64,000 nt of DNA. Origin: Planctomycetota bacterium (GTDB taxonomy: Bacteria > Planctomycetota > GCA-002687715 > CAIWVZ01). Positions 1-64,000 of the stretch are shown piece by piece. Below the pieces are notes generated by a model. The model saw nothing but the letters and a program-made list of their open reading frames with translations. It ran no database searches and was not told the DNA's origin. Every line of letters starts with the position of its first letter. Within the stretch, counting starts at the first letter, position 1. The position numbers were made by a program, and so were the translations under genes. Location: NCBI GenBank assembly GCA_044222185.1, contig JBGANV010000005.1, positions 192,001 through 256,000 of the forward strand. The letters run 5' to 3'.

Positions 1-243
1 CCCCAGCAGCGAGGCGAGTCCTTTCACCAACTCGGTCTTGCCGAGGCCGGGGAGACCTTCGAGCAGGATGTGACCCCGTGCCGCGAGCGCGACCACCGTC
101 AGGTCGAGCAGTTCGTCCTGCCCGAAGAGCACCTGCCCCAATCCGGCGCGGATCTTCGCGAGGATGTTGCGTCCGACTTCGATCTCCGCCGGCGCGAGCA
201 GTCTCTCGCCGCCGCGCGTCAACGCACCGCTCCCATCGTTCAC
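1..243 (-). CDS. MoxR-family AAA+ ATPase, N-terminal part (runs off the window start)
   Basis: Manual translation from GTG at 243 (AGGAG RBS at 251-255) gives ...LGQVLFGQDELLDLTVVALAARGHILLEGLPGLGKTELVKGLASLLG. This is the typical MoxR N-terminus with Walker A GLPGLGKT. It is absent from the ORF track because it is truncated. Confidence 0.9.
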   Translation of the reverse strand, partial: MNDGSGALTRGGERLLAPAEIEVGRNILAKIRAGLGQVLFGQDELLDLTVVALAARGHILLEGLPGLGKTELVKGLASLLG

Positions 244-280
244 CTTCGCGCTCCTGGTTTCTTCGCGCCTGACGCGAGCG

Positions 281-1672
281 TCATTTGCCGGTGGTCGATC
301 CCGTTTCGAAGAACCGCTTGACCACCTCGCGGTGATGTGGCGCGAGGCGGCGACGCCACGCAGCGCCTCCCGTCCCGTCGACGCCAGCACGGCCCGGTGC
401 CGCGGTCTCGACCGGCGCCGCTTCCGGCTCGCGCGTGCCCACGCCGACCAGACTCCACTCGTCGGGAACGCGCGCCCCCGGCGGCAGTTTCTGAGCCTTC
501 ATCTTCTCCGTCAACTCCGGCGTGTCTCCGTCGTAGCGCAGAGGCGCGGCCCCGCCGCCCTCCGTCCCGCCGCCCGCCCCAGTTCCGTCTTCGCGGCGAC
601 CGCCGCGACCCGAGCCGCTTCAATGTCCGTCCCGGCAGGATTCATCGTGCACGTGTTTGGACAGGGCGAGTTCGCGGCGCGAGGCCTCGCCCGCCTTCCT
701 GGCCCGGGCCGGGTCGCCGAGCCCGAGTTTCGCCAGGTCCGCGGCATTGCCGCCGAACTGCTTTGCCAACTCGTCCGCGAGCTTTGCGAGCTCGGCCGGG
801 TCGACGGGCAGGTTCCCGAAGTCTCCGGCCTTCCCCGCGCCGCCGTTCATCCGCTTCAGGAGTTCCGCAGGGAGCTTCTGGGTCAGCCCCTGCTTGGCGG
901 CATTCTCGAGGAACCTGGTCAGACCTTCCCTGAGGTCCGCGCCGGCTGCGCCCTCCATCGCCTCGGAGAGCGCCGCAAGTGCCTCCTCGGCTGCCTGCTT
1001 GTGCTCTTCGACCGCCTGCTCGACGCGCTTCTCCAAGGCGTCCACGTCGGTCCACGAGGGGCTCTCACCCGACGCCACCTGCTTTTGGAGGGACTCGAGC
1101 TGCTTCTTGAGCGCGTCGATCATTTCCGGCGTGATGGCGTCGGCCACCGCAGGGTCGGCGAGCGACTTCGCGAGCGAGGCGAGGGCGTCGACGATCGCCG
1201 GGCTCACGGTGGGCGAACGGGGACGGACGGCGGGAAGCAGTGCAACGAGCGCGAGGAACGCGATGGCGAGGAGTCCGTGAAAAACCGGACGCCCGATCTC
1301 CATCCGCAATCGCAGGGGCGCTGCCCCGGCGAGTCGCGCCCTGAGCGTTTCACGCCAGGCGTCGCCCGAGACCTCCAGGTCCGAAACGACGAGGCCTCCC
1401 AGTCCGAGTTCTCGGTCGACGTAGAGAGCGGCGGCTGCGTGCGACGGAACCCGCCGGTTGGCGCGGAGGATCGCCGCCGCCGCGGGAATCGCAAGACCGG
1501 CCGCCCACCACGCTTCGGGCCGCCAGTTCCGGCCGAAACCACGGGCGACGAGGAGGGCCGTCCCGCCAGCGAGCGCCAGGACGGCGAGCGTCCGAGCGAA
1601 GGTGACGAGGGCGACCGCGATCCACGAGCGCGTGCGGACATGGCGGATCGCTGCCTGGGCTTCGGCGAACAT
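281..1672 (-). CDS. MoxR-operon membrane/coiled-coil protein with an in-frame UGA at 620-622 (putative selenocysteine, codon 351; 463 aa if read through)
   Basis: ORFs 620..1672 and 281..514 are in the same frame and separated only by one TGA. Readthrough gives HVHDESCRDGH*SGSGRGGRREDGTGAGGGTEGGGAAPLRYDGDTPELTEKMK...WRRRLAPHHREVVKRFF. N-terminal TM helices and a helical middle region; ends 38 bp before the moxR start. Confidence 0.75.
591..622 (-). promoter_or_regulatory. Putative bacterial SECIS element
   Basis: mRNA reads UGA-AGCGGCUCGGG (11 nt)-UCGCGGC-GGUC-GCCGCGA: a perfect 7-bp stem with a GGUC apical loop. Confidence 0.65.
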
Positions 1673-1764
1673 GAGCCCAGCATACGGGCGGACGTCGAGT
1701 TATGGAATCTCACACTCGACGGCGGCCGGGCGCGCGGCGGCGCCCGGCTCGTGCGGCCGGCGCG

Positions 1765-4092
1765 TCACGGTCCGAAGACGATGCGCAGGCCGCGCGAGAA
1801 CGCCCAGCCGAACTGCGCACCCGGATCGGCCTGAACGACCTGAGCATTCAGGACCGTTCCGACGAGCGACGGTACGGACGGCACGCTCCACCAGAACGTG
1901 AGGCCGCCGGCCGGCAACGGCATCACGACCGGGTCGATGGGCTCGACCAGCAGCGTTCCACCCGCCGGCGTCGGCCGGTTGGCGGTGTCCGGCGACGCCA
2001 CCACGGCGGCGATCGTCGCAACCCCCGAGGTGTTGCCGATGTTCACGGCGATCGTCGAACCGAGGGAGGGCGGCCCCGACAGGGTCAGCGGCGGAACCAC
2101 GCCGCCCGTTCCCGGGTAGCCGGTGCCGTAGTTGGCCCATTCGGCGCCTCGGGTCACCGTGACGACGCCGAGCGTGGAGTCGGTGAAGCCGTCGAAGGAC
2201 GCGAACGTGAACGGGTCAGGCCCGGCAAACCCGGCCTCGGGGTAGTAGGTCGCCTGGTTGCCAGCGAGCGCGACCGTGCCGTGCGCCGGCTGGTGAACGA
2301 TGCGCAGGGTCTGCGTCTGGCTCGTGTTCGGGTCCGCCACGGACAACGTCACGGTGACCGGTGCTCCGTTGGACGTCGCGCTGAGGGTCGCAGCCGTCCC
2401 GCGAGCGTTCGGGATCGGATCGTCGCTGTTTGGTCCGTTGTGGCAGGAGTAGCAGCTCACGAGCGAACCGCGGAAGAACGTCTTCGTCCCCCAGTTGGTG
2501 GAGAAGCTCCGATCACCCTGCGCCATCGACAGCACGGTTCCCTTGAAGTTGCCGCCGTGGCAGACGGCGCACTGCGCCGAGCCCGTGTTCTCGACGGTAT
2601 CGCCGTGATCACTCACCCAGTTCTGGCCGATCGGGTGCATGCCGTGCGGACCGCCGTTCACGGTCTGCGGATCGGTGCCGTGGCACGCCGTGCAATCGGC
2701 GATGGTGCCCACGTGCCCCTGGAACGCCAGGGGTTGAACGTTGTCGTTGCCATGAGCCGCGGGGTACTCGGCGTGCGTCGAGCCGTGACATGCCTCACAG
2801 CGAAGTCCGCCGTGGCCCGTCGAGAACCGGAACAGCGAGAACCCGGCGGCGGGCGTGTTGGGATTGGTCGCGAACGTCGCGTCGACGGGTTGGCGGAGCT
2901 GCCCGGAAGCAGTGAACGCGTCGGTGTAACGGATCTGCCCATTGTTGGTCGTCGCCGTTCCCGTGTGGCAGTTCTGGCAGCCCGGCTCCTCGAGCCATCC
3001 GGTACGCGTGGCGGCCCCGACGGCGCTCATGTTGCCGTGGCAGCTCTGACACTGCATCGCGAGCGTTCCGTTGGGTGCGACGGCGGCGCCCATGGCTCCG
3101 CGCAGACAGCGCGTCTCCGAGCCCGGGTGGCATCGATAGCAGGCGGCGCGGTTGCTGCTGGAGTCGAGCGAGAGGCCGTTCACCGGGTCGAGGACCGACG
3201 CGTGGAACGCATGGACCGACGCCGTGAGCGGCGAGACGCCCGCGATCCCGGTGCCCGGCAGCGCGTTCGAGGCGTGGCACTTCGCGCAGAGGATCGGGGT
3301 GCCCTGATTCACGACCGTCGCATGGAGGCCGGCCGAGCTGTAACCGGCGGTGGTGAGGGCCGAGTCGAACGTCGCCTGTCCCAGGTGCCGGTCGTGCAGC
3401 TTCAAGATGTTCAGTCGGTAGTCGCGCTCGGCGTTGGGATCGAAAACCCAACCGGCCGACGGTTCCGCGGCGGGGCCGGCGCCCGAGGCGTGACATGCGC
3501 GGCAGTCCATCTCGTCGGAGACGGGCAGCACGACGTCGGTCGAAGCGAGCGGTGTGCCACCCCCACTGCGGAGCACGAGGCGCATCATCGGGTACGGCCG
3601 CTTGTGACCGGCGTCGTCGTACGGAGTGATCGGGATCCCTTCGGCACTGAACGTGTTCGACGAAGACGCGAAGGACATCGCGCGCGGCGTGTTGGCGGGA
3701 CCTGGCATGTCGAAGCCGGCGAGACCGACGTTCGGTGTGCCCGACGCGCCGTAGAGAGCGTTGGCGAACTGCCAGAAGTTCGTCTTGCCGACTGACGACA
3801 CGTTGATCGAGCCGCTTGGATCCGCGACGGACTCGTAGGTCACGGTGCGCCCTCCTGGTGCCAGGAGCAGGTGCCCATCGGGCTGGATCACCTGGGCGTC
3901 GACCGTGTTGTAGGGCGGGAGGATGGAGAACACCCCGTAGTCCGAGTCCATGCAGTGCATGCCCAGGTTGTTCCAGCCGACGATCTTCCACGTGGGCGGC
4001 GGCGGTGGCGGTGGTGCATCGGAGACGAACCCCGTGGCGACGAACGCCATCGCCAGGACACCAAGCATCAGGACGAACGTGGTGGGTTTCAT
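1765..4092 (-). CDS. Secreted multiheme c-type cytochrome (9 CxxCH) with an Ig-like domain and a conserved C-terminal domain
   Basis: Signal peptide MKPTTFVLMLGVLAMA; WNNLGMHCMD motif; hemes CRACH, CAKCH, CYRCH, CQSCH, CQNCH, CEACH, CTACH, CAVCH, CYSCH; Ig-like QPAHGTV...YYPEAGFAGPDPFTF; GGAG RBS before ATG 4092. Confidence 0.9.
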   Translation of the reverse strand: MKPTTFVLMLGVLAMAFVATGFVSDAPPPPPPPTWKIVGWNNLGMHCMDSDYGVFSILPPYNTVDAQVIQPDGHLLLAPGGRTVTYESVADPSGSINVSSVGKTNFWQFANALYGASGTPNVGLAGFDMPGPANTPRAMSFASSSNTFSAEGIPITPYDDAGHKRPYPMMRLVLRSGGGTPLASTDVVLPVSDEMDCRACHASGAGPAAEPSAGWVFDPNAERDYRLNILKLHDRHLGQATFDSALTTAGYSSAGLHATVVNQGTPILCAKCHASNALPGTGIAGVSPLTASVHAFHASVLDPVNGLSLDSSSNRAACYRCHPGSETRCLRGAMGAAVAPNGTLAMQCQSCHGNMSAVGAATRTGWLEEPGCQNCHTGTATTNNGQIRYTDAFTASGQLRQPVDATFATNPNTPAAGFSLFRFSTGHGGLRCEACHGSTHAEYPAAHGNDNVQPLAFQGHVGTIADCTACHGTDPQTVNGGPHGMHPIGQNWVSDHGDTVENTGSAQCAVCHGGNFKGTVLSMAQGDRSFSTNWGTKTFFRGSLVSCYSCHNGPNSDDPIPNARGTAATLSATSNGAPVTVTLSVADPNTSQTQTLRIVHQPAHGTVALAGNQATYYPEAGFAGPDPFTFASFDGFTDSTLGVVTVTRGAEWANYGTGYPGTGGVVPPLTLSGPPSLGSTIAVNIGNTSGVATIAAVVASPDTANRPTPAGGTLLVEPIDPVVMPLPAGGLTFWWSVPSVPSLVGTVLNAQVVQADPGAQFGWAFSRGLRIVFGP

Positions 4093-4463
4093 GCGCGACT
4101 CCATCCGGTGCACCGCGGTGGCGCGCGGGGTTGCGCCTCGTTCGGGCTTCTCTGACAGGGGTCACCGCGGCGGCCGAGGACGACAGAGGTGCACACTCCG
4201 TACCGGCGGAGGCCCGTGCGCGCGGAATACGACCGTCTCCGTAGCCGCGCCGCCGAGGCCGATTCCCAGCCGCGCCCCCACCGGTGGTATTGCCGAGAAA
4301 TCCACTGACACCGGAGGCGCCCGCGGGCGCCGTGCCACTGCGTGCGGCCCTCACCCGGTCGGGCCTGCGTGCAATTGCTCCACGGTGACGACGTCGACAT
4401 TTCACGCGAGCGAAGCGCCCGGATGCCCGGGATCGAGGGTTGCCGAATGAAACCCCGTTGCAT

Positions 4464-4480
4464 TTGGCATTCGCGATGCT
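4464..4480 (+). promoter_or_regulatory. Possible sigma54 (-24/-12) promoter for the 4532 gene
   Basis: TTGGCATTCGCGATGCT has GG-N10-GC spacing and sits ~50 bp upstream of ATG 4532. Confidence 0.4.
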
Positions 4481-4531
4481 TCCGTCGCATCGCCCGAAGT
4501 CAGCCCAACGAGTTCTCACACGGAAACACCG

Positions 4532-6748
4532 ATGGACAGCAAACTCGCCGAGCGCTTCCGCTCCTTCCGCCGCCTGGATGCGACGGCCTCAGCCGCGGTC
4601 GCAGCCGTGCTCGTCTCCCTGCTCGTGGGATGCAGCCAGGGCGAAGGCAACACGACTCAGGCACCGGCCGTCTTCGGCTGGCCCATCCTGACGAGCCCCG
4701 GCCGCCCGGGTTCCCTTGGCTTCACGGCCATCGAGGACCTGAACGGTGACGGGCACCTCGACATCCGAGGAAGCAATCCCGTAGGCGACCTCACGGTCCG
4801 CCTCCTCGGTGTGGGGGGCGCTCGGTTCACTCCGGACACGCCGCTCGGAGGCATCCCAGGGCTGCCGCCCGGCGCCGAACAGGGGGCCGTCGTGGCGGCG
4901 TTCGACCTCCCCGGTGACGACTTGCCGGACCTCGTGGTGACGTGGAGCGGCGGATGGGTTCTCCTGTCGAGTGCCGGACCCGGCGGCTATGCGGCGCGCG
5001 AACTCACGGAATTCGCCCAGCCCGGGGCGTTCGTCACTGCGGCCGTCGGCGTCGATCTGGATGGCGACGGCGACCGCGATCTGGTGACGATCTCCTCGCC
5101 ATCCGGCGCGATCGAGGCGTGGCACGTGACGGGGATGGGGCTCGCGCCGACAGCCTTGGCGATCAGCCCGCTTCTTTCGTCGCGGCTCGTGAGCGGGGAC
5201 GTCGACGGCGACGGGCATCAGGACGTCGTCGTCGTGTCCGGGTTCATCCCACATTCGGTCTGGATCGGGGACGGTCTCGGGGGACTGACGGCGTGGGGCC
5301 GGCTCCCGAACGTCGTCGGCACGCTCGCCGATTGGGACGGTGATGGAGATCTGGATCTGCTGTCGGTGACGCCGTCGACGCTGGCCTGGTGGCGCAACGA
5401 CGGCACGTCGGCGTTCAGCGGCCCCATGTTCCTCGCGCCGCACCCGTCGGCGGTCTCATCGATCGCAACGCTCGCCGTGGGAGACGTGGACGGCAACGGG
5501 ACGCGCGACCTGGTCGAGGGAGACCCGGCGCGACTGTGGCTTCAGCGGACGGATGGAACGCTGGATCGCATCGACCTTCCGATCGCTGGCGGGCAGGCCT
5601 TCGTCGCCGACGTGACGGAAGACGCGCTGCTGGACCTGGTCTTCGTCGGGGATTCAACGTCGGTGCTGCCGCAGAACCCGGACCACACGTTCACGGTTCC
5701 ATCGGGGATCGACTTCGGCGGAACGATCCGGCGCGTGCTGTCGGCACCGCTTCAGTTGGGAGGACCGCGTCGGCTCGTCGTCCAAGCGGGCAACGCGACC
5801 CTCGCGAACGGACCCGATTCGTTGCGGATCGCGGACGTCGTCAGTGGCAACGTCGTCGAACTCTCAGTGGCGTACGCGCCCACGAGCGCATGGAATTTCG
5901 TCGCGCTGACGGACCTGGACGGGGACGGCGCCGAAGACGTCGTGATCTACCAGGGAGCCGGCCTGCAGGTTCTGCGCGGCGACGGAGCGGGCGGGTTCCT
6001 CGCTCCCATCGCGCTCTCGACGCTGGTGGTCGCGGGGCCGGTGGGTTTCGGTGATCTCGACGGCGACGGGGACGCGGACGTCTACGATCCGACGCTCGCT
6101 CGCATCTCCAGCAACCAGTCGTTCGCCTTCAGCTACGCGTTGGGCCCCAACGGTTTCGCTGGGCCATACGCTGCGTTCGAGCCGTGCGTCATCCGCGACT
6201 TCGATGGTGATGGGCGCGCGGACATCGGCATCTTGGCTGGGCGCGGGTCGTCGCCGGGGCTCATCGCCTACGGGCTCGGTGGATCGCCGCCGTCGTTCAC
6301 CGACCTCGTCGCCATCGGGCCGCTCGTGGGGTTGGACGCGGTCACGAACTGGATCGAGACGGACGTCGATGCGGACGGTCGCGTCGATTGGGTCGACGTG
6401 AACCATGGGCTGTGGCTCGCGAACGACGGAACGGGGCGGGCCGTCGGAGCGCCTCACGCCCTCGCTGCGCCCTTCGCCGGATTGGATGGACAGGTCGCGG
6501 ACCTCGATGGCGACGGGCGTCGCAATGACGTTCTCGTTCGCCACGAAGACGGGTTCGATGCGTGGATCCAAACGGGCCCGGCGATCTTCACGCGCGGTCA
6601 GCCACGACCGGCCCGGGCTGGCCCGTCCAACCTCCAGACTCTCGTGATCGCCGACGCCGACGGGGATGACCGCGATGATCTGCTCGCGTGGGAGGGCTCG
6701 AGGCTCCATTTCCTCGCGAACTCGGGCACGGCGCCGCGTGCGCGGTGA
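4532..6748 (+). CDS. FG-GAP/VCBS repeat lipoprotein
   Basis: Lipobox LLVGC after a hydrophobic stretch; many DxDGDGxxD repeats (DLNGDGHLD, DLDGDGDRD, DVDGDGHQD, DWDGDGDLD...). Confidence 0.85.
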   Translation: MDSKLAERFRSFRRLDATASAAVAAVLVSLLVGCSQGEGNTTQAPAVFGWPILTSPGRPGSLGFTAIEDLNGDGHLDIRGSNPVGDLTVRLLGVGGARFTPDTPLGGIPGLPPGAEQGAVVAAFDLPGDDLPDLVVTWSGGWVLLSSAGPGGYAARELTEFAQPGAFVTAAVGVDLDGDGDRDLVTISSPSGAIEAWHVTGMGLAPTALAISPLLSSRLVSGDVDGDGHQDVVVVSGFIPHSVWIGDGLGGLTAWGRLPNVVGTLADWDGDGDLDLLSVTPSTLAWWRNDGTSAFSGPMFLAPHPSAVSSIATLAVGDVDGNGTRDLVEGDPARLWLQRTDGTLDRIDLPIAGGQAFVADVTEDALLDLVFVGDSTSVLPQNPDHTFTVPSGIDFGGTIRRVLSAPLQLGGPRRLVVQAGNATLANGPDSLRIADVVSGNVVELSVAYAPTSAWNFVALTDLDGDGAEDVVIYQGAGLQVLRGDGAGGFLAPIALSTLVVAGPVGFGDLDGDGDADVYDPTLARISSNQSFAFSYALGPNGFAGPYAAFEPCVIRDFDGDGRADIGILAGRGSSPGLIAYGLGGSPPSFTDLVAIGPLVGLDAVTNWIETDVDADGRVDWVDVNHGLWLANDGTGRAVGAPHALAAPFAGLDGQVADLDGDGRRNDVLVRHEDGFDAWIQTGPAIFTRGQPRPARAGPSNLQTLVIADADGDDRDDLLAWEGSRLHFLANSGTAPRAR

Positions 6749-6760
6749 GGGGCGCGGACG

Positions 6761-7324
6761 TCAGGCGAAGGTGCGTGCGACGAACTCGGCCTGAGCCGCG
6801 TTCAGCTCGGCGAGGAGATCGGCGAGCGGTTGCTTCGGGACCAGGCAGCGGAGCAGGTCGACGCTGCGCCCGGTGCGCAGCGCGGCACCGAGCCCGGGCC
6901 GCCGCATGAACGTGTTGGGCTGACGCACGAAGTGGTCGATCTCGGACCACGCGAGCGTCACGTTCCGATCGAGGCCGTAGGCTTTGATCCCCCGCTCGTT
7001 CACGACGATGCGCAGGCGGGCGGCGCGGATCGCGGCGACGCCGAACACCAGGCCGATGGCACCGTTCACCACGATCTGGAGATAGGCGTTGCGCCGAGAC
7101 CTGGCGGCCATGGCGTTCAACAGGTCGGCGTAGGGACCGCTGGGAACGATGACGTCGTCGCGCATCGCAGTGCTGATGACTCCGAACGAGGAGATCAGCA
7201 GATTGAACACGGCGACGCCGGTGAACGCGAACAGCACGAAGTTCCGGCGTCGCGGAACTCGGATCACCCGCTCCGCGGCTGGGGCCTGCGCGACTCCCGG
7301 GTTTGCCACTCCGCTCTGGTTCAC
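6761..7324 (-). CDS. Membrane protein with a bacterial PH-like domain
   Basis: Two TM segments, then RIVVNERGIKAYGLDRNVTLAWSEID, a typical bacterial PH motif. Confidence 0.7.
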   Translation of the reverse strand: MNQSGVANPGVAQAPAAERVIRVPRRRNFVLFAFTGVAVFNLLISSFGVISTAMRDDVIVPSGPYADLLNAMAARSRRNAYLQIVVNGAIGLVFGVAAIRAARLRIVVNERGIKAYGLDRNVTLAWSEIDHFVRQPNTFMRRPGLGAALRTGRSVDLLRCLVPKQPLADLLAELNAAQAEFVARTFA

Positions 7325-7570
7325 TCAGCTCACTTCCCGGCTCGCGCGAGCCTCATTCAGCGCGACGACGATCGCGTGCGAACTGCCGCGGCCGAGTCGG
7401 GTCCCGAACAGCGGCTCGAGGCGACCGTCTTTCATCAGGGCGCATTCCTCGGCCGGGAGTCTATGCGGCATCCGGGAAGCCGGAAGGGCCGCGTGCGGTC
7501 GGCCGACGCACGAGTGAGCTGGGAGCCCGAACGCACGGAACTCGACGTCGCGCGTCAGCCGCCGACCCAC
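7325..7570 (-). pseudogene. Possible degenerate third copy of the PH-like gene (C-terminal part only)
   Basis: The frame reads ...RAFGL...CALMKDGRLEPLFGTRLGRGSSHAIVVALNEARA*, resembling the paralog ends (KAYGL; ALLLDGRSVDLLGIWLPKRASDRVVAALVEAQR). Its stop abuts the GTG at 7324. The 5' boundary is approximate. Confidence 0.35.
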
Positions 7571-7601
7571 ATGGGTGCCGATGGGAATCCCTTGCTGGAT
7601 G

Positions 7602-8270
7602 TCATCGAAGTGTGCCACGCCGATGGTCGCGCTGCGCCTCGACGAGCGCCGCGACGACGCGATCGGAGGCTCGCTTCGGCAGCCAGATTCCGAGCAAGTC
7701 GACGGACCGGCCGTCCAGGAGCAGCGCGAACGGTCCGCCGCGGTCACCGCGGCATCGCTGTCCCGTCACGAAGCGATCGACTTCGTCCCAGCGGAGCGTG
7801 ACGTTCGCCAGGAGCGCGAAGCCACGGAGTCCCTCCGCATCGACGTGGATGCGCAGTCGCCCGGCACGGATGGCGAGGAAGCCGAACAGCAGCGCGAGGC
7901 CCGCGGCGCATCCGAGGAGCAGGCGGCCACGACGAACATCGTCGCCGCACCGCGCGCTGACGACGTCGGGAGGGTCCGGACCGAGGCCGCAGGCGCCGGC
8001 GCGATCGATCCGTGCCAGATCCTCGGCGATCCCCGGGATGACGTCGCGGACTCGTTCCACCAGTCTCTTCCTCGCATCGAGGAGATTCTCAGCACGACGC
8101 GCCTGCGCGAGGTCGTCGCGAAGCTGAACGGTCGTGACGACGACGGCCCCTACGCCGACGATCGCCGTGGCGAGGAAGAGATGCAGCATCACGTTCGTGC
8201 TGCGTGGTACGCGGATCTCCCGCGCGGGCTCACGCGAGACGACGGGCGACTCGATCGGCACGCCGCTCAA
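7602..8270 (-). CDS. Membrane protein with a PH-like domain, paralog of 6761..7324
   Basis: 3' part of ORF 7602..9536; GAGGAG RBS at 8275-8280 with start TTG 8270 or GTG 8261. Shares IRVPR, AIRAxRLRI, NVTLxW, GRSVDLL with the neighbour. Confidence 0.7.
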   Translation of the reverse strand: MSGVPIESPVVSREPAREIRVPRSTNVMLHLFLATAIVGVGAVVVTTVQLRDDLAQARRAENLLDARKRLVERVRDVIPGIAEDLARIDRAGACGLGPDPPDVVSARCGDDVRRGRLLLGCAAGLALLFGFLAIRAGRLRIHVDAEGLRGFALLANVTLRWDEVDRFVTGQRCRGDRGGPFALLLDGRSVDLLGIWLPKRASDRVVAALVEAQRDHRRGTLR

Positions 8271-8522
8271 CGGGCTCCTCCGCGTCCCTTCCCCGGCAAG
8301 CCCTCCATTGGAAGACGTGCTCGGTGCTTCATCGCTGCGGACCGACTGCGGCGCCGAACGACACCTGCACGCGGAACGGACCTCTGGCTCGCCACGGGAT
8401 TCGAAACACCGGCACGACGGCGCCGGTGGGATCGGAGTGTTCCTGCCGCTGCGTTTCCATGGTTCCTCACGCCGAGCGCGAGCGTACTCCGATGGCGATC
8501 GCGCTGCAATCCGAGCGAAGGC

Positions 8523-8999
8523 GGAACGCCGCGTTCCAACGCGGCTGCACGGGCAGGGCTCCAGTCCTGCCCGGGAATGGCGACGGATCCTCTCGCAAGC
8601 GCGAAAGGACGCCGCGCTCGGTCGCGAGTGAACGGCTTTCCGCGTTCGGGCGAGTCCGGAGGCCTCGCCGGCCAGCCGGGCTGGAGCCCGGCGCTCCCGC
8701 AAACGTCGGCAGCGCAATCGCGCGAACGACGCGCGACGGTTCGCCCGGTCGCGAGTGAATGGCTTTCCGCGTTCGGGCGAGTCCGGAGGCCTCGCCGGCC
8801 GGCCGGGCTGGAGCCCGGCGCTCCGGAACGCCGCGTTCCAACGCGGCTGGACGGGCTGGGCTCCAGCCCTGCCCGGGAATGGCGACGGGTTCTCTCGCAA
8901 GCGCGAAAGGACGCCGCGCCCGGTCGCGAGTGAACGGCTCTCCGCGTTCAGGCGAGTCCGGAGGCCTCGCCGGCTAGCCGGGCTGGAGCCCGGCGCTCC
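8523..8999. repeat. Intergenic REP/REPIN (BIME-like) composite repeat
   Basis: ~175-bp direct repeat at 8523-8697 and 8825-8999, plus a third partial unit at ~8747-8824. The palindrome GCCGGGCTGGAGCCCGGCGCTCC occurs at 8675, 8802 and 8977. Confidence 0.85.
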
Positions 9000-9053
9000 G
9001 GAACGCGGCGTTTCGGGCGCGGCTGGACGGGCGTTTGGCATACTCGCGCGGCC

Positions 9054-9731
9054 ATGTGCGGACGCACGACGCTCATCCATCCTGATCCCATCGACCTGCG
9101 CGCCGTATTCGGACTCGAGGTCGACCCGCCCGACGACATGCCCTCGCGGTTCAACATCGCGCCGACGCAGGCGATGCCGGTCGTCACGGGGGGACACCCG
9201 CGGCAGCTCTCGCTTTTCCGGTGGGGACTCATCCCGTCCTGGGCCAAGGACCCATCCATCGGAAACAAGATGATCAACGCTCGCGCCGAGACGATCGCCG
9301 AGAAGCCGTCGTTCCGGACGGCGCTGCGGAAACGCCGTTGCCTCGTCGTCGCCGACGGCTGGTACGAGTGGCAACAGACCCCCGACGGCAAGCAGCCGTG
9401 GCACTTCCGCCGCAAGGACGGCAAGCCGTTCGGCCTCGCGGGCCTCTGGGAAGTCTGGAAGAGCGAGAACGGCGAGATGGTCCACAGTTGCACCATCGTG
9501 ACGACGTCGCCCAACGCGATCGCCGCGCCGATCCACGACCGGATGCCCGTCGTCCTGCCACCGAAGGCGTTCGACCTGTGGCTGGGTGAAGTGGACGTGG
9601 AACTCGGGGAGCTGCTGAAGCTTCTGGTGCCTTCCGATCCCGAGGATCTGATCGTCTACCCGGTGTCGAAGGCCGTGAACAACGCGCGCCGGGACGACTC
9701 GGAATGCGTCCGTCCGCTGGACGCAGGCTGA
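9054..9731 (+). CDS. SRAP family abasic-site processing protein (YedK/HMCES-like)
   Basis: N-terminal MCGR (catalytic Cys2), RFNIAPTQ, WGLIPSW, INARAET, GWYEW, HDRMP. Confidence 0.95.
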   Translation: MCGRTTLIHPDPIDLRAVFGLEVDPPDDMPSRFNIAPTQAMPVVTGGHPRQLSLFRWGLIPSWAKDPSIGNKMINARAETIAEKPSFRTALRKRRCLVVADGWYEWQQTPDGKQPWHFRRKDGKPFGLAGLWEVWKSENGEMVHSCTIVTTSPNAIAAPIHDRMPVVLPPKAFDLWLGEVDVELGELLKLLVPSDPEDLIVYPVSKAVNNARRDDSECVRPLDAG

Positions 9732-9855
9732 GGCTGGAGCCCGAGGGAACGGTGCCTCTCCCCCACCGGGAACATCCGGGGCACGGCCCGCGTTCTGCGT
9801 AGACTGCGCGCCTCGAGAGGCGCGCGAACCCGCCTCGAGAAGGAGTCATCCGACC

Positions 9856-10413
9856 ATGAAACGAACCCTGTCGATCGTCGCGCTCGCCCTCGCCGTCATC
9901 GCCCCCACGCTCTCCGCCCAGAAGATGGGGATGAGCAACAACAACGCCCCGACGTGCACGTCCGCCATCGCATTCGGCGAGAAGGGCTCCGTCGAGATCA
10001 AGTACACGGCCATCACCTGGGGCGCCGGCGCCTGGGCGAAGCAGATCACCGATCCGCAGCGCGGCGAGCGCATGCGCGACCGCATCAACAAGACCGCCGA
10101 GGCGCAGCCGCTCGGCGAGCTGAAGGCTTCAGCCGACGTCACCATCGGCGGCAAGAAGGTCGCCGCGGGCACGTACAAGCTCTACTTCACGGTCGACAAG
10201 GACGCGAAGTGGACGCTCGTCCTCGCGGGCAAGGAGTCGAAGATCGAGTGGCTCCTCGACCTGAAGGAAGGTACGGAGAACAGCCGCCTCGGACTGGCGC
10301 TCGCCGCGGGCAAGGAAGACGACACGGGCGAGTTCACCGTGCAGTTCGGCAAGATGAACTGCAAGATCGCCTGCTCGGCGGGCGCCGCCGCCGAGAAGAA
10401 GGAAGCGAAGTGA
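9856..10413 (+). CDS. Secreted DUF2911-like protein
   Basis: Signal peptide; VEIKY...W, DVTIGGKKVAAGTYKLYF...WTLVL; AGGAG RBS. Confidence 0.65.
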   Translation: MKRTLSIVALALAVIAPTLSAQKMGMSNNNAPTCTSAIAFGEKGSVEIKYTAITWGAGAWAKQITDPQRGERMRDRINKTAEAQPLGELKASADVTIGGKKVAAGTYKLYFTVDKDAKWTLVLAGKESKIEWLLDLKEGTENSRLGLALAAGKEDDTGEFTVQFGKMNCKIACSAGAAAEKKEAK

Positions 10414-10425
10414 CGCGTCGGCGCG

Positions 10426-11196
10426 TCACGCGCCGATGAAGAACGTCCGCGCGTTCGAGACCGCGAACCCGCCCGGTGCAGCAGTATCGAGGACGAGCGC
10501 CTGGAAGGCCCCTTGGATCCCGGCGAGGTTCACGAGCTGCGGGATCGGGAAGTTGAACGTCGTCGTGCCACCGGCTCCCAGCGTCTGGGGGCCGGTCGGC
10601 GTCAGGCCGAGCCCGATCAACGCGTTGAGCGCCACCGGCTCGAGGAAGAGCGAGCACGTCGTCGAGATGGGCGTCGCCGCAGCCGTGCCCGTCGAGAGGA
10701 AGAGGTAGGCCGCGGCTCCCGCAGGCCCCGTCCCGACCGTGAAGCCGAACGTCGCGTTGCCGATCTTCGGCAGGCCGTTGGCCGTGAGCGTGAGCGCGCC
10801 CGTGCTCGTGTTGCAGCCCGTCCCCACGGCGACGCTCGTCGCCGGTTGCAGCACGTGGATCGTTCCCGTCATGCCGTTCCCGAAGTGCGGCTGGCAGTGA
10901 TAGGGGAACGTTCCCAGCGTCGTGAACGTGCGCGAGAACGGCGTGTTCGGATTGATCGACGCGTTGAACAGCGATCCCGCACCCGCCGCCGACGGCCCCG
11001 TGCCCGACGTGACCGTGTGATTCTGCGACTGCGCGATCCACTGGATCGTGTCATTCACGGGGATGATGGTCGTGCTCGTACCGGTGCCGACGTCCGTGAA
11101 GGTGCAGCACACGGCGTTCACGACGTGTGTCGACTGGGCCGGCGCAACGGATGACAGGGCGATGATTGTGAGCGCGAGGGCGGTGATCGGTCTCAT
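10426..11196 (-). CDS. Secreted plastocyanin-like blue copper protein with a conserved C-terminal domain
   Basis: Signal peptide MRPITALALTIIALSSVAPAQ; type 1 Cu ligands HTVT and YHCQPH...GM. Confidence 0.85.
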   Translation of the reverse strand: MRPITALALTIIALSSVAPAQSTHVVNAVCCTFTDVGTGTSTTIIPVNDTIQWIAQSQNHTVTSGTGPSAAGAGSLFNASINPNTPFSRTFTTLGTFPYHCQPHFGNGMTGTIHVLQPATSVAVGTGCNTSTGALTLTANGLPKIGNATFGFTVGTGPAGAAAYLFLSTGTAAATPISTTCSLFLEPVALNALIGLGLTPTGPQTLGAGGTTTFNFPIPQLVNLAGIQGAFQALVLDTAAPGGFAVSNARTFFIGA

Positions 11197-11525
11197 GTGG
11201 GGGTCTCTCTCCGTGGATGGGGGCGACGCAGGCGGTCCGTGAGCCCGCGGGGACGGGTACGTCTCGGTCCAGCGCACGATCGGCGACTGCATGGCGACAC
11301 GTTCGCAACTCGTGTGCCGCAGCTCCCCCGGGGATGAGGAGGGCCCGATCCTACCTCAGGCCCTACCGCCGTCGACCGCCGCGAAGCCGCGGCGATCGAC
11401 GCGAAAACAGCCCGGGCGGGGCCGGCGGAGAGGCCAGAGATTCCGCCGGTTCACGGGTCGCCCTGAGCGATCGGGTCAACCCGCCCGCCGTAAACGCGTT
11501 GCCCCCTGTCAACGTCACCGAGCGT

Positions 11526-13274
11526 TCAGTGAACGTCCAGGAGAACCGCATTCGAGACACGGAACGCGCCGTCATGGACGACGAACTGGAGCGCCGCCTG
11601 GAGCGGGAACGGTATTCCGCCGGGCACCGTGAATGACCAGGGCGCGGGCGTCGCCCCGGGAATCACCGCTGCCGGATTCGAGGGTGAGAAGCTGTCGGCG
11701 AAGAGGAACAGATTCGGCTGAGTGGGGGCGAGGACCGACGGAGTGAAACAGAGAGTGCCGATCTGAGGGAACACGCCGTACACGTCCGCAGGTCCGGGGA
11801 CTCCGGCGGCCCCGAACCCGAGGAACGGCACGCCCGTGTGGTTCGGCGTCGGTGCGACGGAGAACGTGAGCGTTTGCGAGAGCGCGACGTCCACGCGCCG
11901 TGGCTTGCCGCCGGAAGACCCGTTGATCGTGAGGATGTTCGCGCCAGCGTTCCCAGCCGCGCACGACTGCAGGAACGCTCCGAACGACACGACGTAGTAG
12001 GTGCCCGTGTTGGACCCGACCGCCGGTGGGTCCGTTCGCGGCGCACCGACGATGATGTCGTCGAATCCGTCGTTGTCGGCGTCCCCCGCACCGTCGACGC
12101 TGTATCCCATGAGGTCGTCCTGCGCGAAACCCGTGATGCGTCCCAGTTCCTGTCCGGTCGTGCCGTCATAGACGAACGCCGCGCCGCAGTTCGTGTTGGG
12201 GACGTCGTGGCCCGGAACGGCCGCGACGATGTCCGGCACGCCATCACCGTTGACGTCACCCGCACTCTTGACGAGTCGCCCCAGGGCCTCAGTCGTCACT
12301 TCGCCGAAGATGGAATAGAGGGGCAAGCGAGTGGCCCCGGAGAAGACCCGGATCATGCCGGAATCAGTGCCGCCGCCGTCGCTCCCCGTGGCGCCCACCG
12401 CGTAATCGGAGATCCCATCGCCATTCACGTCGCCGATCCTTCCTGCCGACACTCCGAGGAAGTCGCTCGGCGCGTCGCCATAGTTGACGGTGAGGAGCCC
12501 CCCCGTGGCGCCCGAGTAGACGTAAAAGGCGCCGGTGTCCGTGCCGGCGGGCCCGTCGGCGAGTCGCGCGCCGACCCCGTAGTCCGGGATGGAATCGCCG
12601 TCGATGTCGCCGAGCCCGAGCACGGAATAGCCGTACGCCTCGCCGGTGATGGGCCCGGTGTGCGCGCGCAGCACGAGCCCCGTGGCGCCCGAATAGATCG
12701 TGGCTGAGTTCCCCGCATCACCGCCGCCGGTGATGAAATCCGCACGCCCGTCCAGATCGAAGTCTCCAAGCGGTGATGCCTGGCTCTGCGAGAGCGAACT
12801 CTGACCGCCCAGGGGCTTCTGGTGAATCAGGCTCCCCGTGGCGCCCGAGTAGACGAACACGGCGGGGATGAACGGTCCGGGGCCGGTCGGCAACGGCGGC
12901 GTCGTCATGGGAGCAATCACCATGATGTCCGGCCGGCCGTCCCCATCGACGTCGCCCGGACTGCCGAAGGCGCGTCCGAGCATGGCGCCATTGGCCGGTC
13001 CTTGGAACGTGTACAGAACGGCCCACGTCGCGCCCGAAATTACATAGGCGATCCCGCCCTGCGACGTGTTGTTCGCCGCGACGTGCTGCGGCGCGCCCAC
13101 GATGAAATCCCGAGTGCCGTCGTTGTCGACGTCAGGAAGCCCGCCCACGCCCATTCCCAGGAAATCGCCGGCGACGAACCCGTCGCCCGAGTGGATCACA
13201 TGGGGCGCCTGTCCCAGGCCCGTCACCCCGATCCACGCCACGAACGCCGCGACCTGTACGCTGATTGACCTCAT
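11526..13274 (-). CDS. Secreted integrin-alpha-like FG-GAP protein
   Basis: Signal peptide from MRSISVQ; repeats GDVDGDGRPD, GDVNGDG..D, VGAP, AFVYSGATG. Confidence 0.88.
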   Translation of the reverse strand: MRSISVQVAAFVAWIGVTGLGQAPHVIHSGDGFVAGDFLGMGVGGLPDVDNDGTRDFIVGAPQHVAANNTSQGGIAYVISGATWAVLYTFQGPANGAMLGRAFGSPGDVDGDGRPDIMVIAPMTTPPLPTGPGPFIPAVFVYSGATGSLIHQKPLGGQSSLSQSQASPLGDFDLDGRADFITGGGDAGNSATIYSGATGLVLRAHTGPITGEAYGYSVLGLGDIDGDSIPDYGVGARLADGPAGTDTGAFYVYSGATGGLLTVNYGDAPSDFLGVSAGRIGDVNGDGISDYAVGATGSDGGGTDSGMIRVFSGATRLPLYSIFGEVTTEALGRLVKSAGDVNGDGVPDIVAAVPGHDVPNTNCGAAFVYDGTTGQELGRITGFAQDDLMGYSVDGAGDADNDGFDDIIVGAPRTDPPAVGSNTGTYYVVSFGAFLQSCAAGNAGANILTINGSSGGKPRRVDVALSQTLTFSVAPTPNHTGVPFLGFGAAGVPGPADVYGVFPQIGTLCFTPSVLAPTQPNLFLFADSFSPSNPAAVIPGATPAPWSFTVPGGIPFPLQAALQFVVHDGAFRVSNAVLLDVH

Positions 13275-13413
13275 GATGACCTCGCTCGAACTCATCCACG
13301 TGGCAGCGGACCACCAGCAGGGGCTCGTGGCCACCGGAACGCGCCCGGGGCCGAGCCCCGTCCGACGGCCGGGCATCATGCCATGAAAAACACGCCCTGG
13401 TGGATCCTGCGAC

Positions 13414-16400
13414 TCAGCAGACGACGGCTTCGCGCACGCGCTCGAGCCGCCGTCGAGGATCGGCGGGCCCCAGCAGGGAAAGGGTGCGCACCGCCCGTGC
13501 GCAGATTCCGGCGGCGCGGGTGATGGCCCGCGCCGACTGCCACGCTGCAATCGATCGATCCACGAAGCGGTCGTCATCGGTCACGAGCGCCAGGCCGGCG
13601 AGCGCCAGGGCCTTCGCCTCGAAGGCTCGCCAGTTGCGGTCGCAATCCGTCGTGAGGGCGTCGGCCTTCGCAAGCGACGACTCGAACGCTGCGCGCGCAC
13701 GAGCGGGATCCTTGGCGCGCAGGGCGATCACGCCATCGAGGGCCAGAACGAGGTGGTTCGTCCGAGGCACGTTCAGCTTGAGCGCCGGGTCGAGCGCCAC
13801 CCGCGCCGACGTCAGATCGCCCGTGCAAAGGTGCGCTCGGGCCAGGCCCGCGCGAGCCAGGACCGCGAACTGGGGATTGACCGTCTCGTCGGCGATCGTC
13901 GCCGCGTCCGTGAATGCCGCGATCGCCGCCTCCCATTCCTCGCCATCGGCCAGGATCTCGCCGATGTAGGTCTGGCAGACCGACTCGCCATAGCGGAACT
14001 TCTCCGCCACGGCGGCCTTCCTCGACTCCTCGCACAACTTCAGCGCCGTCGCGCGGTCGCCCAGATCGTTCGTCCGCGCGCCGAGGTTGGCGCGTGCGAT
14101 CAGGGCACCCGTGGCGTTCTTCGCCTCGATGTCGATGTTCAACGCCTCTTCATGGGTCTTCGCCGCACGCTCCATCTCGCCCAGATCCGCGAGGACGAAT
14201 GCAAGGTTGTTCAGGAGCGAGCCGTCCGTGACGTGGTCGCCGAGCTCTCGCACGCCGCGCACGGCGGACTCGAAGAGAGCGGCTGCCATGTGGGGCTGCC
14301 CGAGGTCCCCGTAGACGTTCGCCACCTCGCCCGTGACGGCCGACCTGTCCCACTTGCGCCGCACCGCGACGTCGGGATCCGCCGATGTGACGCCCGCCTC
14401 GGCGAGATCGAGCGCGACCTTCAAGGCTTCGAGCGCGTCGATGTAGCGAGCAATCCGGTACCAGGCCCAGCCGAGCATGCGGTGGCAGACGATCCGGAGT
14501 TCGTCGTTCGTCACGCCGCCGACGGCACGGCGGAACAAGTCGATGACGAGCCGGTAGTAGCCCCACCGATCCAGGTCCCACGCGATGTCGAGCAAGGCCT
14601 GCGCAGCCATGTCGCCGTCATGGCCCGCCAACCGCAGCTCGAACTCGGCGATCTGCGGAGCCACGTCGTCGATGGACGTCCACGTCTCGCGCGGTTTGCG
14701 GACCTGGTGGAAGTACCCGGCGCCGCGATGGAGGAGCGCGTACTGCGTGAACGGCGGATCGTCTTCGATCCGACGATCCTCCGGCTTGCCCACGGGAATG
14801 CGCCGGAACGCGTAGGCGCGGTCGACGGGGTGAACGTAGTAGCGATTCTTGTCCTTGCTCGCGAAGTGCATGACGACGAGGCGATTGAGCACCGCCGTGC
14901 TGTCCTGACCGGGCGCATGCGGCTTGAGGAGGAAGTCCACGGCCGCTGGCGTGGCCGGCCGCCCGAAGATCGCGAGCGCCTGCATCACGCGCTCGGCCGC
15001 GGTATCGAGGCGGTTGAACGCCTCGCCGACGAGCGCCTCGACGACGTTCTCGGGAAGCAACTGCCGCGTGTCGCCGAGGATCTCCTGCAAGGTCGTGTAG
15101 CGGTCCGCCGAAAGGATGGCGTAGAGGGCCTCGAGCGCGCGGGGATAACCCTGCGTGCGCCGCCGTGCTTCATCGAGCAGGGCCGGCGGGCCGTCGCGGA
15201 GCCCGAGCGACCCATCCGCATCCATCTGCTGGAGCAGCCGCTCGGCGTACGGCGACTCCAACCCCTTGTCGAGCTCCAGCCGGGCCTGCCGGCCCGGTTG
15301 AACGAGCATGAGATCCCTCGGCGCGAGCCGCGTCGTGATGATCACCTTCACGCCGTGATGCGGAGCGTTCAGGTGCGCGCGGAGCGCCTCGCTCAGCTCG
15401 GGATCTCGAATCGCGGTCGTCGTCGGGTCGACGATGTCCTCGAAGTTGTCCATCAGGAGCAGCGTGCGTCCTTGGGGGAACGCCCCGAGAAGCAACCGCA
15501 TCTTCTGGTCCGTCGTCGTCTGCGGGTCCTTGTGCGCCACGGCCATCTGGGCGGCGACGGGTTCGGGCAGCAACTTGCAGAGATCGCTGAAGACGTTGGG
15601 GACGGTGATGCGGCGCGCGCCCTCGGAGCTCAGATAGACGATGCCGTCCACGTCGATCGTCTCGCCGCCATCTGGCATCTGTCCGTTCTCGAGCGCCTTC
15701 AGGACGCGGCAGACCATCGCCGTCTTGCCGACGCCGGGTCGTCCGACGACGACCAGGAGGCGGCGCGAGTCGTCCTTCAAGAAGTCCCCCACGAGCTTCG
15801 TTTCCACGTGGCGGTCCTGGAAGTAGATCGGCGCGATGCTCGGTGGAGGGTTGATGAACCGGAGCGACGCGGAGCCGCGCGCGGGCGTCGTCGCATTGCG
15901 TTCATGTGCGAACCCACGACTGATCACCTCGTCCACGCGAGCCGCCGCGGCCTTCGGGTCGGCCAGGACGCGACTCAGCTCTGCGGATTGCCGCTCGAGA
16001 TCGGCGATCTCCGCTCGGACCCGCGCCTCGGATGCCGGATCGTTCGCGCGGCGTAGATCGCGCTCGGCATCCTTCATCCGCTCGCGCATCCCCTGAAGAA
16101 CGCCTTCGGGCGAGCGTCGCCATGCGAGGTCGGCGACGAGCTTCGCCACGCCCTTGTCGAAGTCGCCCGTGAAGTTCACGTGCTGGCGGCCATCGAGCCG
16201 GAATGGCATCTCCGCATCCCTGTGCACGAGCAACGGAAGGATCGGCTTCTTGTACTTCAGGCCCCGCGACCACTCCTGAGTGCAGACGGAGCGGTCGTCG
16301 ACACTGTCCCGCGTCATGACGAACAGGACGGTCTCGCACTCGCGGATCGCGTCCACGAGCTGTCCGTCCCAGCGGTAGCCGACCCTCAGCCGCTCCTTGT

Positions 16401-16509
16401 CGAGCCAGGTGGTCTCGGGCGGAGTCGCCGCGGCAAGCGCCGCGCACAGCCGTTGCGCGAACTCGAAGCCGTCCACGGCCGAGTAGCTCACGAAATGATG
16501 GGTAGTCAT
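13414..16509 (-). CDS. TIR domain - STAND (NB-ARC-like) NTPase - TPR protein
   Basis: TIR: HFVSYS, TWLDK..LRVG..W, SVCTQEW, PILPL. Coiled coil follows. Walker A GRPGVGKT, Walker B LLLMDNFED, VIITTR, GYPRALE (GxP); C-terminal TPRs (LNNLA...GE...A...EEAL). Confidence 0.9.
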   Translation of the reverse strand: MTTHHFVSYSAVDGFEFAQRLCAALAAATPPETTWLDKERLRVGYRWDGQLVDAIRECETVLFVMTRDSVDDRSVCTQEWSRGLKYKKPILPLLVHRDAEMPFRLDGRQHVNFTGDFDKGVAKLVADLAWRRSPEGVLQGMRERMKDAERDLRRANDPASEARVRAEIADLERQSAELSRVLADPKAAAARVDEVISRGFAHERNATTPARGSASLRFINPPPSIAPIYFQDRHVETKLVGDFLKDDSRRLLVVVGRPGVGKTAMVCRVLKALENGQMPDGGETIDVDGIVYLSSEGARRITVPNVFSDLCKLLPEPVAAQMAVAHKDPQTTTDQKMRLLLGAFPQGRTLLLMDNFEDIVDPTTTAIRDPELSEALRAHLNAPHHGVKVIITTRLAPRDLMLVQPGRQARLELDKGLESPYAERLLQQMDADGSLGLRDGPPALLDEARRRTQGYPRALEALYAILSADRYTTLQEILGDTRQLLPENVVEALVGEAFNRLDTAAERVMQALAIFGRPATPAAVDFLLKPHAPGQDSTAVLNRLVVMHFASKDKNRYYVHPVDRAYAFRRIPVGKPEDRRIEDDPPFTQYALLHRGAGYFHQVRKPRETWTSIDDVAPQIAEFELRLAGHDGDMAAQALLDIAWDLDRWGYYRLVIDLFRRAVGGVTNDELRIVCHRMLGWAWYRIARYIDALEALKVALDLAEAGVTSADPDVAVRRKWDRSAVTGEVANVYGDLGQPHMAAALFESAVRGVRELGDHVTDGSLLNNLAFVLADLGEMERAAKTHEEALNIDIEAKNATGALIARANLGARTNDLGDRATALKLCEESRKAAVAEKFRYGESVCQTYIGEILADGEEWEAAIAAFTDAATIADETVNPQFAVLARAGLARAHLCTGDLTSARVALDPALKLNVPRTNHLVLALDGVIALRAKDPARARAAFESSLAKADALTTDCDRNWRAFEAKALALAGLALVTDDDRFVDRSIAAWQSARAITRAAGICARAVRTLSLLGPADPRRRLERVREAVVC

Positions 16510-17021
16510 CGCTCGACGCGCGGCGCGGTGAGTCTCGGCGCCGATGTCAGGCCGACATTCTCGGCGTTCGGTCGTCCCGCGCAACGTCCAAGCGGCTTGA
16601 TGCCCGTCCGAGAAACGAAACGAGGGGCGAACGGAGCCACCGTCGAATGAACGCAGCCTCGAGCCGATACCCCGGCCCGCCGGTCGCGATCCAGACCCGC
16701 GGTGCGCTCCCACGGCCTCGGTTCCCCCCGGGCTTCATGCCCGACGATCGCGCCGATCGTGCGATTCCGCCCTGGCGAGGGTGTGCGCGCGGACCGCCTG
16801 GCGATTCCACCGTCACCGCGGCGCCCATGGCGGCCCGCATCCGGGTCGGTGCACGAGACTCGACGGAGTTCCGGTAGGATCCACGGCGCCGCCATGAAGC
16901 CCTTCCCCACCTGCCGCTTCGCGCCTCGACCGTGGGAGTGCATCGGTCTTGCCACCGACCGCCGACGCCGGAGTTGCGGAGCGCCGGATCGAAGGCACTT
17001 CGGGATCGATCGGAGCCTTCG

Positions 17022-18713
17022 ATGAACTCACCGTCACGACGCGACCGACTACGGACCAAGAGCATCCCTGCCGCGGCGACGGCCTGCGTCGTATCCATCC
17101 TCGCCATGATGGCGCCGGCCCAGGACCTTCTCCGACCACGCATCTCGGCAACGCTCGTGGGCGGGGCGCGGACGTTCGCCACGTCCGGGGATTTCACCAA
17201 TGATGGGTTGCCCGACCTCATCCTGTTCGGTGCGAACGTCGGTCCCGAACTCGTCGCGAACCCAGGCCTCGCCACCAGCCAGCAACTCGCGGCGGCACAG
17301 GCGATCTTTCCAGGGCTTTCCGGATTCGCGGCCGCGATCACGCAGGTCTCGGCCGCCCGGCTGGACGGCGACCCGAATCTCGACCTCCTGTTCGTCGGCG
17401 CCGACATCAACGGGTCGGGCACGACCGTGTGGACCGCACTCGGGAACGGCGACGGCACCTTCCAGGCGCCGCAGTTCGCGTTCGCCGTGTCGGCGGGGCT
17501 CGCCACCGGGACCGCCGGCTTCGACGTCTTCGACTTCGACCGCGACGGCCGCGATGACGTCCTCGAGCACGTGCGGATCCCCATCACGGTGGGCGGCGAC
17601 TTGATGCTGTGGCGGATCCGAATGAACAGCTGGCCGGTCTTCTCCGCCGGGACGGTGTTCCAAACCACAGGCTTCGGCATTCCCGCGATGGGAGACTTCA
17701 ACGGCGATGGCGTCCCCGACTTCGTGCGCGCTCCGCAAAACACCCTCGGGGCGCCGTTCCTCGCGGTCTACTCGGTCACCGCTTCCGGCAACTTCGTGAA
17801 CTGGCCGCCGATTGGCGTCCCGGCGGCCGTGCAGCTGGACGATGCGGGGCGCGTCACCGTGGGCGATGTGAACGCCGACGGCTTCTCCGACGTGGTGTTC
17901 GCCGCGACGGCTCCGCCTTTGGTCGGCCCCGCGATCTGCTTTGGAAACGCGGCCGGTCTGGGCCCCGCCCAGTGGACCTCGTCGGTCCTACCGCCGGGAG
18001 CATCGCTGGCATCGGCTCAGGTCGTCGACTGCGACGGCGATGGGATCTCGGACGTCCTCATGACCACTCGAACGCCGCAGTCGCCCGCGGGAGGCGTCGG
18101 CCCGACCGTCGACGGCGTGTCGTTCCTCCGCGGCTTGGGATCGGGGGTGCTTCAAGCACCGCCACATCGGCTGGCAGCCGACGCACTCGTGCCGGTCGGC
18201 TCCGTGACGCAAACGGCCATCGGAGACTTCGACTCCGACGGCGACGTCGAAATCGTCACCATCAGGCGAACGGTCGGAGCGGCGAACCCGACCACGACAC
18301 TCGTCGTGTTCGACGATCACAGCTTCGACGCTCGCGGTTGCTCCGGTGGGGCGGGCCTGCCGACGCTCGATGCAACGACGCCGTCGCTCGGGAATCTCGC
18401 GTTCGAGGTCGTCGTCACCGGGGCCCCGCTTCGACCGACGGTCCTCGGCCTGTCGCGTGCGTCGACGTCCGGGATCGGTTGCGGGATCGGGCTGAGCCTC
18501 GCGGTGCCGGACATCATCCTGCCGATCGGCGTGCTCGGGACATCGACGACGGACGGCGCCGGCCGGGCGTCGTTTCCGCTGCCGATCCCGAACCTGCCCC
18601 AGCTCGCCGCGAGCTACTTCCTGCAGGCGGCGATCGAAGACCCGACAGGCACGTTCCCCGCGGGCGGAGCGAGTCTCGCCTTGACTCGCACACGCCAGCT
18701 CCTGGTGTTCTGA
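17022..18713 (+). CDS. Secreted FG-GAP repeat protein with a conserved C-terminal domain
   Basis: GGAG RBS and signal peptide ending APAQ; GDFTNDGLPD, GDFNGDGVPD, GDVNADGFSD repeats. Confidence 0.85.
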   Translation: MNSPSRRDRLRTKSIPAAATACVVSILAMMAPAQDLLRPRISATLVGGARTFATSGDFTNDGLPDLILFGANVGPELVANPGLATSQQLAAAQAIFPGLSGFAAAITQVSAARLDGDPNLDLLFVGADINGSGTTVWTALGNGDGTFQAPQFAFAVSAGLATGTAGFDVFDFDRDGRDDVLEHVRIPITVGGDLMLWRIRMNSWPVFSAGTVFQTTGFGIPAMGDFNGDGVPDFVRAPQNTLGAPFLAVYSVTASGNFVNWPPIGVPAAVQLDDAGRVTVGDVNADGFSDVVFAATAPPLVGPAICFGNAAGLGPAQWTSSVLPPGASLASAQVVDCDGDGISDVLMTTRTPQSPAGGVGPTVDGVSFLRGLGSGVLQAPPHRLAADALVPVGSVTQTAIGDFDSDGDVEIVTIRRTVGAANPTTTLVVFDDHSFDARGCSGGAGLPTLDATTPSLGNLAFEVVVTGAPLRPTVLGLSRASTSGIGCGIGLSLAVPDIILPIGVLGTSTTDGAGRASFPLPIPNLPQLAASYFLQAAIEDPTGTFPAGGASLALTRTRQLLVF

Positions 18714-18777
18714 TCGCAGAGCCGCGGGCGCAGCATCCGCGCCGTCGAGGACCAGCCGGTGAATCCTGACGCGCGCG

Positions 18778-19443
18778 TCAAGACGAAGGCTGGTCGCGTC
18801 GCGCGGCCATGGGTGCAGGCGAACGTCGATGCGGCCCTCCAGGCTCCGGCGCGCAGCGGCGGGCGGTCAGATGCCATCCATAGGCGAACGTGGGCCGGTG
18901 AAGCGGTGCCATCGCGCGCGTGAGCGCCGTCGCGAGCCGCCTGATCGTCGGATGCCGCGCGAGCCACGAGTACGTCTCGCCGATCAGGGAAACTTCGCCC
19001 ACGTCGAATCCGGCGGCCTCGACGTGTGCGATGAACGCCGCGCGCGTGAACCGCTGCACGTGAGGCACGGGCTCGCCCTTCGTGACGCGAAAGACCAGCT
19101 TCCAGAGCTTGTACACGTTGTCGGAGAACGACCACCCGTTCGGCACGGCGACGACGAGCCAGCCGCCCGGCCGGATCACTCGCGCGGCCTCCGCAAGCAG
19201 CCGCTCCGGCGCGTGAACGTGCTCGAGGACGTGGTTGCAGACAACTCCGTCGAACGCGGCATCGGTGAACGGGAGCGCGCGACCGTCCAGCTCGGCGACG
19301 ACCCGGTGAGGTGCCGTTCCGCGTCTCGGGTCACGATCGACGGCCACGTGGAGCGACGGGGCCAGCGATTCGATGGTCCGCGACGACGCCGGATCGAGCG
19401 TGCTCCCAGGCCCCGCACCAAGATCGAGGACGCGCTCCCTCAT
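18778..19443 (-). CDS. Class I SAM-dependent methyltransferase
   Basis: VLDLGAGPG, LPFTDAAFDGVVCNHVLEHV, RVIRPGG; ATG overlaps the kinase stop (ATGA). Confidence 0.88.
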   Translation of the reverse strand: MRERVLDLGAGPGSTLDPASSRTIESLAPSLHVAVDRDPRRGTAPHRVVAELDGRALPFTDAAFDGVVCNHVLEHVHAPERLLAEAARVIRPGGWLVVAVPNGWSFSDNVYKLWKLVFRVTKGEPVPHVQRFTRAAFIAHVEAAGFDVGEVSLIGETYSWLARHPTIRRLATALTRAMAPLHRPTFAYGWHLTARRCAPEPGGPHRRSPAPMAARRDQPSS

Positions 19444-22400
19444 CGGCGTGATTCGGCAATCTGTCCCAGAGCGCGATGGCGCACCTGTTCCCAGAACGTG
19501 ATCCACTCCTTGCGCTCGGCCGCGGGCAGCGCGGTCTGGAACACCGGGTCGCGGACGGGGGCAAGATCCGAGCACTCGAGCCATCCCGCCAGACGGGTCT
19601 TCTCGTCGCCGTTGCCGCTGGCGCCGTTCGGCGGCGTCGCACCGAGGTCCTCGCGGAGCCATTCGAGCGCGCGACGGCGCCAGCGCTCGCGCTCGGCGTC
19701 ACCAAGATCGACCGCATCGCCAGTGCGGCCGACGGCCGCCTGCAGCGCCACGCACGCCGCACCGAATGCGTTGTGCTCGCCGGGGCGGTTGAATGCGTCC
19801 GGATCGGATTCGGACATCGCTTCGAACCAACGGGCGGCGAGCACCTGTCGGTTGCGCACGAGCGCAATTCGAATGAACGCCTTGCACTCGAGAGGATCCT
19901 CGGAGGGTGGAATCGATCCCGCCACGCCGTCGAAGCGCTCTTCGAGCTTGAGGACCTCCTCGCACTCGCGAATCCACTGATCCGACGGGTAATCCCACCC
20001 GTCAGCGCGGGCGACTCCGAGTTCGTGCCCGTGCTTCAGCGCGTCCAGGGCCTCCTTGAACCGACCCAGTGCCTGGAGGCCGAGTCCGAGGTTGCACCAG
20101 GCCTTGGCGTGCGTCTTGTCGCAGGTCGTAGCGATCTTGAGCTCCTCGACGGCCTCGTCGACCTGGCCACGAACATGCAGCGCGTTCCCAAGCTGGTAGT
20201 GCGCCGATGCCGACTTGGGGTCCACGCGAACCGCCTCGCGCAGCACGCCGACGGCGGCCGAGACGTCGCCAACCTCGGAGAGGGCGCGCGCCTGATCGAG
20301 CATGAATGCGGTCGTCGACGGGTCGAGTTCCGCGGCTCGTCGAAACTCGGGTAGCGCCTCTTCCGTCCGCCCCATCGAGCAGAGCACGATCCCGAGGTTC
20401 CGGTGCGACATGGGCATGTTGGGGTCGATCTCGATCACCTTCTTGAAGATCGCCAGAGCCTCCTCGTACTTCTGCTGTGAATGAAGGGTCGTCGCCAGGT
20501 TGTTCAGGGCGAAGGTGTTCCTCGGATCGATCTGCAAGGACTTTCGAAGCGCCTCGGCGCCCTCCTCCGTCTTCCCGAACATCACGAGACTCGCACCGAG
20601 GTTCGCCCAGGCGGCCGTGGCGCGTGGTCCCGCCTCGACCGCCTTTCGAGCGTAGTCGACGCCCTCCGCGACGTGACCCTGCTCCGTGAGGAAACCCGCG
20701 AAGTTCGTCAGCAGCATCTCGTCGTGCGGGTTGTCGCGCAGGGCCTGCTCGAACAGCGCGCGGTTGCGCGCCGCGAGTTTCGGGTCGCGCAGTTGGCTCA
20801 GGGCCCACGCGGCGCGGATCGCGATGGAGCGAGAGGCTGGGAATAGCGCGGCGGCCGCATCCATCGTCTCCAGGAGGACACCGCGGTCGCGCACGTGGCC
20901 CGCCGCGTGGATGCGCAGGTCGTAGAGATTCACGCGAGGATGCGGTGAAAGGAGGATCGCCTGTGTCGCGTGGTGTACCGCGCGACGGAAACCGGCGGTC
21001 TCCCCAGCCTCGCCGCTATTCAGCGCTCGCTGGGCGAGCAACAGGTGGTCGAGGAGGTTCCGCGGCTCCGGCGCGCCAGCGAGCTCCGCCGCGGCCTCCT
21101 CCTTCCGTCCGAGGCGAAACAGAGCATCGGACCGCAACGAGTGCCAGGCCGTCCCGCGACCGAGCACGTCGCCTGAGGCGTCGACGCGGGCCAGCGCCTC
21201 GCCCGCCCGTCCACTCCTCAGGTGAGCCATCACGACGCCGGCGGCGGCCTCGGGCGAGCCGCCCTCCATCGAGAGCACTTCCTCGAACAGAGTCAGTGCC
21301 CGCTCGGGGCTGCCTTCGGCGACCTCGAACGAGGCGCGGGCCAGAAGCTCATCCTTCGCCTCCGCCAGCTCCGCGACACGCGCGACTTCGACCTGCCGTC
21401 GGTTCTTCAGGTGGACGGCGGTCAGCGCCGCGATCGTCGGAAGCGCAACCAGCAGCACGCCCAGCAGCGCCGCCTTCACGGGTTCGCGACGCGCCCAGCG
21501 CAGGGCACGGCCCAGTGGCCCCACGGGCCGTGCGCGGATCGGTCGCGACTCCAGGACCCGACGCAGGTCGTCCGCCAGGTCGGCGGCGGTCTGGTATCGG
21601 CGGTCCCGGTCCTTCGACAACGCGGTCGCGAGAACGATCTGGAGGTCACGCGGGCAACTCCGGTTGAAGCGCCGCGCGTCCACGGGCTCCTTGCCTACGA
21701 TCGCCTGGTAGAGCCCCTCGCGCGTCGGGGCGTCGAACGGACGCCGCAAGGTCACCGCCTCGTACATCGTGACCCCGAGCGACCAGACGTCCGTACGGCG
21801 GTCGAGGCGGATCCGATGCGCCACGATCTGTTCCGGCGACATGTACGCCGGCGTTCCGAAGAAGTCCCCCGTCTTCGTGAGGGTCGGTGAATCGCTCTCG
21901 ACTTCCCGCGCGAGACCGAAGTCGAGGATGACCGGATCACCGTCGACGGTCACCATGACGTTGCCCGGTTTCACGTCGCGGTGGATGATGCCCACCTCAT
22001 GCGCCGCGTGGAGTGCTCGCGCGCACTTCTCGAAGAGGCGGATGACGCGTCCTACCTGCTGCTGCGTCACCGACGCTGGCGCGAGCCCCACGGCTCCACG
22101 GGGCTCCATCTGGGTCCGATCGCTCGCGTCGCCGAGAGCCACGCACGTCACGCTCGCGTCGGCCGACGCGGCTTCGCGTGCGACGGAGATCTTCTTCGCG
22201 AGCGTCTCACCTTCCACGAGCCCCATGGCGATGAACGGAACCCCAGCCGCCATCCCCGTGTCGTAGATGGTGCAGATCCCGGGATGCGCGAGGCGGGATG
22301 CGACCTCGGCCTCACGGCGGAATCGCTCGATGGCGGCGATGTCGGCGAGCCCGACTCCGGTGAGAACCTTCAGGGCGACCTTGCGGCGTAGGCGCGAGTC

Positions 22401-22688
22401 CTCGGCGAGGTAGACCGTGCCTTGTCCTCCGCTGCCGAGCGTGGAGAGGATCCGGTAGGGCCCGATGTGCGTCGCCGACGCCGGGTGGGAGTCGATCGGA
22501 CGCGCGGGAACGGCGCCCAGGCCCTCGCCGCGCACGGCGAAGTACTCGCGAGCGACGTCGACCTCGTCGTTGGGGAACAGCCGCAAGTACTCCCACAACG
22601 GGCGGAGGCAGTCTCCGGCCATGTCGGCCTGGAGTTGCTCCCGGAGGGCTTCGGCCTCGGACCCGGATTGACTGCTCTCGATTGCCAT
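19440..22688 (-). CDS. Hanks-type Ser/Thr protein kinase with TPR repeats
   Basis: GSGGQGTVY, VALK, HRDVKPGN, DFGLA, GTPAYMSPEQ, DVWSLG; a hydrophobic segment followed by many TPRs. Confidence 0.95.
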   Translation of the reverse strand: MAIESSQSGSEAEALREQLQADMAGDCLRPLWEYLRLFPNDEVDVAREYFAVRGEGLGAVPARPIDSHPASATHIGPYRILSTLGSGGQGTVYLAEDSRLRRKVALKVLTGVGLADIAAIERFRREAEVASRLAHPGICTIYDTGMAAGVPFIAMGLVEGETLAKKISVAREAASADASVTCVALGDASDRTQMEPRGAVGLAPASVTQQQVGRVIRLFEKCARALHAAHEVGIIHRDVKPGNVMVTVDGDPVILDFGLAREVESDSPTLTKTGDFFGTPAYMSPEQIVAHRIRLDRRTDVWSLGVTMYEAVTLRRPFDAPTREGLYQAIVGKEPVDARRFNRSCPRDLQIVLATALSKDRDRRYQTAADLADDLRRVLESRPIRARPVGPLGRALRWARREPVKAALLGVLLVALPTIAALTAVHLKNRRQVEVARVAELAEAKDELLARASFEVAEGSPERALTLFEEVLSMEGGSPEAAAGVVMAHLRSGRAGEALARVDASGDVLGRGTAWHSLRSDALFRLGRKEEAAAELAGAPEPRNLLDHLLLAQRALNSGEAGETAGFRRAVHHATQAILLSPHPRVNLYDLRIHAAGHVRDRGVLLETMDAAAALFPASRSIAIRAAWALSQLRDPKLAARNRALFEQALRDNPHDEMLLTNFAGFLTEQGHVAEGVDYARKAVEAGPRATAAWANLGASLVMFGKTEEGAEALRKSLQIDPRNTFALNNLATTLHSQQKYEEALAIFKKVIEIDPNMPMSHRNLGIVLCSMGRTEEALPEFRRAAELDPSTTAFMLDQARALSEVGDVSAAVGVLREAVRVDPKSASAHYQLGNALHVRGQVDEAVEELKIATTCDKTHAKAWCNLGLGLQALGRFKEALDALKHGHELGVARADGWDYPSDQWIRECEEVLKLEERFDGVAGSIPPSEDPLECKAFIRIALVRNRQVLAARWFEAMSESDPDAFNRPGEHNAFGAACVALQAAVGRTGDAVDLGDAERERWRRRALEWLREDLGATPPNGASGNGDEKTRLAGWLECSDLAPVRDPVFQTALPAAERKEWITFWEQVRHRALGQIAESRR

Positions 22689-22771
22689 GTGGTCCCCGCG
22701 TCAACGCACGAGGCCAAGAGAGTAATCGCGACGAGGGCTCGGCACCACGCAGAGGCGCACGGGAGCCGCAG

Positions 22772-24247
22772 TCAGGCGATGAGATCCTCGACGACCCGGC
22801 CCGACACGTCCGTCAAGCGGTAGTCACGGCCCTGGTGGCGGTACACGAGTTTCTTGTGATCCAGGCCCAGGAGGTGAAGCATCGTCGCGTGCAGGTCGTG
22901 CGCGTCCACCGGGTTCTCGACGATGTTGTAGGAGTAGTCGTCCGTCTTGCCGTAGGTGATCCCGCGCTTCATCCCGCCGCCGGCGAGCCAGACGGTGAAA
23001 CATCGGGGATGGTGGTCGCGCCCGTAGTTCGTGGGAGTGAGCGTCCCCTGGCTGTAGACGGTGCGGCCGAACTCGCCTGCCCACAGTACGAGCGTGTCCT
23101 CCAACAGTCCTCGACGGGCGAGATCCGTGATGAGCGCGGACTGCGCCTGATCGACGGCACTCGTCTGTGCCTTGATCTCGCGCGGCAGGTTGTTGTGGGC
23201 ATCCCATCCACGCATGTACAGCTGGATGAACCGTACCCCGCGCTCCGCGAGCCGCCGCGCGAGGAGGCAGTTCGCGGCGAACGACCCGGGCTTCGTGACG
23301 TCGGGGCCGTAGAGCGCCAGGGTCTCCGGCGTCTCCTTCGACAGGTCGGTGAGCTCGGGCACCGACATCTGCATCCGATAGGCGAGCTCGTATTGGGAGA
23401 TCCGCGTGCTGATCTCGGGATCCAGCGTGCGGGCCTGCTCCTGCGCATTCAGGTCGGCCACCAGGTCGAGCATGCGCCGGCGGTCTTCACGTGTGACGCC
23501 GTTCGGATCGGAGAGATAGAGGACCGGGTCACCAGCCGAACGAAGTTTGCATCCCTGGTGCTGGCTCGAGAGGAACCCGCTTCCCCAGAACCTGGCGGAG
23601 AGGGCTTGCATGTTCCCCAAGCCTTGCGTGATGAGCACCACGAACGTCGGCAGGTTCTCGTTGGCGCTGCCGAGCCCGTAGCTCACCCACGACCCGAACG
23701 ATGGTCGGCCCGGCTGCTCGTTGCCCGTCTGGAAGAACGTGATCGCCGGTTCGTGGTTGATCGCGTCCGTGTGCATCGAGTGGATGAAGCACAGCTCCTT
23801 CGCGACCTTCGCGGTATGCGGGAGAAGCTCGCTGATCCAGACTCCGTCCTGAGCGTTGTCGTACCGCTCGAATTTGAAGATCGACGGGGCGATCGGGAAC
23901 CGTGACTGCCCGCTCGTCATGCCCGTGAGGCGCTGCCCCTGACGAATCGAGTCGGGCAGGTCTTCGTCGTAGCGCTTCTTCAACTCAGGCTTGTAGTCGA
24001 AGAGATCGAGCTGGCTCGGCGCACCCTCCATGTGGAGGTAGATCACGCGTTTGGCCTTGGCCGCGAGCGACCGCGGCAGACCCGGAGGCACGGCGGCCGC
24101 GACAGCCCGAGCCGGCGCGGCTTTCGCCAGCAGCGAAGCGAGCGCCACCGATCCCAGGCATCCGCCGATGGAACGCGCGGCAGTCCCGAAGAAGCGGCGG
24201 CGCGTCATGCCGAGCGCGAACTCGTCCATCGGGTCGGTGGGGTTCAT
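22772..24247 (-). CDS. DUF1501 family protein (Tat-type leader)
   Basis: TRRRFF leader; AKRVIYLHMEGAPSQLDLFDYKP; GEFGRT; GRDHHP. Confidence 0.93.
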   Translation of the reverse strand: MNPTDPMDEFALGMTRRRFFGTAARSIGGCLGSVALASLLAKAAPARAVAAAVPPGLPRSLAAKAKRVIYLHMEGAPSQLDLFDYKPELKKRYDEDLPDSIRQGQRLTGMTSGQSRFPIAPSIFKFERYDNAQDGVWISELLPHTAKVAKELCFIHSMHTDAINHEPAITFFQTGNEQPGRPSFGSWVSYGLGSANENLPTFVVLITQGLGNMQALSARFWGSGFLSSQHQGCKLRSAGDPVLYLSDPNGVTREDRRRMLDLVADLNAQEQARTLDPEISTRISQYELAYRMQMSVPELTDLSKETPETLALYGPDVTKPGSFAANCLLARRLAERGVRFIQLYMRGWDAHNNLPREIKAQTSAVDQAQSALITDLARRGLLEDTLVLWAGEFGRTVYSQGTLTPTNYGRDHHPRCFTVWLAGGGMKRGITYGKTDDYSYNIVENPVDAHDLHATMLHLLGLDHKKLVYRHQGRDYRLTDVSGRVVEDLIA

Positions 24248-27200
24248 AGATTCGTCGTCGTCCGGTAGAGGTTGAGCTCGGCGCTCGCCACCATGGTCCA
24301 CGCGGCGAGTTCAGCGGGGTCGACATCCGTCGCGGCCGGTGCCATGCCCACGCCGATCAATGCTGAGGCGTCCTTCGGCGACGCGCGAAACCGCCGGCGA
24401 AACCCGTCGAGGGCTTGAGCCAGCGCCGCGCGCTCGCGGGAGTCCGGCTCCGCGCCCGTGCACGACCGATGCAGCGTCGCGAGGCGCGCCTCGTCCGACG
24501 TCGCCCCTTTCAACGCACGCGCCGCGAGGACCCGCGACGCTTCGACGAATTGCGGGTCGTTCCACAACACCAGGGCCTGGAGGGGCGTGCTCGTGGAGCT
24601 CCGCCGAATGACACAGGACTCGCGCGTCGGAGCGTCGAACGTGAGGAGCGACGGCGGAGGCGCGGCGCGCTTCCAATAGGTGTAGAGGCTGCGCCGCCAG
24701 AGCCCCTCCCCCGAATCCTGCTCGTAGATGCGCGTGTTGGACGCGGGCATGGCGACTTCCTGCCAAAGACCCGGCGGCTGGTAGGGCTTGACCGATGGAC
24801 CGCCGAAACGCTCCACGAGAAGGCCCGAGAGGTAGAGGGCCTGGTCTCGCAACTGCTCGGCCCCCAGCCGTCGCGCGGGGTACACCGCGAGGAGTCGGTT
24901 GTCCGGGTCGACCTCGCGCACGTCCTTCCGCACCGTCGAGGACTGCTGGTACGTGGCGCTCGTCACGATCGAACGAACGAGTTTGCGCGTATCCCAGCCG
25001 CTCTCGCGATATTCCACGGCGAGCCAGTCGAGCAGTTCGGCGTGAGTCGGCGACTCGCCCTGTGAGCCGAAGTCCTCGCTCGTTCGCACGAGTCCAGCGC
25101 CGAACAGGGCCTCCCACCATCGATTGACCGCGACGCGCGCCACGAGCGGGTTGTCCTTGGAGACGAGCCAGCGCGCGAGCGCGAGTCGGTCGACGGTCGT
25201 GCCTGCGGGGATCTTCCCCAATGCGGCGGGGATGCCTCGCGTGACCGGACGATTGCGGTCGGGCTTGTCGTACTGCCCGCGGGTGAGCACGAACGTCGCG
25301 CGGGCCATGGGAAGTTCCTTCATCACCATGGCCTTGGGGATCTTCGCCTCCGTGTCCGCGATGTCCCGGCCAAGCGCCGCGATCCGCTCCTCGCGCTCGC
25401 GGAACTCACTCGAGAACGCCACGCGCCATGCGCGGGCCATTCGCGTCGAGAGCTCTTGGGTCACTGCGAATCCCGGCAGCAGGGCCGCCGCGAGATCGTG
25501 CGGCAGCACCGCCGCCGCGGGCTTCTGGCGAAAGTAGACGCCGGCGTCCCCGCCCGTGTTCACGATCTTCATCACGAGGAAGTTCAGTCCGGGCTGGAGG
25601 TCGATCGTGGCCTGATCCTCGTCGACCTTGAGGCTGCGGTCGATGTTCTTGCCCGCGACCTCCTTGCCGTTCACGAAGAGCCGGAAGCCGTCATCGCTCC
25701 CGAGTCCCACGTCGAGCTTGCGTGCCGTCGGTGAGTAGATCTCGCGACCGAGGTACGTGGCGCCGGTGCCTCCAGCGAGACCATTGGCGACGCCATCCTC
25801 GACGTCTGGGCGGCGGGACCAGTACCGGTTCCCGAATCCGAAGTTCTTCTTGAGGTCGAGCCGCGTTGCAGTCTCCGGGCCGAAGGCACGGTCGTAGACG
25901 GAGACGTCCGAGTCCGGGGGGATCGGCCCGACGGCGTACCAGTCGCTCGTCGCGACGGGCAGCCGTGACGCGTCGGCGAGGCGCCCGAGGCTCAGGCGAA
26001 CGCGACCGAACGCGTGCTGCGCATAGATCGACTCGTATCGAATGCGGACCACGACCTGCGCCGGGCCGGCCTTCGCCAGCGGTTCGGCAGTGAGGACCAT
26101 CAATCGCCGGTTCCCGGCCTGCCGATGGGCATCGACGGCCCATCCGCGGTCCGTGTTTGCGGCGCCGCGCAACACGTTCGTGGGCCCGAAGTCACCATCA
26201 GGTTGAACCACGTCGGCCCAGATCCACTGAACGGGGATCTTGCGCGCGTGCCCCGGGTCCGCGGTCTCGGCACTCTCGACCTCGACCCCAGTGACGACGG
26301 CGTTCCCGTTTGGAGAACGACCGACGCGGCCAAAGGGAAGCGACGGATCGCCGAGCGCCTCCAAGAGCACGAGTCGCAGATCGTCACCACCCCGCGGAAC
26401 GTCGAGCGTGATCTCCTGCACGTCACGATCGGGGTTCTTGCCTGAAGCGAGGATCGAGCGATCCGGCTGGAGGGCCAGGTCCGCGCCCCCGGATGACCTC
26501 GCCGAGACGACGCGAGGCTCCTCCCACGACAACGAAAGCTCCTTTGGGAGAGCGGCGTCGAAAGCGCGGCGTTCTTCGTCGGCCTTCGGCGACGACTCCT
26601 GCTGCTTCCGTGCGAGCACCTTCACTTCGGCGCGTGCGCGGGCGATCGCCTCCGTCTGTTCGGGCCGCGGCACCGAGATGAACGGCTCGTAGGCGCGGTT
26701 CGAGTCCGGCGTCTGGCTGTAGAGGCCCGGCTCGTCCACCGAGTTGAAGAACGCGTAGAACCCGTAGAACTCGGCCTGGCTGATCGGGTCGAACTTGTGG
26801 TCGTGACAGCGGGCGCAGCCGAGCGTGAGGCCCAAGAGTGCCGACGCCGTCGTGGTCGCCCGATCGACGGCGTACTCGACGAGGTACTCCTCGGCGATGG
26901 CGCCCCCTTCATCCGTCGTCACGTGATTGCGGTTGAACCCCGAGGCGACCTTCTGATCGAGCGTGGCGCCCGGCAGCAGGTCACCCGCGATCTGCTCGAC
27001 GACGAACTGATCGAACGGCATGTTGTCGCGGAACGCGCGGAGCACCCAATCGCGCCAAGGCCATTGCTGGCGCCCGCCGTCGGTGTGGATCCCACAGGTG
27101 TCGGCGTAACGAGCCGCGTCGAGCCATGGGAGCGAGAGCCGCTCGGCCATGCGGGACCGGTACGGCTCCTCGTTCATGATGCGATCGACGCGACGCTCGA

Positions 27201-27855
27201 ACGCATCCGGTTGCGGATCCGCGAGGAACGCGTCCATCTCGGCAGTCGTGGGAGGCAGGCCCGTCAGGTCGAGAAACAAACGACGAAGCAGCGTCGCACG
27301 GTCCGCGGGCGCGGACGGCGTGAGGCGGTTCGCTTCGAGCTTGGCCAGCACGAACGTGTCGATGGGATTTCGCGGCCAGTTGGCGGCCTTCACCGCCGGA
27401 AGCAGGGGCCGCCGAGGCGGAACGAAGGACCAGTGCGGCTCGTAGTTCGCGCCCTGCTCGATCCAACGGCGAATCAGGAGCTTCTCGTCGGCCGACAGGG
27501 GTTTTCGGTTGCTGTCCGGCGGGGGCATCGCGAATTCCGGGTCATCGGCGGTGATCCGACGCCAGACTTCGCTCTGGTCAGGCCAGCCGGGGAAGATCGC
27601 ACGCGGCCCCGGGCGATCCGCCGTGGCGGAAGCAGGGTCGTCGAGCCGCAGGTCCGCCTGCCGCCGCTCGCCGTCAGGGCCGTGGCAGATGAAGCATCGA
27701 TCGGACAGCAGGGGCCGGATCTGCCGGTCGTAACTCACGGCCTCGCTGGCCGCCCCAAACCCGGTTCCGGGCAGGGAATGGGCCTCATCGCGGTCGGTCG
27801 TCTCGACCGCCCCGACCGACGCCAACCCGGCGATCAACAACAAGCTCCACTTCAC
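24244..27855 (-). CDS. Planctomycete cytochrome c / DUF1549 / DUF1553 protein with a PA14-like insert
   Basis: IRPLLSDRCFICHGPD; WLDAARYADT; CARCHDHKFDP; GSDDGFRLFVNG; WRRSLYTYWKR; TPLQAL. Stop overlaps the DUF1501 start; the start codon is uncertain. Confidence 0.92.
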   Translation of the reverse strand: MKWSLLLIAGLASVGAVETTDRDEAHSLPGTGFGAASEAVSYDRQIRPLLSDRCFICHGPDGERRQADLRLDDPASATADRPGPRAIFPGWPDQSEVWRRITADDPEFAMPPPDSNRKPLSADEKLLIRRWIEQGANYEPHWSFVPPRRPLLPAVKAANWPRNPIDTFVLAKLEANRLTPSAPADRATLLRRLFLDLTGLPPTTAEMDAFLADPQPDAFERRVDRIMNEEPYRSRMAERLSLPWLDAARYADTCGIHTDGGRQQWPWRDWVLRAFRDNMPFDQFVVEQIAGDLLPGATLDQKVASGFNRNHVTTDEGGAIAEEYLVEYAVDRATTTASALLGLTLGCARCHDHKFDPISQAEFYGFYAFFNSVDEPGLYSQTPDSNRAYEPFISVPRPEQTEAIARARAEVKVLARKQQESSPKADEERRAFDAALPKELSLSWEEPRVVSARSSGGADLALQPDRSILASGKNPDRDVQEITLDVPRGGDDLRLVLLEALGDPSLPFGRVGRSPNGNAVVTGVEVESAETADPGHARKIPVQWIWADVVQPDGDFGPTNVLRGAANTDRGWAVDAHRQAGNRRLMVLTAEPLAKAGPAQVVVRIRYESIYAQHAFGRVRLSLGRLADASRLPVATSDWYAVGPIPPDSDVSVYDRAFGPETATRLDLKKNFGFGNRYWSRRPDVEDGVANGLAGGTGATYLGREIYSPTARKLDVGLGSDDGFRLFVNGKEVAGKNIDRSLKVDEDQATIDLQPGLNFLVMKIVNTGGDAGVYFRQKPAAAVLPHDLAAALLPGFAVTQELSTRMARAWRVAFSSEFREREERIAALGRDIADTEAKIPKAMVMKELPMARATFVLTRGQYDKPDRNRPVTRGIPAALGKIPAGTTVDRLALARWLVSKDNPLVARVAVNRWWEALFGAGLVRTSEDFGSQGESPTHAELLDWLAVEYRESGWDTRKLVRSIVTSATYQQSSTVRKDVREVDPDNRLLAVYPARRLGAEQLRDQALYLSGLLVERFGGPSVKPYQPPGLWQEVAMPASNTRIYEQDSGEGLWRRSLYTYWKRAAPPPSLLTFDAPTRESCVIRRSSTSTPLQALVLWNDPQFVEASRVLAARALKGATSDEARLATLHRSCTGAEPDSRERAALAQALDGFRRRFRASPKDASALIGVGMAPAATDVDPAELAAWTMVASAELNLYRTTTNL

Positions 27856-28055
27856 GCGATGGACTCGACCCGACGAGCGGGACGCGAACCAGGAGGCAGG
27901 CAACGTTCTCGGCGGTCGCCGAGTCTGGGCCCACCCGTTGGGTCTGTCAACGAAGAACGCGCGCGCAGCAAGATCCGTAAGCGGCCTTCGCGGCTCGCTT
28001 CGCCGACCTCGTCATCGGGCCTCCTGCTGCGATCGCGTCGCGCTGATTTCCACCG

Positions 28056-28085
28056 TTGACAGCGGGATTTCAGCCGGACTAAGGT
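28056..28085 (+). promoter_or_regulatory. Putative sigma70 promoter for the Kelch gene
   Basis: TTGACA-N18-TAAGGT about 80 bp upstream of ATG 28167. Confidence 0.45.
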
Positions 28086-28166
28086 TCGGCCCAGCACGGC
28101 GAGGAACACCACCGCAGGCCCTGCGGTTCCGCCGGCAACCCGACGCCTGACGTCATCGGAGTTCCC

Positions 28167-29555
28167 ATGTCCGTTTCCAGACGCTTCTCTCGTGCGGCCC
28201 TATGTGCCGCTTTCATCGCCACGCTCTCCTGCGCTCAGACTTGGACTCAGTCAACCCCCACGGCCTCGCCATCCGCGCGGCGCTCCGCCGCAATGGCGTA
28301 CGACCCGAACCTCGGGAAGTGCCTCCTCTACGGCGGCCTCGCCACTGGGCCGACGACGATCCTCGGCGACGTCTGGGCCTTCGATGGAGCGACGTGGGCA
28401 GCAGTGCCGTCCGCGACGACGCCGCCGCCGCGTTGGGGCCATCGCGTGGTCCACGACACTCATCGCAACCGCCTGGTGACCTTCGGCGGGCGCTCACCGA
28501 CCATCACTGCCAACGCCAACGACACGTGGGAATGGGACGGTGTCAACTGGCAGCAGGTGTTCCCCACGGTGTCGCCGTCGGCGCGCGCGTTCTACAGCAT
28601 GGCCTTCGACGAGCGGCGTGGAAGGACCGTGATCTTCGGGGCGCAGATCCCGACCACAGGCGGCCAGACGTGGGAGTACGACGGCACCACGTGGACGCAG
28701 GTCATCACCCCGACCGCCATCCTCGGCCGAGAGACCCCCGCCATGGCCTACGACCGGGGCCGTGGAGTGATCGTGCTCTTCGGTGGCTGGTACGCCGCGT
28801 CGCCCGCCACGATGTACAACGACACCTGGGAGTATGACGGCGTCGATTGGCGCCAGGTCATCACGCCGACGGCGCCGACGGCCCGGTACCGCGCCGCGTT
28901 CGACTACGACGACAGCCGCGGGCGACTCGTCCTCTACGGAGGGTTCGGCAACGCGACCGCACTCACGGATACCTGGGAGTTCGACGGAACGACGTGGACC
29001 CAGACGGCGTCGACGGGCCCGGTGAAGAGCACGGAGTGCATGATGGCGTTCGACCCGACCCTCAACGAACACGTGCATTTCGGCGGCAGCGGTCCCACGG
29101 GGACGAGTGCGGAAACCTGGAGGTACACGGGGGCGTACACCGCGCTCTTCAATCCATTCGGCAAGGGGTGCATCGGGACGGGCGGAACCCCGGCGATCCA
29201 GGCGATCTCACTGCCAATCCTCGGACAGACGTTCGCGCTGAACGTCGTGAACCTTCCGCCGGCGGCTGCGTTCACCACTCTCATCGTCGGGTTCGACAAC
29301 CAGAACGGGCCGTTCGGTCCGCTGCCGTTCGACCTCGGAGTCTTCGGCCTCACGGGCTGCCGACTCGAGACCAACCTCGATCTGTTGCTGCCGCTCCCCG
29401 CCGTCGGTGGTGCCGCGACGATCAGCGTCGGGCTGCCGCTCGACCCACTGCTCGCTGGAGCGGTCTTCTTCACTCAGGCATACACCGACGACGTGCTGTG
29501 CCCGAACGGGATCGGAACGACGAGCGCCGCGGGACGCGGCGTGATCGGGTTCTGA
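28167..29555 (+). CDS. Secreted Kelch-like beta-propeller protein with a conserved C-terminal domain
   Basis: Signal peptide; about 6 repeats of P.AR...MAYD..RG..VLFGG...DTWEYDG..W. Confidence 0.88.
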   Translation: MSVSRRFSRAALCAAFIATLSCAQTWTQSTPTASPSARRSAAMAYDPNLGKCLLYGGLATGPTTILGDVWAFDGATWAAVPSATTPPPRWGHRVVHDTHRNRLVTFGGRSPTITANANDTWEWDGVNWQQVFPTVSPSARAFYSMAFDERRGRTVIFGAQIPTTGGQTWEYDGTTWTQVITPTAILGRETPAMAYDRGRGVIVLFGGWYAASPATMYNDTWEYDGVDWRQVITPTAPTARYRAAFDYDDSRGRLVLYGGFGNATALTDTWEFDGTTWTQTASTGPVKSTECMMAFDPTLNEHVHFGGSGPTGTSAETWRYTGAYTALFNPFGKGCIGTGGTPAIQAISLPILGQTFALNVVNLPPAAAFTTLIVGFDNQNGPFGPLPFDLGVFGLTGCRLETNLDLLLPLPAVGGAATISVGLPLDPLLAGAVFFTQAYTDDVLCPNGIGTTSAAGRGVIGF

Positions 29556-29589
29556 CCGACGCACGCGCCGGCTGCACGGCGGCGCGCGC

Positions 29590-32439
29590 TCAGCTCGCGG
29601 CGACGCCGCCGGAGTCGCTGACGACGCGCGGCCCGGGCGCATCGAGCACGGCACGGATGCCTCGCCCGAGGTCGTCCGTCGTGAACGGTTTCTGTAGGAA
29701 TCCGGAGCCGCCATCGAGGTCGCCGGATCGGATGACGTCGGCGCTGTAGCCGGACATGTAGAGGACACGGATTCCCGGGCGCTGCAAACGGACGGCTTGC
29801 GCGAGCGCCTGGCCGTTCGCATCTGCCATCAGGACATCCGTGAGCAGCAGTTGGATCGTCCGCGGCTCGCTTCGTGCAATCGTCATGGCCTCCTGGAACG
29901 ACGACGCGACGAGTGGGTCGTATCCCAGGTGCTGCAGCAGGCGAACCACGGTTTGCCTCACGAGTTCCTCGTCCTCGACGACGAGCACGGTCTCGCGCCC
30001 GCCGACCGTCGGCGGCGGCGGCGCCTTCGTCGCGGCAGAGACCTCGGCGCCCTGGTGGCGTGGAACGTAGACCTCGAACGTGGCACCGCGCCCCGGCTGG
30101 CTCTGGACCGTCACGTGCCCACCAGCCTGCTTGACGGCCCCGTAGGCGCTCGCGAGCCCCAAACCCGTGCCCTGCCCCGGGCCTTTCGTCGTGAAGAACG
30201 GCTCGAATATCCGCGGCAGGACCTCGGGGGGAATCCCCGAGCCCGTATCCGCGATCGACAGCACGACGAAGTCGCCGCGCCGGATCTCGGGTGGAGCACC
30301 CTGGCGGTCGTTGCCGACGGTCACGTTGCGCGTCGACAGCGTGAGGGTGCCGCCGTCGGGCATCGCGTCCCTCGCGTTCAGCGCCATGTTCAGGATCACG
30401 TTCTCGAATTGGGTCGGGTCGACGGAAACACGCCAGAGATTCGGCGCGACGGACACCCGCACGGTGACGTTCTCCGGGAACACCCGACGAAGCATCGACT
30501 CGGCCTCTCCCACCATCACGTTCAGGTCGACGACTCGCGGGTCCACCACGTGGCGACGGGAGAACGCGAGGAGCTTGCCCGTGAGCGACGCGGCGCGCTC
30601 GGCCGCGTGTTCCGCGCGCTCGAGTTCGGCTCGCAGTTCCGGGAGCTCGCGAAGCCTCGGGATCGCCAGATGCAAGCTGCCGAGGATGACCGTGATGAGG
30701 TTGTTGAAGTCGTGGGAGATGCCACCTGCGAGTCGGCCCACGCTCTCCAACCGGCGCGCCTGGATCAGGTCCTCCTCCAGCTTGCGGATCTCGGTCACGT
30801 CGCTGGCGTTGCCGACGACGCGCACGACCGTTCCGGAGCCGTCGCGAACGGCGGTCCCGCGATCCCACAGCTGGCGCCAGTCTCCGTCGCGCCCACGAAT
30901 GCGATATCCGCATGCGTAGGAGCCCGGCCCGCCGATCCCGTCCATGATCCGGTTTCGTGCGGCGTCCCGATCGTCGGGATGGATGCGGGCGAACCACCAT
31001 GTGCCGACACGCGGCACGTCTTGAGCCTCCATGCCGAGGACCTTCTCCGTGGCGCCCAGCGTGAAGCGTGACCCGAGCGTCAGGTCCCACTCGTAGATGA
31101 TCGACTCGCTCGCGTCCGCCGCCAGCCGAAACCGATCGTTCGACCTCGACAGCTCGCTCGCGAGCATCTCGCGCTCGAGTTGGAGTTTCCGGCGGGCAGT
31201 GACGTCGTGGACGACGAGCACGGCGCCGTGAATGGCGCCGGTTTCGCTCCGAATGGGCGCGGCCGAATCCTCGATGGCGATCCGCGCCCCGCTGCGCGAC
31301 TCGAGCACCGTGTGGTCCTCAAGTTCGACGACCCGTCCCTCGGCGATCGCCGCTTTCGTCGGAAGTTCTCGCGGCTCACCAGTCATCTCGTCGCGGATGA
31401 CGAAGATCTCGTCGAGCCACTTCTCCCGCGCGTCGGACGTCTGCCACCCGGTGAGATCCTCGGCCGTCGGGTTCAAGTAGGTCACCCTGCCGTGCTGGTC
31501 GGTGGTGATGACGGCGTCACCGATGCTCCTGAGCGTCGTCGAAAGGCGGGTGGCGAGTTCCTGGGCGACGGCGTGAGCCATGCGTCGCGCGGCGTCCTCT
31601 CGGTTCACCCGCTGCGCCGTCGTCCAAACGACCGCACAAATCACGACGATCGTCGCCGTGACGAACAGCCCGCGATCGAACACGTCGTCGTACAGGCCGA
31701 ATCTCACCCCGAGGCCGCAGACGCCCGCCATGACCCAGGGAATGAGGATCGCAGCGGGGAGGATTCGCCGTGCCAGGGTTCCGCCCGCACTCCCCGAAAA
31801 CAGAAGCTGGACGACCGCGTCCGAGGGCGAACTCACGAGAGCCGCCAGGCCGAGCAGCGACAGGCACACCGGCGTGTGGATGGCGACCGAATAAAACGCC
31901 GGAACCCGGTAGAGGGACTCGACGCCGAACGAGTAGCCCGCCAGGCCGGGGATCGCGGCGACGATTGCCGCCGCCGCCGCAACCTGGCGCACCTGCGCAA
32001 CCCGGGGATTGCTACTGCCGCGAAGGAGCAGGGATATGGCGATCAGCACCAGCGTGAGGCTCGTGCTCGAGGGCATCTGCATGGAATCCGACCCCGCCGC
32101 GGCCGTGGCGCCACCGAGCCCCCAGTCGTCGATGCCGAAGTCCTTGCCGGAGAGAGCCTCGACGAGAGAAAGGGCGGCGAGAAGGAAGACGGCGGTCGCG
32201 CAGGCGTTCGCGGCCCAGTTGGCCCAGCCGTGTCGGCCGCGGCTTCCGAGCCACACCGCCGCGGCGGCAAGGATGATCGCGAGCGAGGTGTTCGGCTTCT
32301 GCGTCGCGAAGGTCGGGACGAACCGGGTGAGGATGTCCAAGCCGAGGATCCAGCCGGAGAGCGAAACGAGCGCCAGAACCGCCGCAACCGCCGCGCTCCA
32401 GGTCGCCACCCGTATCGCCGACGCGTTCCCGGGCTGCAT
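29590..32439 (-). CDS. Membrane PAS hybrid sensor histidine kinase (CckA-like HisKA-HATPase-REC)
   Basis: Multiple TM helices, two PAS domains, H-box LAGGISHDFNN, NARDAM, FEPFFTTK..G.GTGLGL, C-terminal REC (LLTDVLM). Confidence 0.93.
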   Translation of the reverse strand: MQPGNASAIRVATWSAAVAAVLALVSLSGWILGLDILTRFVPTFATQKPNTSLAIILAAAAVWLGSRGRHGWANWAANACATAVFLLAALSLVEALSGKDFGIDDWGLGGATAAAGSDSMQMPSSTSLTLVLIAISLLLRGSSNPRVAQVRQVAAAAAIVAAIPGLAGYSFGVESLYRVPAFYSVAIHTPVCLSLLGLAALVSSPSDAVVQLLFSGSAGGTLARRILPAAILIPWVMAGVCGLGVRFGLYDDVFDRGLFVTATIVVICAVVWTTAQRVNREDAARRMAHAVAQELATRLSTTLRSIGDAVITTDQHGRVTYLNPTAEDLTGWQTSDAREKWLDEIFVIRDEMTGEPRELPTKAAIAEGRVVELEDHTVLESRSGARIAIEDSAAPIRSETGAIHGAVLVVHDVTARRKLQLEREMLASELSRSNDRFRLAADASESIIYEWDLTLGSRFTLGATEKVLGMEAQDVPRVGTWWFARIHPDDRDAARNRIMDGIGGPGSYACGYRIRGRDGDWRQLWDRGTAVRDGSGTVVRVVGNASDVTEIRKLEEDLIQARRLESVGRLAGGISHDFNNLITVILGSLHLAIPRLRELPELRAELERAEHAAERAASLTGKLLAFSRRHVVDPRVVDLNVMVGEAESMLRRVFPENVTVRVSVAPNLWRVSVDPTQFENVILNMALNARDAMPDGGTLTLSTRNVTVGNDRQGAPPEIRRGDFVVLSIADTGSGIPPEVLPRIFEPFFTTKGPGQGTGLGLASAYGAVKQAGGHVTVQSQPGRGATFEVYVPRHQGAEVSAATKAPPPPTVGGRETVLVVEDEELVRQTVVRLLQHLGYDPLVASSFQEAMTIARSEPRTIQLLLTDVLMADANGQALAQAVRLQRPGIRVLYMSGYSADVIRSGDLDGGSGFLQKPFTTDDLGRGIRAVLDAPGPRVVSDSGGVAAS

Positions 32440-32730
32440 GGCGCCGCCCTCACGTGCGTCCGTATCCGCTGTGCTCACGACAACCTCCGTCGAATCGGCC
32501 CAACCTGTGGCGGATCCTACACTGAAACTGAAAATCTGTCTCAACGCCGTCCGGCGTTTTCAGCCTCCTCGCGCTCCGCCCCCCCGGCGGACCCAAAACC
32601 GTCGAATTCCCACCCCTCGCTGAACCGCTGCGACGCACTCGCGTTTACCAAGGCATTCAGCAGGTTCCCCGCCAGACCTCTGCGGCAAGTCCCCGGAGGC
32701 ACGAACCGGCCCACAGGAGTCACTCAGCCA

Positions 32731-33498
32731 ATGGAATCCGTCATCGTGGAACGCCGCGCCGGTCACACCGGCTTCACGCTCGTCGAACTCGTCGTCGTGA
32801 TGGCCGTTCTTGCCGTCCTTTCAGGCCTCATCCTCCCGAAACTGGACGTGTTCAAGCTCAAGGCCAACAAGTCGGCGTCGGCGTCCAACATGCACGGCGT
32901 GACCCGCTTCGTCACGCAGTACAAGGTCCAGAAGGACCTGTTCCCGGACGGCTGGGATTCCCTCATGGACGTGGCGTCGACCAGCACGCTGTTCTCGGCC
33001 CTCGATCCGCAATGCACCGGCTCGACTCCCGGATCGCCGGTGAAGCTGACGACGACCACGATCGCCGACCAGAATGAACTGCGCTCGCTGCAACGCGTCG
33101 GGATCACGACCGTGTTCGATCACAGCACCGGAACGTTCCCCCCGGACAGCGCCAACGGCGCGCCCCGGCTGCTCCAAGTCGGCGACACGCTGGCGACGAT
33201 CAACGCGGCCGATCCTGACGGCCAGGCGGTCATCTCCCAGCTCTACGCCGCCAACGCCGGGGTCATTCCCTCGAACCGCAAGGTCGTGGTGTTCGGTCTC
33301 GGACCGCGCAACCAGATCGTGGGCAACGAGCTGCACGAGGCGCCGTTCTACGCCAACACGGATCAGAACTCCTATTACAGCCGCTTCTTCGTGGTGTTCG
33401 AGTTGAGCTCGACGGGCGGCCGTGCGCGCCTCGTCGGCACTCTCGGATCCGATGGCGACACGATCGGCGAGGAGATCGCCGACTTCTACCAGAACTGA
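32731..33498 (+). CDS. Prepilin-type N-terminal cleavage/methylation protein (type IV pilin/pseudopilin-like)
   Basis: G|FTLVELVVVMAVLAVLSGLILP class III signal; 3' part of ORF 31180..33498. Confidence 0.88.
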   Translation: MESVIVERRAGHTGFTLVELVVVMAVLAVLSGLILPKLDVFKLKANKSASASNMHGVTRFVTQYKVQKDLFPDGWDSLMDVASTSTLFSALDPQCTGSTPGSPVKLTTTTIADQNELRSLQRVGITTVFDHSTGTFPPDSANGAPRLLQVGDTLATINAADPDGQAVISQLYAANAGVIPSNRKVVVFGLGPRNQIVGNELHEAPFYANTDQNSYYSRFFVVFELSSTGGRARLVGTLGSDGDTIGEEIADFYQN

Positions 33499-33606
33499 CG
33501 CCGCGCGCGCTGCGGCGCGGCCACCCGCCGCGCCGCGCGCGAACCCGCGCTGGGGCGCGCCTTCGCCGCTGCCTCGCCCACCATCCGACCGCCGCTCGGA
33601 TGGCGC

Positions 33607-33635
33607 TTGACACGGACGACTTTGCAGTGCAAAGT
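33607..33635 (+). promoter_or_regulatory. Promoter with palindromic operator 1
   Basis: TTGACA at 33607; ACTTTGCAGTGCAAAGT at 33619-33635 overlaps the expected -10 position. Confidence 0.75.
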
Positions 33636-33661
33636 GCTCTCGACCCAATCGGGAGTCCCGC

Positions 33662-34285
33662 ATGGAAGTCGCCGACGCACTCGATCGCATCTCCCACATC
33701 CACGCACAGCTCGCGAAGACCGAGGTCTACCGTGGATCGCGGCCATGGCCGATTCTCGCCGCGGGCGTCGTCGGGTTCGCGGCGGCCGCCGCCCAGCCAC
33801 ACGTCGTCCCCCTGGGGGATGGCCGCGGTTTCGTCTCCTACTGGACGGTCGTGGGATCAATCGCCGCAGTCGTCTCGGCTTTCGAGATCGTCGTCGGGTA
33901 CGCCCGTCCTCGGTCGGACGTGGCGCGGCGCGGCACGCGCATCGTCGTCTCGCAATTTGCTCCGGCGCTCGTCGCCGGAGCCATCCTCACCGTGGCGATC
34001 GGTCGTACACCGGACGCCATCCCGCTACTCCCCGGCCTCTGGGCCGTCGTCTTCGCCCTCGGGCTGTTTGCCCTACGGCCCTATGCGCCGCGCGGCACCG
34101 GCTGGGTCGCACTTTTCTACCTCTGCGCCGGCGGTTTGATGCTCACTGGCACGGTGGACGACGCGAGCCTCGGAGGGTGGCGTGTCGGCGGAGTCTTCGG
34201 CGTCGGGCAATTGGCGGCGGCATTCGTCATGCACCGGGATCTGAAGAGGGATCGACATGCAGAAGAAGCCGCGCCGCAGCTCTGA
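33662..34285 (+). CDS. Multi-pass membrane protein, probable partner of the downstream regulator
   Basis: GGGAG RBS; ALDRISHIHAQLAKTEVYRG followed by ~6 TM helices; overlaps the next gene. Confidence 0.8.
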   Translation: MEVADALDRISHIHAQLAKTEVYRGSRPWPILAAGVVGFAAAAAQPHVVPLGDGRGFVSYWTVVGSIAAVVSAFEIVVGYARPRSDVARRGTRIVVSQFAPALVAGAILTVAIGRTPDAIPLLPGLWAVVFALGLFALRPYAPRGTGWVALFYLCAGGLMLTGTVDDASLGGWRVGGVFGVGQLAAAFVMHRDLKRDRHAEEAAPQL

Positions 34286-34649
34286 TACGGGCCGGTTCTC
34301 CTATGACGGTCTCGACCGCGTCCTCCACGAGAAGGCGCGCCTCGGGATCATGACGTCGCTCACGACGCGGCCGGAAGGACTCGTCTTCTCCGAGCTGAAG
34401 CAACTCTGCGCGCTCACGGACGGCAACCTCGCGCGTCACCTCGAAGTGCTCGCCGACGCTGGCCTCGTTCAAAGCTGGAAGGGGACCGACGGCAGCCGCC
34501 CGCTGACGCTGCTTCGAGTCACCGCGTCCGGGCGCGAACGGTTCCTCGAATACCTCGGCGAACTGGAGCGCGTTCTTCGCGATGCGCAGGGCGCGGCGCA
34601 GTCCCGACGGGCGATCGGCGGCGTGCCGCCGGGATTCGTCTCCGCCTGA
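34257..34649 (+). CDS. Winged-helix transcriptional regulator (MarR/ArsR-like, HTH_34 type)
   Basis: LDRVLHEKARLGIMTSL...FSELKQLCALTDGNLARHLEVL..AGLV...T..GR..F..Y. Confidence 0.9.
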   Translation: MQKKPRRSSDTGRFSYDGLDRVLHEKARLGIMTSLTTRPEGLVFSELKQLCALTDGNLARHLEVLADAGLVQSWKGTDGSRPLTLLRVTASGRERFLEYLGELERVLRDAQGAAQSRRAIGGVPPGFVSA

Positions 34650-34692
34650 TCGGGAGTTCGGCATCAACGGGACTCGAACACCATGCCGAATC

Positions 34693-34709
34693 ACTTTGCA
34701 ATACAAAGT
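34693..34709. promoter_or_regulatory. Palindromic operator 2
   Basis: ACTTTGCAATACAAAGT, 15/17 identical to operator 1, upstream of the ispH fusion. Confidence 0.75.
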
Positions 34710-34741
34710 AACTCGTCACGAAACTGATGGAGGAACGTGAG

Positions 34742-37126
34742 ATGGACGTCCTGAAAGCCCGGTTCGCTGGCATGTGTTTCGGCGTTCGCGACGCGCTCGC
34801 GGCAACGGAGGAAATCCGCGATCCGGCTGCGGTCACGATCTTCGGCGAACTCGTCCACAATGGCGAGGTCCGAACGCGACTGTCGAGGCGAGGCTTCGCG
34901 CAGGTTGCCGAGTCCGAGCGCGAGAGGATCCCTTCGACGCCCAAGGTGCTCATCACGGCGCATGGGATCAGCGATGGGCAGAGGGATCAGCTCGAGCGCG
35001 CCGGCAAGACACTGGTGGACACGACCTGCCCGCTCGTGCGGGACGTCCACGCTGCCGCGCGCCGCTTCCGCGACGATGGCCGATTCGTCGTGATCCTCGG
35101 GCGCAAGGGTCACGTGGAGGTCCAGGGAGTCACGGGTGATCTGACGCGGTTCATCGTCGTGGAATCGGAGGCAGACATCGCGTCCTGGGGCGAGCCGCGA
35201 ATCGGGATCGTGTGCCAGAGCACGCTCCCACCGGTCGCTTCTGAGTCGCTTCGGGCGGGCATCTCGGCGGCGAATCCCGGTAGCGACGTGGCATTCGCCG
35301 ACACCATCTGCCTGCCGACACGCCAGCGGCAGTGGGCGGTCGGCGAGATCCTCGACCGGATCGACGCGCTCGTCGTCGTCGGCGGACGCAACTCGAACAA
35401 CACGCTTCAGCTCGTGACGCTCGCTCGCAACCACGGCGTTCCCGCCGTCCACGTGGAGACCGCGGACGACCTCTCCGTCGAGGCGTTCCGCGGATGCCGC
35501 GTCGTCGGGCTGACGGCCGGGACATCGACGCTCGACCGCACGATCGACGAAGTCCACGCCGCGCTCGCGCGCATGACTCCAGCGTCGGCGACGATTCCAG
35601 GCCGCCCGCCATTCGACCCGCCGTCGATGCACGAGGCGCCGCCTCTGCCGGAGGTCTCCGACCCAACTCCGCCGAAGTCGCGTCACGCGCTGCTCCTGAA
35701 CCCCTTCTACCCGAAGGCTCCTCACGCGAGTTTCGGCAAGCACGTCCTCACTCCGTCCCTCGCATTGACCTCCATCGCCGCCGCGACACCCGACGACTGG
35801 ACGGTCAGCTACTGGGACGAGAATCTCCTCCAGGGACCTCCGCCCCTCGATCCGTTCCCGGAAGTCGTCGGCATCACCGTCCATCTCACTTTCGCGCGGC
35901 GGGCGTACGAGCTCGCGCGATGGTTTCGCTCGCACGGGGCAAAGGTCGTGCTCGGCGGACTGCACGTGACGACCTGCCCCGACGAGGCAGCCGCAAATGC
36001 CGACGCGATCGCACTCGGCGAAGGCGTGCAAGTCTGGCCTCGGATCCTCGCGGACGCGGCCTGCGGACGCCTTCAGCGCGTGTATCGCGGGACGTTCCGC
36101 CAGGCCTACGCGAACGCCCCCTCTCCCCGGCGCGACATACTCCCGCAGCGTTCGTTCCTCACGACCGCGAGCCTCATCGCAACGCGCGGATGCCACAACC
36201 GATGCGACTTCTGCTACCTGGCGACGAACGGCCTCGACATCCCGTACCAGATGCGCGACCCGGAGGACGTGGTCCGCGAATTCCTCGCGACCGATGAGCC
36301 GTACGGAGTCTTCATCGACAACAACCTCGGTTCACGGCCGTCCTACCTGCGCGCGCTGTGCGCAACGCTGGAGCCGGCCGACCGGATCTGGAGCGCCGCC
36401 GTGACGATCGACGTCGCCGACGATCCCGCGCTCGTTCGTGCCATGGCGCTTGCAGGCTGCACGGGAGTGTTCATCGGCTTCGAATCGCTCGATGGCGCCA
36501 ACCTGGATGACGCCGGCAAGCGGTCCCCGCGCCCGGCGGACTACCTGCGCCGGGTCGAGATCTTCCATGCCAACGGGATCCAGGTGAACGGGAGCTTCGT
36601 CCTTGGATTCGATCATGACGGCCCGGACGTCTTCGAGCGCACGGTCGACTGGATCGAGCGCGCACGGCTCGAGTGCGCCACGTTCCACATCCTCACGCCG
36701 TATCCGGGAACGCCCCTGTTCGAGGCCATGGAGCGCGACGGTCGCATCCTTCACCGGAACTGGGGCCTCTATGACACGGCTCACGCGGTCTTCCGGCCCC
36801 GTCACATGTCCGCGACGATGCTCGAGCGCGGATACGCGTGGTGCTATCGCCGCCTGTTCTCGCACCGCTCCATCTGGCGCCGGCGCCCGCAGCGCTTCGC
36901 GGAGCTGCCTGGATACCTCGCGATGTCGTACCTGTACAAACGCGCGAACCGCGTCTGGCCGCTCCTGATCCGCCATCAGCTCACACACGCGGTGTGGCGG
37001 CCGCTGGTCGAAGCCGCCCGCCGACGCCACCTGCGATTTCGTCGGGTCCTTCGGGCCGCGCATTCCGGCTCGTGCGAACGCCGCACGCTCCACACGGGCG
37101 TCGCCTCGGTACCGACGATCAGTTGA
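34742..37126 (+). CDS. ispH: IspH (HMBPP reductase) fused to a cobalamin-binding radical SAM enzyme
   Basis: GGAGG RBS. IspH motifs GMCFGV, LVHN, AHG, DTTCPLV, GHVEV, QST, DTIC, NSNNT, AGTST. Pro-rich linker, B12-binding region (VVLGGLHVT), RGCHNRCDFC, IGFES, LTPYPGT. Confidence 0.9.
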   Translation: MDVLKARFAGMCFGVRDALAATEEIRDPAAVTIFGELVHNGEVRTRLSRRGFAQVAESERERIPSTPKVLITAHGISDGQRDQLERAGKTLVDTTCPLVRDVHAAARRFRDDGRFVVILGRKGHVEVQGVTGDLTRFIVVESEADIASWGEPRIGIVCQSTLPPVASESLRAGISAANPGSDVAFADTICLPTRQRQWAVGEILDRIDALVVVGGRNSNNTLQLVTLARNHGVPAVHVETADDLSVEAFRGCRVVGLTAGTSTLDRTIDEVHAALARMTPASATIPGRPPFDPPSMHEAPPLPEVSDPTPPKSRHALLLNPFYPKAPHASFGKHVLTPSLALTSIAAATPDDWTVSYWDENLLQGPPPLDPFPEVVGITVHLTFARRAYELARWFRSHGAKVVLGGLHVTTCPDEAAANADAIALGEGVQVWPRILADAACGRLQRVYRGTFRQAYANAPSPRRDILPQRSFLTTASLIATRGCHNRCDFCYLATNGLDIPYQMRDPEDVVREFLATDEPYGVFIDNNLGSRPSYLRALCATLEPADRIWSAAVTIDVADDPALVRAMALAGCTGVFIGFESLDGANLDDAGKRSPRPADYLRRVEIFHANGIQVNGSFVLGFDHDGPDVFERTVDWIERARLECATFHILTPYPGTPLFEAMERDGRILHRNWGLYDTAHAVFRPRHMSATMLERGYAWCYRRLFSHRSIWRRRPQRFAELPGYLAMSYLYKRANRVWPLLIRHQLTHAVWRPLVEAARRRHLRFRRVLRAAHSGSCERRTLHTGVASVPTIS

Positions 37127-38357
37127 ACGTGACGCGAACGACCGGGGTGGTCCGGACCTGGAACGCCGGATTGAACGCCACGCCCATGAGGTCGAGGGTC
37201 AGGCCCGGTGCGAGAGACCCTGGCCCGAAGGAGAGCGGACTTGCGGGGAACAGGCTGGATGGAGTCACGGGCCACGTCCAATGGATGGGGCTTCCGGGCA
37301 CGGCCGTGGGAAAGGCCGTCACGAGCGCCGTCGTGAAGGCGTCGGGATTCAGCCCGAACAGGAAGCCCGCGCCTACGGGGAGCGAGACATCGAGGCTGGC
37401 TGCCGTGAAGCCCTCGATCGTGCCCGCAGGTACGCCGGTGATCGCGAGCGTCGCGGCGCCGGCCCCGAGCGGCGTCGCCGTGAGGCGGAACGGCGGAACG
37501 ACGGGGCTCGCGCCAGTTGCCGCACCGATGACGCCCGTCGCGTTGCCCAAGAGCTGCGCCGAGCCTCCCGCATTCGGGACGCGATAAATGTCGCCGAAGC
37601 TGGCACCGACGATGAAGTTGCCGTTGGCATCGACGTCGAGAGAGTTGGGGCCGGGCGTTGCGCCGGAGGGACATAGGTTGGTCAGCACGCCACCGGCATC
37701 GAACCGCACGATCCGGTTCACCGTCAACAGCGCGCCGCACGGTCGTCCCGTGACGGGATCCATGGCAAGCCCGCTCACCGACGAGGACCCGGCGGTCCAT
37801 CCGCTGGCGAAGGGCTGCGGCACGGAGCTGCCGGCGGGGATCCGGAAGACTGCGTTGTTGGCACCGACGTAGATGTCGCCCGAGATCGGATCGAAAACGC
37901 CCGAGTTCAACGCGGTTCCCCAAGGCTGCGCGCCGGCGGTGATGGGCGTGATCGCGCCGTTGGACGGATTCAGGCGGTACACCTGCTGCGTGCCCGAGTC
38001 GGCGACGACGACGGATGGTCCGTCGAACGACATCTGGGCGATCACGCCGACGCTCGCCGGGATCAGCGCGTAGGTCGCAGTCGTGGTGCCCGTGATCGTG
38101 ACGCGGCCCACGAACCCGACGCCGCCGACGAGGAACGAGTTGGCAGTCGACGGGTCGTACAGGATGGCCTGGGTGGTGCCCGTCCCCCCAAAGCTCCCGA
38201 TGTTGAACACCGTCGCCCCGCCCGCCGCACGAAGAAGCGTGAACGACGTTGTCGAGAATCCCGTGACCCCGATGTCTCCCGGCGCCAACTGGGCCGACGA
38301 GTGCGAGGCGAGCAGGAGTGCCGACGCGGCCACGAAACAGAACGCGTGACGGTTCAT
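37119..38357 (-). CDS. Secreted beta-propeller protein with a C-terminal domain
   Basis: Signal peptide ending SSAQ; NHL/SMP-30-like repeats (VVADSG, DPISGDIYVG, DVDANGNFIVG). Confidence 0.75.
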   Translation of the reverse strand: MNRHAFCFVAASALLLASHSSAQLAPGDIGVTGFSTTSFTLLRAAGGATVFNIGSFGGTGTTQAILYDPSTANSFLVGGVGFVGRVTITGTTTATYALIPASVGVIAQMSFDGPSVVVADSGTQQVYRLNPSNGAITPITAGAQPWGTALNSGVFDPISGDIYVGANNAVFRIPAGSSVPQPFASGWTAGSSSVSGLAMDPVTGRPCGALLTVNRIVRFDAGGVLTNLCPSGATPGPNSLDVDANGNFIVGASFGDIYRVPNAGGSAQLLGNATGVIGAATGASPVVPPFRLTATPLGAGAATLAITGVPAGTIEGFTAASLDVSLPVGAGFLFGLNPDAFTTALVTAFPTAVPGSPIHWTWPVTPSSLFPASPLSFGPGSLAPGLTLDLMGVAFNPAFQVRTTPVVRVTFN

Positions 38358-38517
38358 TCGCATCTCCGAGATCGACCCGACGGCGTTCCGGCCTGCGGCG
38401 GCGAAAATGCCTGGCGGCAGGAGGAATCGACGAGTCCGTTTCCAGCGGGGCAGAGCGCGCCGCGCGGGCGCAGGCGGCACATCATAGCGAGCGGCCCTCG
38501 CGCGCCCGCCCCGCCGC

Positions 38518-39015
38518 TCAGCAGATTCCCGTTTCCTGACGCCGCTGTTCTGCGAGGAAGCCGATGATGGCTCCCGCACCCGCCCAGAAGATCCAGGCGA
38601 ACATGAAGCGGATCCGAAGCGCGCTTCCCAGGCTCACCGGCTCGAAGAGCGCCACGAAGCGAAAAAGGTGCGCGGCGAGGCTCGCGAGGATCAATCCCCC
38701 ACCGAACGTTCCGACTCCCCCCAGCTGCGAGTGCTCACGCGCGACGACCCGCCGACCGAGCCACGCGCCCAACCCGCCCCAGCATGGGTAGATCCACGCG
38801 GGCACGACGGCGATCAACGGGAGGAAGAGGAGCGCCGATACGCATCCGACGATCGCGCCCTGCCGCAGTGCGAGCGCCTCTCGGCGTGCCGCGTTGCGGA
38901 TCGCCACGTCCTCACGATCCCACTTGTCCAAGAGCTTGCGCTGGGCTTCTGCGGGAAGCTCCTCAAACCGGAGCGGCGGGGGATCTTTGACCGTCTCGAC
39001 CATCTCCCATCGCAT
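38518..39015 (-). CDS. Hypothetical membrane protein
   Basis: Charged N-terminus, then 3-4 hydrophobic helices; follows the M28 peptidase on the same strand. Start is uncertain (39015 or 39003). Confidence 0.6.
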   Translation of the reverse strand: MRWEMVETVKDPPPLRFEELPAEAQRKLLDKWDREDVAIRNAARREALALRQGAIVGCVSALLFLPLIAVVPAWIYPCWGGLGAWLGRRVVAREHSQLGGVGTFGGGLILASLAAHLFRFVALFEPVSLGSALRIRFMFAWIFWAGAGAIIGFLAEQRRQETGIC

Positions 39016-39076
39016 CGACAGCACCCCGCCCGAAGCTGAACGGCAGGTGTCGGTCGAAGCACTGGTCGAGACCTCG

Positions 39077-40129
39077 TCACGGCCCGGACAAGGCCCGCAC
39101 GGCCGCCGCCACGGCACCGACGACGGACGCCATCCGCGGATAGTCGAGCGTGTCCGGCGTATCCGACGCCTCGTGGTAGTTCGCGTTCCGATAGAACGCC
39201 GTGTCCGAAATCATCACGGCCGGATAACCGGCATCCCAGAAACTCGCGTGATCCGAGAAGTCGATCCCGGGTAGCGACCGCGGCGCGTTGATCGACCGAA
39301 CGTCGACCGTCGTCGCCGCCGCCATGGACCGCTTCACGGTCCGAACGAGCGAGGTCTCGCCGACGCGCCCCACGACGACGGCGAAATTCCCCCGCGACGG
39401 ATACAGCAGCGACAGCGGGGCGACCGGGTACCGCTGGCTTGCCGGCGCATCCGTGTAGAACCCGATCATCTCGAGGCACAGCATGGCGCGCACGACGACG
39501 CCCGACTTCTTCAGGGACTCGGCATAGACGGCGCTCCCCATGGCCGGCGCACGGAAGAACGGCGGTTCCTCCAGCGTGAAGGCCACCAGGTCGACGCGCG
39601 TCGCGAGTTTCGCGGATGCCAGGATGCGAGCGATCTCCAACAATCCGGCGACACCGCTCGCATTGTCGTCGGCGCCGATGCCCGGGCCCGCAGCGTCGTA
39701 GTGCGCGCCGACGACGACCCGCGGGCCGTCCGATGGTCCGACGTGAGCGACGACGTTCTGATACCGCTCCCGCGAAGCCGTGAAGACCTGGCGTTCGGAC
39801 GCGACCCCGGCGGACGCGAAACCACCTGCGATGAAGTCGGCGGCGAGGTCGAGGTTCTGGCGGTGCGACGCCGTCCGCGGCGCGAGGCTGACGAGGCGCT
39901 CCACCGTCGTCCGCAGACTGCTTGGATCGACGGCCAAAGTCGTCGCAACCGTCTCGACGCCGAAGATCGGCTGCGCAACGTAGAAGGCACCGCCGAGCGA
40001 GAGGGCGAGCGAGGCGACGGTGAACCGGAAGACGAAGCGGCGGTACCAGGGGCGAACACGAGGTCCCGCGGCGCGGCCCTGGGCGCCACCCGTCGCCGAC
40101 GACACCGCCGAGCCATGATTTCGTTCCAT
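39077..40129 (-). CDS. M28 family metallopeptidase
   Basis: VVGAHYD, GADDNASG, FTLEE, LEMIG, SDH, YH...DT. Confidence 0.92.
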   Translation of the reverse strand: MERNHGSAVSSATGGAQGRAAGPRVRPWYRRFVFRFTVASLALSLGGAFYVAQPIFGVETVATTLAVDPSSLRTTVERLVSLAPRTASHRQNLDLAADFIAGGFASAGVASERQVFTASRERYQNVVAHVGPSDGPRVVVGAHYDAAGPGIGADDNASGVAGLLEIARILASAKLATRVDLVAFTLEEPPFFRAPAMGSAVYAESLKKSGVVVRAMLCLEMIGFYTDAPASQRYPVAPLSLLYPSRGNFAVVVGRVGETSLVRTVKRSMAAATTVDVRSINAPRSLPGIDFSDHASFWDAGYPAVMISDTAFYRNANYHEASDTPDTLDYPRMASVVGAVAAAVRALSGP

Positions 40130-40292
40130 CTCGCTCCTCTCGAATCATCCGCCGCGAATCGCAAGCACGCCCCATGCCCGTAATCGCAACCCCATGTCTG
40201 CCCGAGACGTGTCGCGAAGCCAGCGGACATTCCAGGCTCGCGCGCTGGAGTCGGTTCGGACCGCGGCATACCGTGGCCCCGTTCTCGCTGAT

Positions 40293-40465
40293 CCATGCCG
40301 AATGGAGATCTCGCCCAGAGAACTCCAGCGGGGGACCCAAAAGAAACGGTCTCGAAACGGACGGCGCAAGCCGGTCCAAAGTCGAGATCGCAGGGGCTAA
40401 TTCACCACGCCGGTGAACGGAGACGCAGCGCTCCGAGCCCGTCAGCTAACCTCGCAGGCGAACGC
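40293..40465 (+). ncRNA. c-di-AMP riboswitch (ydaO/yuaA class)
   Basis: Ordered conserved blocks: GCCGAAT (40297), GGGGGACCCA (40330), GGGGCTAAT (40393), CCGAGCCCGTCAGCTAACCTCGCAGGC (40433-40459). Confidence 0.85.
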
Positions 40466-40764
40466 TCGAGGCGGAACAGACGAAGGCATCGGCCGCGGAC
40501 TCGTGGCCGATCCGACGCCCGTTCCGAAACACATCATGATCCGCGCGACTCTGCTCGCGGCCCGCCGGCGCATCACGCAGCGCCGAACTTCCAGGCCCAA
40601 ACGTCACGACCACATCGCTCCCGATCAGACGTCCGATCAGGCGAGCGGTCACGCGTAGCCGCGAATTCAGGCCCATTCGCCGTCGCTGAACTGCGGCGGC
40701 CGGATTCCACATCTGTCGAGTTCTGCGACGCCGTTCGGCGTCCGCATGGAATGGAGGTCTCTTC

Positions 40765-42762
40765 ATGCTTCTCTTCGAGATCATCGGTGGCGCCTTGCTC
40801 CTCCTCGTGTTCCTCTTCCTCCGTTACGTCCCGAACAAGAGCGTCGGGATCGTGGAGAAACGCTGGGCCGCCAGGGGCTCCGTCACGTCCGGGATCATCG
40901 CCCTGAACGGCGAGGCGGGTTACCAGCCCGAGGTTCTGCGGGGTGGAGTCCATCTGCTGATGCGCGTCCAGAACCGTCTGCACATCGCACCCCTCGTGAC
41001 GATCCCGCAAGGCGAGATCGGTTACGTGTTCGCTCGCGACGGTCGACCCTTGCCCGCGACGCAAGCTCTCGCCTCGAACGTCGCCACCGGCTCCTTCGAG
41101 AACGTCCGCACGTTCCTCGTGAACAAGGGGCAGCGCGGTCCGCAGCGCCAGATCCTTCGAGAGGGAACCTATGCGATCAACCTGTCCCAGTTCGTCGTGA
41201 TCACGCGTGAGAAGACGTACTTCCTCCCTCTCGACCGCGACGACAAGGACGTCTTCGCGCGGATGTCGCGAATCATCATGGAACGTGAGGGGTTTCACCC
41301 GGTCGTCATCCGTGGCGCGGCCGACTCCGTGGGCATCGTCACCGTTCATGACGGACCTTCGCTCGCCGAGGGCGAGATCATCGCGCCTGCGGTGGGGACC
41401 GACCCGACGGACCGCGACACCTATCACAACAACTTCCAGGACGCGGAGAGGTTCCTGGAAGCCGGCGGCCAGCGGGGCCGGCAGCTCCAGGTGCTCGTCG
41501 AGGGCACCTACTACATCAACCGGCTGTTCGCGACGGTCGAGCTCACGCCCAAGACGACGGTCGACGTAGGCAGCGTCGGCGTCGTCGTCTGGTATGCGGG
41601 AAAGACGGGCACGGACCTGTCAGGAACCGACTACAAGCACGGCGAACTCGTGAAGAAGGGCGAGCGCGGCGTCTGGAGCGAGCCCCTCCTCCCCGGCAAG
41701 TACGCCTTCAACACCTACGCGGGAAAGGTCATCGTCGTCCCCACCACCAACATCATCCTCAAGTGGATCCGGACCGAGAGCGGCGCGCACCACTTCGACG
41801 AGAATCTCACCGAGGTGTCCCTCATCACGAAGGACGCCTTCGAGCCGTCGCTCCCGTTGTCCGTGGTGATCCACATCGACTATCGGAAAGCGCCGCTCGT
41901 GATCCAGCGTTTCGGCGACATCCGGCGTCTCGTGGAGCAGACGCTCGATCCCATGGTCTCCGCGTACTTCAAGAACATCGGCCAGACACGCACGTTGATC
42001 CAGCTGCTGCAGGATCGCAGTGCGATCCAGACGACGGCTGGCGAGGAAATGAAGATCAAGTTCGCGCACTACAACCTGGAGCTCGAGGAAGTGCTCATCG
42101 GCACGCCGGTGTCGCCGCCCAACGACGATCGCATCGAGGTCATCCTCGGCCAGTTGCGCGCGCGGCAGGTCGCCGAAGAGCAGGTCGAGACCTACCGCCG
42201 GCAGGAACAGGCGGCGGTGAAGGAGCGCGAGCTGAGAGAGGCCGAGGCCCGCGCCCGCCAGCAACAGGCGCTGACGGAATCCGAGATCGGCATCGCGATC
42301 CAGGGCAACGAGGGTCGCGCGGAGTACGCACGTGCGCTCCAGAAGGCGTCGCAGGTGCGAGCACTCGCCGAGGCCGAAGCGGAACGCGCGGCGCGGGTCG
42401 GTATCGGCGAGGCGATCGCGATCGAGGAACAGGTCCGGGCCTACGGCGGCCCCCAGTTCCAGCTCACACAGCAGGTCATGCAGAGGTTCGCGCAAGCCAT
42501 CGAGACGTCGCGCGTGGACGTCGTCCCCAAGATCGTCCTCGGCGGGGGCAAGGACGGTGTCGGCGGATCGAGCAACGTCCTCGAAGGCCTGCTCACCATG
42601 CTCCTCGCCGATCGCCTCGGTGACGCGACCACGGTCTCGACGACGAGCGAACGCGGAGAGGACGCGGAGCGCCTTCGCGCCGAGCTGCGCAACCGGTTGA
42701 CGGCCAAGAGGAAGGACGACACGCCGCCGGCCGATCCGGCGGCACCGAGGCCCGCAGGCTGA
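40765..42762 (+). CDS. SPFH/flotillin family membrane protein
   Basis: GGAGG RBS; N-terminal TM; three repeated G.RG.Q...L..G.Y.IN units; band-7 region; EA-rich coiled coil. Confidence 0.9.
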   Translation: MLLFEIIGGALLLLVFLFLRYVPNKSVGIVEKRWAARGSVTSGIIALNGEAGYQPEVLRGGVHLLMRVQNRLHIAPLVTIPQGEIGYVFARDGRPLPATQALASNVATGSFENVRTFLVNKGQRGPQRQILREGTYAINLSQFVVITREKTYFLPLDRDDKDVFARMSRIIMEREGFHPVVIRGAADSVGIVTVHDGPSLAEGEIIAPAVGTDPTDRDTYHNNFQDAERFLEAGGQRGRQLQVLVEGTYYINRLFATVELTPKTTVDVGSVGVVVWYAGKTGTDLSGTDYKHGELVKKGERGVWSEPLLPGKYAFNTYAGKVIVVPTTNIILKWIRTESGAHHFDENLTEVSLITKDAFEPSLPLSVVIHIDYRKAPLVIQRFGDIRRLVEQTLDPMVSAYFKNIGQTRTLIQLLQDRSAIQTTAGEEMKIKFAHYNLELEEVLIGTPVSPPNDDRIEVILGQLRARQVAEEQVETYRRQEQAAVKERELREAEARARQQQALTESEIGIAIQGNEGRAEYARALQKASQVRALAEAEAERAARVGIGEAIAIEEQVRAYGGPQFQLTQQVMQRFAQAIETSRVDVVPKIVLGGGKDGVGGSSNVLEGLLTMLLADRLGDATTVSTTSERGEDAERLRAELRNRLTAKRKDDTPPADPAAPRPAG

Positions 42763-42766
42763 TACC

Positions 42767-42803
42767 CGCGGCCCGCACCCCCCGGTGCGGGCCGCGCTCT
42801 TTT
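42767..42803 (+). terminator. Intrinsic terminator
   Basis: CGCGGCCCGCACC-CCCC-GGTGCGGGCCGCG followed by CTCTTTT, just after the flotillin stop. Confidence 0.75.
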
Positions 42804-42925
42804 CCGCCGGCGCGAGCCCGCCAATCCCGCGCGCGGCCTCAAGTTTCGAGGGCCGGCTCCCGAAAAGGCTTCGGGGGGCATTCCGTCCCCAGATGCCATC
42901 GACCGAGGGAAAGGGAGCCGGCGAA

Positions 42926-45900
42926 ATGCCCGCGACGAGTTGGACGTGCATCGCTGCATCCGTTGATCGGATCCGCCAGTGGAAGCCCGCTTCCGTGCTC
43001 GACCTGGAGTGCCGCACGGCGCGGTTTGGGTTCGTTTGCCGGGACGTCCTCGACGGAATCGACTGCGCGTCCGACACGGCGACGCAGGGACCGGTGCGCC
43101 TCGAAGGAATCACGCCGGGAACCTCTTCCCTCACCCCACTGCACGAGAATCTCTACGACCGCGTGCACGCCGGGGATCCATGCACCGTCATCGCACGGCT
43201 GCGCGACACGTTCGACCTGATCATCCTCGGTGACGCGCTCGCCGATCTCGGCGAAGAGGACGGCGTCGATCTCCTGCGAGCTGCGCTGGACCGACTCACG
43301 TCCGCGGGCCACGTGATCGCCGTGGTCCCCGCGAGCGGCATTGCGCGCGGCGCGGGAGTCGTCGCGGGGTCGGACTGGACGGCGGCTGCGATCGAACGGC
43401 TCGGGCCGGATGGAATCACGATCCGCACGGTCGCGGGAGTGACGGACCGCGTCGTCGTCGAGTTCACGCCTGCATGCCGGCCGGCCTTGAAGCCTCGGCG
43501 AACGCCGCCCCCCGGCGCGCGGCTCACCATCGCCCTCGCGACCCACGAGTATCCGGCGACGGGAGCTCCCACGGGCGGACTCGGCGTCTACGTGCAGACG
43601 ATCGCGCGCGAGTTCGTGCGCCGCGGCCACGAGGTCCACGTCGTCACGTGTTCCCAGGGAGCCGGCCGAACGACGTGGGACGACTGCGGAGTGCGCCTGC
43701 ACGCGGTCGACCATGCGGCGCCGGACGCCCGCGACCCGGGGAGCCTTCTCGACTACAGCCGCGCCGTCGCCGAACGCATCCGCGCGTTGGACCAGACGCA
43801 CCGCTTCGACGTGGTCGAATTCCAGGAGTGGGCCGGTGAAGGCTGGGCGTATCACCCGCGTCGCGACCAGCTGCTGTCGCTTCGGATCCAAGCGCCGTCG
43901 TTCTTCGTCCGTCGTCACGAGTACGGCTCGGGATCGCCGAGCGAGTTTCGTGTGGATGAGATCGAACGGTGGCCACTGGAACGCGCCGACCTCGTCACGG
44001 CACCTTCGCGCTACATCGCCGACGTCGTGACGAAGGCCTGGTGCGTGGATGGCCCATCCGTGGTGATCCTGCCGAACGGCATCGACCCCGAGCAGTTCCC
44101 TCGAGCCGCCGATCGGCCCGAGACGGACGCGCCCCTCGTCCTTTGCGTCAACCGACTGACGCCCATCAAGGGTCCCGACGTGTTCGTCCGCGCGGCGGCC
44201 CAGGTGCACCGCCGTTTCCCCAAGGCGCGGTTCCGCATGGTCGGCCGTCTGGGCGAGATCGATGGAAAGCCCTCCGACGTCCGTCTCCGTGAACTCGCCG
44301 CCGACCTTGGGCTCCCGATCGATCGTCTCGAGATCGCCGGCGCCGCACAGCGGGATCGTCTGCCGGCGGAGCTTGCCGCCGCCGACGTCTGCGTGAACCC
44401 CTCACGAGACGAGAGCTACTCGTACACGAGTGCCGAAGCGCTCGCCGCCGGGCGTGCGTGCGTCCTCAGCGGAGGCATGGGAATCACCGAGCACCTCCGC
44501 GATGGCGACGACTGCTTCATCGTCCCCGCCGGCGATGCGGAGGCTCTCGCCGACCGGATCGTCCGCCTGCTCTCGAACGCCGGGCTGCGGCGTCGCATGG
44601 GCGCCAGCGCCCGTCGCGCCGCGCAGACGCGACTTTCGGCCGCACACGCCGCCGAACTCGCCGAAGCAGCCTATCGCGAGCGCCTCGCGGTGATCCGCGC
44701 ACGCCCCGCCGTCCCCCGCGCCGAGATCAACCTGGCGGTCCTCACGTGGAACGGGCTTGCGGACACGAAGCGCTGCCTCGAGAGCCTCCGCCGGACGACG
44801 CCCGCGCCATACAACGTCTTCATCCTCGACAACGGATCGAGTGATGGCACCGTCGAGTGGCTTCGCTCGCAGAATGATCCGGTCTGGCAGATCATTCCGA
44901 GCCCGGTGAACCTCGGCGTGGGCGGGGGCCGCACGCGGCTCATCCTCGAGATGCTCCCCCATGTCAAGGACGGCTCCTTCGCCGTCTTCCTCGACAACGA
45001 CATGGAGCTCCTCGAAGGTTGGTACCAGCCATTCGTCGATCTCTTCGCCTCCAACCCGGATGCGGGGATCGCCTCGGCCGCAGGACACGCGATCATCGTC
45101 AACGACGAGACGCGTGACCTCCTGGCCGGCCCGACGGGCGCGCCGGCGCAAGTGGACGTGGCCTCCGGCGGCTACTGCTGCTGGGTCCGTGCCGAGGCGC
45201 TCCGCAGCATCGGCGTGTTCGACCCGGCGCTCGGCCGGTTCTGGCACGAGGACGACGACTACTCCGTCCGTGCAATCCATCGCGGCTTCGAGGTCTGGGC
45301 GATCCCCGGCGTACCCGTGATCCACCACGAGCACGGAACGGGCGTCGCACTCCCCGCGGTGGCCGGCGGCGGCTCTCCGGACAACCAGCGATACCTCTGC
45401 GCCAAGTGGAGGCGCCTGGGATTCATCGACGAGCAAGGTCAGGTCATCCGCCCCGACATGCAGGCGGATGCCGCCATCGCGCGCGAGGTCGGCGAACGAC
45501 TGGGACGCACCGGCTCCATCCCTCGCGAAGAGCTGGTCCGGGCGAGCGGCGATCTGGCCGCACTGGTCCAGTCGTCGAACCTCGAAGTGCACATGGCCAC
45601 GCATCGAGCCGACATCACGCCGACGTTCGTGGCGCTTCTCGACGTCCTCGCGTCGAGAGCGGACGCCACCGGGACCTGTGATCTCGCAGAGGCCTACCGG
45701 CAGATCCGTGACGCGGCCGAGCATCATCGTCACAGCCAGGCGATGAAGACGGTCCTGGTCCTCCCGCCGGATCGCCGCGGCGCGCACGCGGCTGCGTCGC
45801 TATCCAAGCTCTGCGACGCCGCCGACTGGGACACACCGTCGTGGCTCGCGGTCGCGGGAGGCGTGTTCCGCGATCAGGGAGGCCGTGACTACTACCGCCG

Positions 45901-46585
45901 CCACCGGAAGGTGTGGGAGTACACGCAGACGTGGATGGCGCTCGACGCGGCGGACGTGCTTCGCTCCGATGCGCGCGTGCTCGTCGTCCACGCCGGCGTC
46001 GAGACGATCACGTTCGCCCTGGCACGCCGCGTGGCGTCGGTCGTCGCCGTCGACAGGTGGGGCAACCGACCCGGCGCACCGGCGACGATGCTCCGCGCCC
46101 CCGAGACGCACACACCGTTCCCCTACCCGAGCGAAGTGCTGTCCGTCCGGCCCCTGACCGACGAGCTCGACGAGTTCGAAGAGGGCGAATTCGACGCCGT
46201 CATCGTCTGCTCGCTGCACGCCTGCGGATCGGTGACGCAGGCCGGGCGACTGCTCCGAGGACTGGAGAGGGTCGTGAAACCGGGGGGCACCGGGGTTCTC
46301 GTGGCCGAGGTCATCCTGAACGGCGTGGCCAATCCTCCGTTCCTGCGGCCTCACGAGATCCTGGGTCTCCTCGATGGCACGGAGTTCGACCCCGCGGAAC
46401 CGTTCGACTTCACCATCAGCGCCGCCACACTCGATGGGTTCGTCGATGCGGCCGTCAACCCGTCCAAAGTGCCTCACCTCGTGGTGAAGCTCGGCCCGGC
46501 ACTCTTCACCTCCGGCGTCTTCGTCCTCGAACGACGGCCGGCGCCGGTCCCGATGGAGCCCGACGCCGCCGCACCTCGCGTGTGA
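42926..46585 (+). CDS. Multidomain glycosyltransferase (methyltransferase-like + GT4 + GT2 + methyltransferase-like)
   Basis: GT4: HEYP...GGLG.Y, PNGID, KG, PSRDESYSYTSAEALAAG. GT2: VLTWN, LDNGSSDGT, FLDND, WHEDDDY. Both terminal domains are MTase-like (FDLIILGD; FDAVI...VVKPGG). Confidence 0.85.
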   Translation: MPATSWTCIAASVDRIRQWKPASVLDLECRTARFGFVCRDVLDGIDCASDTATQGPVRLEGITPGTSSLTPLHENLYDRVHAGDPCTVIARLRDTFDLIILGDALADLGEEDGVDLLRAALDRLTSAGHVIAVVPASGIARGAGVVAGSDWTAAAIERLGPDGITIRTVAGVTDRVVVEFTPACRPALKPRRTPPPGARLTIALATHEYPATGAPTGGLGVYVQTIAREFVRRGHEVHVVTCSQGAGRTTWDDCGVRLHAVDHAAPDARDPGSLLDYSRAVAERIRALDQTHRFDVVEFQEWAGEGWAYHPRRDQLLSLRIQAPSFFVRRHEYGSGSPSEFRVDEIERWPLERADLVTAPSRYIADVVTKAWCVDGPSVVILPNGIDPEQFPRAADRPETDAPLVLCVNRLTPIKGPDVFVRAAAQVHRRFPKARFRMVGRLGEIDGKPSDVRLRELAADLGLPIDRLEIAGAAQRDRLPAELAAADVCVNPSRDESYSYTSAEALAAGRACVLSGGMGITEHLRDGDDCFIVPAGDAEALADRIVRLLSNAGLRRRMGASARRAAQTRLSAAHAAELAEAAYRERLAVIRARPAVPRAEINLAVLTWNGLADTKRCLESLRRTTPAPYNVFILDNGSSDGTVEWLRSQNDPVWQIIPSPVNLGVGGGRTRLILEMLPHVKDGSFAVFLDNDMELLEGWYQPFVDLFASNPDAGIASAAGHAIIVNDETRDLLAGPTGAPAQVDVASGGYCCWVRAEALRSIGVFDPALGRFWHEDDDYSVRAIHRGFEVWAIPGVPVIHHEHGTGVALPAVAGGGSPDNQRYLCAKWRRLGFIDEQGQVIRPDMQADAAIAREVGERLGRTGSIPREELVRASGDLAALVQSSNLEVHMATHRADITPTFVALLDVLASRADATGTCDLAEAYRQIRDAAEHHRHSQAMKTVLVLPPDRRGAHAAASLSKLCDAADWDTPSWLAVAGGVFRDQGGRDYYRRHRKVWEYTQTWMALDAADVLRSDARVLVVHAGVETITFALARRVASVVAVDRWGNRPGAPATMLRAPETHTPFPYPSEVLSVRPLTDELDEFEEGEFDAVIVCSLHACGSVTQAGRLLRGLERVVKPGGTGVLVAEVILNGVANPPFLRPHEILGLLDGTEFDPAEPFDFTISAATLDGFVDAAVNPSKVPHLVVKLGPALFTSGVFVLERRPAPVPMEPDAAAPRV

Positions 46586-46622
46586 TCCTGAGCCGCGAGG
46601 GCGTCGCCGCCGGGTTCGACGA

Positions 46623-48197
46623 TCATCGCAGCGCGTCCTCTGCCGCCTTGCGAACGGCGGCGTCGTACGACGAACTCTGAGCGATCGCCCGCAGCCGTTC
46701 CCGCGCGAGCGGCGTCGCGACCTGGCGGTAGTACTCGATCGCCATGGTGACGATCTGCTTCTTTCCGTTGAACTGGGCGACCGTCGCATCGATGATCGAC
46801 ATGACGTTCTCGTTCCCAAGGAGCGCGATATTCGCGCCGAGCGTCGCACGTGCAGTGGCATCGCCCGACGTGTCGTTGATCCACGCGAGGGTCTGCTCAA
46901 GCCCTCGCTGATCGCCGTACTTGCACAGTCCCCACAGCCCGTTGACCTTCGCGGCCCACGAGCGATTGGCATCGACGATCTCGCGCAGCGCGTCGACCGC
47001 ACCGGGCTGATCGAGAAGCGCGAGCGCGTGCCCCGCCATGTTCGCCGCCATCTCGTCCGTGTCCTTCAACGCCTGATCGAGCAGCCCGGGGATCGAGGCC
47101 GGATCCCCCATGTCCTCGAGCAACTTGGCCGCGAGGAACCGGTCCTTCGCGTCCTCGGACTTCAGCAGCTGAAGGACCGCGTCGGTTCCATCCTTGCCGA
47201 GGCCTTTCAGATCGGCGACGAGGTCGGCCATCTTGCCCGGCGAGATCAGCGCTTGGAGCGAGCTCTTCAACTTCAGGTCGCTGATCCGCGCCATCACGCT
47301 CTGAACCGTGACGCCTTTCTTCTGAACGAGCTCCGACGCCAGCTTCTCGCCGTCCTTCTTCGCGGCGGCGAGTTTCTTTTCCAGCTCGGCGAGCTTCCGC
47401 TCCGCTTGCGCACGGAGCGTCCGCTCCGCGGCGAGCTCTGCGGCAGTCGAGTCGGCGGGGCGAGTCTCCGGCTTGGTGATGATCAGCGGCTTCTCGATCG
47501 CCGCGAGCGTCGTCGGTCGGGAGTCGGAGGGAGACGTGACGTCCACCTGCCCCGCGTGCATGAGTACGGCGACGATCGCGCCGCCCGCAATGAACGCACC
47601 ACTTGGAATCAGCCACTGTTTCGACATGGACATGCCTCCGGAAGTATCGGATTCGATCTCGCAATCGGCGCTGGCCGACGCATGGACCTCGACGTCGTTC
47701 ACGCGAACGATGACGGGCTGTTTGGTTTGGATCCGCGTGTAGCCGTCCTCGACGGACAGGACCGCAGGGAACCCCGGCTCGTAGCTGACGCTCACCCCGT
47801 CGCGCAGCTCGGCAGTGACCACGTGACCGAACTCGACCAGCCCTCGTGCGTGCCTGGGCACGGAAACGACCGCCGGAACGTCACTCGGCAAACGGCGCAT
47901 CCCCGCGGCCAGGAGCTGGGCCTCCCCTGGTGCAGCCACCGGAGGCACGGGGCGTGCCGATTCTTCCACGCCCCAGATGATCGCGGCGCCGAGCAGTGCC
48001 GCCGCAGCGGCGCGCGTCCACGCCTGAAATCTCCCGGGCCGCGTGGAGGTCGCGTCGAGTTCCCGCCGCAGCTTCGCGGCCTCCCCGAGGAGTTGCTCGC
48101 GCAGCCTGGCCCGGAACATCGGATCCGCGACGACTGGCTCGTGGGCCTCGTTGAGGAGACGGTCGACGTTCCGATCGAAGTCCTGGTCCCGGCTCAT
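46623..48197 (-). CDS. Putative anti-sigma factor (FecR-like region, coiled coil, HEAT repeats)
   Basis: ATGA overlap with the ECF sigma gene; N-terminal DPMFRARLREQL, then TM (AAAAALLGAAIIW); C-terminal HEAT-like repeats (RFLAAKLLEDMGDPASIPGLL). Confidence 0.72.
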   Translation of the reverse strand: MSRDQDFDRNVDRLLNEAHEPVVADPMFRARLREQLLGEAAKLRRELDATSTRPGRFQAWTRAAAAALLGAAIIWGVEESARPVPPVAAPGEAQLLAAGMRRLPSDVPAVVSVPRHARGLVEFGHVVTAELRDGVSVSYEPGFPAVLSVEDGYTRIQTKQPVIVRVNDVEVHASASADCEIESDTSGGMSMSKQWLIPSGAFIAGGAIVAVLMHAGQVDVTSPSDSRPTTLAAIEKPLIITKPETRPADSTAAELAAERTLRAQAERKLAELEKKLAAAKKDGEKLASELVQKKGVTVQSVMARISDLKLKSSLQALISPGKMADLVADLKGLGKDGTDAVLQLLKSEDAKDRFLAAKLLEDMGDPASIPGLLDQALKDTDEMAANMAGHALALLDQPGAVDALREIVDANRSWAAKVNGLWGLCKYGDQRGLEQTLAWINDTSGDATARATLGANIALLGNENVMSIIDATVAQFNGKKQIVTMAIEYYRQVATPLARERLRAIAQSSSYDAAVRKAAEDALR

Positions 48198-48892
48198 GGT
48201 CTTTCATCTCCCAGGCGCGCTTTCGCGAACACTCGCACGAGCCTCGCGAACGCCACTTTCGCCCGCTGCACCGTGGACTCCACCGCCTTCGGCGACCTCC
48301 GACTCATCTCGGCGATTTCGACGAACGATCGCCCGTCGACGTACTTGTGGAGGAGCGCGGTCCGGTAGTTCTCGGGGAGCTGCGACATGGCCGCGTCGAC
48401 GACGCCGCGCGTCTCCTCGGCCCGCAGGACGGCGTCGGGCAGGGCCGTCGACTCGATCCGCTGGAGGGCCGCCGATACCGCCGGATCGCCGGAAGCCTGT
48501 CTCTCCCGCAGCCGCCGTTTCGACCGATCACGGACCTTCTCGCGCACCTTGTTCTTCGCGATCCCGCAAAGCCACGTGTAGAGCGACGACCGGCCGTCGA
48601 AGGCACGAATCTGCCGGAGAGCCGTCAGGAATGTGTCGGAGACGACGTCCTCGACCTCCGCCCTCACGCCCCCGAGCCGATGGAACACGAATCCAAAAAC
48701 GCCGTCGAAGTGCTCGCGATAGAAGCAATCGACCTCGACGGGATCGCCCCGACCGAGCCGCAGAATGCGTTCCCGCTCCGTCAGCGACTTCACGATCGAC
48801 GTCTGATCCACTGCCAGCACGAACACCCCACGACGCTGCGCCATCGGCACGGCAGCGATGTGTGCGCCGAGCTCGCGACTTCCTTCGCGCAT
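48194..48892 (-). CDS. ECF RNA polymerase sigma factor
   Basis: Region 2 EDVVSDTFL...FDGRSSLYTWLCGIAKN; region 4 LPENYRTALLHKYVDGRSFVEIA. Confidence 0.92.
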   Translation of the reverse strand: MREGSRELGAHIAAVPMAQRRGVFVLAVDQTSIVKSLTERERILRLGRGDPVEVDCFYREHFDGVFGFVFHRLGGVRAEVEDVVSDTFLTALRQIRAFDGRSSLYTWLCGIAKNKVREKVRDRSKRRLRERQASGDPAVSAALQRIESTALPDAVLRAEETRGVVDAAMSQLPENYRTALLHKYVDGRSFVEIAEMSRRSPKAVESTVQRAKVAFARLVRVFAKARLGDERP

Positions 48893-48941
48893 CGGGAGGA
48901 AAAATCACGCGCCCCAGGGGCGGATTGGCGCCCGCCACGAC

Positions 48942-50168
48942 TCAAACGCGCATCCCCCGTCCGCGATGGCGATCGAGCGGGCTCAGCCGGCCGGGCGAGG
49001 CCTGGGCTCGCGTTGAAGCAAATCGGTGCATGCCGTCCCTGGCTCGAAGCATGACCCAGTCCCTCCGGCCCGAGCGCCCTGCACCGACGTGAACGGGCAC
49101 GCCGTACGCGTCGACGGATTCGACGCTCAGCTCCGCGACCGGCGCACCGAGTGCGTGCCACGCGGCCAACGCGCCTTCCGCCGTCGCGCGCATCGGCACC
49201 CCGGGGCGACGCGTGCCCACGAACCACGCGAGCATGGCCGCCTCGTCGGCCGTCGCCGCAAGCCGTGCCGAGAACGCGCGCCCCGGGCACCAGGTCGAGA
49301 GGTCTGCCGAGTGCCACGGCCGGGGGGGCCCCTCCGCCACGAAAACCAGATGCGCGAGCCGATCCCGTCCGACGCGGAACCTCCCGCTCCGTTGCCCGTC
49401 GAATCGCCACCCGGCGTCCAGGGCAGCATCCACGATGGCGAGGAACCGCACGAAGTTCGTCACGCGAAGCACGGCGACGAGCGCACCACCGTCTCGCGTG
49501 ACGTTCCGCCAGTTCCCCAGGATCGCGCGGACCTCGGTCACTGTGCGCCAGTATGCCGGTGCACCGCGCTCGGTCGTGCCCCGCAACCGGTGGGCCTCCT
49601 CGCCCCAGCGAAAGTCGATCCCGAGCACGGAGACGACCGCATCCACCGTGGCGAGGGAGCGAGACGCCGGCGCCGCGTAATCCCACGATCGGAACGTCAC
49701 GTTCCCCGACGTCGGACGCGCGCGCGCGAGGCGAACGAGCGATCGCGCGGCGTCCACTCCCACCACGTGCCAGCCGGGGTTCCGCTCCGCGAGCCACGCC
49801 GAGAACGCGCCCGTCCAACATCCGGCCTCGAGCACCGACGCCGCCGGACCCAGGCGCCGCTCGAGTTCACGCGTCGCACGTACCGAGGCCTCGACGACGA
49901 CATCCGCCTGATGACTCTGGAAGAGGTCCGCCGCGCGTCGTGTCGGCAGGAGTCGATAGACGCTCGCGGCCAATGCGATGCCGTCGGCATGGTCTGCGAG
50001 CCGCTGCATGAGCGTGGTGAATCTGCGCGGGCCGAGCTCCCGGGCCAGGTGCCGATCGAGCCAATCCGGCGTACGCCCGACCTTCAGCCCGCAGCGGGCG
50101 AGGAACTGCAGGCAGGATTCACGGAGGACCGGTCTTCGTGCTCTCGGTCGTCGCAGCGAGCGGCGCAT
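48942..50168 (-). CDS. Class I SAM-dependent methyltransferase domain protein
   Basis: VLEAGCWTG, VVGVD, VDAVVS; co-oriented 7 bp after the histidine kinase stop. Confidence 0.7.
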   Translation of the reverse strand: MRRSLRRPRARRPVLRESCLQFLARCGLKVGRTPDWLDRHLARELGPRRFTTLMQRLADHADGIALAASVYRLLPTRRAADLFQSHQADVVVEASVRATRELERRLGPAASVLEAGCWTGAFSAWLAERNPGWHVVGVDAARSLVRLARARPTSGNVTFRSWDYAAPASRSLATVDAVVSVLGIDFRWGEEAHRLRGTTERGAPAYWRTVTEVRAILGNWRNVTRDGGALVAVLRVTNFVRFLAIVDAALDAGWRFDGQRSGRFRVGRDRLAHLVFVAEGPPRPWHSADLSTWCPGRAFSARLAATADEAAMLAWFVGTRRPGVPMRATAEGALAAWHALGAPVAELSVESVDAYGVPVHVGAGRSGRRDWVMLRARDGMHRFASTRAQASPGRLSPLDRHRGRGMRV

Positions 50169-50175
50169 GCGTTCG

Positions 50176-53013
50176 TCATAGCACGGTCGATGCGGGATCC
50201 GGCTGCGGCAACGCGCGGGCGAGTGCGTCGCGAAGATCCTCCACCCTGACGGGCTTGGTCACGTAGTCGTTCATCCCCGCTTCGAGGCAACGGTCGCGGT
50301 CCCCGGTCATGGCGTTGGCCGTGACGGCGACGATGGCGATGTCGCGATCGCCGCTCGCACGGCGGCGGATGCAACGCGTCGCCTCGAATCCGTCCATCTC
50401 CGGCATCTGGCAGTCCATGAGGATCAGGTCGTAGGTGGATCGGTCGAGCGCGGCCAGGACCTCGACGCCGTTGGATACCAGGTCGGACTTGTATCCGAGC
50501 TTCGCAAGCTGCATGGCGATGACCTTCTGGTTCACCGCGTTGTCTTCCGCGACGAGGATCCGCGCGCGCGCGGGCCCATCGACGCCGGGGTTTTGCGGCC
50601 GAGGTGCGCGACGGCGCTCGACAAGCGGCGCCGATACGCCGCCCTGACTCCGCACGACTCGCAGGGCGTCCGTCACCGCGAGAAGCACACTGCCTCGACG
50701 AACCGGCTTCGTCAGTACGCGCCCGACGCCGAGCTCGCGGGCCCGGGCCGCCTCCGAACGCTCGGTCCACGAGGTCAGGATCAGGATCCCCGTTTCGCGG
50801 ATCCTCGCGTCCGCGCGAACCGCTTCCGTGAGCTGGAGGCCATCCATCTCGGGCATGTTGAAGTCGGTGAGCATGAGGTCGAACGGATTGCCCTCCGCCT
50901 TCGCCTCCAGGAGTTTCCCCAGGGCGGCCTTGCCGTCCCCCGTTTCCTCGCAGACGGCTCCGCAGCAATCGAGCAGGCGTCGCACGATCGTCCGGTTCGT
51001 CGGATGATCGTCGACGATGAGGACGCGAACGCCCGCGAGCCCCGGCGCAGAAGCATCGCCGCCCGGATCAGGGTGACGCTTCACGCGGACGGTGAACCAG
51101 AACGTGGAGCCTTGGTTCGGCTCGCTGAGCACACCCACTTCGCCGCCCATCAGCTCGGCGAGTCGCTTGCAGATTGCGAGCCCCAGGCCCGTTCCACCGT
51201 ATTTCCGCGTGGTCGACGCGTCCGCCTGGCTGAACGCCTGGAACAGCCGCCCGGCCGCCTCCGGGCTGATCCCGATCCCCGTGTCGCGGACCGCGACCCG
51301 CAGGAGCACGTCGTCCGCCGAACCGCCGGCGACGTCCACGCTGACGACCACCTCGCCGCTCGACGTGAACTTGATGGCGTTGCCCGTGAGGTTCACGACG
51401 ATCTGCCGCAGCCGACCCGGATCACCCGATACGAGTCTGGGTACGCTCGGATCGATCAGGCAAGCGAGCTCGAGACCCTTTGCATGGGCCTTCTCGGCCA
51501 GGATCTCGACGGCTTCCTCCACCGCCGAGGCTGGATCGAAGTCCGCGACTTCCAGATCGAGTCGGTCGGCCTCGATCTTCGAGAAGTCCAGGATGTCGTT
51601 CAGGATCGTGAGCAGCGATTCCGCCGACGTGCGAACGGTCTCCGCGAAGCTGCGCTGTTCGGCGTCGAGATCCGTGTCGAGGAGGAGCCCGGTCATTCCG
51701 ATGACGCCGTTCATCGGCGTGCGGATCTCGTGGCTCATGGTCGCGAGAAACGCACTCTTCGCGCGGCTCGCGGCCTCGGCCGCCCTGCAGGCCTGGTCGA
51801 GGGCAGCCGTGCGAGAGGCGACGCGTCGCTCCAGGTCCCGTTTGTGCGCCTCATCCGCCCTCGCACGCCGTTGGCTCATCGACAGGCCGTAGGCCATCCC
51901 GCCCACGACGCACGCACCTCCGAGCAGGGAGAACACCAGCTCCGACCTCGCAGCCTCGACGTCGGGGCGCTCCCAGAAGGCCGTATCCGGCGCGCAGTAC
52001 CACAGCGACCAGCCGCTGTGATGGTCGATCATCCGGATCGGCACGAGGTTCGATGCGAGTGCCCCGGCCGCCGGTTCGCCCCGCTCGACCGCGGCGCGAT
52101 TGCTGACCCAGGTCCCCGATGCGCGCGCGCCGGCCGTGAAGTCCAGCCGTGCGTTGCGGACCGCGTAATCGCCCGAAGGCAGGAGATCGCGGACCGCGTC
52201 GGTCAGGATCACCCCGCTGAGGCACCCGCGGAGCGTGCCGTCCGGGCCGAAGTAAGGCACGGAGTAGACGAGCCCCGACCGATCCGCGTCGTTTGGAGCG
52301 GAGGGATGAAATCGCGAGTTGTCGCAGGTGACGACCTCGGGCCCCGTGATTCCGGGAGGGTCACGCCCGAGAAGCCCCTTCTGCGTCGGATGGTTGCGAC
52401 GGAACCAATCCAGCTGTTCCCGCATCAGCCGGTACTCGAAGATCTCGATCTCGGGGATCTCCTCCGCCTCCTCGCCGTGCGATTCGTCGTGGTCTCCCGG
52501 CGAGCCCGACTCCGCCGTACGCCCCACGATCAACTCGTCGAACGTGATGATCGGCGCCTCGAGTTCGCCCGTCACGGGATCGAGACGGTCGGGATCGAAG
52601 TCCACGGGGACGACATAGACCTCCGACATCGCCACGTCCTGAGCGAGGTTGTTGTAGATCTCCTGGATGTCGGCGCGCCCGTTCGCATCGAGGTTCTCGG
52701 CGTGTCTCGAGAGCGCGCGAATCACCGGCATGCGCGCCATCGAACAGAGACCGTTGTAGATCCGTCGGAACGTGTTCTCGACGCGCCCGGCGACCGCAAG
52801 CGCCTGCTGCTCGCGCTCGGCGCGGAACCGCACCCCGGCGGCGTCGATACTGCGGCGATGGTGAACGACGGACAGCGTCACCAGGACCGCACCCAGCAAC
52901 GCGAGGGCGGCGATCGCACGACCTGAAATGCTTCTGGCGGTGTTCACTTCTCGAGCGCAGCGACGTGAACGCTCGCGTGCCGCCGCAACTCCGCGGGCAC
53001 GGGCAATTCCCAT
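50176..53013 (-). CDS. Hybrid sensor histidine kinase with two receiver domains
   Basis: TM-periplasmic sensor-TM; [18 protein letters not shown]; GNAIKFT; [10 protein letters not shown]; REC1 (LTDFNMP) and REC2 (LMDCQMP). The start is uncertain. Confidence 0.93.
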
Positions 53014-53082
53014 TCGTTCGTCGACGCTCGACCGAGGGCGACTTGACGAGACGGCCAGCGCACGCCGTTCGCCGCACCAGAA

Positions 53083-54309
53083 TCACGAGGCCGGCGTGGA
53101 GGGAGCCTCAGCTTTCACCCGCGCGTCGATGAAGATCAGCCCCACGATCACGATCGCGCCGGCGACTCCACAAGAAAGCCACAAAGCCTGCGCGGACCAG
53201 CGCTCCCAGATCCCGACGCCGATCTCCGGCGCAAGCACGCTCGCCGCCTGGAACGCGACGGTGTATGTCCCCATGTATTCACCGGTCCGCCCCAGCGACG
53301 CCCGGGTGGAGACGAAGCCGCCGATCGGGGGCAGGAACAGAATCTCACCGGCAGTCCACATCAGGATCGAGGCCAGGAGCGCAACGACACCATCGGCAAA
53401 GCCGGTCATGGCGAACCCGCCGCAGAACAGGCCGGCACCGATCATGGCGACGCGGAGCGGGTTCCGCCCCTTCAGTCCGTGCACGATCAGCATCTCGAAG
53501 AGCACGATCAGGGCCGGGTTCGCCGCCAGCACGTAGCCGACGGTGTCCTTCCGCATGTGACGGACCTGCGTCAGGTACAGCGGGTAGGTGCTGAACAGCT
53601 GAAACAGCACGCACGAGACGAGGAACATGAGCCCGCACAGCGCAAGGAACGGACCGTCGGAGCGCACGCGACGGCGCGTGCCGTCGGCCAGACTGCTCTT
53701 GTGACGCGCGTGCTCGGCGTGGCCTGACGGCAGGCCGAAGAACATGACCACGGCCGCCGCCATCGACGTGGCGCCGTCGAGCGTGAATAGGAGCCCGAAG
53801 GCGTGATGCTCCGCGATCACGCCGCCGATCACCGGACCGATCGCCATGCCCAGGTTCGCCGCGAGGCGGCTCAGCGCGACGGCACGCGCACGATCGGACA
53901 CGGGCGTCATTTGAGCGACGAGCATCTGCGCAGCGGGACGCATGGCCTCGCTCACGATGCCGAGCGCAACCATCGCCACCAGGATCGACGTCGGATCGAC
54001 GATGTGACCGATCACGAAGAACCCGGCACCGTTCGCGATCAGGCTGACGACGTGAACGAGCTTGGGGTTGAATCGGTCGGCCGCCATCCCGCCGAGCCAC
54101 GCCCCGGCCACGCCGCCGATGCCGTAGCACGCGACGACGTTCGCCGCCGCCTGGTTCGAGAACCCGTGCGCCTCCGTCAGGTAGACCGCCATGAACGGCA
54201 GCACCATGGTCCCGCAACGATTGATCAACGACGCGACCGTCAGCAGCCAGGTGGCTGCCGGCAGACCTGCGTACGCTCGCCGATAGGCGCTGAAGATTGC
54301 GGTGACCAT
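53083..54309 (-). CDS. MFS transporter
   Basis: About 12 TM helices; INRCGTMVLPFMAVYL; GGMAADRFNPK motif A. Confidence 0.9.
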   Translation of the reverse strand: MVTAIFSAYRRAYAGLPAATWLLTVASLINRCGTMVLPFMAVYLTEAHGFSNQAAANVVACYGIGGVAGAWLGGMAADRFNPKLVHVVSLIANGAGFFVIGHIVDPTSILVAMVALGIVSEAMRPAAQMLVAQMTPVSDRARAVALSRLAANLGMAIGPVIGGVIAEHHAFGLLFTLDGATSMAAAVVMFFGLPSGHAEHARHKSSLADGTRRRVRSDGPFLALCGLMFLVSCVLFQLFSTYPLYLTQVRHMRKDTVGYVLAANPALIVLFEMLIVHGLKGRNPLRVAMIGAGLFCGGFAMTGFADGVVALLASILMWTAGEILFLPPIGGFVSTRASLGRTGEYMGTYTVAFQAASVLAPEIGVGIWERWSAQALWLSCGVAGAIVIVGLIFIDARVKAEAPSTPAS

Positions 54310-54486
54310 GGTCGAAGACGGGCTGCGATCACCTGACTGGGAGATTCGCGGCCGGATTGGGTCAGCACGGTCCGAACACTTCGCCGGAGGGACAAGGTCG
54401 CCGGGACGAGTCGGGCCGACGGCGCCGCGATCGCGGGCGCGCCTGGTTCGTGTGCCGTATGATCTCGCCCACGAAGGGAACTCGGG

Positions 54487-55854
54487 ATGGAACCTCGAAC
54501 GATGAGACGGAATCGACGGCGCGTCATGTGGGCGAATGGCCTGGCAGCCGTGGTCGTCGCACTCTTCGCGACGATTGGCCGAGCGCAGGATGCGGCGCAA
54601 GTCGAGCGTTGGACACTCGTGCATTCGGCTCGCGTCCTCGCGACGCCGGGGACCGCCCCTCCCTCCGAAGCCACCATCATCGTTCGAGAGGATCGGATCG
54701 CCGCGGTGAAGCCCGGACGGATCGCCGAGCAGGATTGCGGTGCACCGGCGGGTTCGCGGATCGACGTCATCGATCTCGGAGACCGGTTCGTGCTCCCCGG
54801 GCTCATCGACAGCCACACGCACCTGACGAGCCGGTACGATCGCGGGATTCGCATCCGCGCCGTGGAGGAATCGGATGCGCACGCGGCCATCCGAGGAGTC
54901 GCTGCCGCGAAGAAGACGCTGGAGGCCGGCTTCACGACCGTGCGGGATCTCGGCAGCACAGGGGCCTCTTCATTCGCACTGCGCGATGCCATCAACGCGG
55001 GGCTGGTCCCCGGCCCGCGCATCCTGACGGCCGGGCAATCGATCACCCCCACGGGCGGACATAGCGACGAGACGCTCGGGTACCGCGAGGATCTCTTCGC
55101 CGTGCCGGGCGCCATGCAGGGCGTGGCGGACGGGCCGGACCTCTGTCGGCAAGCGGTTCGATCGCAGGTGAAGCGGACGGCGGACGTGATCAAGCTGACC
55201 GCGACCGGTGGAGTGCTTTCCAACACGGCCGCGGGCATGGAGCAGCAGTTCTTCGACGACGAACTCGTGGCCATCGTCTCGACGGCGCACCTGCTCGGCC
55301 GCAAGGTGGCTGCCCACGCTCACGGTGCCGGCGGAATCAAGGCGGCGCTGCGCGCTGGCGTGGATTCCATCGAACACGGCACGTTCCTCGACGACGAGGC
55401 CATCGAGCTGTTCAAGAAGTCGGGCGCGTGGCTCGTCCCCACGCTCACTGCCGGCGACGCGGTCACGAAGTCGGCCGAGATCCCGGGCTACTACACGAAG
55501 CCAGTCGCGCAGAAGGCGAGGACGATCGGGCCGGCGATGAAGGTCGCCATCGCGCGTGCCGTGCGCAGCGGCGTGAGGGTCGCCTTCGGAACCGACGCGG
55601 GCGTGTTCGACCACGGCGAGAACGGTCGCGAGTTCGAACTCCTCGTGGAAGCGGGCATGTCTCCGGAGGCGGCGATCGTCTCGGCGACGACGTCTGCGGC
55701 GGAGCTCCTGGGCCTCCGCGCCGAGATCGGCACGCTCGAAGCGGGGAAGGCCGCGGACATCATCGCCGTGGAGGGTGATCCGCTGGCTGCCATCGGCGCG
55801 ATCCGTCGGATCCGCTTCGTGATGCACGCCGGAGTCGTGGCCTTCCGGCCCTGA
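54487..55854 (+). CDS. Secreted amidohydrolase (Xaa-Pro dipeptidase-like subgroup)
   Basis: PGLIDSHTH, IKLTATGG, AHAHG, SIEHG, GTDAG; signal peptide (start may be 54502 or 54526). Confidence 0.92.
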   Translation: MEPRTMRRNRRRVMWANGLAAVVVALFATIGRAQDAAQVERWTLVHSARVLATPGTAPPSEATIIVREDRIAAVKPGRIAEQDCGAPAGSRIDVIDLGDRFVLPGLIDSHTHLTSRYDRGIRIRAVEESDAHAAIRGVAAAKKTLEAGFTTVRDLGSTGASSFALRDAINAGLVPGPRILTAGQSITPTGGHSDETLGYREDLFAVPGAMQGVADGPDLCRQAVRSQVKRTADVIKLTATGGVLSNTAAGMEQQFFDDELVAIVSTAHLLGRKVAAHAHGAGGIKAALRAGVDSIEHGTFLDDEAIELFKKSGAWLVPTLTAGDAVTKSAEIPGYYTKPVAQKARTIGPAMKVAIARAVRSGVRVAFGTDAGVFDHGENGREFELLVEAGMSPEAAIVSATTSAAELLGLRAEIGTLEAGKAADIIAVEGDPLAAIGAIRRIRFVMHAGVVAFRP

Positions 55855-55877
55855 GGCGTCGCGGCCTGCGCCGGGGA

Positions 55878-57032
55878 TCAGACGGGAGCGGGTGTGACGG
55901 CCGACCCCGCGGGCCTCGGTGTCACCTGCGCGAGGATGCGCTCCCGCACTTCCATCGGTGAGGCGAACTCGCCGCCGATCTCGTCGCGGAAGTAGCGGTA
56001 ATACGCGCGGCACGAATCGAGGAATCGATTCACGTCGTCTTCCGTCCGCGTGTAGTCGGTACAGCCCGGCTTCAGCGTCGGTGAGTGGAAGTAGAACGTG
56101 AAGATGCGTTGCCCGCGATCGAGGAGCGCGCGCGTCAGGCGCCGGTGATCCGACTGGGCGTAGTCCTCGGGCGAAAGACGGAGGCGCTCGATCAACCCCA
56201 CGCGCGCCGCGACGGCTCCCAGTCGCGTCCACTCGATCGAACGATGACGCAGAAGGCGATACAGCACGTCCGGTCGCCAGCGCCAGCCGCCGACGAACGC
56301 TCCCGTCGTCGGGATCGCAAGCATGCGACGCCTGGTGCCGAACCAGCGAACGGACGAACCGAGTCGGGAGAAGTCCGGCCCGCCGTCGGCGCTGCAGTCC
56401 AACGGCGGCGCGCTGCTCAGATCGATGTCGAAGCCGAGGTCATCGAGGACCGCCGGGGTGTTCGGGCCGATGCCATAGCGGCCAGCGTGATAGAACGTCG
56501 GCGCCACGCCGATCGAATCCACGATGGCGTCACGAAGCCGCTGGAGCTTCTCGCGTTCGAGCGCCTTGGGCAGGTTGCCCGGATAGGAGTTGAAGTAACT
56601 GAGCTCCTCCTCATGCGGCGGCGTCACCCACGGGTGCAGATGCGCGCCCACCTCGGCCTTCCCGGATTCGACGAGCGAGCGGATGACGCTCGACGCCGAG
56701 GACTGCGTCGCCACGGGGTAGGTGAGCGCCAACGCCGGTCGGATGCCGAACTCGTCGAACATCCGCTGCGCATCGAGGAGCCGCGCGACCGAGCTCACCG
56801 CCGTGCAATTCCTGTCGAAGTCCGCCGACCAGTCGAACTCCTCCTCCACCGCGATGAGCGTCATCAGCAAGGGACGACGTCCAGGAAGCGGTTCGATGAG
56901 CTGTTGGTTGGGTCCGTACACGGTGCGACTGCGATTGAGTCGGAGACTCCTCAGCACGGGAACATGTAGGTCATACCCGCCGCTTCTCGCGGATGCAATC
57001 TCCGCGTTCGAGTCGGAAGCCTGCGTCCCCAC
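55878..57032 (-). CDS. Polysaccharide deacetylase (WalW-like)
   Basis: EEEFDW, EVGAHLHPWVTPP, AGRYG, FHSPTLKPGCT. Confidence 0.85.
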   Translation of the reverse strand: MGTQASDSNAEIASARSGGYDLHVPVLRSLRLNRSRTVYGPNQQLIEPLPGRRPLLMTLIAVEEEFDWSADFDRNCTAVSSVARLLDAQRMFDEFGIRPALALTYPVATQSSASSVIRSLVESGKAEVGAHLHPWVTPPHEEELSYFNSYPGNLPKALEREKLQRLRDAIVDSIGVAPTFYHAGRYGIGPNTPAVLDDLGFDIDLSSAPPLDCSADGGPDFSRLGSSVRWFGTRRRMLAIPTTGAFVGGWRWRPDVLYRLLRHRSIEWTRLGAVAARVGLIERLRLSPEDYAQSDHRRLTRALLDRGQRIFTFYFHSPTLKPGCTDYTRTEDDVNRFLDSCRAYYRYFRDEIGGEFASPMEVRERILAQVTPRPAGSAVTPAPV

Positions 57033-57059
57033 GCGAGATAGACGACGAGCACCCGCGCA

Positions 57060-57950
57060 TTACAAGGCGGAATCAGGCTGCCGGGGACGGCGCGATTGGC
57101 GATCGACGGCTGCGGCGAGCGTGGCAAGCACCGCGCGGCGCGTCTGCTCCCGAGCGGCGCGGGGGGTCATCAGGTGGTCGCACGCCGGGACGACATCCAG
57201 CGTCGCCGCCCCGCTCCCCACCATGGCGTCGAGCGACGAACCGAGCACGGTGCGCAGGTAGCCAAGGGCCCAGTCCCCATCCGCGATGACGAGGCGCAGC
57301 AGTACCCCCCGCTCGACGAGGTCGGCGAACGCGCGGGCATCCGGGTTGGAACCCCCGCGGGTCGTGCTGCGCCCCATCCGAGAACGCAGCGCCCGCATCA
57401 GCCCGCGGTAGTCCGCACGCCCGGTCAGCAGCCGTGCCCAACTGCCCCACGAGAACAGCGAGACGCGCCACGTGTACGCCGCCGCCTGCCGCTCCTCCAC
57501 CGCGCGAACCGTGGTCGGCGAGGGCTCTTCGAGGAACCGCGGCGCGTTGATCATGACGGCGGCGACGACGCGCGGGTCGGCATGGGCCGTTTTGAACGAA
57601 ATCTCCGCCCCGGAGCAGAGCCCAACGAGGACGAATGCCTCCGCACCGGTCGCCTGATGCATGAAGTCGAGGGCTTCGCGCGTCTCGGCGACGGCGGCAC
57701 GCTCGAAGCGGACGGTATCGGTGCGAGGAGCGCTGTCGCCGATGCCGGAGAAATCCATGCGCAGCGCGGCCGTGTCCGCGCCCACGCATTCGCGGGCGAG
57801 GTCCACCCACAACCGGTTCGGGCCCACGTGATGCACGACGCCGGCGTTCAAGAACACGACGCCAAGCCGTGCGCGCGCGCCGTCGTCGACGGCCGTGAGC
57901 ACCCCTTGCAACTGGGACGCCGAGCCGAAACGTGCGACGGATTCCCTCAT
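57060..57950 (-). CDS. Alpha/beta hydrolase with Cys at the nucleophile elbow (exosortase-A hydrolase 1-like)
   Basis: NAGVVHHVGPNR, RMDFSGIGDS, GLCSGA, DH near the C-terminus; ATGA overlap with the upstream hydrolase. Confidence 0.82.
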   Translation of the reverse strand: MRESVARFGSASQLQGVLTAVDDGARARLGVVFLNAGVVHHVGPNRLWVDLARECVGADTAALRMDFSGIGDSAPRTDTVRFERAAVAETREALDFMHQATGAEAFVLVGLCSGAEISFKTAHADPRVVAAVMINAPRFLEEPSPTTVRAVEERQAAAYTWRVSLFSWGSWARLLTGRADYRGLMRALRSRMGRSTTRGGSNPDARAFADLVERGVLLRLVIADGDWALGYLRTVLGSSLDAMVGSGAATLDVVPACDHLMTPRAAREQTRRAVLATLAAAVDRQSRRPRQPDSAL

Positions 57951-58738
57951 GGCGCGAACGTCTCCCCGATCCAATCGGCGATGGCCTCGATGGGTTCGGC
58001 GACGACGAGGGCCTTCTCGGCATCCCCCCGCCAGAACCGGGGCGCAGTCAGCAGTTTGTCACGCGAGGCGCCGATGCGCGCCCACCTCTCTCGCAAGCGC
58101 GCGAGGTCGCTACCGTCGCTCGACAGGGTGAAGCGGCGGCGAGCGCGCGGAACGCACGTCGAGAGGTCGATCGTGGAGAGTTCCCCGACGAGGGCGGATG
58201 GGTAGTCGAACCCACAGACTTCCTGCGTCGGTCCGGTCGCCGGAGGCTCGGCACCCGGAAGCCGCGTGAGAAGATCGCGATGCTCGGCCAGTCCGTCCTC
58301 GAAGAAGCTGCCGCCGCGAACGACCGGATCCCACAGGACGAGGCCGTCCACGGCCCCGGTACGCTCGGTCGCCAACGCGGCGACGGTGGCGCCGAGCCGC
58401 AGTCCAACGACGACGACCGGGGATGCGCCACTTCGACGCCTGGCCTCGTCGGTCGCGAGCTTCAGATCGAGTGCCCAGCGGTCGAGAGAGGCGTCGGTGA
58501 GATGGCCCCACGAGTCCCCGGTCCCGGTCCAATCGAACCGTAGGACCCCGCAGCCGAGGTTCGAGAGCCGGGTCGCAAGCTGGGCCGTCGCCCTGTGTGC
58601 GCGCTGATACTCGTTGCCGAACGACGGGCACACGACCGCTGCAACCGGCCCCACACCGTGCCCGGACGCGCCGTGGAACACGCCGTAAAGGCGATGATCG
58701 GCGTCACCGAAATGCAGTGCAGTCACGTCGGCGGCCAT
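57947..58738 (-). CDS. Alpha/beta hydrolase lacking the nucleophile (exosortase-A hydrolase 2-like)
   Basis: VCPSFGNEY, RFDWTGTGDS, GLRLGA, LVLWDPVV.G. Confidence 0.82.
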   Translation of the reverse strand: MAADVTALHFGDADHRLYGVFHGASGHGVGPVAAVVCPSFGNEYQRAHRATAQLATRLSNLGCGVLRFDWTGTGDSWGHLTDASLDRWALDLKLATDEARRRSGASPVVVVGLRLGATVAALATERTGAVDGLVLWDPVVRGGSFFEDGLAEHRDLLTRLPGAEPPATGPTQEVCGFDYPSALVGELSTIDLSTCVPRARRRFTLSSDGSDLARLRERWARIGASRDKLLTAPRFWRGDAEKALVVAEPIEAIADWIGETFAP

Positions 58739-58804
58739 GCGTCTCGTGGTCTTCCTCGAATGAGGGACGGAAGTCGGGGTCGGCGCGCAAAAGGGGCCGG
58801 GAGT

Positions 58805-63894
<5,090 letters not shown>

Positions 63895-63898
<4 letters not shown>

Positions 63899-64000
63899 GA
63901 GCGGAGGCTCCGGGGCCGCATGTCGGCCCAGGACTCGTCGATGCGGGACAGGCACTCAGCGAGAATCGCCGGGCTGCCGGTGGCTTCCCAGCCCGCGGGC
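63895..64000 (-). CDS. 3' end of an upstream gene translationally coupled to the NRPS (truncated by the window)
   Basis: Open frame PAGWEATGSPAILAECLSRIDESWADMRPRSLRS*, whose TGA overlaps the NRPS ATG (ATGA). Confidence 0.5.

What the first reader, a model, noticed from the sequence alone, without database searches (positions are those of the whole stretch)
281..1672. Candidate new selenoprotein: MoxR-operon membrane protein with an in-frame UGA and a SECIS-like hairpin
Seen in sequence: two ORFs (620..1672 and 281..514) are one frame broken by a single TGA at 620-622, in the His/Cys-rich context HVHDESCRDGH*. The frame stays open for 112 more codons and ends 38 bp before moxR. Exactly 11 nt after the UGA is a perfect stem UCGCGGC/GCCGCGA with a GGUC loop. 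Established: the SelB-binding hairpin of the E. coli fdhF SECIS starts ~11 nt after the UGA and carries an apical GU. MoxR ATPases work with VWA partners as chaperones, often in metal-centre assembly. Inference: this is a 463-aa selenoprotein with an HxHxxxCxxxHU metal-binding or redox site between a coiled coil and a Gly-rich tail. I do not recognise it as a described selenoprotein family, and gene callers would split it in two.
Basis: partly seen in the sequence, partly recalled or inferred. Interest (0 to 1): 0.9.

Follow-up and report, generated by a model that had tools for sequence, protein, structure and literature searches.

The report
New planctomycete selenoprotein beside MoxR
The "broken" gene upstream of moxR is most likely one 463-residue membrane protein that reads its internal UGA as selenocysteine, and it belongs to a widespread, undescribed Planctomycetota family in which other members carry cysteine at that position.

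Summary
On the minus strand, 281..1672 is one frame broken only by TGA at 620-622. A perfect 7-bp hairpin with a GGUC loop starts 11 nt later, the same geometry and loop as E. coli fdhF.

The selenoprotein reading is well supported:
- **Sec machinery:** the genome has selA, selB, tRNA-Sec and a Sec-containing selD.
- **Homologs:** 70 of 401 genomes of the phylum hold a full-length homolog. Of the 30 best loci, 15 have TGA at this site, 12 have Cys and 3 have neither. A second scan gave 33 more TGA loci, 9 of them repeats.
- **Coding continues:** the sequence after the UGA is conserved as protein.
- **SECIS:** 31 of 40 distinct UGA sites meet the published bSECIS rules. Controls: 3 of 28 terminal stops and 17% of sense codons.
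- **Co-occurrence:** all 16 TGA-form genomes have selA, against 24 of 54 others.
- **Not an error:** contigs of two other studies keep the TGA.

No Pfam or NCBIfam model matches, and none of the 119 catalogued selenoprotein families resembles it. The biochemical role is inferred only: a Cys/His/Sec redox or metal switch coupled to MoxR.

The parts
281..1672 (-). Whole gene: 463-codon reading frame with one internal UGA (Sec351) and terminal TGA at 281-283
   Evidence: full-length homologs in 70 of 401 genomes of the phylum
1229..1624 (-). N-terminal membrane part (residues 17-148): hydrophobic helices at about 17-44, 54-72 and 127-148, and a conserved loop (D86, G92-G93, W106)
   Evidence: AF2 pLDDT above 85 and helical; hydrophobicity and K+R counts over 133 sequences; invariant columns
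656..1228 (-). Long helical (coiled-coil-like) stalk, residues about 149-339
   Evidence: AF2 helices 158-338; only coiled-coil noise in Pfam
623..655 (-). His/Cys cluster HVHDESCRDGH (residues 340-350) directly before Sec
   Evidence: recurring H-x-[H/C]-x3-C-x(4-6)-[U/C] in homologs
620..622 (-). In-frame UGA, proposed selenocysteine codon 351
   Evidence: aligned to UGA in 15 and to Cys in 12 of the 30 best loci; unchanged in contigs of two other studies
591..608 (-). bSECIS-like hairpin UCGCGGC-GGUC-GCCGCGA, 11 nt after the UGA; the loop starts 18 nt after it
   Evidence: same spacing and loop as E. coli fdhF; meets all four published bSECIS constraints
284..619 (-). C-terminal 112 codons translated only if the UGA is read: Gly-rich linker, a diverged copy of the family's PGRGGxxRGRGDA box, and the LPPG box
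   Evidence: conserved across 29 aligned homologs and 133 sequences
308..358 (-). Conserved basic C-terminal helix WRRRLAPHHREVVKRFF (residues 439-455)
   Evidence: AF2 helix 445-459; pattern W[RK]RRLAP[HRQ]H retrieved 39 Planctomycetota loci
1..243 (-). Start of moxR (AAA_3 ATPase), the next gene in the operon; it runs off the window
   Evidence: Pfam AAA_3 E = 5.7e-62; moxR directly downstream in 27 of 30 homologous loci

Best explanation
The region 281..1672 (minus strand) is one gene for a 463-residue membrane-anchored selenoprotein. UGA351 is read as selenocysteine by the genome's SelB/tRNA-Sec system, which is recruited by the hairpin 11 nt downstream (a bacterial SECIS). The protein belongs to a large, unnamed family of Planctomycetota that sits directly upstream of moxR, and its members switch between Sec and Cys at this position. 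These points are shown. The following is inferred. Sec, together with the neighbouring Cys/His residues, forms a short redox-active or metal-binding knuckle of the type C-x(2-6)-U-x-G-x-G; one clade has CxxC...CxxU, which resembles a DnaJ zinc finger. The knuckle lies between a helical stalk and a conserved basic tail. It acts as a modulating switch, not as a catalytic centre, on a membrane partner of the MoxR/DUF58/VWA ('Bat-like') machinery.
For: Sec machinery in the genome: selB 330 bits, selA 487 bits, tRNA-Sec 74.7 bits just after selA, and selD with its own in-frame UGA. Family: 70 of 401 genomes of the phylum match, and 2,199 cluster representatives match at E <= 1e-3. Sec/Cys pair: of the 30 best loci, 15 have TGA, 12 have Cys and 3 have neither at the aligned site. 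A second scan gave 39 loci, of which 33 have TGA, 2 have Cys, 2 have neither and 2 are unresolved. Nine of those 33 repeat earlier DNA. The interrupting stop is always TGA, whereas the terminal stops examined are 15 TGA, 4 TAA and 9 TAG. The two halves are always in one frame, and conserved boxes lie after the UGA. In the window the diverged copy of the first box lies before the first possible start codon of the second ORF. SECIS: 31 of 40 distinct UGA sites meet the published constraints even when only perfect stems are allowed. Controls give 3 of 28 terminal stops and 2,526 of 14,582 sense codons. Among the first 16 UGA sites, 13 loops contain GU, against 1 of 11 hairpins at 12 Cys-codon controls. 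Stems differ in sequence while keeping pairing, for example CAC..GUG, UGC..GCA and CUC..GAG at the same codons. The genome's own selD hairpin has a G-GUC-C apex. Co-occurrence: 16 of 16 TGA-form genomes have selA, against 24 of 54 other family-bearing genomes (Fisher p = 2.5e-5; relatives are not independent). The tree needs at least 4 Sec/Cys changes on well-supported branches, and TGA is kept between copies only 35% identical. The TGA stands in contigs of two other studies. For coupling to MoxR: moxR is directly downstream in 27 of 30 loci. A complex prediction for the Cys-form ortholog and its MoxR (locus L036) gave weak support. The score was 0.51 and the best control 0.00. That mark is reached by 58 of 80 solved complexes and 2 of 110 mismatched pairs. 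At 0.60 or under it is reached by only 7 of the 80 and by both mismatches. The runs agree in at least 84% of contacts and the partner's pLDDT is at least 60. My own alignments were used, so these counts hold only roughly.
Against: There is no direct evidence of selenium incorporation and no RNA data. Nine of 40 UGA sites fail the strict perfect-stem test; most of these show bulged hairpins, while L052's first UGA and L055 are unclear. The 66-nt fold is not more stable than shuffles (z = -0.96). The Sec region is predicted to be disordered, with pLDDT below 50 for residues 352-384. Three of the 30 loci, and 10 of 112 classifiable representatives, have no Cys in this linker, so the site is not essential to the family. 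The window's copy has a diverged RGRGDA box (EGGGAA). The genomes are related, so the counts overstate independence. The functional reading (redox or metal switch, MoxR partner) rests on motif pattern, synteny and one weak complex score. The DnaJ zinc-finger match is far below threshold (12.2 bits against a cut-off of 32.7). The side of the membrane on which the Sec region lies is unresolved.
Confidence: 0.88

Rival explanations
1. Ordinary stop: two separate genes, a 350-aa membrane protein and a small downstream protein started on its own. The hairpin would have another role, such as mRNA stability or attenuation.
For: Gene callers report the 350-aa product. Truncated forms of about 331-356 aa are in the protein library. 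A TTG at 514 could start a 77-aa ORF.
Against: The halves are in one frame in every TGA-form locus. The stop is always TGA, while terminal stops are mixed. Cys-form homologs are uninterrupted. The window's copy of a conserved box lies between the UGA and the first possible start. TGA forms occur only in selA-positive genomes, 16 of 16.
Confidence: 0.04
2. Recent nonsense mutation, pseudogene, or assembly error in this genome.
For: None beyond the bare presence of a stop codon.
Against: The same TGA is found in 15 of the 30 best loci and in 33 of 39 further loci (9 of them repeats), in copies only 31-46% identical, with the downstream sequence conserved as protein. Contigs of two other studies (X2 record 7, X7 record 17) cover 620-622 without a difference.
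Confidence: 0.01
3. Read-through without selenocysteine: UGA decoded by a near-cognate or suppressor tRNA (Trp, Cys or Gly), or a reassigned code.
For: The sequence alone cannot tell which residue is inserted.
Against: TGA also ends this same gene and 15 of 28 homologs examined, so the code is not reassigned. The site aligns to Cys. The hairpin meets the bSECIS rules and has the fdhF loop. There is strict co-occurrence with selA.
Confidence: 0.05

Closest known systems
E. coli fdhF Sec-UGA with its SelB-binding SECIS mini-helix
   Same: UGA, an 11-nt spacer, a 7-nt 5' arm and a GGUC apical loop that starts 18 nt after the UGA (window; fdhF in K-12). The system works the same way: SelB/tRNA-Sec recoding within the coding region.
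   Different: The window's stem is perfect, while fdhF has a bulged U and a longer lower stem. The protein is unrelated to formate dehydrogenase. Other family members use GUG, GGG, GGC or CGUGU loops and 16-27 nt spacing.
Catalogued Cys-rich or metal-binding selenoproteins (for example FmdB-family putative regulatory protein UxxU, metal-binding protein UxxU, MbdU), as listed in Table 1 of PMC13188914
   Same: Sec replaces a Cys in a short Cys-rich knuckle with no obvious enzyme fold, and Cys-form homologs exist (for the catalogue; here).
   Different: No sequence relationship: no NCBIfam or Pfam model of any catalogued family matches the window protein or eight other family members. This family is a protein of about 460 aa with a membrane anchor and a stalk, encoded next to moxR.
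DnaJ central CxxCxGxG zinc-finger domain (PF00684) and Anti-TRAP
   Same: One clade (L042, L043, L046, L051, L076) reads CxxCxG...CxxU-x-G-x-G. The -x-G-x-G after the Sec/Cys is common across the family.
   Different: Only sub-threshold matches: PF00684 E = 0.22 and 12.2 bits against a cut-off of 32.7; Anti-TRAP E = 0.39; DnaJ_bact E = 0.022. Other clades have His/Cys spacings that are not DnaJ-like. This is a resemblance of motif, not membership.
MoxR-DUF58-VWA/BatA ('Bat-like') operons
   Same: In this genome the gene heads an operon: MoxR (AAA_3), a 632-aa protein (weak DUF4350), an ABC ATPase, a 538-aa unknown, DUF58, BatA-N/VWA, and VWA/GATase1-like. The adjacency to moxR is kept in 27 of 30 loci.
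   Different: This family is not one of the Pfam-defined components of such operons, and no family matches it. A search for 'selenoprotein' with 'MoxR' returned one paper, judged unrelated from its title and abstract.

Membership tests
Bacterial selenoprotein gene (SelB/bSECIS-dependent UGA recoding) | In-frame UGA with protein-level conservation on both sides | tested here: met
   Homologs align over residues 4-459 across the UGA. Conserved boxes lie after it.
Bacterial selenoprotein gene (SelB/bSECIS-dependent UGA recoding) | Cys-containing homologs aligned at the UGA, and UGA-containing homologs in other Sec-using organisms | tested here: met
   30 best loci: 15 TGA, 12 Cys, 3 neither. 39 further loci: 33 TGA, 2 Cys, 2 neither, 2 unresolved.
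Bacterial selenoprotein gene (SelB/bSECIS-dependent UGA recoding) | bSECIS: apical loop of 3-9 nt with G in its first two positions, upper stem of 4-16 bp, 16-37 nt from UGA to loop, MFE <= -7.5 kcal/mol (PMC13188914, section 5) | tested here: met
   Window: 7 bp, loop GGUC, 18 nt, -12.7 kcal/mol. Family: 31 of 40 distinct sites. Controls: 3 of 28 terminal stops and 17.3% of sense codons.
Bacterial selenoprotein gene (SelB/bSECIS-dependent UGA recoding) | selA, selB, selD and tRNA-Sec present in the genome | tested here: met
   All four score over their curated cut-offs. selA is present in 16 of 16 TGA-form genomes.
Bacterial selenoprotein gene (SelB/bSECIS-dependent UGA recoding) | Selenium shown in the protein (75Se labelling or mass spectrometry) | not testable with these tools
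   No experiment was possible. No RNA run was listed as holding the stretch.
Any catalogued prokaryotic selenoprotein family (119 in Table 1 of PMC13188914; NCBIfam and Pfam models) | Match to the family's Pfam, NCBIfam or TIGR model | tested here: not met
   The window protein has no Pfam or NCBIfam hit near any cut-off. The best are coiled-coil noise at E = 0.003-0.005 and 15-18 bits. The same holds for 7 plus 8 other members. I read the whole table.
DnaJ CxxCxGxG zinc-finger domain (PF00684) | Score over the Pfam gathering threshold; two CxxCxGxG pairs | tested here: not met
   Best match E = 0.22, 12.2 bits against 32.7. The motif pair is present in one clade only and absent from the window's copy.
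Component of a MoxR/VWA system | Conserved gene neighbourhood with moxR | tested here: met
   moxR lies directly downstream in 27 of 30 loci. Two misses are loci that end at the gene, and L054 has none within 1.5 kb.
Component of a MoxR/VWA system | Physical interaction with MoxR | tested here: inconclusive
   Weak support only: score 0.51 against a best control of 0.00, for the Cys-form ortholog pair of L036.

The most novel reading that the evidence does not exclude
Sec351 is a ligand or redox partner in a selenium-containing Cys/His knuckle, DnaJ-zinc-finger-like in one clade. The knuckle senses oxidants or a metal and gates a membrane-bound MoxR AAA+/VWA machine. This would be the first selenoprotein component of a AAA+ chaperone-type system. 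When selenium is scarce, termination at the UGA would yield a tail-less 350-aa anchor, making the system's output depend on selenium.
Probability: 0.2. Interest if true: 0.75.

Novelty: new member of a known kind. Interest (0 to 1): 0.62.

Why it matters
It would add a family to the prokaryotic selenoproteome, which a May 2026 review counts at 119 families or subfamilies. The phylum is barely covered in that literature: the review text never mentions Planctomycetes. The protein type is also unusual for a selenoprotein: a non-enzymatic membrane stalk protein encoded next to a MoxR ATPase. In at least 40 genomes current annotation truncates the protein at 330-360 residues. That hides the conserved C-terminal tail and misleads any study of these MoxR/VWA operons, whose function is still poorly understood. 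A cultured, non-pathogenic carrier exists (Engelhardtia mirabilis Pla133), so the prediction can be tested directly. The frequent Sec/Cys switching on the tree also makes the family a natural system for asking what Sec provides that Cys does not.

Tried and rejected
**Calls and searches that gave nothing**
- One search was a mis-chosen family (PF01242 is PTPS, not a Sec gene). It is irrelevant.
- the whole 66-nt stretch folds no better than shuffles (z = -0.96), so bulk stability is not the evidence.
- Pfam, NCBIfam and a PDB sequence search gave nothing meaningful: only coiled-coil noise, and L35 at E = 0.1.
- the word-indexed protein search found only the truncated own protein and one distant hit.
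- the Atlas, queried with the Cys-form homolog P0005, returned only 'hypothetical protein' clusters with no Pfam family. Verrucomicrobiota is the commonest phylum among them, which is a lead that the family reaches beyond Planctomycetota. I did not follow it.
- no RNA holder was listed, so nothing can be said on expression.

**Structure**
- The AF2 model is confident for residues 1-330, but Foldseek found 0 PDB matches at E <= 0.001. The fold gives no functional lead.
- K+R counts suggest N-in, a TM hairpin, a cytoplasmic loop of about 50 residues and a weaker third TM. That would put the stalk and the Sec region outside the cytoplasm, but the third helix is doubtful, so I leave the topology open.

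**Stop codons that turned out to be terminal**
- The '1 TGA' or '1 TAA' reported inside the matches of G102, G135 and G041 are the genes' terminal stops, not Sec sites. I removed them from the TGA-form count.

**Analyses I chose not to run**
- I did not do a formal covariation count on hairpins aligned by their own fold, because it would be circular. I used positional controls instead.

**Literature**
- 'selenoprotein' + 'MoxR': 1 paper. I judged it unrelated from its title and abstract start; I did not open it.
- 'new selenoprotein families' + 'prokaryotic': 7 papers.
- 'selenocysteine' + 'Planctomycetes' + 'selenoproteome': 6 papers.
- 'MoxR/DUF58/Planctomycetes/BatA': 2 papers.
- 'selenoprotein' + 'Planctomycetota': 10 papers. 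None looked relevant by title and abstract start; none was opened.
- 'selenoprotein' + 'aerotolerance' + 'selenocysteine': 3 papers.
- Of PMC13188914 I read the outline, passages, section 5, and parts 1-2 of section 7 with the whole of Table 1.
- Of PMC12013277 and PMC4807772 I read passages only. Their supplementary tables (deep-Sep Table S2; S9 Table of the Porphyra planctomycete paper) were closed and could list a candidate of this family.
Full report
**1. What is in the sequence**

The feature lies on the minus strand. An ATG at 1670-1672 opens a frame that reads 350 codons to ...HVHDESCRDGH and meets TGA at 622-620. The same frame then runs 112 more codons to a second TGA at 283-281. moxR starts 37 nt later, at GTG 243-241 behind an AGGAG.

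After the internal UGA come 11 nt, then UCGCGGC, GGUC and GCCGCGA. This is a perfect 7-bp hairpin of -12.7 kcal/mol whose loop begins 18 nt after the UGA.

A hairpin of this quality, place and loop type follows 255 of 25,564 sampled positions in the window (1.0%). Any hairpin of the type follows 7.6%. The total folding energy of the 66-nt stretch is ordinary for this G+C-rich DNA: z = -0.96, and 36 of 200 shuffles fold as well.

In fdhF, codon 140 is UGA, followed by 11 nt, a 7-nt arm and a GGUC loop that starts 18 nt after the UGA. The geometry and the loop are the same.

**2. The organism can make selenoproteins**

The window's genome (7.08 Mb, 16 contigs, 93.8% complete) has the following, all over their curated cut-offs:
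- selB, 330 bits
- selA, 487 bits
- a tRNA-Sec, 74.7 bits, about 80 nt after selA
- selD, 371 bits, itself with an in-frame UGA

The selD UGA (...SPGGG-U-ACKIG) is followed by GGCGCAG-GUC-CUGCGCC, whose apex is of the same G-GU-C kind.

**3. Homologs read through the same place, with Sec or Cys**

A six-frame search of 40 related genomes found full-length matches spanning the UGA (query residues 4-459) in 6 of them, some with one TGA and some with none.

In translation, the TGA of two relatives and a Cys of four others fall in the same column as the window's UGA. That column is the only invariant Cys/Sec column of the alignment.

A profile search of 401 genomes of the phylum found the family in 70. 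Of the 30 best loci, the window's own included:
- 15 have TGA at the site; one of them, L052, has two TGAs 13 codons apart
- 12 have Cys
- 3 have neither (L048, L053, L056)

One further genome, G294, is also a TGA form. The 'stops inside' reported for G102, G135 and G041 are terminal stops.

A pattern scan of one genome per species with the C-terminal motif returned 39 loci, all titled Planctomycetota or a taxon within it. Of these, 33 have TGA at the site, 2 have Cys, 2 have neither and 2 were unresolved. Nine of the 33 repeat DNA already seen. One locus is the cultured strain Engelhardtia mirabilis Pla133.

In all I count 40 distinct UGA sites analysed for hairpins, in 39 loci, plus G294.

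The sequence after the UGA is conserved as protein across the family:
- a PG-RGG-x-x-RGRGDA box
- F-x-A/E-x-x-LPPG
- a basic C-terminal helix, W-R-R-R-L-A-P-H-H-R-x-x-V-x-x-F/Y-F

In the window the diverged copy of the first box lies between the UGA and the first possible start codon of the downstream ORF. The tail therefore cannot be made as a separate protein.

The library of 1.84 billion representatives holds 2,199 relatives at E <= 1e-3 and 817 at E <= 1e-30. Of the 150 best listed, most are full length (about 450-500 aa). A few stop at profile position about 331-338, as TGA forms cut by gene calling would. The window's own 350-aa piece is one of them.

**4. The hairpin is conserved as a structure**

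I took the four constraints from the 2026 review: a loop of 3-9 nt with G in its first two positions, a stem of 4-16 bp, 16-37 nt from UGA to loop, and MFE <= -7.5 kcal/mol. I allowed only perfect stems. Under these rules 31 of the 40 distinct UGA sites pass. Several of the nine failures have bulged hairpins of the same kind. L052's first UGA and L055 are unclear.

Controls with the identical test:
- 3 of 28 terminal stops of the same genes pass
- 2,526 of 14,582 sense codons of the same genes pass (17.3%)

At 12 aligned Cys codons the best hairpins are weaker: mean -8.2 against -12.7 kcal/mol for the first 16 UGA sites, Mann-Whitney p = 0.0009. Only 1 of 11 has GU in its loop, against 13 of 16. 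The genomes are related, so these p-values overstate independence.

Among the 31 passing sites the commonest loops are GUG (9), GGUC (4), CGGGA (3) and GGG (3). In the codon-aligned listing the stem sequences differ while pairing is kept. For example, CAC GCC GUG GGC GUG, UGC GCC GUG GGC GCA and CUC GCC GUG GGC GAG occur at corresponding codons, and the encoded residues change with them.

**5. Further tests**

The interrupting stop is TGA in every case. The terminal stops of the same genes are 15 TGA, 4 TAA and 9 TAG.

selA is present in 290 of the 401 genomes. All 16 TGA-form genomes have it, against 24 of the 54 other genomes that carry the family (Fisher p = 2.5e-5; the same caveat about relatedness applies).

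I built a quick maximum-likelihood tree of 57 family proteins with the Sec column masked. It needs 8 changes of the U label by parsimony, and at least 4 are forced by well-supported branches. Cys forms are nested inside Sec clades (L077, L089), and L033 (Cys) sits beside the window's copy. TGA is retained between copies only 31-46% identical.

Contigs of public runs from two other studies cover 620-622 with no difference: X2 record 7 spans 460-1630 and X7 record 17 spans 531-895. X1 may be the source of the window's DNA and is not counted.

**6. What the protein looks like**

AlphaFold2 with 133 sequences gives mean pLDDT 81.5:
- Residues 1-330 are confident and all-helical.
- The hydrophobic helices are at about 17-44, 54-72 and 127-148.
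- A long helical stalk runs from 158 to 338.
- Residues 352-384 around and after Sec have pLDDT below 50.
- A short C-terminal helix (445-459) is moderately confident.

Foldseek found no PDB match at E <= 0.001.

Family-wide K+R counts fit an N-in topology with a TM hairpin and a cytoplasmic loop of about 50 residues that carries the invariant D86, GG92-93 and W106. Whether the third helix crosses the membrane is not settled, and so neither is the side on which Sec lies.

The linker before the PGRGG box is Cys-rich and very variable. Counting Cys in the 90 residues before that box, the 133 aligned sequences (the window's protein plus 132 representatives) sort as follows:
- 30 have a C-x-G-x-G there
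- 72 have other Cys
- 10 have none
- 21 could not be classified

Up to 9 Cys occur among the sequences printed. Recurring patterns next to Sec are H-x-[H/C]-x3-C-x(4-6)-U-x-G-x-G (the window reads HVHDESCRDGH-U-SGSG). In one clade the pattern is CxxCxG...CPG-U-x-G-x-G. That clade gives only sub-threshold matches to DnaJ-type zinc fingers: PF00684 E = 0.22, Anti-TRAP E = 0.39, DnaJ_bact E = 0.022.

**7. Genomic context**

In this genome the gene heads a minus-strand operon:
1. MoxR (AAA_3, E = 5.7e-62)
2. a 632-aa protein with a weak DUF4350 match
3. an ABC ATPase
4. a 538-aa protein of unknown family
5. DUF58
6. a BatA-N/VWA protein
7. a VWA/GATase1-like protein

moxR lies directly downstream in 27 of 30 loci. 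Two of the misses are loci that end at the gene, and L054 has none within 1.5 kb.

A complex prediction for the Cys-form ortholog and its own MoxR (locus L036) gave weak support:
- Score 0.51; best of 3 controls 0.00.
- That mark is reached by 58 of 80 solved complexes and 2 of 110 mismatched pairs.
- At 0.60 or under it is reached by only 7 of the 80 and by both mismatches that passed.
- The runs agree in at least 84% of contacts, and the partner's pLDDT is at least 60.
- My own alignments were used, so these counts hold only roughly.
- No interface was reported.

**8. How it most likely works**

Shown: this is one gene. Its UGA is under long-term selection together with a downstream hairpin of bSECIS form, in genomes that all have the Sec machinery, and the UGA alternates with Cys. 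The standard mechanism follows. SelB-GTP-Sec-tRNA(Sec) binds the hairpin as the ribosome reaches the UGA and inserts Sec. Without selenium, termination would give the 350-residue anchor without its tail.

Inferred: Sec pairs with the nearby Cys/His residues in a flexible, Gly-rich knuckle. That knuckle either forms a selenenylsulfide or holds a metal. The Cys content of the linker ranges from none to many, and some members lack Cys entirely. I therefore read the knuckle as a tuning or sensing element on a structural partner of the MoxR/VWA machinery, not as a catalytic centre. I put about 0.9 on 'genuine selenoprotein', about 0.35 on 'redox or metal switch', and about 0.5 on 'works physically with MoxR'.

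**9. Novelty**

No Pfam or NCBIfam (release 20, June 2026) model matches the window protein or 15 other members tested.

I read Table 1 of the May 2026 review in full. It lists 119 families or subfamilies, each with a domain ID. None is a MoxR-linked membrane protein or has this motif. The word 'Planctomyc' does not occur in that paper.

The three 'hypothetical proteins' DG, DW and DF of deep-Sep come from Desulfobacterota, and their NCBIfam models do not hit this family.

Six literature searches (listed under Tried and rejected) found no description, with the limits stated there on closed supplements.

I therefore file it as a new selenoprotein family. It is a new member of a known kind, because the recoding mechanism is the standard one.

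**10. Caveats**

- All evidence is computational.
- The genomes are related, so counts and p-values overstate independence.
- The second locus set was selected by a C-terminal motif that is typical of the Sec-rich clades. Its 33 of 39 is therefore not a frequency for the whole family; the unbiased figure is 16 TGA forms among 70 family-bearing genomes of 401.
- The window's own copy has a diverged RGRGDA box.

Noticed in passing
window 1765-4113 (-): The gene just upstream on the same strand encodes a 782-aa protein with nine CxxCH haem-binding motifs (a multihaem c-type cytochrome) and a signal-like N-terminus. It ends 92 nt before the selenoprotein gene's start.
   Followed up: no
G000:C14:427704-428624 (L011): The genome's selD is itself a selenoprotein (...SPGGG-U-ACKIG). 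Its UGA is followed, 27 nt later, by GGCGCAG-GUC-CUGCGCC. This gives an in-genome reference SECIS with the same G-GU-C type of apex.
   Followed up: partly
G000:C1:1631186-1632718 (L010, L013): tRNA-Sec lies about 80 nt downstream of selA on the same strand, while selB is about 1.1 Mb away on the same contig. The Sec genes are therefore only partly clustered.
   Followed up: no
L052 (G111) and L094: Two family members carry two in-frame UGAs close together (HAPG-U...GPGGT-U, 13 codons apart; ST-U-RAGEGGT-U, 7 codons apart). The partner Cys also appears to have become Sec. The first UGA of L052 has no clear hairpin of its own.
   Followed up: partly
L048, L053, L056, L070, L075: These family members have neither Sec nor Cys in the linker, yet they keep the PGRGG box, the C-terminal helix and (where the locus reaches that far) moxR downstream. 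The Cys/Sec knuckle is therefore dispensable for the core function.
   Followed up: partly
window 4532-6748 (+): A 738-aa ORF rich in repeated DxDGDG and VxGDxDGDG motifs, which resembles an FG-GAP/VCBS-type repeat protein. It is divergent from the cytochrome gene.
   Followed up: no
L058 857-13194 (-), G000:C15 upstream of the window: The operon after moxR mixes an ABC ATPase and a DUF4350-like protein with DUF58 and two VWA proteins, one of which has a GATase1-like domain. Two members (538 aa and 681 aa) match no Pfam family.
   Followed up: partly
Atlas result for P0005: The nearest protein clusters by language-model features (score 0.97) are unnamed clusters in which Verrucomicrobiota is the commonest phylum. 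The family may extend across the PVC group. Whether Sec forms occur there was not examined.
   Followed up: no
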